Source: Bacteroidales bacterium (GTDB lineage: Bacteria > Bacteroidota > Bacteroidia > Bacteroidales > JAADGE01). From it: a stretch of 39,706 nt of DNA. This document shows, piece after piece, positions 1 through 39,706 of the stretch (positions are counted from its first letter, which is position 1; every line of letters starts with the position of its first letter). The notes under the pieces are model-generated. The model worked only from the letters and a program-made list of their open reading frames with translations. It was not told where the DNA came from and ran no database searches. Made by a program: the position numbers and the translations under genes. The DNA is taken from the NCBI GenBank assembly GCA_029934705.1, contig JAOZLS010000003.1:1-39706 (forward strand), written 5' to 3'.

Positions 1-164
1 TTTGATAAATAACGAGTTGTTCTATTCATCTCAACCAATAGATTACCAGCTTCTAATTCGCTAGAGTCATACCGTTCTGGCAAAAACAATAACCATGCAG
101 CTAAGCCTACCATTATTATATTAATAACGATGTAGCGTTTTTTTGTATTTTTGATGTCTTTCAT
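1..164 (-). CDS. Partial CDS (N-terminus only), membrane-anchored protein continuing the psr/yeeE operon; possibly a rhodanese-domain sulfurtransferase
   Basis: Hand translation from ATG at 164: MKDIKNTKKRYIVINIIMVGLAAWLLFLPERYDSSELEAGNLLVEMNRTTRYLS..., open to the window edge with one N-terminal hydrophobic helix. The rhodanese guess rests on operon context only. Confidence 0.55.
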   Translation of the reverse strand, partial: MKDIKNTKKRYIVINIIMVGLAAWLLFLPERYDSSELEAGNLLVEMNRTTRYLS

Positions 165-233
165 CTTTTTATATTTTATGTTAAAAGTTATACCGAAATA
201 TTTATAGTAAAAACTTATTAACGTGTAATATTT

Positions 234-821
234 TTAATATTTTTTTGTTTTTGCAGATACTTTCTTTTGAATATATGCTGTAGCATAGAAAACTGCAATA
301 GCAAAAACTACAAAAAGAAAAATAAATACTTCTCTTGATATTCCTAAAACATCGTAAAGCATTTGAGGTCCTTTTGCTCCGCTTACTAAAAACTCGTCGT
401 ATAAAGGATATCCAAGGTCAAAAATTATTGCTCCAAGAATAACTCCTCCAATAAATACCATTGCATCTATTTTACCAATTGCAGCAGCACATGCACTAGT
501 TCCAGGGCAAAAGCCTCCAATTATAAACCCTAAGCCCATAATTATTCCACCTACAATAGCAGGTCCAACAAAAAATGAGTTTGTATATATTTCATTTATA
601 TCAATTAGTTGAAAGTAGTCGAAAAAAGCTAGTCCAACGGCAGCAGTTAGTGCAGCCATAAAAAACACTCTTAATACTACGAAATCGTATCCATAAAAAA
701 CTCCAGCAAGTTTTCTTGAAGAAGAAAAGCCTGCACTTTCAAGTATTATCCCAAAAAAGATTCCTATAACCAAGGCTAATACGAAGCTCCATTCGTCTGA
801 TGCTGTAAATAGTGGTCCCAT
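234..821 (-). CDS. YeeE/YedE-family sulfur-compound transporter subunit
   Basis: Multi-TM, Gly-rich protein with the GFCPGT motif; adjacent to a second YeeE/YedE gene. Confidence 0.85.
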   Translation of the reverse strand: MGPLFTASDEWSFVLALVIGIFFGIILESAGFSSSRKLAGVFYGYDFVVLRVFFMAALTAAVGLAFFDYFQLIDINEIYTNSFFVGPAIVGGIIMGLGFIIGGFCPGTSACAAAIGKIDAMVFIGGVILGAIIFDLGYPLYDEFLVSGAKGPQMLYDVLGISREVFIFLFVVFAIAVFYATAYIQKKVSAKTKKY

Positions 822-874
822 TTTATATAATATTTATTATGTATTTGTCTTTAAAAAAATTAATTTCATTTACT

Positions 875-1393
875 CTATATCCAAAGCTTTCTAAATAGCC
901 ATGCAAAAATATAGCCTGAGCCAAATATTGCAGCAACTACAACAAAACCTGACGTAGCAAGTACTGCCATTCCATCTAATCCGGCACCACTAGTACAACC
1001 TCTACCAAAAGATGCTCCTATTCCAAATAATGCACCACCAATTAAGGCAGCAACGAGTCTTTTCTTAGATGTAATTTTAGGAGAATGTTCTACTTTCAGC
1101 TTTAACCTACCAGCAATTGCTCCCGAAATAAAACCTCCAATAAAAACTCCAAGTATCATAAATACAAGTCTGTTTTTTAAAGGATTTTTTCCATCTTTAA
1201 AATATTTTGAAGAATAAGTATCCGCAGCATGTGTGTGGCTAGGTGCTACAACATTTACAATTTCAGCCCCTACTCTTTTAAATGCTCCACTTGCCCCCAA
1301 GCCTTCGCGGGTTAAGTAAAACGAGAATAATATTACTATGCCTAATAGAACTCCCGCTAAATATGAGTTCATATATTTTTTTGTACCTTCCAT
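875..1393 (-). CDS. YeeE/YedE-family sulfur-compound transporter subunit
   Basis: LGAS and GRGCTSG motifs; about 4 TM helices. Confidence 0.85.
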   Translation of the reverse strand: MEGTKKYMNSYLAGVLLGIVILFSFYLTREGLGASGAFKRVGAEIVNVVAPSHTHAADTYSSKYFKDGKNPLKNRLVFMILGVFIGGFISGAIAGRLKLKVEHSPKITSKKRLVAALIGGALFGIGASFGRGCTSGAGLDGMAVLATSGFVVVAAIFGSGYIFAWLFRKLWI

Positions 1394-1419
1394 TTTATCT
1401 AATTTTATATATTTTTTAA

Positions 1420-2439
1420 TTAGTAAAGATATCTAATAACTTGACCTGCATCTACCATTATAAAACGGAAAGCTAAACCTCCCCAGATAATTAATAATCC
1501 AGGAACAATTACAGGTATTTTAAACTTCATTAACTCCATTACTTCTAATATTAAAGGAATTGTTAATCCTAAGATTATAACATTTACCCAAAAAGTTACA
1601 GTAAACTCTCCACCAAGAAAATAACTAACAGTATGAACTTTTATTTCAGAACCTGCTTGATATCCCATAAACCAGTGAGTTATAAAGAACAACTCAATTA
1701 TTACTAATAGTATATCAATTTTACTATATGAAATTCTTTCAAAATGATCTTTTGTCATTATCATAAGTAAAGCAGCTCCTGTTGACAAGCCTGATGTAAG
1801 AAACAGTGGGCCTAATATTGCTGTATTCCATAAAGGACGTGCATTAAATGCCGACAATAAAATTCCAGTATAAACTCCTAGTACAATTGCTAATATTGCC
1901 ATTGCCCAAGCTAATGGTTTTCTATCCTTAACTATATACTTTTCAAAATCTCTAATGATTTTATGTTTCCAATCCCAGTCTTGTTCGGGCTTTGTGTCGT
2001 TGGTTGTAATAATCCAAGCTGCTATTTTTCGAATAAAGCCTAATTTACATTTGTGTACTGGGTAAATATCTTTTAAATACGAAAAAATCCAAATCATATT
2101 TAAAGGCATTATTAACATTAGAGTCCAAGCTCCCCATGACATAGGCGAGTCTAGTCTAATTGTTGTATATAGTTGCCAAAAATATAATGGATGATGCAAA
2201 TCATAAAGTAAAGCCATTAGTCCAATAACAATTGCACCAAATGCCACGATAGGACCGATTCTTACTGATGTTAAAAACTTTTTGTCTTTACCCATTATTG
2301 TTTGGTAGGCTGCAAAAAACAATAGTCCTGCAGCTAGTCCTCCTAAAAATAGATAAAGAGGAATTGACCAGTGCCATATATTCATTACAGGGTCAATATG
2401 AGGATTCATCCTCCCGCTTATTATAAGTTCTTCTTTCAT
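1420..2439 (-). CDS. psrC: NrfD/PsrC-family polysulfide reductase membrane subunit
   Basis: WHWSIPLYLFLGG, DLHHP, SPMSWGAW, YTGILLS...RPLW motifs; about 8 TM helices; follows the 4Fe-4S subunit. Confidence 0.88.
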   Translation of the reverse strand: MKEELIISGRMNPHIDPVMNIWHWSIPLYLFLGGLAAGLLFFAAYQTIMGKDKKFLTSVRIGPIVAFGAIVIGLMALLYDLHHPLYFWQLYTTIRLDSPMSWGAWTLMLIMPLNMIWIFSYLKDIYPVHKCKLGFIRKIAAWIITTNDTKPEQDWDWKHKIIRDFEKYIVKDRKPLAWAMAILAIVLGVYTGILLSAFNARPLWNTAILGPLFLTSGLSTGAALLMIMTKDHFERISYSKIDILLVIIELFFITHWFMGYQAGSEIKVHTVSYFLGGEFTVTFWVNVIILGLTIPLILEVMELMKFKIPVIVPGLLIIWGGLAFRFIMVDAGQVIRYLY

Positions 2440-2462
2440 TTATAAATGAATTTAGAGTTAAT

Positions 2463-2996
2463 TTATACTAAATAGAAAATTTGTGGCTTTGTTCCTGCTT
2501 CTGCTGCTAAAACTTTTATTCTTCTTACAGCTGTAATTCTAGAAACCTCACTATTTGGGTCATCTAAATCGCCAAAATACATACAAGTTGTTGGACAAAC
2601 CGACACACATGCAGGATCTTGCCCATTATTTATTCTATGGTCGCAGAATGTACACTTATCAACCCAACCTTCTGGGTGAACATAGCGAGCATCGTAAGGA
2701 CAGGCTTCAATACAAGAGCCACATCCAATACACTCTTCTGGTGTAACTTTAACAATTCCGCCTTCAATAACATGGCTTGCTCCTGTTGGGCAAGTTCTTA
2801 CACATGGAGTATCTTCACAATGATTACATCTCTCTGATCTAATTTGAAGATGTAGCCCAGGATATGTTCCTTCGACTGTTTCTGTTATCCAATCTCGTGA
2901 GTAACCTATAGGTATGTTATTTTCTGTTTGGCATGCGACTACGCAGTCACTACATCCGACACATTTCTTAGTGTCAATCGCCATTGCATATCTCAT
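2463..2996 (-). CDS. psrB: 4x[4Fe-4S] electron-transfer subunit (PsrB/PhsB/NrfC type)
   Basis: CVGCSDCVVAC, CNHCEDTPCVRTCP, CIGCGSCIEACP, KCTFC...PACVSVCP. Confidence 0.92.
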   Translation of the reverse strand: MRYAMAIDTKKCVGCSDCVVACQTENNIPIGYSRDWITETVEGTYPGLHLQIRSERCNHCEDTPCVRTCPTGASHVIEGGIVKVTPEECIGCGSCIEACPYDARYVHPEGWVDKCTFCDHRINNGQDPACVSVCPTTCMYFGDLDDPNSEVSRITAVRRIKVLAAEAGTKPQIFYLV

Positions 2997-3014
2997 AATA
3001 TTAATTATTTATAT

Positions 3015-5294
3015 TTAAATAATATTTACTTTTCTTGTTAATGGTTTATCAGAAGGATGTGGGTTTTCTGTAATAAATTTCACAAAGTTACCTCTCATTC
3101 CTGTTCCTCCCATTATTTTATCGTGCATTATGTGTGTTATTAGTTCTGAATCACTAGCACCTTTTCCATAAGACCTAGAAAGTCTATCGTCCTGTCGTCC
3201 AAATCCATGAACCATATATACCATGTCTTGCCTAATACGTTCTGTTATACGCACTTTAATTGGGAATGAAGAAATTACATCATCCTGATTTTTCAACCAA
3301 ACCTCTTGCCCAGCAGATAAATCCTCTAATTGAGCAATTTTAGGATTAACCCATAAGACATTTTCATCCATTAAATCATTTAAGTGTGGATTATTAACAG
3401 TTCTACCAAAGGTGTGCATTGGTGCTCTACCATAATTCAACCTATAAAACCCTGGTTGAGGTTCTGGGTGAGCAGTATATTTAGGCATAGCATCAAAACC
3501 CTCTTCAACTAAAGCTGTTGAGTATAGTTCAATTTTGCCAGTATTTGTTGAGAACTCGTGCTCTTCGCCATTTAAGAAATATAAATCGTTATACTCTCTG
3601 TCTATTTTCTTAACCCCTATTTTTTGCATTTCATCTAAAGAGCTCCCTATTTGCTTTAATTGCCAATCTAGCAGTTCTGTTATATCATTATAAGGTACAT
3701 AAGCACCTAAGCCAAGTTTTTCTGCTAACATTTTAGCCATTTCCCAGCCTGGCTTTGAGTCATATTTTGGTTTTGCAGCTGGCATTCTTAATGCAATTGA
3801 AGGTTCTCTGTGTTTTGACGTTCTAAGCATATCATATCTTTCAAGATATGTACATTCAGGTAAAACAACATCAGCATAACCTGTAATTTCGGCAGGCATT
3901 GTGTCAATCACAACTACTAATTCTAAATTTTGTAAAGCAGCTATTGTATTTTTTCTATCGGGTAAAGTTGTTATTAAGTTTGTACCATTAATAATCCAAG
4001 CTTTATACGAGCAATCTCTGTCAGGCGAAGGGATTGTTGCATCGCAAATTCCAGAAGCAAGAGCTAAGTCGGCAAGTTTAAATTTACCAGGTGTAGCATC
4101 TCTCCATGTATGACTAATTTTAGGATAAGCTGGATGTGGCATGCTTTTAAGTTTAATACCTTCCGGCTGGTAAAATCCACCACGTCGTCCCCAAGAACCA
4201 AGTATTGCATTTAAAATTGCAACAGCTCTTAGTCTCTGTGTATCATCCCCATACCAAGTTACGTGCCGTCCTGGATGTACAATTACTGCTGGTGAAGCAT
4301 TACCCATTGCACGAGCCGTTTTTCTTATTAAATCTGGTTTTAAACCGGTAATTCCATAAGCCCACTCAGGAGTGTTATTTTTAACATGTTCTTTTATTTG
4401 TTCAAATCCATAAGTATATTTTTCAACATACTCTTTATCATAAAGTTCTTCTTCAATAATAACATTAATCCATGTTAATAGTAATGCAAGGTCGGTTGCA
4501 GGTTTTATAGGAAGCCAAAAATCTGACTTACTTGCTGCGGTAGAAAATCTAGGGTCAACAGTTATGATTGTTGCTCCATTATCAATAGCCTGCGACATTT
4601 CCTGAACTTGCCCGTTATGCATATTTTCTCCAATATGCGAACCTATGAGTACAAGACATTTAGTATTTCTTATATCTGTTGGTTCAGGAGAACCAATACC
4701 TTTTCCAAAAGTTGCTATAAAACCAACTTCTCTAGGTCCACGACACTGTGCATAAGAAGGAGCAGATATACTATTTGTTCCGTAAGCCTTTAAAACATTA
4801 CCCCAAAACTTACCACCTGAACCATGAGAAAACATTGCAACACAGTTTGGCGAATATTTTTGAGCAACATTTTTAAGTTTATCGGCAATAACAGTAATTG
4901 CCTCGTCCCAAGTTGCTTTTCTAAAATATTGATTTCCATCTTCATCTTTCTCTCTAATAAGAGGATGTTTAAGCCTGTCTTCATCTTCGTACATTCCAAC
5001 TCCGCCTGTTCCTCTGGGGCAAAAACGTCCACTAGAATGTTGGTCGTCATTATTTCCAATAATTTTCCATATTTTTTCTTTTCCATCAACATTTTTAGTA
5101 TATGTCCATCCTGCACACTTCCAAAAACATATTTCGCAGTAGGTTGGATATCTTTTAGCTTTGGAATCATCTGGAATATCATTGTCCTTTTTTAAAAAAC
5201 TAGGAACCCAGTTTAAAATAGGAGTTGCAGCTAAAGCTAACCCACCAACCCCCATTGATGATATTTTTATAAATTGTCTTCTAGTAGTTTTCAT
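3015..5294 (-). CDS. psrA: Molybdopterin oxidoreductase catalytic subunit, polysulfide/thiosulfate reductase (PsrA/PhsA) type, Tat-exported
   Basis: Start moved to ATG 5294 (MKTTRRQFIK, twin-arginine signal). CEICFWKC...CPRG [4Fe-4S] motif, candidate Mo ligand Cys in AQCRGP, ADVVLPECTYLER, C-terminal dinucleotide-binding domain. Confidence 0.88.
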   Translation of the reverse strand: MKTTRRQFIKISSMGVGGLALAATPILNWVPSFLKKDNDIPDDSKAKRYPTYCEICFWKCAGWTYTKNVDGKEKIWKIIGNNDDQHSSGRFCPRGTGGVGMYEDEDRLKHPLIREKDEDGNQYFRKATWDEAITVIADKLKNVAQKYSPNCVAMFSHGSGGKFWGNVLKAYGTNSISAPSYAQCRGPREVGFIATFGKGIGSPEPTDIRNTKCLVLIGSHIGENMHNGQVQEMSQAIDNGATIITVDPRFSTAASKSDFWLPIKPATDLALLLTWINVIIEEELYDKEYVEKYTYGFEQIKEHVKNNTPEWAYGITGLKPDLIRKTARAMGNASPAVIVHPGRHVTWYGDDTQRLRAVAILNAILGSWGRRGGFYQPEGIKLKSMPHPAYPKISHTWRDATPGKFKLADLALASGICDATIPSPDRDCSYKAWIINGTNLITTLPDRKNTIAALQNLELVVVIDTMPAEITGYADVVLPECTYLERYDMLRTSKHREPSIALRMPAAKPKYDSKPGWEMAKMLAEKLGLGAYVPYNDITELLDWQLKQIGSSLDEMQKIGVKKIDREYNDLYFLNGEEHEFSTNTGKIELYSTALVEEGFDAMPKYTAHPEPQPGFYRLNYGRAPMHTFGRTVNNPHLNDLMDENVLWVNPKIAQLEDLSAGQEVWLKNQDDVISSFPIKVRITERIRQDMVYMVHGFGRQDDRLSRSYGKGASDSELITHIMHDKIMGGTGMRGNFVKFITENPHPSDKPLTRKVNII

Positions 5295-5313
5295 AAAAAA
5301 TCCTTTAATATTT

Positions 5314-5333
5314 AATGTGATATACATCACATT
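5314..5333. promoter_or_regulatory. CRP/FNR-type palindromic operator AATGTGA-TATACA-TCACATT
   Basis: Exact TGTGA-N6-TCACA with matching flanks, between the predicted psrA -7 element and the psrA start. Confidence 0.7.
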
Positions 5334-5343
5334 TACGTTTGTG

Positions 5344-5351
5344 CAAATCTA
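5344..5351 (-). promoter_or_regulatory. Bacteroidota primary-sigma -7 element (TAGATTTG) for psrA
   Basis: Matches TAnnTTTG on the minus strand about 50 nt upstream of ATG 5294. Confidence 0.55.
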
Positions 5352-5534
5352 ACTATTTTTATATAAAAAAAAAGGATAAATCATCGTCTTGTGCTGATTT
5401 TAAAATAGATATAACTAAATTATTATGCGATTAGCTTAATAATCAGAGAACTTTATCCTTATTTAGATTTTATATAAAGAAGAAAGTTGCTTTATAACAT
5501 GATAAATTACAGTTGATAAAGTATTAATAATCTA

Positions 5535-5542
5535 TAAATTTG
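5535..5542 (+). promoter_or_regulatory. -7 element (TAAATTTG) for the octaheme cytochrome operon
   Basis: TAnnTTTG match about 57 nt upstream of ATG 5600. Confidence 0.55.
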
Positions 5543-5599
5543 CTGATAAGTAATTTTAATATTATTATATATCAACTTTTAATTATAAAAAAATCAAAG

Positions 5600-7228
5600 A
5601 TGCTAAACACTACTAAATCACGTAAAGCTTTTTTTAAGACTTTGGTTACTTTTACACTAATTTTGTTTCCATGGTTTTTTGCCATAATATACTTAAATTA
5701 TGTAGAAGATGACACAAAGCCTAAGCAGCTTATGCTAAAACATTACAAAGTCGATAGGCGAAAACTTGTTGACCACACAAAATTTGAAATTTTACAACAA
5801 GATTTTGAGACAGCTCACGATGTTACAGAAGCATGTTTATCATGCCACAATAAAACAGCCGAAGAGTTTATGACTTCTAACCACTGGAACTGGTCAAAAA
5901 CAGATAGTGTTAACGGAGAGCCTATAACTATTGGGAAAGAAAATGTTCCTAATAACTATTGTATAGGAATTAAAAGTAATGAGAAACTATGCTCTCATTG
6001 TCATGCAGGCTATGGTTGGGCTGATAATGATTTTGACTTTAAAGCAGAAAAAAGTGTAGATTGTTTAGTTTGTCATGATAATACAGGAAGATATAAAAAA
6101 CCAGGACCTGGCAAAGGTAATGTTGGAGCTGGTTATCCAGACCATAAAATAGACCTAAGGTTTATAGCATCTCATGTTGGAGCTACAAGTAAAAAAACTT
6201 GTGGATATTGTCACTTTTATGGTGGTGGTGGTAACAATGTTAAACATGGTGATTTAGAAGCAGCTCTTTTAAGTAAAAAAGATTGTACTAAAGAAGTTGA
6301 TGTTCACATGAACCATGAAGGCAAAAACATGGACTGCTCAGAATGTCATACTACAAGCCATCACGAAATTAGTGGTAATATGTACACATTATCAACTTCC
6401 CCTGAGAATGCAACAACTTGTGTTCAGTGTCATACCGACTCGCCTCATAAGAGCAAATTATTAAATACTCACTTTAATACAATTGCTTGTCAAACATGCC
6501 ATATACCTGAATATGCAAAAGTAAACCCAACGCGAGTATGGTGGGACTGGTCAACATCTGGCAAACATAAAGATGGAAAACCATATAATGCAGAAGATAT
6601 TGAAAGAAATGATTCAACATTCCAATATCATGCTAAACATGGAGATTTAATTGCTATTAAAAATGCTACTCCAGACTATATATGGTTTAATGGGCATGCC
6701 GACATTCATTTATTTGGCGACAAATTTGAAGGAGACACTCTAGTTATGAATAAGCTTGAAGGTTCATTTGAAGATCATATAAATCCAGCACATCCGGAGC
6801 ACCCTTCGAAAATATACCCTGTAAAAATCATGAGAGGTAAACAACCTTACGATACAGAACACAGAATGCTACTTCAACCTAATACTTTTGGACCAAAAGG
6901 ATCAGGTGCATATTGGGCAGATTTTGATTTAGATAAAGCTTTTGAAAATGGTATGAAAGCACGGAATTTACCATATAGTGGCAAATATGATTTTGTTTAC
7001 ACAGAAAGTTACTGGCCTTTAAATCACATGGTATCTCCATCAGACAAGGCATTATCTTGTAAAGAATGTCATAGTAGAGATGGTAGATTAAGTAAATTGT
7101 CTGGATTTTACATACCAGGAAGAGACAATAATAACTTAGTTGATACAATAGGAATTTTATTAATTATCTCCGCATTAATTGGAGTTGTTATTCATGCTAC
7201 AATAAGAATTATAAGTAAACGTAACTAA
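5600..7228 (+). CDS. otr: Octaheme c-type cytochrome, tetrathionate reductase (OTR) family, with N- and C-terminal membrane helices
   Basis: Eight CxxCH motifs (CLSCH, CSHCH, CLVCH, CGYCH, CSECH, CVQCH, CQTCH, CKECH) plus OTR-like HWNW, GKEN..NNYC, HAGYGW, GGGGNNVKHGDL, WDWS. ATG 5600 is preferred over TTG 5540, which overlaps the promoter. Confidence 0.88.
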   Translation: MLNTTKSRKAFFKTLVTFTLILFPWFFAIIYLNYVEDDTKPKQLMLKHYKVDRRKLVDHTKFEILQQDFETAHDVTEACLSCHNKTAEEFMTSNHWNWSKTDSVNGEPITIGKENVPNNYCIGIKSNEKLCSHCHAGYGWADNDFDFKAEKSVDCLVCHDNTGRYKKPGPGKGNVGAGYPDHKIDLRFIASHVGATSKKTCGYCHFYGGGGNNVKHGDLEAALLSKKDCTKEVDVHMNHEGKNMDCSECHTTSHHEISGNMYTLSTSPENATTCVQCHTDSPHKSKLLNTHFNTIACQTCHIPEYAKVNPTRVWWDWSTSGKHKDGKPYNAEDIERNDSTFQYHAKHGDLIAIKNATPDYIWFNGHADIHLFGDKFEGDTLVMNKLEGSFEDHINPAHPEHPSKIYPVKIMRGKQPYDTEHRMLLQPNTFGPKGSGAYWADFDLDKAFENGMKARNLPYSGKYDFVYTESYWPLNHMVSPSDKALSCKECHSRDGRLSKLSGFYIPGRDNNNLVDTIGILLIISALIGVVIHATIRIISKRN

Positions 7229-7278
7229 ATTTAAGTTGTTACATTTGACCTTTTAAAAAAAATAAAAAAATAAAAAAA

Positions 7279-8613
7279 ATGAAAAAGCAAACATATATAT
7301 ATAGTGTCTTCGAAAGATTTTGGCATTGGTCTCAAGCATTACTAATCTTCTTTTTAATGCTTACAGGTTTTGAAGTACATAGCTCATTTGAACTATTTGG
7401 CTTTGAGAGCTCAGTTGAATGGCATAACACAGCAGGTTGGGCATTTCTAGTTTTAATTATATTTGCCATATTTTGGCATTTTACAACAGGAGAATGGAAA
7501 CAATATATTCCGACATTAGAACTTGTAAAAGCTCAAATAAATTATTACATTTTTGGTATATTTAAAGGAGCACCCCACCCTACTCACAAAACTAGACACA
7601 CTAAATTTAACCCATTACAACGACTTATTTATTTAGGACTTAAATTATTAGTAATTCCAATACAAGTTGTAACTGGTTTTATTTATCTTTCCTACATGCA
7701 CCCTGAACACTCAGTTGGTGCAGGGAATATAGAATTTATTGCAATTTTACATACAATTGGTGCTTTTGCATTAATAGCATTTGTTATTGCACACGTATAT
7801 TTAACTACTACTGGCGAAAAAGTTTTTATGAGCATAAAAGCAATGCTTACTGGTTGGGAGGTTGTTGATGTAGATGAAAAAGAAGAATATATTACAAACA
7901 TGAAGCAAGCAGTAGAGCATAGTACTGCAGGTTATTATAGACTTGACAATGAAGGTATTTTAACACAGGTAAACAAAGCTTGGTTAGAGATATATGGATT
8001 TAACAAAAAAGAAGATGTTGTTGGAAACCATTACAGTGCAACAAGAGATGAAAAACAAGTTAAAGTTTTAAAAAGCATTGTTGATAGAGTACTAGAGGGT
8101 GAAAAAATAATTGGACAACATGTTGTTAGAAAAAATAAAGATGGTAGCATTGGACAACACATTCTATCGGCAAACCCTATTGTTGAAAACGGCAAAACAG
8201 TTGGTTTAGAGGGTTTCATACTTGATATTACTGATATGGGTAAGGACTCGCAACACATGTATTCAGCAATAAGAAATAGTAGTGCAGGTTATTATAGAAT
8301 AAATGCCAAAGGTTATTTTGAAGAAGTAAATGAAGCTTGGTTAAAAATTTACAAGTGTGATGATAAATCTAATGTTATTAATCAACATTACTCAATAACA
8401 AGAAATCCTGAGAATGCAAAAGAGCTAGATGCAGTTGTTGAAAAAGTATTAAACGGAGGAAGTATTGCTAGTAAATTAGCCATCAGAAAATGTAAGGATG
8501 GTACAGTAGGAAAGCATATTCTTTCTGCAAATCCTGTTTACAAAAAAGACAAGATTGTTGGAATGGAAGGTTTTATTATTGATGTTACACTTGAAGAAGA
8601 AAAGAGTATCTAA
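7279..8613 (+). CDS. Cytochrome b (PhsC/Ni-hydrogenase cyt b type) fused to two tandem PAS domains
   Basis: N-terminal ~195 aa: FERFWHWSQA, WHN, KFNPLQRLIY, LH...AHVYL (four TM helices, heme His). C-terminal ~235 aa: two similar PAS repeats with a 357-nt period. Confidence 0.85.
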   Translation: MKKQTYIYSVFERFWHWSQALLIFFLMLTGFEVHSSFELFGFESSVEWHNTAGWAFLVLIIFAIFWHFTTGEWKQYIPTLELVKAQINYYIFGIFKGAPHPTHKTRHTKFNPLQRLIYLGLKLLVIPIQVVTGFIYLSYMHPEHSVGAGNIEFIAILHTIGAFALIAFVIAHVYLTTTGEKVFMSIKAMLTGWEVVDVDEKEEYITNMKQAVEHSTAGYYRLDNEGILTQVNKAWLEIYGFNKKEDVVGNHYSATRDEKQVKVLKSIVDRVLEGEKIIGQHVVRKNKDGSIGQHILSANPIVENGKTVGLEGFILDITDMGKDSQHMYSAIRNSSAGYYRINAKGYFEEVNEAWLKIYKCDDKSNVINQHYSITRNPENAKELDAVVEKVLNGGSIASKLAIRKCKDGTVGKHILSANPVYKKDKIVGMEGFIIDVTLEEEKSI

Positions 8614-8635
8614 TTATAATCACGAACAAAACTTT

Positions 8636-8666
8636 AAAAAGCCAGAGACTAACTCTGGCTTTTTTT
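8636..8666. terminator. Bidirectional intrinsic terminator
   Basis: AAAAAGCCAGAG-ACTAA-CTCTGGCTTTTTTT between convergent genes. Confidence 0.8.
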
Positions 8667-8689
8667 ATGTTTAATGAAATATTATATTT

Positions 8690-9190
8690 TTATTCATAAT
8701 GAACACTACTTTCCCAAATTCCGTGAATATTGCAACCTAATACAATTTTTACAACATCGCCATTTTTTAAAGGTGCAAAAAAATCTTGTTTGTTACTTCC
8801 TTCTCCATTTTGTATTTCAATATGCTTATATTGTTCTCCATTAATAAACAATGTCATAAAATCAATCCAATGTTCTTCTACTGATGGATGAACAATTCCA
8901 GCAGAACCAACTAATACATTTATTACAACATAGCCTTTCTCGTCTTTTTCGCCAAATGTAATATCAGGAGTATGCTTATTCTCAAAGTCTGTTACATTAT
9001 TATAATCAGAAATTGTTATAGTATCCCTATTTATAATTAACTCTTCTCTTATTTTTTTTATAATCTCAGTTTTTTGCACAGTATCTGCTACCACATCTGT
9101 ATTTTCATCGCCATGCTCACAGCAACTATTTAAACTAAATACTGTTACCAGCATTACCGATGTTCCGAATAAAATTTTCTTTATACTCAT
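8690..9190 (-). CDS. Superoxide reductase (neelaredoxin/desulfoferrodoxin Fe-site domain), predicted lipoprotein
   Basis: NKHTP, HPSVEEHWID and CNIHGIWE give the His4Cys ligand set; N-terminal signal peptide with LNSC lipobox. Confidence 0.82.
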   Translation of the reverse strand: MSIKKILFGTSVMLVTVFSLNSCCEHGDENTDVVADTVQKTEIIKKIREELIINRDTITISDYNNVTDFENKHTPDITFGEKDEKGYVVINVLVGSAGIVHPSVEEHWIDFMTLFINGEQYKHIEIQNGEGSNKQDFFAPLKNGDVVKIVLGCNIHGIWESSVHYE

Positions 9191-9281
9191 TTTTAATTAT
9201 TTTAAGTTAGAAAACACAAAGTTATTATAAAGTATTGTTTTACATCAATTGTCCCGTTTTTTTTATTAATCTAATTGAAAT

Positions 9282-9310
9282 AAAAAAAACCAGAGAATAT
9301 CTCTGGCTTT
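9282..9310 (-). terminator. Intrinsic terminator for 9335..10024
   Basis: CCAGAGA-ATA-TCTCTGG stem; the A8 run gives a U-tail on the minus strand. Confidence 0.7.
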
Positions 9311-9334
9311 CTATTATATTTCAATAAATACGGA

Positions 9335-10024
9335 CTATTCTATTCTTGCCCATTGTGTTTTAATTTCACTTTGCAACTGTACAAGATGTTCTTTATTAAA
9401 GCTTTTAGAATAAATTCTTATGAAATCAAAAATTCCTTCTTCATTATATAATGTAAACTGAGCTGCATCAAATAAAGGTAGTTGTTTTGAATTTCTAACA
9501 TTTTTAATCATACAAGTAAATTTTTTCCAACTTAATTTATCTTGAACAGCTATATAGAAGAAAAAATCATCTGATCCTGAATAAATATCATCAGATAAAG
9601 GTTCAATAACTGCAAACTTTCGTACCTGAATGCGACTAGTGTACGGTTTTACAGTAGTTGTTTTCAAAAACTCAATTCCAGATTCCTCAATATATATTAA
9701 TAAGTCGTCTATTTTTGTTACATCACTAATAATTATTGCTATACAAGGAGTCATCTTATTTAAAAGACGTAAATGAGAATAATTCATGCTAAAGTCAAAA
9801 TCAACTTTGGCTTTTATTTCCATATTTAATCTTACAACCCTATTTTCAATACATTCATTTGACGACTTAATCATCAAAAATATTTTTTCGGGCACCTCCA
9901 TTCCTTTCCTGTTAGAAGAGTAATAACCTGGAAAAGGCATTTCACTTCTTAATACTAATCCCTTACTACATACAGTACAAACATTTAATTGTTCTTCTTT
10001 TTCAATACAGCCTAGTCCTTTCAT
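9335..10024 (-). CDS. Hypothetical cytoplasmic protein
   Basis: 229-aa ORF with its own terminator, PFPGYY motif and an N-terminal CxxC; no family recognised. Confidence 0.75.
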   Translation of the reverse strand: MKGLGCIEKEEQLNVCTVCSKGLVLRSEMPFPGYYSSNRKGMEVPEKIFLMIKSSNECIENRVVRLNMEIKAKVDFDFSMNYSHLRLLNKMTPCIAIIISDVTKIDDLLIYIEESGIEFLKTTTVKPYTSRIQVRKFAVIEPLSDDIYSGSDDFFFYIAVQDKLSWKKFTCMIKNVRNSKQLPLFDAAQFTLYNEEGIFDFIRIYSKSFNKEHLVQLQSEIKTQWARIE

Positions 10025-10156
10025 ATTTTATAAATTATATATGTGTATAAATACTAATGTTTTTGCAAATATTAATTATGTAACTAAATTAACGATAATT
10101 CTAAATATTAACAAATTTAATTCTAAATATTTTACAAAACCTTGTAATAAAATAAG

Positions 10157-10164
10157 TACCTTTG
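10157..10164 (+). promoter_or_regulatory. -7 element (TACCTTTG) for the Crp/Fnr gene
   Basis: TAnnTTTG match 36 nt upstream of the ATG. Confidence 0.5.
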
Positions 10165-10200
10165 TATTAAATAAAACATTTATAATATAATTATACCTTC

Positions 10201-10890
10201 ATGCCCAGATTATCAAAACCAGAAAGTTGTAGTAGATGCCCATATAGATGGAAATACATGGACTTGTTAGGACTACCAAATATAGATAAAATCCAAAACA
10301 ATTGCATTATTATTAAATTTAAAAAAGGAGAAACAATTTGCAAGCAAGGTACAGAAGTTACTCATGCATTATATTTGGCAAAAGGTGTTGTAAAATTATA
10401 TATTGAAGGGAAAAAGAATTTAATTCTAAAATTAATTAAAGGAGGAAGTTACATTGACCTACAAACTTTATTTGGCGACAAAAGATACAAATACTCGGTA
10501 GTTGCAACTGAAGAAAGTATGGTTTGTATGACTCCTATTGATTTAATGTTAGATTTAGCAAAAGAAAACTCTGAATTCCTATTTGAATTAACAAAAACAA
10601 TAAGCAATACTACTAACTTTGTATATCAAAAAATAAGTGATTTAAATAGGAAGCACCTTCGTGGACGACTTGCTGACACATTAATTTATCTTTCTGAAGA
10701 GATATACATGTCCAACAATTTTCACTTAACATTAACAAGAAACGAATTAGCAGAATTCTCATCTATGTCTATGGAAAATGCGGTTCGTATTTTAACTGAA
10801 TTTCGAAAAGACGAAATAATTAGTTTGAACGGACGAGAAATGGAAATAATTCACCCCGAAATGCTTGCTAGGATTAGTGAACTTGGATAA
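10201..10890 (+). CDS. Crp/Fnr-family transcriptional regulator
   Basis: cNMP-binding-like domain (FKKGETICKQG...KGVVKLY), RGRLADTL, HTH LTRNELAEFSSMSMENAVRIL; N-terminal CSRC. Confidence 0.92.
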   Translation: MPRLSKPESCSRCPYRWKYMDLLGLPNIDKIQNNCIIIKFKKGETICKQGTEVTHALYLAKGVVKLYIEGKKNLILKLIKGGSYIDLQTLFGDKRYKYSVVATEESMVCMTPIDLMLDLAKENSEFLFELTKTISNTTNFVYQKISDLNRKHLRGRLADTLIYLSEEIYMSNNFHLTLTRNELAEFSSMSMENAVRILTEFRKDEIISLNGREMEIIHPEMLARISELG

Positions 10891-10905
10891 AGAGAAAAAC
10901 TTTCC

Positions 10906-11928
10906 CTACATTAATATATAGCCAACTGTTTTTAATTCTTTAATTGTACCGTCAGGCATTAGTATTTCTACATTTTTGATATAAAAATTACTTCCTTCTG
11001 TTAAATTCCTTATAAAATTTATTTGATGAGGAGTAAAGTTTTCAGAACTCGACGATTTGCCAGCATTCCCTATATAAACATCCGAAATAATAAAACTTTT
11101 AATTTTGTATTTATCACTAGGAATGTTTTCATGAAACATAAGAGATAAACAGCCTGCAAGCAATACTTGGTCTTTAGAAATTAAACCTCCAGGGTTACTT
11201 TGAATAGATATATAAGGTACAGGAAGTTCTTTTACAACAAATTCTTTTGATAATTCCTCTACTATATTATTTGAACTATCTTTAACTACAGCTTTTATTG
11301 TAACAACACCCAATGTATCAGCTATAAAATAGAAAGCTCCTTCGCTGTATTCCAAACGCCCAGTGTTAGCGGTAACAGTTTGTTTATATGAATCATCTAT
11401 TAAAGATTCTATTATTAACTTGTTTTTCATTCCCATAAATAATGCTTCCTTTGGTAAAAAAGCATTTTTATCTGGCAATTCAATTTCGGTAGTATCGCCT
11501 ATTATTAATGATAAAACTCCAACGGCACAGCCAGACTTCCCTTCTATAAAAGATAACAGAATATCATAAGAGCCACTTCGCCGACAATAAAACTCAAATG
11601 ATTGTTTATACTCTTGTGTTTTTAAATTAAGTGTACTTCCTTTTAGTTTACTATTTTTAAATAGCTGAAGCACTACCCTACCCTCATACTCTCGGGCGTT
11701 GGCAACATTAAATTTATATTTGTATCCGGCCTTTAAAAAGGTAGAGTATTTGGCGACTCGCACTGGTTGAGAGGTTTTTGTTTTATCAAATTTTACTTTA
11801 AATTCTTTTAAAAATAAAACATCTTCGCCTGAATTGCTTACTGCAATTTGAACTAATGAATCGTTGCATTGAGAAAAAGTTTCTAAAAATGCGAACAATA
11901 ATATAGAAAATATAAAAAATTTCGTCAT
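10906..11928 (-). CDS. Secreted protein: unknown N-terminal domain plus GldM/PorM C-terminal-like Ig domains
   Basis: Signal peptide (…TFSQ). The C-terminal half resembles the GldM C-terminus (ALFMGMKNKLII…FVVKELPVP…YKIKSF…NFYIKNVEILMPDGTIKEL). Confidence 0.6.
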   Translation of the reverse strand: MTKFFIFSILLFAFLETFSQCNDSLVQIAVSNSGEDVLFLKEFKVKFDKTKTSQPVRVAKYSTFLKAGYKYKFNVANAREYEGRVVLQLFKNSKLKGSTLNLKTQEYKQSFEFYCRRSGSYDILLSFIEGKSGCAVGVLSLIIGDTTEIELPDKNAFLPKEALFMGMKNKLIIESLIDDSYKQTVTANTGRLEYSEGAFYFIADTLGVVTIKAVVKDSSNNIVEELSKEFVVKELPVPYISIQSNPGGLISKDQVLLAGCLSLMFHENIPSDKYKIKSFIISDVYIGNAGKSSSSENFTPHQINFIRNLTEGSNFYIKNVEILMPDGTIKELKTVGYILM

Positions 11929-12054
11929 AGCTTTTTATTTACTCTTAGGTGTTTCATCTGTTTATAAATTATTTAAAAGGTTAGATGCGACACCCGCATG
12001 CTAGCTTTTTATGTGTTTACTTGTATAAAATTGCAATAATAATTTCCCTATGTG

Positions 12055-13224
12055 TTAATTCTTAATTATGGGTGTTTCATTATATCTTATTACGGTTTTT
12101 ATCATTACATTAAATCTTTTTTTACTCGTTTTAAACCATGTGTGAGACAATGAGTAATGCCAAGTGTTATTTTTCCCAAAACGATTATAACAAAGTCGCT
12201 GTCCATACTCGGTTAAAGTATTTTTTTCTTCTGAAATATTATTAAAATCGCTATTTGTAAAGTAGTTATTAAAATCATTTGGGAAAACGCCCTCAATTGC
12301 GACAAAAAAGCCATTTAACGGTAAATAAATATCATAAGACGATATATCAATTTCAAACCAAGAGCTATTACCAACGGGTTTTACAACCAAAATATCGTGA
12401 AGTAAATCTTTTCCTGGTTTATTATTTTTATCACTCTCATAAATCCTTATTCTAAAGGGTGCATAAGCATTTCCATTATCAGATAACTTATATTTTATTT
12501 TTATTATTTTTCCTTTCCTTGCTTTCTTGTTTTTAATATACAAAGCAGTTTGCTGTCCGTGTGTATCGATATACATAGAGCCTGTTACTAGTGGACTTCT
12601 GTTTCCAAACACAACTATTTTATAATTAGGTTCTATTATTTCAACTCCATCAATTTTAAATTCTTTTTTTTTAAGATAGATAATAGCATCAGTATTTAGT
12701 CTTTTTATTGGAATTTCAATTTTATTATAGCTAAAAGCATATATAATAAGAGTATCGGTACTTATATCTTTGTCTAAATCTATTTCAAATACACCTTTAC
12801 TATCTGATATAATAAATTCATTTGCATTTTTAATTTTTACTGTAGAAAAAGGAACTCCCACATTTGCCTCTCTATCAATTATTTTACCTTTATAAATTTT
12901 AGTTTGAAAAACCTTTTTTGCTTCTATTAAAATAATTTGATTTGAATAACTTATAAATCGAATACTTGTATTTGCAAAAACTGATATTAACAAGTATTTC
13001 AGCGTTTTATCTTCAACATTAATACTTACTTTTGTTTGTAATTCTGAAATATTTGAATCATAAGAAAAATCTATATTATGCTTTGTATTCAAATCTGCTA
13101 TTATATTTAATATTGATGTGTTTTTATAATTAACACTTAGCTTGGTTAATAATAAATCGCCTTGCGAATAGCAACTTTTCAGTGCAATAATGCTAAAAAG
13201 TATTATTATATTAATTTTTAGCAT
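12055..13224 (-). CDS. Exported STN-domain plus carboxypeptidase-regulatory-like domain protein (no TonB-dependent barrel)
   Basis: Signal peptide, STN-like segment (LSVNYKNTSI…FSYDSN…VSINVEDKTLKYLL…NQIIL), CarboxypepD_reg-like (GKIIDRE…VPFSTVKI…SDSKGVFEI); only 389 aa; overlaps the fecR stop. Confidence 0.75.
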   Translation of the reverse strand: MLKINIIILFSIIALKSCYSQGDLLLTKLSVNYKNTSILNIIADLNTKHNIDFSYDSNISELQTKVSINVEDKTLKYLLISVFANTSIRFISYSNQIILIEAKKVFQTKIYKGKIIDREANVGVPFSTVKIKNANEFIISDSKGVFEIDLDKDISTDTLIIYAFSYNKIEIPIKRLNTDAIIYLKKKEFKIDGVEIIEPNYKIVVFGNRSPLVTGSMYIDTHGQQTALYIKNKKARKGKIIKIKYKLSDNGNAYAPFRIRIYESDKNNKPGKDLLHDILVVKPVGNSSWFEIDISSYDIYLPLNGFFVAIEGVFPNDFNNYFTNSDFNNISEEKNTLTEYGQRLCYNRFGKNNTWHYSLSHTWFKTSKKRFNVMIKTVIRYNETPIIKN

Positions 13225-14194
13225 TATTTGATTTTATTATAATAACGTTATTTACAGTATCAATATTCAATTGCATTGTTATTTCTAATAATTTAAGAAT
13301 TTCGTTTATTTCTACATTTTTAAACTCTTTTGTTGTATTAAATTTTCTGTCTTTTATTGTAGCTAAAACTTTGATTTCTACTCCATAATGCTTTGATAAA
13401 TCGCTAGCAACATTTTCTAATCTAATGTTTGAAAAGGATAATTCTCCAGTTTTCCACGACATATAGTTAACATTGTAAGTGTTGTCTTTTGTAAACAAGC
13501 CCGTATTCCTATTCATAGTAACAAGCTCATTCTCAACAAGAAGACTTGAATTACCTGTGTTTACATTTGTAAATTCAACTTTACCTTTAGTCAAGTTTAA
13601 TTTAATTTCAGTTTTATTTGTTTTCAAATTAAACTGAGTTCCTAGCACACGAGTTTCGGAATTAAATGATTTTACAATAAATGGTTTTGACTTATTATGT
13701 GCTACTATAAAATAGGCTTCACCTTCAAAATCGATAAGTCTATCTTCTTCGTTAAAATCGGAATTGTAAGAAATAGTTGTATTTTTATTTAACCAAATAA
13801 CTGTACCATCGGCTAGTTCTATTTTTTTTATTTCGTCATTAGTACTAATAACGGTAGTTGCGTGATTGTTAGATAAATAAACGAACGAAAATATTGAGAT
13901 AAACAGACCTACAACCAAAACTGCTGCAATTTTATAGGCAAGTGGTGTTATATGAAATTTAGGTTTAGACTGAGTAATTTTTTCTGTAACTTTATTTAGT
14001 GCTGCCTCGGTTTTATCAGAAAAATCAGGAATAGCACTTTCTGTATTTGAAAATATTATTTTCAAATCATTATATATATTGCGGTTTTCAGCACTTTCAT
14101 TCAAAAGTTTTTTCAATAATACTTTTTCTTCTTCTAAAATTTCTTTAGAAAATTCTTTTGCTGCAAGTTCAAATATTTGATTATCGTTTTTCAT
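13211..14194 (-). CDS. FecR-family anti-sigma factor
   Basis: Single TM (YKIAAVLVVGL), LADGTVIWLN, EGEAYFIVAHNKSKPFIV, VLGTQFNL, SWKTGELSF. Confidence 0.93.
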   Translation of the reverse strand: MKNDNQIFELAAKEFSKEILEEEKVLLKKLLNESAENRNIYNDLKIIFSNTESAIPDFSDKTEAALNKVTEKITQSKPKFHITPLAYKIAAVLVVGLFISIFSFVYLSNNHATTVISTNDEIKKIELADGTVIWLNKNTTISYNSDFNEEDRLIDFEGEAYFIVAHNKSKPFIVKSFNSETRVLGTQFNLKTNKTEIKLNLTKGKVEFTNVNTGNSSLLVENELVTMNRNTGLFTKDNTYNVNYMSWKTGELSFSNIRLENVASDLSKHYGVEIKVLATIKDRKFNTTKEFKNVEINEILKLLEITMQLNIDTVNNVIIIKSNNAKN

Positions 14195-14294
14195 ATAAGT
14201 TTTGGTTCTTCTATACTAAATTGCTGTTATAATTGTGATTTTTAAAATGAATTATTATAATAGCATTTTAGTATTAATAACTAGAACCTTTTTT

Positions 14295-14326
14295 TATTAA
14301 GACATTGTTTAAAATTAAAACCCTCA
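14295..14326 (-). promoter_or_regulatory. Putative ECF-sigma-dependent promoter for fecR (TGAGGG-N16-TGTCTTAATA)
   Basis: G-rich -35-like and TGTC -10-like boxes immediately after the sigma gene in AT-rich DNA; resembles my recollection of Bacteroidota sigma/FecR promoters. Confidence 0.4.
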
Positions 14327-14335
14327 AAAAATAAA

Positions 14336-14893
14336 CTACGAATCGTAAAATATTTTTAAATATGGTTTAAGAATTTTCCTTATTTTTTTTAATGCTATGC
14401 CAATATGGTTTTCTACAGTTTTTTGAGAGATATTCAAATAGATAGCTATTTCTGCATAAGTCAAACCATCGTCTCGGCTAAGTGTATATACCTGAGCGGT
14501 TTTAGGTGGAAGTTGCTCAATACTTTCTTCATAAATATGCTTAAATTCCTGGGAGTTAAACTCTAGTGATTCGCCTGAAAAATGTTTTCTGTCTATAGAG
14601 TTGCTTCCATGAAACTCTCTTAGCTTTATTTTTTTTATTTCGTTAAGCGAAAGATTCTTTACCGAAGTGTAAAGGTATGATTGTAACGAAGTAATTATTT
14701 TTATCTTTTTTTTCTTTGTCCATAAATTAATAAACATGCCTTGCACAACATCTTCTGCTATATCTGCATCTTTCACATACGTGTAGGCAAAGCGGCATAA
14801 TTGAGAATAGTATTTTCTAAAAATTATGTCATAAGAATCTTTATTGCCCTCTGCTATTCTGTTAAAAAGATATATATCGTCCTTTTCTTTCAA
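14336..14893 (-). CDS. ECF RNA polymerase sigma-70 factor (Bacteroides-expansion/FecI-like)
   Basis: Region 2 AEDVVQGMFINLW…SYLYTSVKN; region 4 LPPK…LSRDDGLTYAEIA…SQKTVENHI; TTG start. Confidence 0.93.
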   Translation of the reverse strand: MKEKDDIYLFNRIAEGNKDSYDIIFRKYYSQLCRFAYTYVKDADIAEDVVQGMFINLWTKKKKIKIITSLQSYLYTSVKNLSLNEIKKIKLREFHGSNSIDRKHFSGESLEFNSQEFKHIYEESIEQLPPKTAQVYTLSRDDGLTYAEIAIYLNISQKTVENHIGIALKKIRKILKPYLKIFYDS

Positions 14894-14914
14894 ATTTTGT
14901 TTTTTTAAAAAACA

Positions 14915-17011
14915 TTATTCTGCTTGAGTGTTTTTGCTAATATCAATTGGGATTGTAAACCACAGTTTAGAGCCTTTATCTTGCTCCGATTCTAAACTCA
15001 TTTTTCCACCTAATAAATTCACCAAGCCTAATGAAATTGACAAGCCCAAGCCTGTTCCTCCATATTTTTTACTAATAAACTCTTCGGATTGTTGAAATCG
15101 GTCAAAAATTAATTTTTGTTTTTCCTTTCTTATTCCAATTCCTGAGTCTTTTACATAAAATGTTATGAGTTTTTCGGTACAAGTTGCTCCTAACTCTACA
15201 AAACCTGTTTCAGTAAATTTTATTCCATTCTGAATTAAGTTCGTTAATATTTGACTTATCCTATTTTCATCTGAAATAATACTAATATCTATGTCGCAAG
15301 TCTTGGTAAAAATAAGTTCAAGACCTTTTTCTTCGACCATTGGGGTGAAGATAGCAAATAACCTATCAAGCAATTTCTTAACATTAAATTTTTCGGGATA
15401 AATTTTAAGTTGTCCCACTTCTAATTTTGAAATTTCAAGTATATCATTTATTACTGTAAGCAGCTGATTACCGCTCGAATCAATAACTTCTAAATATCTT
15501 TTTCGTTCTTCTTTAGTTAATAAGTCATTATCTAATAATTGTGAAAAGCCTAATATACCATTAAGTGGTGTTCTTATTTCGTGAGACATATTGGCCAAAA
15601 ATGCTGATTTTAAGCGGTCTGCTTCTTCTGCTTTTTCTTTTGCATGAAGTAAATTCTGTTCGGCTTCTTTTTTTTCCGATATATCCTCTACAATTCCTTC
15701 ATGATACATAAATTGTCCTGAACTATCATAAAAAGCTGTTGCATTTTCTCGTATATGAATTATTTTTCGGTTATTATTCATCCAACGACTCTCAAAACCT
15801 ACAACTTCTCCTTTTTCTCTAATTATTTTATTAAAACGAAGTTTATCTTCAATATTTGCGTATCCTATATTTATTTTATTACTCGATATTTGGGCAAATG
15901 ATGTAAAACCAAGCAATTTTATTAATGCTGGATTTGCCATAATTATTTCACCTTTGGAGGATACTCTATAAAAGCCTAGTGCTGAATTATTATATATTGA
16001 TTTAAAACGTTTTTCGCTACTTTCTAAATCTTCTTGAGCTGATTTACGTTTTGTAATATCTGTAACATAACCATAAAAGTTAGTAATATTCATGTTTTCA
16101 TCATAAATTTGTGTTACAAATTGAGATAGCCAAATAATACTTCCATCTTTTTTTATTACTCTATAATCATCAACACTAAAATTTAAAATATTATGACTTT
16201 GTGCGGATTCTAAAGCTTTCCTTGGAATATCTACGTCTTCTGGATGTATAATTGATTTATAATGTATTTTTCCCGACAAGAATTCAGTATCGGTATAGCC
16301 AAAAATTTCTTTAACATTTGGCGAAACATATTCAATAGGCCAATTTGCACTATTTCCCCAATGAAAAACTACAACGTTACCACTCATAAACATGCTTCGT
16401 TCTTTAAGCAAGCTCAAATAAAGTTTGTAGTTTTCTCTTTCTGATGATTTTCTTTTACTTATGTCAAACCAAATTTCACCAATATATTTTACATTTCCAA
16501 ACTTATCTTTTATAGGAAAAAACCTTAGTTCTTTATAAATATTTGCAACAGAATCCCAAACTTCTTTCTTTACAAATGTACTAAATTTATTCACCGACTT
16601 AACAGGACAAAAATCGCAGGGTGTAGTTCTATTATAATGTAAATTATAGCATTTAGTAGTAGAAGAATCTATATCTTCAAATTTATTCTTATTTGTTTTT
16701 ATAATATTAAAATCATCATCTAAAATAATTAAATTTCCGGGCATAGCATCTAACACACTTTCATATAAAGTTTTTTGCTCTTCTATTTTATTCTTTAAAA
16801 CAGAAACATGGTCATAACTTTCTTTTAAAGCGTCGTTTGATGTTGCCAGCTCTTCATTAGAGGCTCTTAATTCTTCATTAAGTAGTGTATATTCTTGAAA
16901 TAAATACTCTGGTAACTCTTCTTCATTAGTATCTTGTTGCTTAACATGCAGAATATTCTCTAATTCTCTTACTCTCAGCCTTAAAACATCAATTTCAGAT
17001 AATGAATTCAT
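14915..17011 (-). CDS. Cytoplasmic multi-PAS sensor histidine kinase
   Basis: Three PAS-like segments; H-box FLANMSHEIRTPLNG; N, G1 and G2 boxes (NGIKFT, DSGIG, GGTGLGL); no TM and no receiver domain. Confidence 0.92.
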   Translation of the reverse strand: MNSLSEIDVLRLRVRELENILHVKQQDTNEEELPEYLFQEYTLLNEELRASNEELATSNDALKESYDHVSVLKNKIEEQKTLYESVLDAMPGNLIILDDDFNIIKTNKNKFEDIDSSTTKCYNLHYNRTTPCDFCPVKSVNKFSTFVKKEVWDSVANIYKELRFFPIKDKFGNVKYIGEIWFDISKRKSSERENYKLYLSLLKERSMFMSGNVVVFHWGNSANWPIEYVSPNVKEIFGYTDTEFLSGKIHYKSIIHPEDVDIPRKALESAQSHNILNFSVDDYRVIKKDGSIIWLSQFVTQIYDENMNITNFYGYVTDITKRKSAQEDLESSEKRFKSIYNNSALGFYRVSSKGEIIMANPALIKLLGFTSFAQISSNKINIGYANIEDKLRFNKIIREKGEVVGFESRWMNNNRKIIHIRENATAFYDSSGQFMYHEGIVEDISEKKEAEQNLLHAKEKAEEADRLKSAFLANMSHEIRTPLNGILGFSQLLDNDLLTKEERKRYLEVIDSSGNQLLTVINDILEISKLEVGQLKIYPEKFNVKKLLDRLFAIFTPMVEEKGLELIFTKTCDIDISIISDENRISQILTNLIQNGIKFTETGFVELGATCTEKLITFYVKDSGIGIRKEKQKLIFDRFQQSEEFISKKYGGTGLGLSISLGLVNLLGGKMSLESEQDKGSKLWFTIPIDISKNTQAE

Positions 17012-17074
17012 AATAATAATTTATTTTGAATTGTAAATTTATAATAAATTTATGAAATAAATAGTTTTAAAATC

Positions 17075-17082
17075 TACATTTG
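17075..17082 (+). promoter_or_regulatory. -7 element (TACATTTG)
   Basis: TAnnTTTG match upstream of the symporter ATG. Confidence 0.5.
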
Positions 17083-17108
17083 CATAATTTTATTTAAAAA
17101 AAGCATAA

Positions 17109-18566
17109 ATGAGCCCATTATTAATTTTTACTGTAATTAGTATATATTTCGTATTTTTAATACTTATATCCTATATAACTGGCAAGAAAAGCAACTTTGC
17201 TTCTTTTTTTACTGCTAACCGAAAATCGCCTTGGTATTTAGTTGCGTTTGGTATGATTGGTGCATCTCTTTCGGGTGTTACTTTTATTTCAATTCCGGGC
17301 GAAGTTGGTAAAAGTAATTTTACATACTTTCAAATGGTTTTGGGCTACCTTGTAGGCTATTTTGTTATTATTAAAATTCTACTTCCATTGTATTACAAAC
17401 ATAATTTAGTTTCAATTTACACATACTTAAAAACTCGCTTTGGCTTTTGGTCTCACAAAACCGGTTCCGCATTTTTTATATTATCTAGGGTTATTGGTGC
17501 ATCTTTTAGGTTATTTCTTGTTGCAAATGTTTTGCAAATAGGACTTTTTAATGCACTTGGTATTCCTTTTTATGTAACAGTACCTATAACAATTGCACTT
17601 ATTTGGGTATATACTTACCGGGCAGGTATAAAAACAATTGTTTGGACAGATACTTTACAAACTCTTTTTATGCTAGTTGCCGTTGTAGTAAGTATAATTA
17701 TTATTGCTGGCGAACTAAACCTAAATACAAGCCAACTTATTGATAAAATACGAGAAAGCGAAATGTCAAACATTTTTGATTGGGATATAAATTCTCCAAC
17801 AAACTTCTACAAACAATTTATTGCAGGTGCTTTAATTGCGATAGTTATGACAGGATTAGACCAAGACATGATGCAAAAAAACTTAACCTGCAAAAATTTA
17901 AAAGAAGCTCAAAAAAATATGTTCTGGTTTAGTATTGTTCTTGTTCCTGTAAATTTACTTTTCTTATCATTAGGTGCTTTATTATATATTTACTCTAACG
18001 AAATGGGCATAGAAATCCCAACAAACACTGATAATTTATACCCTTTACTTGCTTTTAATAACTTTTCAGTTTTTGCAGGAATTACTTTTCTTTTAGGAAT
18101 TACAGCAGCTGCATTTTCCAGTGCTGACTCTGCTCTTACAGCCCTTACAACCTCATTTGCTGTGGATATTCTTGAAATAGACATAACTAAAAACTCAAAA
18201 AAAGCCCGAAGAACCAAAATACTTATACATATCATGTTTTCTATATTATTATTTGCAATAATATTAATTTTTAATAGTATAAATAAGCCAAGTGTTATAA
18301 CGGCAGTATTTAAGGCAGCATCCTACACTTATGGACCAATTTTAGGAATGTTTATGTTCGGAATTTTTACAAAACTTAAATCAAAAGATATTGCAATACC
18401 ATTTATTGCTATAAGTTCTCCTATAATATCATATTTTTTAAATATATATTCCGAAGAATTATTAAATGGATATAAATTTGGATTTGAACTACTTGGAGTA
18501 AACGCTATTATTACATTTTTAGGCATGCTTGCATTTGCAAATTATAAAGCTAAGTTTACAAAATAA
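17109..18566 (+). CDS. Sodium:solute symporter (SSS family)
   Basis: About 13 TM helices; SLSGVTFISIPG, GIKTIVWTDTLQT, GLDQDMMQK, AAAFSSADSAL. Confidence 0.92.
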   Translation: MSPLLIFTVISIYFVFLILISYITGKKSNFASFFTANRKSPWYLVAFGMIGASLSGVTFISIPGEVGKSNFTYFQMVLGYLVGYFVIIKILLPLYYKHNLVSIYTYLKTRFGFWSHKTGSAFFILSRVIGASFRLFLVANVLQIGLFNALGIPFYVTVPITIALIWVYTYRAGIKTIVWTDTLQTLFMLVAVVVSIIIIAGELNLNTSQLIDKIRESEMSNIFDWDINSPTNFYKQFIAGALIAIVMTGLDQDMMQKNLTCKNLKEAQKNMFWFSIVLVPVNLLFLSLGALLYIYSNEMGIEIPTNTDNLYPLLAFNNFSVFAGITFLLGITAAAFSSADSALTALTTSFAVDILEIDITKNSKKARRTKILIHIMFSILLFAIILIFNSINKPSVITAVFKAASYTYGPILGMFMFGIFTKLKSKDIAIPFIAISSPIISYFLNIYSEELLNGYKFGFELLGVNAIITFLGMLAFANYKAKFTK

Positions 18567-18619
18567 TATAAATTTATAAAACCATTACAAAAATTGCAAC
18601 AAATTTGAATTCTTTTGCC

Positions 18620-18627
18620 TAAATTTG
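18620..18627 (+). promoter_or_regulatory. -7 element (TAAATTTG) for ruvA
   Basis: TAnnTTTG match 21 nt upstream of the ATG. Confidence 0.5.
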
Positions 18628-18648
18628 TCGTTAAATTAAAAATATACT

Positions 18649-19230
18649 ATGTACGAATTTATTTCAGGAAAATTTACAGAAAAAAAACCAACTTTTGTCG
18701 TTATTGAAAATAATGGTATAGGTTATTTCGTTAATATCTCATTATTTACAAATGCTAAAATAGAAAACATTGAAAATGGTACATTATATATACATCAAGT
18801 TTTAAAAGAAGACTCAAGTTCTTTCTATGGTTTTTTTGACAAAAGTGAACGACAAATATTTAGACTATTAATCTCAGTTTCAGGCATTGGTGCTAATACT
18901 GGAAGACTAATGCTATCATCACTTAGTCCCGAAGAAATAAAAAATGCTATACAAACAGACAATGTAAATTTAATAAAAAGCGTTAAAGGAATTGGGGTAA
19001 AAACTGCACAAAGAGTAATTCTTGATTTAAGAGATAAAATAGATAAGACAGAAATAGAAGGAGGAACAGTCTCAATTATAGATAATTCTAAAAAAGAAGA
19101 GGCATTATCAGCACTTATTATGCTAGGCTTTGCTAAAAAAATTGCAGAAAAGCATATAGATAATATAATTAAAGAAAATCCAGATATTAATATTGAAAAT
19201 ATTGTGAAATTATCATTAAAAACTTTATAA
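18649..19230 (+). CDS. ruvA: Holliday junction branch migration protein RuvA
   Basis: GIGY, LISVSGIG, KGIGVKTAQRVILDL (HhH motifs), EALSALIMLGF. Confidence 0.96.
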   Translation: MYEFISGKFTEKKPTFVVIENNGIGYFVNISLFTNAKIENIENGTLYIHQVLKEDSSSFYGFFDKSERQIFRLLISVSGIGANTGRLMLSSLSPEEIKNAIQTDNVNLIKSVKGIGVKTAQRVILDLRDKIDKTEIEGGTVSIIDNSKKEEALSALIMLGFAKKIAEKHIDNIIKENPDINIENIVKLSLKTL

Positions 19231-19316
19231 ATACTTTTAATAATACACAAAACTTCTAATTTTGCCTATGAATAAACTTTACGTAAATTAATAAAAACAT
19301 AAACCTACAATATCAA

Positions 19317-22300
19317 GTGAGAAATTATAGTAAAGACTTATTGAACTTAACAGCCATAGCTTTAATATTTATAACCGTTGTTTCGTTTAGCTCAAGCCCG
19401 TCTGGAATAACTATGTCCGAATTTGAATTCGGCGTTAACGATACTATCGTTGACGATTCTACATTATTATTCCCTTTTAATGACTATACAAATACGCCAG
19501 CAATAGTATCTTATCAATCGCCATTATTTTTAAATAATCCTGAAAATATTAGCTCTACTGTTGTTTACGACTCAAAAACCAACAAGTTTGTATTTTACGA
19601 CAAAATAGGCAATTTTAATTACAGAAACCCATACTACATGAGTGCCGACGAATACTTTGACTACAAAATGAAGAAATCGACACAGGAATATTGGATGGAA
19701 CGCTCGTCTCTTGAAACAACAAGAGATGGAAACAGCCTAGTTGACAAACTTGTAAACCAAAGTTTAATTGTTCCACTAAAAGGTTTTGAAGACATATTTG
19801 GAAGTAATGTTATAAACATAAAACCTCAAGGAAATGCCGAACTTATTTTTGGTTTAAACATTTCGAAAGTTGAAAATCATACATTACCAGAAAATCTTCA
19901 GAAAAATGTAACATTTGCCTTCGATATGAAAATAAAGATGGGCGTTAGCGGACAAATTGGCGACAAACTAAAAATGGGTATAAATTATGATACCGAAGCA
20001 ACTTTTGAATTTGAAAATAACATAAAACTTGCCTACGAAGGAAAAGAAGACGAGATTTTACAAAAAATTGAAGCAGGAAACGTATCAATGCCACTCACAG
20101 GAACTCTTATTACTGGAAGCAGTAGCCTTTGGGGAATTAAAACTGAACTTAAATTTGGTAAACTTACCGTAACAACTGTTCTTTCTCAGCAAAAAGGCGA
20201 AATACAAACAATTGAGGTTGAAGGCGGTGCATCAACTACTCCTTATGAAATTACTGCCGACAAATACGAAGCTAATAAGCATTATTTCTTAGCACAATAT
20301 TTTAGAGACCACTACAACTCAGCTCTTGAAAATCTTCCTATAATTAGGTCAAACATAACTATTACAAAGGTAGAAGTTTGGGTAACAAATAGAAGTGGAA
20401 ACTTTGAAAACTCTAGAAACATTGCTGCATTTATTGATTTAGGAGAAGCCCAACAGCACATTCACTCCCCAGAAAACTTTACAGGTGGAGGAATGTATCC
20501 CGACAATGCTACAAACAATCTTTATAACCAAATGATTACATCTTATAGTGGAATTAGAGATATAAACACTATAAGTTCAACTCTTACATCTTTACCTAAT
20601 TTTCATCAAGGCGAAGATTATGAAAAAGTTCAAAATGCAAGACTTCTTAATCAGTCAGAATACACACTAAACCCTAACTTAGGATATATATCATTAAACT
20701 CATCACTAAATAATGACGAAGTTTTAGCAGTTTCCTACGAATTTAATGCTGGAGGACAAACATACAGAGTTGGTGAATTTTCAAACGAAACACCTCCTGC
20801 CCCTGAGACATTAATTCTTAAACTAATAAAACCTACAACTTTATCAACAGAACTTCCTACTTGGAACTTAATGATGAAAAATGTTTATGCCATAAATGCA
20901 TATCAAATTAATAGTGAAAACTTCACTTTTGATGTTATGTATAGAGACGATAAAACAGGATCATCTCTAAATTATATTCCTGCTGGCGAAATTAATGGTA
21001 AAATATTACTAAGCGTTCTAAGACTCGACAACTTAAATAAAAATAACGAAGCTGGTGCCGACGGCTTTTTCGATTTTATTGATAAAATAACAATTAATGC
21101 AACAAATGGTAAAATATATTTCCCAGTACTTGAGCCTTTTGGCGAGTATTTAAGAGATAAAATAACAGGAGGTACTACCAGCAATCCTGAACTTAACCGA
21201 ATTGCAGACCAATACGTTTTTGAAGAATTATATACAAAAACACAAAGTCAAGCACAACAAATTGCTGAAAAAAATAAATTTTTCTTCAAAGGCTCATATC
21301 GTTCCGCTGGAGGTTCCGACATAAACCTAAATGCAATGAATGTACCCGAAGGCTCGGTAAAAGTTACTGCTGGAGGTAGAGAATTACAAGAAAACACAGA
21401 CTATACTGTAGATTATAACTTAGGGCGAGTATCAATACTAAACCAAAGTTTGCTTGAGTCAGGAACTCCAATTAAAATATCCTTAGAAAGTAACTCAATG
21501 TTCAATATTGGAACAAAATCGTTAATAGGAACACACCTCGATTATCGTTTTTCTGAAAAATTTAATATTGGAGCTACAGTAATGCACCTTAATCAAAAAC
21601 CTTTAACATCAAAAGTAAACATCGGAAACGAACCAATATCAAATACAATATGGGGAACCGATATTAACTATAATCAAGAAGTTCCTTTCTTTACAAATTT
21701 AGTAGATAAAATACCTTTTATTCAAACTAAAGAAATGTCAGTTTTTGATTTTAGTGGAGAATTTGCTCAACTAATTCCTGGACATCCTAAAATTGTGGGA
21801 GAAGAAGGCTTTGCTCATATTGATGATTTTGAAGCAACAAAAACAACTATCGACTTAAAAACACCATCGAGCTGGTACTTGGCAAGTACACCTCAAGGTC
21901 AATCAGATTTATTTCCCGAAGCAGATTCAACAAATGCTCTTTCCTACGGATTTAATCGTGCTAAACTTGCTTGGTACACAATTAATCCTGATTTTTTAAG
22001 AAACACAGCCTCTGTTCCCGACTATATTACAACCGACGACCAGTCTGACCACAGAGTTAGAGAAGTTATGGAACAAGAACTTTTTCCAGACAGAGATCCT
22101 CTACACGGAGTACCGCCTGTAATTTCTGTTTTAAACTTAGCATACTATCCTAAAGAAAAAGGACCTTACAATTACGACACAGAAGGAATGCCTGGAATAT
22201 CAGCTGGTATTGATCAAAACGGAGAACTAAACCAGCCAGACACTAGATGGGGTGGTATAATGAGAAGTCTTATTACAAACGACTTTGAAGATGCAAACAT

Positions 22301-25300
22301 CGAATTTATAGAATTTTGGGTTATGGATCCATTTATTTATGATGACAACCAAACTGGTGGCGATGTATATTTTAATCTAGGAAATGTTTCAGAAGATATA
22401 CTAAAAGACTCCAGACAATCTTTTGAGAATGGACTACCAACTGGCTCTTTAATTGATGATGTTGATACTACTGTTTGGGGACGTGTACCTATTCTTCCTA
22501 GAATAACAGAAGGCTTTGCCAACGAACCTGTTAATGCTCGTGAATTTCAGGACACTGGACTCGATGGACTAGCAAATGCTGACGAACAATCATTTTTTGC
22601 TTCATACTTAAATAAAATATCATCAATGCATGGTATAAACTCTCCTGCATACACAAAAGCTGCAGCAGACCCTTCAAGTGATGATTATCGATTTTTCAAA
22701 GCTCCAGCCTTTGATGACGAACAGGCTTCAATAATGCAAAGATATAAGCAATTTAATAGCATGGAGCGAAACTCCTCTATTGCAAGTACTGGAGGCAATA
22801 CCATGTCAGCAGGCACACAACTTCCAGACATGGAGGATATTAATAGAGACTATACTTTAAGTGAAACAGAAACTTACTTTCAATACAAGTTGCATTTAGT
22901 ACCAGAAGAAATGGAAATTGGTAAGAATTTCATTACAGATATTAAAGAAAGTACCGTAAAACTTAAAAATGATAATAAAGAAACAGTAAAATGGTATCAT
23001 TTTAAAGTACCAATTAAAGAATACGAAAAAAGTGTAGGAACAATTCAAGACTTTAAATCTATTAGATTTATGAGACTTTTTATGCACGGATGGGACGAAG
23101 ATATTGTTCTTAGATTTGCTGAATTAAATTTAGTTCGTGGCGAATGGAGAAAATATACGGCATCCATGCTAGAAGGAACAGAAGGCACAGGTGTTGGTGA
23201 AATTACCGATGCTCATTTTGACATTTCAGCTGTAAATATTGAAGAAAACACTTATCGCCAGCCAATTAACTACATAATGCCTCCAGAAATAACAAGAGAA
23301 ATTTCTCCCGACCAGCCTCAACTTAGAGAGCTTAACGAGCAAGCCATTGTTCTTAAAGTCCTTGATTTAGATGATGGAGATGCACGTGCTGCCTACAAAA
23401 ACGCAGCCTTAGATGTAAGGCAATTTAAACGGCTTCAAATGTTTATACATGCCGAAGCTGTTGACGATGAAATACTAAATGATGGCGACCTATGTGCTTT
23501 TATTCGATTAGGCTCTGATTATCAAGAAAATTATTACGAATACGAAGTACCACTTACTGTTACCGAACACGGTTGGTATGATAAAGAAACTGAAAACGAA
23601 CTTGTATGGCCAACGGATAACATGATGAATATTGAGTTTGAAATACTTCAGCGTGTTAAGCAAAATAGAAATAATAAAATAAGAGAAGTTGGAGCAACAC
23701 TGCAAACAAGCTCTGTTTATAGCGAAGTTATTGATACTTATGGAAGAACTGTAAGCATTATTGGAAACCCAAATCTTAGCAATGTTAGGACAATAATGAT
23801 TGGTATAAGAAACCGTAGTCAAGACTCAAACCCATTAGAAGATGATGGAATGCCAAAGTCGGTAGAAGTCTGGATGAATGAGCTACGACTAACAGAATTT
23901 AATGAAGATGGTGGTTGGGCTTCGCAAGCTCGAATGTCTCTAAGACTTGCCGATTTTTCAAATATTGCAATTGAAGGTAATATTAGTACCCCAGGTTTTG
24001 GTAGTATTGAAAAAAGAGTTAGCGAAAGACAAAAATCTACCGATTATGGCTACAGTATGTCATCAAGTTTTGAACTTGGTAAATTCTTTCCTAAAAAATA
24101 TAATGTAAGAGTTCCATTATACTTTGCTTACTCTGAAACCTTTAGTAATCCACAATACAACCCATTAGATCCTGACATATTACTTAGTACAACCTTGTCG
24201 GATCCAACTTATTCGCAAGCAGAAAAAGATTCTATATTAAGAATATCACAAGATTACGTTAAACGAAAAAGTTTTAATGTTACGAATATGAAAATTGGTG
24301 GTAATTCTGAAAAGAAACCTAAAAAAGTTGCCGAAAATAAAAAAAGTAATGGAAAAGGAAGACTTCCTAATAAAAATAAAAATAAACCTTTTTATCATGT
24401 TTCAAATTGGAGTGCTAGTTATGGCTACAACGAATTATTTATAAGAAACATTAATACTGAGCATAACTTAATGAAAATATATACTGGTGGAATTTCGTAT
24501 AACTACAATATTTCGCCTAAAAATATTGCTCCATTTAAAAGAGTTAAGCTATTTAAGAAAAAAGCTTTTAAACTTGTAAAAGATTTTAACTTTTACTATG
24601 CTCCATCTATGTTATCTTTCCGTAACGATGTTAGAAAATCTTATAACGAAATTCAACTTAGAAATGTAGAACAGCAAGGAATGTATATTCCTCCAACTTT
24701 TGATAAACAATTTACATGGCAGCGAACCTACGATTTAAGATATAATCTTACTAGAGACTTAAAATTTACATACAGTGCAACAAATGCCTCTTGGGTTGAA
24801 GAACCTTATGGAAGAATTGATAAAGAAGACCCATTATACGAGCAAAAAGTAGATACAATTTGGAATAGCCTACAAAATCTTGGAAAAACAACAGATTATA
24901 GGCAAAAAGTTCAACTTAGTTGGAGAATTCCTATAAATAAACTTCCTTTTTTAGACTGGACATCGGCAAATGCAAAGTATGGAGCAGACTATTTTTGGAC
25001 TTACACTCCTCAACCTGCTGATTCAACAATAAACTTAGGAAATAACATCCGAAATGCTCAAAACATACAGCTTTCGGGGCAACTAAACATGACTAAGCTA
25101 TACACGAAAATAAAATACTTAAAAGAAGTTGATAACAAGTTTAAGAAAAACAAGAAGAATAAGAAGAAGAAATTTAAAGATGTAAAATTTGAAGTAGCAA
25201 ACATAAAATTAAAAGAAAATAGAGCAAAAACTATTACTCACAATCTCAGAACAATTGATGTTACAGCAAAAGTTGTTGATGGACAAGGAAAAGTAGTTGC

Positions 25301-26846
25301 TGGAGAAACAGAAATTGTAAGTGAAAATAAAATAAAATTCACGCCAGACTCTACTCATAAAGATGTAAAAATAGTAGTTAGTGGAAAACGTGAAGTAAAA
25401 GACAATGCTCTAAAAATAATTTCAGATTATACACTATATTCATTAATGTCGGTAAGAAACATTTCGCTAACATATACCGAGAACAACGGAACAATAGTTC
25501 CAGGCTATCTACCTAAAACAAAATATTTAGGAATGGATGAAAGCTGGATTGCTCCTGGTTGGGAATTTATTGGCGGTATTCAGAATAATGAATTCGGACG
25601 ACTGGCAGCCGAAAGTGGCTGGTTATCAGGCGATACTTTAATTAATTCTCCAATAATTACAAATAATGAAGCCTCATATAATTTTAAAGCAACAATTAAA
25701 CCACTAAAAGGACTAAGAATTGATGTTACAGCAAATATGAGAACTAGTCAAACACGTAATGAGTATTGGGTATCAAGAGATGGTGGGTTTAATTCAGAAA
25801 ACCAATATTATCAAGGAAACTTTTCGATGACAACCCTTTCGATAAAAACAGCATTTTGGGGTATTAACGATTCAACTTATGAATCTCAGGCTTATGATAC
25901 ATTCCTTGAAAACAGGCAAATTATTGCTGGAAGAATTGCAAACGACAGGTATAATTTAATAGGAACATCTTATAACCCTGGTGATATACTAATAAACCCA
26001 GCTACTGGAGACACGCTTAGTTCTAGCTACCCTAACGGTTACAGTGCTACTTCGCAAGAAGTATTGCTTCCTGCTTTTTTAGCTGCTTACACAGGGCAAA
26101 GTGCATCGGATATTTCAACAAGCGCATTCCCTAAACTTCCTCTTCCAAACTGGAGATTAAAATACGATGGACTTACTTATTTTGATGCTGTTAAAAAGGT
26201 ATTTAAAAAGGTAATTTTAAATCATGGATATACCTCTAGCTATAGAGTAAACTCATATAGTACAAACTCTGGCTATAATTTTGAAGAACAACAGCAAATA
26301 GGTATGAGTTTTGAAAGAGATGAACTTAGTCAAATGTTTATCCCAGAATTCCAATTAGATGGAATTGCTATTGATGAAAAATTTGTTCCACTCTTTGGAC
26401 TCGATTTAACATTGAAAAATGATATGTCAACAAAATTAGAATATAAACAAGCTAGAAATATTGCACTTAGTTTTGCAAACAATCAAATTTTAGAAGCCCG
26501 AAGTAAAGAATACACTATTGGAGTTGGATATAAAATTCCTAATTTAGAAATACCACTTAGTATAGGAGGAAACCAACAACTATTTAAAAGCGACTTAAAT
26601 TTGCGTGTTGACCTTACTTACAGAGATATGCTAACAATTGTTAGAAGGATAAACGAAGCAGACAACCAACTATCGGCAGGACAAAAGAACTTTTCGTTAA
26701 AATTTAATGCCGATTATAATCTTGATAAAGTAACAATTAGAATTTTTTATGATCAAGTAATTAATACTCCTAGAGTTTCAACTTCATACAGAACATCTAA
26801 TACAAAAGTTGGCTTTAGCATAAGGTTTAATCTTGCTTCCATATAA
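19317..26846 (+). CDS. sprA: Type IX secretion system translocon SprA/Sov
   Basis: 2509 aa; NYDTEATFEFEN, KIEAGNVSMPL, VWMNELRL motifs; C-terminal beta-strand; conserved ruvA-sprA-gcvH order; GTG start. Confidence 0.95.
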   Translation: MRNYSKDLLNLTAIALIFITVVSFSSSPSGITMSEFEFGVNDTIVDDSTLLFPFNDYTNTPAIVSYQSPLFLNNPENISSTVVYDSKTNKFVFYDKIGNFNYRNPYYMSADEYFDYKMKKSTQEYWMERSSLETTRDGNSLVDKLVNQSLIVPLKGFEDIFGSNVINIKPQGNAELIFGLNISKVENHTLPENLQKNVTFAFDMKIKMGVSGQIGDKLKMGINYDTEATFEFENNIKLAYEGKEDEILQKIEAGNVSMPLTGTLITGSSSLWGIKTELKFGKLTVTTVLSQQKGEIQTIEVEGGASTTPYEITADKYEANKHYFLAQYFRDHYNSALENLPIIRSNITITKVEVWVTNRSGNFENSRNIAAFIDLGEAQQHIHSPENFTGGGMYPDNATNNLYNQMITSYSGIRDINTISSTLTSLPNFHQGEDYEKVQNARLLNQSEYTLNPNLGYISLNSSLNNDEVLAVSYEFNAGGQTYRVGEFSNETPPAPETLILKLIKPTTLSTELPTWNLMMKNVYAINAYQINSENFTFDVMYRDDKTGSSLNYIPAGEINGKILLSVLRLDNLNKNNEAGADGFFDFIDKITINATNGKIYFPVLEPFGEYLRDKITGGTTSNPELNRIADQYVFEELYTKTQSQAQQIAEKNKFFFKGSYRSAGGSDINLNAMNVPEGSVKVTAGGRELQENTDYTVDYNLGRVSILNQSLLESGTPIKISLESNSMFNIGTKSLIGTHLDYRFSEKFNIGATVMHLNQKPLTSKVNIGNEPISNTIWGTDINYNQEVPFFTNLVDKIPFIQTKEMSVFDFSGEFAQLIPGHPKIVGEEGFAHIDDFEATKTTIDLKTPSSWYLASTPQGQSDLFPEADSTNALSYGFNRAKLAWYTINPDFLRNTASVPDYITTDDQSDHRVREVMEQELFPDRDPLHGVPPVISVLNLAYYPKEKGPYNYDTEGMPGISAGIDQNGELNQPDTRWGGIMRSLITNDFEDANIEFIEFWVMDPFIYDDNQTGGDVYFNLGNVSEDILKDSRQSFENGLPTGSLIDDVDTTVWGRVPILPRITEGFANEPVNAREFQDTGLDGLANADEQSFFASYLNKISSMHGINSPAYTKAAADPSSDDYRFFKAPAFDDEQASIMQRYKQFNSMERNSSIASTGGNTMSAGTQLPDMEDINRDYTLSETETYFQYKLHLVPEEMEIGKNFITDIKESTVKLKNDNKETVKWYHFKVPIKEYEKSVGTIQDFKSIRFMRLFMHGWDEDIVLRFAELNLVRGEWRKYTASMLEGTEGTGVGEITDAHFDISAVNIEENTYRQPINYIMPPEITREISPDQPQLRELNEQAIVLKVLDLDDGDARAAYKNAALDVRQFKRLQMFIHAEAVDDEILNDGDLCAFIRLGSDYQENYYEYEVPLTVTEHGWYDKETENELVWPTDNMMNIEFEILQRVKQNRNNKIREVGATLQTSSVYSEVIDTYGRTVSIIGNPNLSNVRTIMIGIRNRSQDSNPLEDDGMPKSVEVWMNELRLTEFNEDGGWASQARMSLRLADFSNIAIEGNISTPGFGSIEKRVSERQKSTDYGYSMSSSFELGKFFPKKYNVRVPLYFAYSETFSNPQYNPLDPDILLSTTLSDPTYSQAEKDSILRISQDYVKRKSFNVTNMKIGGNSEKKPKKVAENKKSNGKGRLPNKNKNKPFYHVSNWSASYGYNELFIRNINTEHNLMKIYTGGISYNYNISPKNIAPFKRVKLFKKKAFKLVKDFNFYYAPSMLSFRNDVRKSYNEIQLRNVEQQGMYIPPTFDKQFTWQRTYDLRYNLTRDLKFTYSATNASWVEEPYGRIDKEDPLYEQKVDTIWNSLQNLGKTTDYRQKVQLSWRIPINKLPFLDWTSANAKYGADYFWTYTPQPADSTINLGNNIRNAQNIQLSGQLNMTKLYTKIKYLKEVDNKFKKNKKNKKKKFKDVKFEVANIKLKENRAKTITHNLRTIDVTAKVVDGQGKVVAGETEIVSENKIKFTPDSTHKDVKIVVSGKREVKDNALKIISDYTLYSLMSVRNISLTYTENNGTIVPGYLPKTKYLGMDESWIAPGWEFIGGIQNNEFGRLAAESGWLSGDTLINSPIITNNEASYNFKATIKPLKGLRIDVTANMRTSQTRNEYWVSRDGGFNSENQYYQGNFSMTTLSIKTAFWGINDSTYESQAYDTFLENRQIIAGRIANDRYNLIGTSYNPGDILINPATGDTLSSSYPNGYSATSQEVLLPAFLAAYTGQSASDISTSAFPKLPLPNWRLKYDGLTYFDAVKKVFKKVILNHGYTSSYRVNSYSTNSGYNFEEQQQIGMSFERDELSQMFIPEFQLDGIAIDEKFVPLFGLDLTLKNDMSTKLEYKQARNIALSFANNQILEARSKEYTIGVGYKIPNLEIPLSIGGNQQLFKSDLNLRVDLTYRDMLTIVRRINEADNQLSAGQKNFSLKFNADYNLDKVTIRIFYDQVINTPRVSTSYRTSNTKVGFSIRFNLASI

Positions 26847-26920
26847 GTAGCAAGTCATACTTAATGTTTTTGAACATAATAAAAATTGCATGAAAAGTTT
26901 TTTAAATATTGCATAAATAC

Positions 26921-26928
26921 TAAATTTG
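26921..26928 (+). promoter_or_regulatory. -7 element (TAAATTTG) for gcvH
   Basis: TAnnTTTG match upstream of the ATG. Confidence 0.5.
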
Positions 26929-26966
26929 TAAAAATACATATAACTAAATTTTAAAAAGAAATAACG

Positions 26967-27347
26967 ATGAGTGCACCTGAAAATTTAAAATACACAAAAG
27001 ACCACGAATGGGTACGTGTTGAAGGAAACGAAGCTTTCGTTGGAATTACTCAATTTGCTCAAGGCGAATTAGGCGACATAGTTTTTGTTGAAGTAGAAAC
27101 AGCTGGAGACGAACTAAAAGAAGGCGAAACGTTTGGAACTATTGAAGCAGTAAAAACTGTTTCGGATATGTTTATGCCAATTTCTGGTGAAGTGTTAGAA
27201 TTTAACGAGAAGTTAGAAGACACTCCCGAACTTATTAACAATAATCCTTATGGCGAAGGTTGGATTATTAAAATTGCAATTGCCGACCAAAGTGAATTAG
27301 ACACTTTACTTGACAGCAAACAATATGATGAACTAACAAATTCGTAA
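26967..27347 (+). CDS. gcvH: Glycine cleavage system H protein
   Basis: [15 protein letters not shown], lipoyl-Lys motif [15 protein letters not shown]. Confidence 0.97.
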
Positions 27348-27362
27348 AGTATTATATTATAT

Positions 27363-27399
27363 AAAAAGAGAGTTTGAATTTATCAAGCTCTCTTTTTTT
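27363..27399. terminator. Bidirectional intrinsic terminator
   Basis: AAAAAGAGAGTTTGA-ATTTA-TCAAGCTCTCTTTTTTT between convergent genes. Confidence 0.8.
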
Positions 27400-27443
27400 A
27401 TAAACTATTTTTATACTAACATCAAGTATAATACCAAATTATA

Positions 27444-27737
27444 CTACAAACCCTTCCAGCCTTCTGCTTCTAATTTCATAAATTTAGCTTTTTCTTCTTC
27501 GCTCATTAGCACAGTTTCGTACTTAAATTTTATATCTAAATTCATAATTGGCTGCGAAACAGAAAATATTAAGTCATTTATAATTGGGATTTTTGGAAAT
27601 GGGAGTGCAAAAATAACTGTAGCTATATCATCTTCAACTATAATATCCTTTACTATACCTAAATTTACTAATGAATTATTAATTGCAGGGTGCATTACTC
27701 CTGAAATACTTTCTAAAATTTCTTCTTTTGTTTTCAT
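27444..27737 (-). CDS. DUF59 / Fe-S cluster assembly (SufT/MIP18-like) protein
   Basis: VMHPAINNSLVNLGIVKDI resembles the DUF59 DPE…IVDLG motif; the usual P-x-C-P Cys is absent (PFPKIP). Confidence 0.7.
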   Translation of the reverse strand: MKTKEEILESISGVMHPAINNSLVNLGIVKDIIVEDDIATVIFALPFPKIPIINDLIFSVSQPIMNLDIKFKYETVLMSEEEKAKFMKLEAEGWKGL

Positions 27738-27819
27738 AATTAATTTCGTTTTAACACTTTTTTTTCGTAAAATTGTTTAAGCTCAAATTTAGTAAAACAT
27801 ATCTATAAAACAGTATAAA

Positions 27820-28476
27820 ATGGAAAATTCTAAAAAAATTGCTTTAATTCTTTCAGGTTCGGGAGTTTATGATGGTACTGAAATACATGAAGCCACAATG
27901 ACAATGTATGCTATTGTAAAACAAGGTGGTGAATATCAGACATTTGCTCCAGATATAAAACAACATCATGTAATAAATCATATTACTGGCGAAGAAATGA
28001 ATGAGACAAGAAATGTGCTTATTGAATCGGCTCGTATTGCTCGTGGAAATATAAAAAACATTAACGAATTGGTTATTAATGATTTTGATGCAATAATGTT
28101 TCCTGGTGGCTTTGGTGTTGCTAAAAACTTATCGGATTTTGCTTTTAAAGGAGCCAATTGTACTGTTGTTTCTGAAATAGAGAAAGTAATAAAAGAAGCT
28201 GTTACTGCTAAAAAGCCAATTGGTGCTTTATGTATTTCACCTGCAATAATTGCTCGTGTTTTAGAGGGTGTTGAACTTACAATTGGGCAAGACGAAGGTA
28301 CTGCCAAGGCTATTGAAGCAATGGGAGGAAGACATAAAACAACAAACCACGGCGATGTAATTGTTGATACTAAATATAAAGTTGCTACAACTCCTTGCTA
28401 TATGCTTGATGCTACAATTACAGATATTGCTGATGGTGCAATTAATGTTACTAAAGCTGTTTTTGAAATGATGTAA
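27820..28476 (+). CDS. elbB: ElbB glyoxalase (DJ-1/PfpI superfamily)
   Basis: LSGSGVYDGTEIHEA, ESARIARG, PGGFGVAKNLS, CISP, TTPCYM. Confidence 0.93.
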   Translation: MENSKKIALILSGSGVYDGTEIHEATMTMYAIVKQGGEYQTFAPDIKQHHVINHITGEEMNETRNVLIESARIARGNIKNINELVINDFDAIMFPGGFGVAKNLSDFAFKGANCTVVSEIEKVIKEAVTAKKPIGALCISPAIIARVLEGVELTIGQDEGTAKAIEAMGGRHKTTNHGDVIVDTKYKVATTPCYMLDATITDIADGAINVTKAVFEMM

Positions 28477-28477
28477 A

Positions 28478-28512
28478 TAGATGCTAGATGTTAGACAATA
28501 GACATTAGATAA
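28478..28512 (+). repeat. Five degenerate tandem heptamers
   Basis: TAGATGC TAGATGT TAGACAA TAGACAT TAGATAA directly after the elbB stop. Confidence 0.75.
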
Positions 28513-28675
28513 AATGTGTGTTCTTGCCTCACTAACATACGAAACTTGATGCTTTTGTTTATCTGGTAATTCGTTTATTTGTTTATATCAATCTTGTATT
28601 AATAACTTGTTATATTGTTTTTTTACCTAAAATAAGTTAACTCTATTTTAGTGGAATTTAGTGAATTGTGAAGAC

Positions 28676-28714
28676 AAAAATACCAAAGCCTTCTTTTTAA
28701 ACGAAGGCTTTGGT
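28676..28714 (-). terminator. Intrinsic terminator
   Basis: ACCAAAGCCTTC-9nt-GAAGGCTTTGGT 12-bp stem downstream of the 1143-aa ORF. Confidence 0.75.
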
Positions 28715-28743
28715 GTTAATTTAGAAACATATATATATAAAAA

Positions 28744-31700
28744 TTACATTTTAAATATTTCTAAAAATTCTTCATCTACTTCTGTTTCAACAATACCTTG
28801 TTCTGTAAGAATATCAAAATAATCTTTTACTTTTTTCACTAAAACATCACCTTCAACATATTCAAAATTAACCCTATCCAAAAATAGCTCAACTCTATCA
28901 ACTGGTTGTCGCATCATATCATAAGATAAACGAGCCGACTCGTTTCTGTGAGTATTAACCCAATTTATTGACTCTTTTAATTCTTCAAGTAAAACTTCTG
29001 TTACTTCGGGATTATTTCTTACAAACTCGCCTTTTAAAACAATACCTGCATTAGGAAAACTACCAAAACCTTTGTTATATTCATTCCATATTTTATTGTA
29101 TGATAGAATTGAAATAGGTTCGCCTCTATCTTCCATAATTTTTATTGCATAGCTAGCTTCTGGCTCTCTAAGAATTACTGTATCGGCTTGTCCTGTAACA
29201 AAATCTGCATAAATCTTTTCTGGTCTGCCAAATGGTTGTCCATAAACAAAATTAAAATCGGCAGGATTTAATCCACTTGCTTTAATCAAATATTTTGTGA
29301 TTTTTGCTGGTGGTGCTTCTTCAAAAAGTGGTGTATGAATTGTTTTTCCTATTAAATCTTTTAAATTTCTAGCTTGATAACCTCTTGTAAGAATTACAAA
29401 ATTATCCCAAACAAAAAGTGCTGGTATTTTAACATCACTATTTCTTAATTTAGCTGAAGTAATTAATGCTGAAAAACTTATATCAGCTTTTCCATTAGCA
29501 ATCCAAGCTAAATGTTTTTCGGTTTCCTCCCAAACTTTTAGTTCTTTAATGTTAACTGCTTTTCGTATTTTTTCAGACTGTAACAATCTCATCATCACAG
29601 GATATGCAACTGGAGTTGCCGACTGAATTACTACATCAAGTTTATTTGATTTTTCTTCATCTGTTTCGCCTTCTGTAACTTTTTTATGAAAATATATCCA
29701 AATTTCTTGATCATCTCTAACTTCGGTAACATGCTCGTAGCCCATTTCCGATAGCATATTAATCATTGGTGTAGGTTCAAATCGTTGAATTAATGTAAAT
29801 CCAGAGTCTTCTTCTATTTCATAAGATTTTTTTATAATTATATCGAAAGGGTCGGTCGTCATTGCCCTAACATCGAGTATTTCAAAATCTTCCTTACGCT
29901 CTTGCCAGTTTACAAGCTTTAATTTTTCATTATTAAAAATTGAAACTCTAAATTCTCGTGTTTTTTCTATATTGAAAGAAAAGTTTAAACCTGAAACTAA
30001 TTTTAATAGCTCAACAGGGTTTTCAACTGAAATTATTACAATATTTTCTTGAGCTTTTAAGGCTGAAACTTTTTGTATAATTTCTGGCATACTATCGTGG
30101 TTGTAAATATAGCGTTCAGCACTTTCGTCCCACGAAATATCGACTCCTGAAATATCTTCATCTTCCAAATTCATTTGTACACACTCAGGCATATTTTTAA
30201 GAAGCTTATTTTCTACTCCTAAAAATTTATTTAATGTATGAAGTATTTCACAAATTGAAATTCCTGTAATTTTTGCTGCATCTTTGAAAGAAGCATATCT
30301 GGCCAAAGTATTATACAAGGCAGGGTTCTGCAATTTTTTTAATTTTGGCGACAAAGTTGTTAATACATCTTTCAATTCAGGATGTCTATCTAAAACTTGC
30401 TTAATGTTAGACTTTGCTAAAACTGGCTCAATATCATTCTCCACCTCTTGCTCTTGCATAACAATTGCATTTACTGGGCAAACATTAAGTGCATCCTGAC
30501 AAAGCTTTTCTTCTTCAGCATTTTTAGGTTGTTTTTTTACAAATGCAACATTGCTATCGTTCATCTCAAAGTTCTTATCAGCAACTTCAACACAAGCTCT
30601 ACAAGAAATACATTCTTCCGTAACTAAATATTTGTTAGTTTCCATAATTTGTATATTATTATTTTTATTATTTTTTCTATATAATTTATACCAAACTATA
30701 AAGCCCGAAATAAGTATAAATAAAATACCTAAGCCTGAAAGTGGTATAAAAAGTATGTAATATTTTCCGAAAAATATTTTATAAAACCTAGCTGTATGAA
30801 TTTCTAAAGCCAAGTTCCATAACGATAATGGCGATTTTTCAATAATAACTTTGGGCATTTTAGTTAATTGCAAACTATTATTAATATTTGCTGCTCCAAA
30901 ATTATAATCAAATATTATTTCTTCTCCAAAAAAGTCTGTTGTAAAACCCGAAACTTTAAATTCACCTATCGGTGGTCCTGCCTTTTTTGGTGCAATATAT
31001 GGAGTCTTCTTTATATAATCTAATATTTCACCTGTTTCGGTATTCCATGCAAAAAGCCCTTCAAATGAGCCTACTAAATAAACATTAGTTGCCATTTTTT
31101 TAAAAACGGTTACCCCCATCATACTTGCTGGTGGCTGAGTTTTATATTTTTTTAGCTTAGTATTAAAATTATCATCGGAATAATAAAAGCCTTCTAAAGT
31201 TGCTATAATAAAACGGTCTTTTTCTTGATCATAAGTTATACGTCGTAAATTATCAAACCACGGGTTTGGTGAATCTAACTTGGTAAACGGGATTTTATCT
31301 ACTTTTGAATAACCAATAAGTGCAATTAATGGCGGACGAAGAAACATTCCTGTAAAAGTTGTTATTACTAGAAAAATTAAGGTTATCCAACCTATTTTAT
31401 TGTGCCATTTTAAATTCCATTTATTAGCTTTTTTAATTGATGATGCTCTTTTCTTTTTTTTCTTTCTACCTTTTAACCTAAAACCATTAACAAAAAAGAT
31501 AAGACCTGTAATACTTAAAAATATAAATATCAAACCTATTAAATCTACGAGTAATTTACCTATCTCGCCATAAATTTCGCCACTATGAATTAGCCAAAAG
31601 GTTTTAAAAAGTCCTATTTTGTTATCATAATTTTCTGGTTCAGGTAATATTTTTGTTTCAAAATTTATTGCATCAACTGTTGTTAATAAATGCGAACGAG

Positions 31701-32175
31701 TTAATACAAATAAAGTATCTTGTTTATATAATAAATCGACTATGCGTTTTTCGTGAACTGGTAACTCTTTTATTTTCCATAGTTTATTTGCAAAATCGTA
31801 TTTATATAAACCGAAAAAAGTTGCAGCAAAAAGCTCCTTTTTATCTGTTTGCAATAATTTACATACCTTACGATTATCAATTCCGCTAGGAAAACCTGTA
31901 TTAAAATCGGTAAATTTATTGAGTGATGAGTTACTTAACCAAATACCAATATTACCATAAGTTAACACACTGTCCTTATTTATTTTAAGTGTTGATTTAA
32001 CGGCTGCATTATTCCAGTTTTTATATTCAAAATCTTTAGGTAAATACTTTCTATCAACATCCATAAACGAGAATGCTTCGCGATGATTTAAAACAATTCC
32101 CGATAATGAAAATAAAATAATAAATATTGTAAGTATGACTCCTAGCCATTTATGGTATTTCTTAAAAAAACTCAT
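28744..32175 (-). CDS. Chimeric ORF: PepSY-associated TM protein + [4Fe-4S] ferredoxin + DUF1858 + DUF2249-like + NMT1/SsuA-like substrate-binding fold
   Basis: aa 1-500: HKWLG…SGIVLNH, LIHSG, KWHNK, LEIHTAR. From Met at 30645: CISCRAC…CPVNAI; NIKQVLDRHPEL…LQNP; LDVRA…FEPTPMINML; GKADI…GQADTVILREP…FPNAGIV. Confidence 0.75.
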   Translation of the reverse strand: MSFFKKYHKWLGVILTIFIILFSLSGIVLNHREAFSFMDVDRKYLPKDFEYKNWNNAAVKSTLKINKDSVLTYGNIGIWLSNSSLNKFTDFNTGFPSGIDNRKVCKLLQTDKKELFAATFFGLYKYDFANKLWKIKELPVHEKRIVDLLYKQDTLFVLTRSHLLTTVDAINFETKILPEPENYDNKIGLFKTFWLIHSGEIYGEIGKLLVDLIGLIFIFLSITGLIFFVNGFRLKGRKKKKKRASSIKKANKWNLKWHNKIGWITLIFLVITTFTGMFLRPPLIALIGYSKVDKIPFTKLDSPNPWFDNLRRITYDQEKDRFIIATLEGFYYSDDNFNTKLKKYKTQPPASMMGVTVFKKMATNVYLVGSFEGLFAWNTETGEILDYIKKTPYIAPKKAGPPIGEFKVSGFTTDFFGEEIIFDYNFGAANINNSLQLTKMPKVIIEKSPLSLWNLALEIHTARFYKIFFGKYYILFIPLSGLGILFILISGFIVWYKLYRKNNKNNNIQIMETNKYLVTEECISCRACVEVADKNFEMNDSNVAFVKKQPKNAEEEKLCQDALNVCPVNAIVMQEQEVENDIEPVLAKSNIKQVLDRHPELKDVLTTLSPKLKKLQNPALYNTLARYASFKDAAKITGISICEILHTLNKFLGVENKLLKNMPECVQMNLEDEDISGVDISWDESAERYIYNHDSMPEIIQKVSALKAQENIVIISVENPVELLKLVSGLNFSFNIEKTREFRVSIFNNEKLKLVNWQERKEDFEILDVRAMTTDPFDIIIKKSYEIEEDSGFTLIQRFEPTPMINMLSEMGYEHVTEVRDDQEIWIYFHKKVTEGETDEEKSNKLDVVIQSATPVAYPVMMRLLQSEKIRKAVNIKELKVWEETEKHLAWIANGKADISFSALITSAKLRNSDVKIPALFVWDNFVILTRGYQARNLKDLIGKTIHTPLFEEAPPAKITKYLIKASGLNPADFNFVYGQPFGRPEKIYADFVTGQADTVILREPEASYAIKIMEDRGEPISILSYNKIWNEYNKGFGSFPNAGIVLKGEFVRNNPEVTEVLLEELKESINWVNTHRNESARLSYDMMRQPVDRVELFLDRVNFEYVEGDVLVKKVKDYFDILTEQGIVETEVDEEFLEIFKM

Positions 32176-32280
32176 CTTTTATATATCTTTTTCTATAAGC
32201 TGTTTTTTCTATTTTATGAAACAACTCGTAATTTACAATCTAGTAAAACTTTATTAATCTGCATTAAATAATTATTAAAC

Positions 32281-33468
32281 TTACCAGTCTAATAATTTTC
32301 TATCTCCTTCAATTTTCTGTATTTCAGATATTTCTTGCGAAACTTCCAAAACTCCTTTGTATTCGTTATTTTTATTTCGTACTGCAAAATATTGAATAAG
32401 AACATATTTTGGTCCTAAATGTAGCCAAAATGAAGCAACATTTTTTTCTCCCGACTTAAATGATTCAACTATTTTGTCAACAATATGAACACTTTCTGGG
32501 GGATGACAATTTTGCAATTTACGTCCTACAATTGATGCTGTTCTTGGGAAAATACGATGTACTGGGTCCGAAAAAAATCTTACTGTATCATTTTCATCTA
32601 CATAAGTAATGTCAACAGGCAAATGATTAAAAATCATTTCTATTTGTTGAACAGAAACTTCACCTGTCGCAAATTTTATAACATCATCCTTATTTACAAC
32701 AGATTGTATTTTCTTTTTAGTAGCCTCAACTTCAACAAAAGGTAAACCTAATTCGACAGTTTGCTCAAGCATATTTTCCAATACCTCATGCTTAATTGTT
32801 TCAAGCATTATCGGAAATAACACTTTTTCTTCTCTAAAAATAATTGTATTAATATTGAAAAACACAACACTACTTATTTTATTAAAAGCGGTTAAATCGA
32901 AGTTTTTTGCTTCCAATAATTCTAATGTCTTTTTTATGTTTCGCCTAATATCATCGTGAAAGGACCACATAAGTTTTACACATTGATGCTGCTCCCATTT
33001 TTGCTCTAAAATAGGGAATAATATGTTTTCTTTTACTGTGTAATGAAGTGTGAATTTTTCAAACTCTTTAAAAGTAAGAATAAGCTCTTTAACTGCGTTT
33101 ACATTATATTTTACATTAAGCTCTTTTATATATTTTCTAGAATCTTTTAATTTTTGTAAAATTATAGCGTTATCTTGTTCTAATAAGTTTATAAAAGAGC
33201 TTTTTTGAGCTTTTATTGCGGGGTAATTAGATAAAGTTTTATATAAAATATTAAATAATTTATTAGACACAGTTTTCATGTCTTCAATATTTACATTTTG
33301 CTCAAAAAGTACATCAAAAGTGCTTAAAATATCTTGAGGAATATAGTTTTCAGTTATTATTCCATATTTTTTTACGAGTTCGCCTCCTTTTTCGCCCTTT
33401 ATAACTCCCAACATATACATAGTAAGGTCGTTAACTCTTTTTTCTGCGGTATTTGAAAATTTTGACAT
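32281..33468 (-). CDS. DUF438-type hemerythrin + PAS (PAS_10-like) protein
   Basis: HYTVKENILFP, MWSFHDDIR and REEKVLFP hemerythrin motifs; C-terminal NHLPVDITYVDENDTVRFFS…NCHPPES. Confidence 0.85.
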   Translation of the reverse strand: MSKFSNTAEKRVNDLTMYMLGVIKGEKGGELVKKYGIITENYIPQDILSTFDVLFEQNVNIEDMKTVSNKLFNILYKTLSNYPAIKAQKSSFINLLEQDNAIILQKLKDSRKYIKELNVKYNVNAVKELILTFKEFEKFTLHYTVKENILFPILEQKWEQHQCVKLMWSFHDDIRRNIKKTLELLEAKNFDLTAFNKISSVVFFNINTIIFREEKVLFPIMLETIKHEVLENMLEQTVELGLPFVEVEATKKKIQSVVNKDDVIKFATGEVSVQQIEMIFNHLPVDITYVDENDTVRFFSDPVHRIFPRTASIVGRKLQNCHPPESVHIVDKIVESFKSGEKNVASFWLHLGPKYVLIQYFAVRNKNNEYKGVLEVSQEISEIQKIEGDRKLLDW

Positions 33469-33479
33469 ATTATATATTT

Positions 33480-33893
33480 TTAAAATTTTGATATTTCATT
33501 ATAATCTAAATCAGATAAGGATTTATTTCTAAATACCTCATCAAATTTATCTCTTACACTTACCCATGAACTATGCATAATACAAGGGTTTTCGTCTGAA
33601 CATTGATCAAAGCCCAAGACACAACCACTATATTTATCACTCCCATCAACTGACTCTAAAATATCAATTAATAATATTTGATCTGTGCTTTTATCAAAAG
33701 AATAGCCACCATCTCGTCCTTGAATACTCTTTATAAAACCAGATTTTGACAAAGCTGTTAGTAACCTTCTTAAATACTTGTCAGAAATATGTAAGTTGTC
33801 TATAAGATATTTTGCAGAATATAACTTTTCTGGCTCTTTAGCCATAAAACCTAATATTCTTAATGCATACTCCGATGTTTTGGATAACTTCAT
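33480..33893 (-). CDS. Rrf2-family transcriptional regulator with Fe-S ligand set
   Basis: SEYALR, SIQGRDGGY wing, C-x6-C-x5-C-x2-H (CVLGFDQCSDENPCIMH). Confidence 0.92.
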   Translation of the reverse strand: MKLSKTSEYALRILGFMAKEPEKLYSAKYLIDNLHISDKYLRRLLTALSKSGFIKSIQGRDGGYSFDKSTDQILLIDILESVDGSDKYSGCVLGFDQCSDENPCIMHSSWVSVRDKFDEVFRNKSLSDLDYNEISKF

Positions 33894-34156
33894 CTACTTA
33901 TATTTTATTAAAAACCTGCACATTAGATATGTAAAATTTATTTTTTAGTATCTAAAAGAAGTAAAATATATAAGTTATTCTCTTGTGTATTTTTAAATTA
34001 AACCAAGAGCCTTTTATAAATACTACTTATCTGTATTATTATGCAAATAACGGAATTAATTTTATCATAAGCAAATTATTTAGAATGATTTCAAATAAAG
34101 AAATGTTTTTTTTATTCGTTATTTTTTTATTCATTTGTAACTCACAAAACATAAAA

Positions 34157-34231
34157 ATGATAAGAATAACATTAAATAATTGGTGGCAAACAAGAGAATT
34201 TCTACAAATAGGAAAAGTTCCCTTGGTATAA
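34157..34231 (+). CDS. trpL: trp leader peptide (24 aa, tandem Trp codons)
   Basis: MIRITLNNWWQTREFLQIGKVPLV* with TGG TGG and an A-rich start context; followed by a terminator and trpB. Confidence 0.75.
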   Translation: MIRITLNNWWQTREFLQIGKVPLV

Positions 34232-34252
34232 TTGTGTCATCACAAAAAATAT

Positions 34253-34284
34253 AAAGCCGTTGGATTTTCCAACGGCTTTTTTTT
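34253..34284 (+). terminator. Attenuator terminator upstream of trpB
   Basis: AAAGCCGTTGGA-TTT-TCCAACGGCTTT ending in a U8 run, 21 nt after the leader stop. Confidence 0.85.
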
Positions 34285-34420
34285 ATGTCTAATTTTAATG
34301 AAAATGAAAAACGAAATTATTATAACTTGGATTAACAAGACTGAAAATCGTTGGCGTTACTCAAATAGAGTAGAACAAAACAACAATTTTTAAAAATTCA
34401 TTAATAATAAAGTTAATACA

Positions 34421-35593
34421 ATGACAACAAATACAACAACAATACAGGAAAAAAGACAAGGTTATTTCGGACAATTTGGAGGAGCTTATGTGCCACCAGC
34501 TATTGCAGATAAATTACAAAACTTAGCCGAAGAATTTTATCGAATAAAAAAAGACAAGGAGTTCGAAAAAGAGTACATTGAATTATTAAAAACTTATGTT
34601 GGTCGTCCTTCACCGCTATTTTATGCAAAAAGATTATCGGAGAAAGTGGGCAGTAAAATTTATTTAAAGCGAGAAGATTTAAACCATACTGGAGCTCACA
34701 AAATAAACAATACTATTGGTCAAATTCTGTTAGCAAAAAAAATGGGAGCAAAAACTATTTTGGCAGAAACAGGAGCAGGACAGCATGGAGTAGCAACTGC
34801 TACTGCTGCAGCACTTTTTGGTCTGAAATGCAAAGTGTTTATGGGAGCGACAGATATTGAGCGACAAGCACTTAATGTAAACAGAATGGAGCTTTTAGGA
34901 GCAGAAGTTATTAGTGTAACACAAGGACAAGGAACATTAAAAGATGCCGTTGATTTTGCTTTAGGATATTACATTGAACACCCAGATGCTTATTATTTAC
35001 TAGGTTCGGCAGTTGGTCCACACCCCTACCCTGAAATGGTTGGATATTTTCAAAGCATAATTGGAAAAGAAGCAAAAAAACAAATACTTGAGGTTGAAGG
35101 CAAGCTCCCTGACTCACTAATAGCATGTATCGGAGGAGGTTCAAATGCAATTGGTCTTTTTAAAGAATTTTTAGATGATGAAAATGTTAAGATTTATGCT
35201 GCCGAAGGTGCAGGCGAAGGACTTGATTCAGGAAGAACTGCAGCAACTCTAAATTTAGGTAAAAGAATGGTTTTTCAAGGAGCCGATTCATTTTGTTTAG
35301 CTGATGAAGACGGAAATCCAATTGGTTCATATTCAATTGCGGCAGGATTAGATTACCCCGGAATTGGTCCAGAACATGCACACCTAAACGATATTAACAG
35401 GGTAGAATATCATGGAATAACAGATAAAGAAGCAATTGATGCTTTTAAAGAGCTATCTCATTTAGAAGGAATAATACCAGCAATTGAATCGGCACATGCA
35501 ATTGCTTTAGCCATGAAATTACTGAAAAATAAAAATGAAGTAACAATTGTAAACCTCTCGGGAAGAGGCGACAAAGATGTTGTTAGAATGTAG
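34421..35593 (+). CDS. trpB: Tryptophan synthase beta chain (stand-alone, no trpA adjacent)
   Basis: GYFGQFGG, LKREDLNHTGAHKINN (PLP Lys), AETGAGQHG, GGGSN, GLDYPGIGPEH, NLSGRGDKD. Confidence 0.95.
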   Translation: MTTNTTTIQEKRQGYFGQFGGAYVPPAIADKLQNLAEEFYRIKKDKEFEKEYIELLKTYVGRPSPLFYAKRLSEKVGSKIYLKREDLNHTGAHKINNTIGQILLAKKMGAKTILAETGAGQHGVATATAAALFGLKCKVFMGATDIERQALNVNRMELLGAEVISVTQGQGTLKDAVDFALGYYIEHPDAYYLLGSAVGPHPYPEMVGYFQSIIGKEAKKQILEVEGKLPDSLIACIGGGSNAIGLFKEFLDDENVKIYAAEGAGEGLDSGRTAATLNLGKRMVFQGADSFCLADEDGNPIGSYSIAAGLDYPGIGPEHAHLNDINRVEYHGITDKEAIDAFKELSHLEGIIPAIESAHAIALAMKLLKNKNEVTIVNLSGRGDKDVVRM

Positions 35594-35609
35594 AAATAAC
35601 TATTTATCA

Positions 35610-35649
35610 AAAGAAACTCCAACAAAATTTAATTTGTTGGAGTTTCTTT
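35610..35649. terminator. Bidirectional intrinsic terminator
   Basis: AAAGAAACTCCAACAAA-ATTTAA-TTTGTTGGAGTTTCTTT perfect stem between convergent genes. Confidence 0.85.
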
Positions 35650-35667
35650 ATCAACTTTTAAAAAAAT

Positions 35668-36561
35668 CTATTTTGTTAAAGCTTCAAAAGCATCTTCGAC
35701 ATAACCTGGCGTACTAGAAATTTTCATAAACTGCGACATTGTTAATTCTGGCCAAAGCAAAGCAAAACGATATTTCCCGTGTAACATATAAGCTTTATTA
35801 TTAATAACAATTATTTCGTAAGGCATTGCGGCTAAATGCTCCTGCCCTATTATTGGTAAAAAATATCTTTCACCTTTATTACCATCCATTAAACCAATAC
35901 CATAAATAGCGATTTTTGAGCTTGTAAATTTTATTTGATAAACTTTTTTTGTATTACCTTTTTTAGACTTCAAGTTTGCTTCAATAGTTCTACAAGCTGT
36001 ATTATAGTCTGAAAAGCTATTTAATTCAACAGGGTCCGTAAAATAAGGCATTCCCATCATGTAATGATACTTTTTAAGATCACTTTTTGATAATTGACCT
36101 CCAAAACCAGTAAAGTTTTTACCCATTTTTTTCAATATACCTATTGTTTCATTTGAAATTGCTTTCAGCTTAGCATGTTGTTTTGTATTATCTCCCATAT
36201 AAGCATGAAAAATATACTCTGGATTTAAAAGTGTAACTTCAATATTTGTAGAACTCTTTTTATAAATAGAAAACTTTAAAACACTAGCTAATGCTCTTTG
36301 TGTTTTACCAGATACTGCGATACTACTTAAATCGTTACGAGTAAAAGCAACTGTGTACATTATTGATTTTCCTTGAGGATTATAAGATCCCAATACTCTA
36401 AATCCGCTTGCTTTTAATTCTCCTAACAATTTAGTTCTAGCATCAGCTAAAGTTCCTGATGCTGTAACTTTATAGTATGCATGTAACTTCTCTTGAGCAT
36501 TAGATTTTAAGGTAAATACTACTAATAATGCTACTAAAATAATTAAATTCCTTTGTTTCAT
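35668..36561 (-). CDS. Secreted hypothetical protein, possibly two DUF302-like domains
   Basis: Signal peptide ending SNA-Q; two halves with DUF302-like patterns (LKASGFRVLG…LLNP; AAMPYEIIV); YHYMMGMPYF linker. Confidence 0.65.
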   Translation of the reverse strand: MKQRNLIILVALLVVFTLKSNAQEKLHAYYKVTASGTLADARTKLLGELKASGFRVLGSYNPQGKSIMYTVAFTRNDLSSIAVSGKTQRALASVLKFSIYKKSSTNIEVTLLNPEYIFHAYMGDNTKQHAKLKAISNETIGILKKMGKNFTGFGGQLSKSDLKKYHYMMGMPYFTDPVELNSFSDYNTACRTIEANLKSKKGNTKKVYQIKFTSSKIAIYGIGLMDGNKGERYFLPIIGQEHLAAMPYEIIVINNKAYMLHGKYRFALLWPELTMSQFMKISSTPGYVEDAFEALTK

Positions 36562-36647
36562 CTTTTAATAATTTATGTTAAATATTAATTCTTATTTATC
36601 TACACTTGTATATATCACAAAGGTTAGATAAATAGATATGAAAAAGG

Positions 36648-36661
36648 CTGACTTTTGTCAT
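36648..36661. promoter_or_regulatory. FNR-like palindrome CTGAC-TTTT-GTCAT
   Basis: TGA-N6-TCA dyad about 90 nt upstream of the 35668..36561 start. Confidence 0.35.
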
Positions 36662-36748
36662 GCTTATTTATTTACAAGAACTATTTTGATTGTTCAAAGG
36701 GAAACAAAAAAATTAACACCCACATAACAAGATAAATACAGATCAAAT

Positions 36749-36793
36749 AAAAAAAAATCATTCGCTTCTAATTAATATAGAAAAGAATGATTT
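36749..36793 (-). terminator. Probable intrinsic terminator
   Basis: AAATCATTC..TTCTA-loop-TAGAA..GAATGATTT with an A9 run giving a minus-strand U-tail. Confidence 0.6.
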
Positions 36794-36816
36794 ATGTTTT
36801 ATAACAATGTTTTAAA

Positions 36817-37143
36817 TTATTGTATTTGTGTTTGAAATTCGGCTTTTAAAACCTCTGCTATTTCTTCTAAAACTTTTCGCTGTGCACTAGATAAAAATAA
36901 TATAACAATTAGACCTCCAAAAAAAGCTCTTGCTATATCCGAAGGTATTGCTTTTATTAATTGAACTCTATCCTTCTTCTCAAAAATTCTTATCCAAGCT
37001 CCAACAAAAGCAGATTTTTTAACTACAATATATTCAAAACGTAGCAAAGGATTCTTCTTTATTTTCACTTCGTAAGTTAATTTTTCAGACAACACTCGTT
37101 CCATTTCAGGGAAAGTCATTTTTTCATTTAATTGTAAATTCAT
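36817..37143 (-). CDS. Hypothetical protein with one C-proximal hydrophobic helix
   Basis: 108-aa ORF with an ATG start and a downstream terminator. Confidence 0.7.
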   Translation of the reverse strand: MNLQLNEKMTFPEMERVLSEKLTYEVKIKKNPLLRFEYIVVKKSAFVGAWIRIFEKKDRVQLIKAIPSDIARAFFGGLIVILFLSSAQRKVLEEIAEVLKAEFQTQIQ

Positions 37144-37250
37144 AATAATTATTTTTAGTTATTAGTTATTATAAACTACAAAATACGGCATATTTAAGTA
37201 AATAGCAATTTTTACAAATACTTTTTATAATTATAAACTAAATGAATCAA

Positions 37251-37469
37251 CTAAAATCGCCTACCACGGCGAGGTCTCCCCTGTCCTCCTCGAAACTGAT
37301 TACCATTAGCAACACCTCGCCCAAATCCTCTACCTGCAAATCGTTCCTCTTCTATGGTTTCGTTTTGGTTATCATTTGAGTTTTGAGAATTATCATCATT
37401 ACATTTTCCTAATCCTCTTCCTGTTTTTGAACCTTTACCTTGTGGTCCTCTTCTATTAAAATTTGGCAT
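37251..37469 (-). CDS. DUF5320-family Gly/Arg-rich small protein
   Basis: From ATG 37469: MPNFNRRGPQGKGSKTGRGLGKC…GRGFGRG, matching the MP..D.TGP.G.GP.TGRG.G.C pattern. Confidence 0.75.
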   Translation of the reverse strand: MPNFNRRGPQGKGSKTGRGLGKCNDDNSQNSNDNQNETIEEERFAGRGFGRGVANGNQFRGGQGRPRRGRRF

Positions 37470-37557
37470 AACTTTATATTTATTTAGATTGAATAAAAAC
37501 AAAGTTACGAAAAAGAAAGATACAAATCAAGTAAAGTCGATATGTTTTAAAATATGA

Positions 37558-37593
37558 AATATGCCAATTTCTTACTTTAGAAATTGGCATATT
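37558..37593. terminator. Perfect 15-bp inverted repeat, probable terminator of 37737..38951
   Basis: AATATGCCAATTTCT-TACTTT-AGAAATTGGCATATT. Confidence 0.6.
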
Positions 37594-37595
37594 AA

Positions 37596-37686
37596 GAGTA
37601 GGCAAAAATATCACAACTGTAAATACTAGTGACAAATTAAACTGACGCTACATTGTCCTACGGACGAATGCAGGTCAACCTCTACT
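37596..37686 (-). other. Structured intergenic element bounded by inward-facing GTAG (REP-like or ncRNA)
   Basis: Two hairpins closed by AGTAG/CTACT; G-U wobbles favour the minus strand. Confidence 0.4.
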
Positions 37687-37736
37687 ATAAACAGCTTCTA
37701 TTTAGTTAAAAATCAGAAACATAAAATTTACAGGTA

Positions 37737-38951
37737 TTATTTACCTTCTGAAAAATCTTTAAGATATTTAAAGTAAGTACCTAGTTCGCCATTAAATGTA
37801 ATAGATGCTCTTTCGATAATTCCATCAGAATCGTTAACAAATAATGATGGAAAAACTTTTTCGATTAAACCTTTACCAAAATCAACAGAGGCATCACGAG
37901 GAACTTCCCCTGGTAAATTATCAACTGCCATTACAGTAATATTATTAGCCTCAAAGGCGTTAGATTCTGAGTCGTTTTTTGCATTATAGCCATAAAATGG
38001 ATCAGCTATTTCCGATGGACGAATTGTACAAGGTACTGGTCCATCTATATCACAACTAACATCTGCGACTACTGAAATATTAAAATCACTAGCCTTCATA
38101 TCTTCTTTTGTAAAGAAAGCAGGTGATTTTTGATCCCAAAAATGACAAGGAATATACATGTCGGTAACTTTTGTAAAAGGAGAAAAAGACGACTTATACA
38201 TTCCTGGGTTTTTAAAGAAATGATTTAGTTCAAACTCTGAACCATCTTTCCTCTCAACATAATATTGAGGATCTAACTGAGTGTAAACAGCTTCGTCATA
38301 TTTTTTACTTAAAAAATCTTCGGGGGAAACATGTTTTATATTTAATGGTGCAAGTGTTTCAATAGCTCCATGTGCAACACGTCCGCCACCTGTAATAAGA
38401 ATTTTAATTGGTGGAAGTTTTACTTTTTTTAATTCGCCAAACATTTCTTCTACATCATGGCAATCAATAGCTCGTTTTAAATCAAATAGACCTGTTCTTT
38501 TTCCTATACCAATTAATCCGTTATAAGCACCAACTAAACCAGCCCAACGTCCAAAAGCAACTAATCTATATCCTTCTTTTGCAGTAAGATATTCATGATC
38601 GACCATTCGGATATTTTTCTGAAGTAATTTTTGCAATAGTGGTCTGTTATACTCTTGTTTTTTTGCTATATGAGAAAAGAAAAGGTAGGTTTTATCTGCT
38701 ATAAGTTCTTCAATTTCAACTTCTTTTACTCCAATAAGAATATCACAATCCGACACATCGTCAACTAATGTTAAGCCAAGAGCTGAATATTCTTCATTTT
38801 TATAGGCTCTAATATCACTTTTCTGAATTACAAGCTCAACGTTAGGGAATTTTTCGATTAACTCTATTGCTTGTTTAGGAGCTATTGCCGTTCTTCTATC
38901 TGGAGGAGTTTTTGTTTCTTTTAGTATTGCTACCTTTAAATTTTTATTCAT
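37737..38951 (-). CDS. AlaDH/PNT-superfamily NAD(P)-dependent oxidoreductase, saccharopine dehydrogenase / lysine-ketoglutarate reductase-like
   Basis: KETKTPPDRR, GVKEV, FFSHIAKKQEYN, RLVAFGRWAG, TGGGRVAHGA, ADVSCD, MAVDNLPGEVP. Confidence 0.8.
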   Translation of the reverse strand: MNKNLKVAILKETKTPPDRRTAIAPKQAIELIEKFPNVELVIQKSDIRAYKNEEYSALGLTLVDDVSDCDILIGVKEVEIEELIADKTYLFFSHIAKKQEYNRPLLQKLLQKNIRMVDHEYLTAKEGYRLVAFGRWAGLVGAYNGLIGIGKRTGLFDLKRAIDCHDVEEMFGELKKVKLPPIKILITGGGRVAHGAIETLAPLNIKHVSPEDFLSKKYDEAVYTQLDPQYYVERKDGSEFELNHFFKNPGMYKSSFSPFTKVTDMYIPCHFWDQKSPAFFTKEDMKASDFNISVVADVSCDIDGPVPCTIRPSEIADPFYGYNAKNDSESNAFEANNITVMAVDNLPGEVPRDASVDFGKGLIEKVFPSLFVNDSDGIIERASITFNGELGTYFKYLKDFSEGK

Positions 38952-39021
38952 ACGTTCTTCTTTTTATTTTTTATTTATATAACAAAATACAATGATTTTT
39001 GTAATGATAATAAAAAAGTCA

Positions 39022-39029
39022 TATCTTTG
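39022..39029 (+). promoter_or_regulatory. -7 element (TATCTTTG) for ssrA
   Basis: TAnnTTTG match 44 nt upstream of the mature 5' end. Confidence 0.5.
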
Positions 39030-39073
39030 CAAAAATACATTATACTTTGTGCAAAAAAGCACAATACAAATTT

Positions 39074-39473
39074 GGGGTCGTTTTTGGTTTTGACTGCAAG
39101 GATAATGGATTTGTAAGCATGTCGAGCTATGTGGATTAACTCGTAAAACTGATTTGCAACTTTTTAAACGGCGAAAATAACTACGCTCTTGCTGCATAAT
39201 CGAAGTTTAGTAGATTAAGCTTAATTCTGGTACTAGGTATTAGAACGAGACATCTCGCAAACAGGACTGTCTGATTCCAGTTTGCTTATGAGGTGTGATA
39301 AATTTCAGAATTGCTTGAACGATATCTTGACGTTTGGGTGAAATAAAGAGAATAAGGTTTTGCTTTGGGTGCTTTTTCCCGTACAAAGCTCGAAAATTAA
39401 TAAAGAGATAAACATGTAGAAAGCACTTTTGTTACTTGTTTGGACGAGGGTTCGAACCCCTCCGGCTCCACAA
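39074..39473 (+). ncRNA. ssrA: tmRNA
   Basis: 5' GGGGTCG pairs with 3' CGGCTCC-A including the G3-U pair; T-arm GAGGGTTCGAACCCCTC; tag ORF 39170-39199 encodes GENNYALAA*. Confidence 0.96.
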
Positions 39474-39474
39474 C

Positions 39475-39512
39475 AAAAACACCGAAAGATAATTTATCTT
39501 TTGGTGTTTTTT
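39475..39512. terminator. Bidirectional terminator after ssrA
   Basis: AAAAACACCGAAAGATAA-T-TTATCTTTTGGTGTTTTTT. Confidence 0.75.
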
Positions 39513-39515
39513 GGT

Positions 39516-39706
39516 TTAAGACTGAATTTTCCAACACCCATGTTTTGTAGAACCTATACGTTTTAATATTCCAATTTTCTGTAATTTTTGAATTTTTCGT
39601 TCTATTGTTCTCGATGATTTATCAACTATTAAAGCAATTCCTTTTGCTGATATTTTGGGGTTTTTACTAATAATTAATAGAATTTCTTCCGACACCTCTT
39701 CCGACA
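39516..39706 (-). CDS. Partial CDS (C-terminus): winged HTH preceded by short peptide repeats, as seen on Fic or ATP-binding/RecG-C regulators
   Basis: Hand translation …SEEVSEEILLIISKNPKISAKGIALIVDKSSRTIERKIQKLQKIGILKRIGSTKHGCWKIQS*; 12-bp repeat at 39684-39706. Confidence 0.7.
   Translation of the reverse strand, partial: SEEVSEEILLIISKNPKISAKGIALIVDKSSRTIERKIQKLQKIGILKRIGSTKHGCWKIQS

Follow-up and report, generated by a model that had tools for sequence, protein, structure and literature searches.

Why should the membrane cytochrome of a respiratory enzyme end in two PAS domains with no output domain after them? The question is raised by a gene at positions 7279..8613 (+) of a 39,706-nucleotide stretch of DNA from a Bacteroidales bacterium, which we call the window. 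An earlier note, made from the nucleotide sequence, had described the gene's product as a four-helix cytochrome b followed by two similar PAS repeats and lacking kinase, GGDEF and HTH domains, and this description of the architecture is correct in every point that we checked. The open reading frame encodes 444 aa, of which residues 1-197 (7279..7869 (+)) constitute the cytochrome b domain with four transmembrane (TM) helices, as judged from a Pfam profile, structural models and a fold match. The match to PF01292 (Ni_hydr_CYTB) scores 98.9 bits (cut-off 30.1; E 3.7e-28) over residues 8-192 and takes in positions 2-179 of the 179-position profile, i.e., a complete domain. Pfam's PAS families match over residues 208-319 and in a second stretch, with 49.1 bits for PF00989, and the NCBIfam profile TIGR00229 scores 81.2 bits, also in two stretches. 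An AlphaFold2 model built from an alignment of 49 relatives has long helices at residues 10-34, 42-69, 112-139 and 148/149-177/179, and two canonical PAS cores at residues 217-316 and 336-435 (pLDDT 85-91). A fold search gave VIA Z values of 14-16 against many PAS structures, for residues 218-319 and 333-438 alike, and a simple hydropathy scan places 3 of the 4 cytochrome b helices above its threshold. Neither the Pfam nor the NCBIfam library detects a kinase, GGDEF or HTH domain anywhere in the protein.

The two PAS units are closely similar repeats. Profiles, self-comparison, the model and the family alignment together delimit repeat 1 at 7891..8247 (+) (residues 205-323) and repeat 2 at 8248..8610 (+) (residues 324-444), and the units are 47% identical over 111 aa (E 1e-40). 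The 357-nt period that had been noticed is also real at the DNA level: at this offset, 61.6% of bases over 336 nt are identical, whereas 39 other in-frame offsets average 32% and reach at most 36.9%, and the likeness noted at 7921 and 8278 amounts to 20 of 21 bases. The last strand of the second PAS domain ends 9 residues before the C-terminus of the protein.

The lack of an output domain could reflect an artefact, i.e., a truncated kinase gene, a chimeric assembly or a decaying remnant. Nothing else spoke for such an origin. We give this reading next to no credence, and for the fused gene it is excluded. The stop codon (8611-8613) is followed by a two-way, terminator-like hairpin of 12 pairs with T-runs (8636-8664), which lies between the stop codon and a convergent gene. 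The whole gene is also spanned, without a single difference, by Logan contigs X1 (6009 nt) and X2 (4945 nt), which come from two studies; one of them may be the source of the window, and the other is independent. In a word-indexed search, at least 120 protein clusters share the form: the best 120 of 600 matches are 401-465 aa long, are 53-69% identical to the window protein and, like it, combine PF01292 with PAS families. Among the matches listed, the two-PAS form occurs at the same length in 13 of 401 genomes of the window's order, the window's own genome included, so the fusion is not unique to this assembly. Eighteen two-PAS loci have open frames of 437-466 aa, and mean column identity in the family alignment is 67%. 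A truncated or full histidine kinase was also considered directly and rejected, as there is no HisKA/DHp or HATPase domain, the gene has its own stop codon and terminator, and the relatives end at the same place. Among longer proteins, a search of limited sensitivity found no form that joins cytochrome b, PAS and kinase.

Given a complete gene, the next question is which enzyme the cytochrome serves. Directly upstream lies otr (5540..7228 (+)), encoding an octahaem cytochrome c of the tetrathionate-reductase family (TIGR04315, 535 bits against a cut-off of 375), whose product contains eight CXXCH motifs and has a hydrophobic segment near each terminus, at residues 30-55 and 531-560. The otr gene ends at 7228 and the cytochrome b-PAS gene starts at 7279 on the same strand. 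This arrangement is nearly invariant: in 72 of 73 cytochrome b loci (14 of 14 from species genomes and 58 of 59 from genome searches), the gene is immediately preceded by an otr homologue in the same orientation, and the lone exception begins at a contig end. The window gene is thus an OTR-associated cytochrome b, the operon partner of the TIGR04315 octahaem cytochrome. The expectation that OTR partners are normally stand-alone cytochromes of about 200 aa holds as well, in that 44 of the 73 loci encode forms of 205-270 aa without PAS.

Other genes in the window suggest what this enzyme might respire. Divergent from otr, profile matches identify a psr/phs-like operon (1420..5330 (-)) that consists of a molybdopterin subunit (3015..5330 (-)), a 4Fe-4S subunit (2463..2996 (-)) and an NrfD membrane subunit (1420..2439 (-)). 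Beyond it, two open reading frames (234..1393 (-)) represent the split halves of a YeeE/YedE-type sulfur transport family protein. Downstream of the fused gene, Pfam and NCBIfam identify a Crp/Fnr-family regulator (10201..10890 (+)). This gene context points to sulfur-compound respiration; OTR enzymes have also been discussed as nitrite reducers (PMC7509429). Long flanks are available for 16 two-PAS loci. In all 16, otr precedes cytochrome b-PAS; upstream of otr, 7 have a tandem-rhodanese gene, and a Crp/Fnr regulator is nearby in 6 and the psr-like trio adjoins otr in 4. Apart from these families, none is common to more than 3 of the 16 loci. As a separate observation, the OTR genes here adjoin rhodanese, psr/phs-like and sulfur-transport genes.

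We then considered what kind of cytochrome this is. The invariant histidines of the domain are residues 16, 34, 49, 100, 158 and 172; H16, H49, H158 and H172 are present in 49 of 49 sequences and are invariant also across fused and unfused forms. Helices 1 and 2 each contribute one of these four and helix 4 contributes two, 14 residues apart, a pattern that we take to fit the haem ligands of FdnI, from which our putative haem-by-haem ligand assignment is adopted. Modelled alone, the cytochrome part gives four long helices (pLDDT 80.8, pTM 0.73), and in the model residues 2-6 pair with residues 193-197, so that a small sheet of two strands joins the ends of the domain. A fold search ranks HyaC (4gd3_A, E 1.3e-3) and FdnI (1kqf_C, E 1.4e-3, TM 0.61) first, within a TM range of 0.53-0.61; both are well clear of the remaining chains except CybB, which comes next (5oc0, E 0.39). 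We grade this fold match as moderate, because the E-values are just above 0.001. The best NCBIfam match is the PhsC profile NF011582, at 114.7 bits against an equivalog cut-off of 204, i.e., the protein is not a member, and it is also below the cut-offs of the HyaC-type (53.7/121.5) and FdnI (39.5/115.85) equivalogs. A sequence search of solved structures gave no match for the cytochrome part. On these comparisons, we assign the window's cytochrome b to the FdnI/HyaC class of PF01292 and predict that it is di-haem.

The orientation of this domain matters for where the PAS pair would reside. In natural fusions (P0122-P0125), a periplasmic multihaem cytochrome c is followed by one TM helix, a short linker and then cytochrome b. 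Because a single TM helix follows the periplasmic domain, the N-terminus of cytochrome b would be in the cytoplasm and, given four helices, the C-terminus and the PAS pair would be there too. A lysine-rich N-terminus and the loop at residues 70-115 agree with cytoplasmic placement. In this loop, the residues N111-P112-x-Q114-R115 are invariant in 49 of 49 sequences and resemble residues of the quinone site of FdnI; we regard this N-P-x-Q-R motif as the likely quinol site. PAS1 starts about 20 residues past the last membrane helix, with a short helix and the strand that pairs with the N-terminal strand in between, and would begin beside the N-P-x-Q-R loop.

How widespread is the fusion, and how did it arise? 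In a phylum-wide sample of 401 genomes, 55 have a cytochrome b match, and the PAS form is present only in the window's genome. In the 401 genomes of the window's order, there is a cytochrome b match in 126. Among the matches listed for the order, a PAS match demonstrates a one-PAS form (321-392 aa) in at least 15 genomes beyond those with two PAS domains, frame length alone suggests it in four more, and the remaining matches are stand-alone forms or more distant PF01292 paralogues. Where clusters among the best 120 of 600 matches are labelled, the labels are Bacteroidetes, Bacteroidales or Chlorobi-labelled MAGs. The ESM Atlas has three clusters that combine PF01292 and PAS (443, 368 and 376 aa, with 50-62 members each), which are commonest in Bacteroidota. 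The PAS-bearing members of the 73 loci comprise 11 with one PAS domain and 18 with two. A 476-aa frame at one locus (L035) was an apparent exception, but its extra length comes from GC-rich DNA upstream that happens to be open, and the locus encodes a stand-alone cytochrome.

In a maximum-likelihood tree built from the 73 cytochrome b domains, the 29 rows with PAS all belong to a single group of 31 (SH-aLRT 89). Within it, 5 one-PAS rows join the 18 two-PAS rows in a clade with support 95, next to a group of six one-PAS rows whose linker is long and helical. The linker-type proteins have a helical linker of about 45 residues and a C-terminal, coiled-coil-like helix, and a 510-aa variant with two PAS domains of the linker type also exists. 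Only 5 changes of PAS state are needed on the tree, against 26 with shuffled labels. It is important to read this result as clustering and not as a dated event, because related sequences are not independent. A single origin followed by duplication and occasional loss would fit the tree.

The PAS domains themselves are of an unusual kind. In PAS1, the signature residues are Y219, W235, H251, S253, R256, R284, H294, S297, P300 and F313; in PAS2, they are Y338, W354, H370, S372, R375, R403, C405, H413, S416, P419 and F432. The window's PAS1 has N286 at a position where 43 of 49 full-length relatives have Cys. The other PAS1 residues that we tallied are conserved in these relatives (H251 in 44, R256 in 49 and H294 in 49 of 49), as are those of PAS2 (H370 in 48, R375 in 47, C405 in 45 and H413 in 46 of 49), and the two His that the earlier note had seen in each repeat are accordingly a property of the family. 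In an alignment of 35 PAS domains taken from fused proteins, A-G-Y, N-x-A-W, R80, H90 and P96 are among the invariant columns, while H47, S49, R52, D84 and E-G-F-I are at least 90% conserved. These PAS domains form a subtype of their own, marked by a two-His, one-Cys pocket signature.

This subtype is not confined to the cytochromes. A search of 1.84 billion representatives with the PAS pair yielded 11,956 matches at E <= 0.001. Both His occur in a PAS domain of 107 of the 175 best other proteins (110 of 432 PAS domains scored), usually once per protein; about 10 of these 107 proteins are fragments or variants of the cytochrome family itself. The recurring signature in the 107 is Y, W, H, F, S, Q, R, C, H, S, P, F. 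These proteins are mostly multi-PAS histidine kinases, and in one of them (P0121) the subtype PAS directly precedes the kinase core. Three matches that appeared to be PAS-only proteins (P0148, P0149 and P0157) were set aside, because they are members of the fused family that are either fragmentary or called from an internal start; P0148, for example, corresponds to the PAS region seen in L056. Both repeats of the window protein keep the signature despite divergence to 47% identity. A sensor function is a plausible role for the pair, given that each copy retains polar pocket residues in a stereotyped pattern also seen in PAS domains of histidine kinases.

This conservation also bears on the idea that the PAS pair senses nothing, and only joins two cytochrome b/OTR units or stabilizes the complex. 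PAS domains commonly dimerize, and all top fold matches are dimeric or tandem PAS assemblies, as such a scaffold would lead one to expect. However, a scaffold leaves unexplained why a polar pocket (two His, Arg, Cys and Ser) is kept in both copies and in the kinases of other phyla, and the PAS-less orthologues assemble without any PAS domain. We consider a purely structural role quite unlikely.

Given a probable pocket, we investigated what it might bind. Solved structures contain no relative of the PAS profile A2 at E <= 0.001, only weak rows up to E 5, and a sequence search with the PAS pair retrieved the PASc domain of CitA alone (E 0.009). Fold searches with the full model returned generic tandem and single PAS domains (LOV, ARNT, TodS-type and other PAS) that are tied within 1-2 Z units and therefore give no hint of a cofactor. 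In a weak alignment to the LOV domain of YtvA (E 0.24), H47/Y48/S49/R52 fall on the N-C-R..Q motif and H90/S93 on the two flavin-binding Asn. A LOV-type, flavin-binding PAS was rejected, since this same alignment shows H-Y-S-x-x-R in place of the motif and has His and Ser where LOV domains have the two Asn, although the weakness of the alignment limits this conclusion. Among haem-binding PAS domains of the FixL, DosP and Aer2 types, none stands above other PAS types by sequence or fold, and there are two conserved His per domain. We read the pocket as a predicted binding site for a ligand or cofactor. Haem is our tentative first candidate and a small molecule or metal a possible, slightly less favored one; it is unlikely that the pocket holds no ligand, and flavin seems less likely still.

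If the ligand were a redox cofactor, the PAS domains could be electron carriers instead of sensors, each with a His-ligated haem or a flavin, through which a cytoplasmic donor would feed in electrons besides those of quinol, as in NOX or Fre-MsrQ. Two conserved His per PAS at pocket positions, the placement of conserved residues on flavin-pocket positions in the weak YtvA alignment and the fusion to a di-haem membrane domain all suit this proposal. However, the residues characteristic of LOV and flavin binding are not themselves kept, the alignment is weak, and no haem-PAS or flavin-PAS stands out in sequence or fold searches. In addition, the kinases with the same PAS need no electron wire, and PAS-less orthologues serve the same OTR. 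A wiring role thus appears very improbable to us.

A sensor without an output domain must act through something else, and the earlier note had named the Crp/Fnr regulator or the orphan kinase of the window as partners in trans. In such a scheme, the redox state of the cytochrome b haems or quinone would be the input, reporting electron flow to OTR, and the PAS pair would be the transmitter to a soluble regulator or kinase, after the fashion of PAS-only proteins that act via a separate partner. The lack of an output domain in cis is in keeping with this, the same PAS subtype drives kinases elsewhere, and the linker-type one-PAS forms end in a coiled-coil-like helix. Neither of the named partners is borne out by the gene neighbourhoods, however. 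The histidine kinase (14915..17011) is 6.3 kb from the fused gene, behind ECF-sigma/FecR genes, and its PAS domains are of another, unrelated kind; the flanks covered contain a kinase core in only 2 of 16 two-PAS loci. The Crp/Fnr regulator, despite its recurrence, is also near a PAS-less locus (L013), because of which it seems to be a regulator of the operon and not a partner of the PAS pair; the gene at 10201..10890 probably encodes a transcriptional regulator of this locus. The fused form has no partner gene peculiar to it, and the bacterium's own genome (95% complete) contains no other PAS of this subtype with which homotypic pairing might occur, the next match scoring 33 bits against 165-181. 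Although the presence of Crp/Fnr near some two-PAS loci leaves a trans route open, we consider signalling of this kind unlikely. What survives of the earlier sensor proposal is an architecture that is real, complete, conserved and adjoined to otr, together with a plausible sensor role; its named trans partners do not.

We propose instead that the PAS pair, a cytoplasmic sensor, tunes quinol oxidation or electron flow to OTR, a reading to which we assign a probability of roughly 45%. The gene would encode the membrane subunit of a two-gene OTR respiratory module, namely a four-helix, di-haem cytochrome b of the FdnI/HyaC/PhsC class that oxidizes menaquinol. Electrons would cross the membrane from the cytochrome b to the periplasmic octahaem reductase, which would itself be tethered to the membrane. 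In one lineage of the window's order, the C-terminus of the cytochrome b would have gained one and then two copies of the distinctive PAS domain. A ligand, or a redox state, in the His/His/Cys/Arg pocket may change the PAS pair, which in turn may tune quinol oxidation or electron flow to OTR. The result would be a post-translational valve on a respiratory branch that uses sulfur compounds or possibly nitrite.

Several considerations favor the cytochrome as the likeliest output of the PAS pair: the protein lacks an output domain, no kinase or regulator is specifically linked to it, PAS-less orthologues serve OTR, and the PAS pair starts some 20 residues after the cytochrome core, next to the putative quinol site. 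The PAS pair would be accessory, and outside the catalytic path, because the same cytochrome b serves OTR without PAS in most lineages. Five positions (97, 107, 110, 185 and 193) set PAS-bearing cytochromes apart from PAS-less ones; all are on the cytoplasmic face, and three flank N111-P112-x-Q114-R115. These positions are a hint of coupling between cytochrome and PAS, not a test of it, as they may reflect common ancestry alone, given that the PAS-bearing and PAS-less groups are separate clades. The monomer model does not dock the PAS domains on the cytochrome with confidence (pTM 0.51). Close apposition of PAS and cytochrome is also not universal, because the linker-type one-PAS forms interpose their helical linker and add a C-terminal helix; that helix would suit the binding of a partner. 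A more specific form of our proposal is that the tandem PAS binds its ligand via a new class of His/His/Cys pocket, shared with many histidine kinases, and thereby directly switches the electron path of a PhsC-like cytochrome b, possibly consuming proton-motive force. We hold this version to be somewhat unlikely as a whole.

Regulation of respiratory chains is known mainly via transcription and via separate, outside sensors such as ArcB, Aer and FixL. With a sensor pair covalently attached to its quinol-oxidizing subunit, a terminal reductase would be open to direct post-translational control, and if the switching reading is true, regulation of sulfur-compound respiration acts on the enzyme itself instead of on its gene. 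A two-gene system with natural versions that have zero, one or two PAS domains also offers a route to how PAS acts without an output domain. Once identified, the ligand of the widespread two-His, one-Cys subtype would annotate many histidine kinases at once. There is further a bearing on the physiological role of OTR in Bacteroidota of anoxic marine sediments and vents.

It is useful to compare the window protein to systems that are already known. A published genome study describes the stand-alone pair of otr and a cytochrome b561 gene, e.g., in an Ignavibacteriae MAG, and proposes that the pair takes in electrons from the quinone pool (PMC7509429). The pair is already in print there, with the same gene order and the same two proteins. 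In our comparison, the cytochrome b parts are 54-66% identical to the window's. Unlike the window's, these stand-alone cytochromes are 205-270 aa long and lack PAS. The PAS-fused form is an uncharacterized variant of this known respiratory module: full-text literature searches yielded no description of a cytochrome b-PAS fusion, in line with the earlier note's view that the architecture was not known as characterized, and the names in databases are automatic ones, for example 'PAS domain S-box protein' or 'cytochrome b/b6 domain-containing protein'.

The cytochromes FdnI, HyaC and PhsC (of formate dehydrogenase-N, hydrogenase-1 and thiosulfate reductase, respectively) share with the window protein the full PF01292 domain, the four helices and the His pattern. 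However, they serve Fe-S/Mo or NiFe enzymes, whereas the window protein is paired with an octahaem cytochrome c, and its 240-residue tandem-PAS extension is in none of the solved members. For the PAS domains, the closest likeness is to multi-PAS histidine kinases (P0121, P0126, P0130, P0132 and many others), which share the motifs AGY, N.AW, H(F/Y)S, R.C.DG, H..S..P and EGF. The kinase PAS domains have Gln at position 52 of alignment A2, whereas the cytochrome-linked ones have Arg there, and of the 432 PAS domains scored, no more than 12, which belong to 9 cytochrome-family proteins, combine H47, R52 and H90. Kinases moreover have one copy of the subtype, followed or surrounded by other domains, while the window protein has two. 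In function, the nearest parallels would be Aer and ArcB, respiratory-chain sensors of redox or energy whose cytoplasmic PAS domains read the state of electron transport, and the bipartite CetB/CetA system of Campylobacter, in which a PAS-only sensor acts through another protein. All of these sensors are separate from the respiratory enzymes and act on a kinase or chemoreceptor; the PAS pair of the window has no evident output partner and is instead covalently joined to the membrane subunit of the enzyme.

A hydrophobic helix lies at the C-terminal end of OTR, the octahaem tetrathionate-reductase-family cytochrome c (window 5540..7228, + strand; residues 531-560), and another is N-terminal. 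Four proteins of 926-964 aa (P0122-P0125) are natural fusions in which a multihaem cytochrome c is followed by one helix and then by a cytochrome b of the type that partners OTR. A physical complex between OTR and cytochrome b is supported by the terminal helices together with these fusions. The C-terminal helix and the layout of the fusions also support the inferred topology of the cytochrome b, which would place both of its ends, and hence the PAS pair, in the cytoplasm.

The pair formed by otr and a one-PAS cytochrome b is present twice, in tandem on the same contig, at L063 (genome G517, contig C62) and at L071 (G580, contig C167); this is a duplication of the entire otr-cytochrome b module, including the sensor. 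In 7 of the 16 two-PAS loci (L005:3188-4240 and six others), a 350-aa tandem-rhodanese gene lies immediately 5' of otr. This neighbour, which is absent in the window, links the module with the chemistry of thiosulfate or persulfide.

A gene that converges on the one for cytochrome b-PAS (window 8690..9190, - strand) encodes a 166-aa protein matching domain profiles of the desulfoferrodoxin/neelaredoxin iron domain. Its N-terminus is hydrophobic and ends in Cys-Cys, resembling that of a lipoprotein; the product would be an exported superoxide-reductase-like protein. Comparison of flanks showed no conservation of this gene among the other 15 two-PAS loci.

Elsewhere in the window (234..1393, - strand), a YeeE/YedE-type sulfur transporter is divided between an ORF of 195 aa, which matches the first half of the Pfam model, and one of 172 aa, which matches the second; this may be a natural split or a frameshift. 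Another redox-looking gene cluster (28744..33893, - strand) encodes a 1143-aa fusion of PepSY_TM, ferredoxin-type 4Fe-4S, DUF1858 and DUF2249 domains, an adjoining 395-aa hemerythrin and PAS_10 protein, which is a further PAS protein without an output domain, and next a Rrf2-family regulator.

The profile search of solved structures found no relative of the signature PAS subtype at E <= 0.001. The fixed positions of this subtype are Y, W, H-F/Y-S, Q/R, R-x-C, H-x-x-S, P and F. It occurs in 107 of the 175 best other proteins matching the PAS pair (P0121-P0295), usually as a single copy per large multi-PAS histidine kinase.
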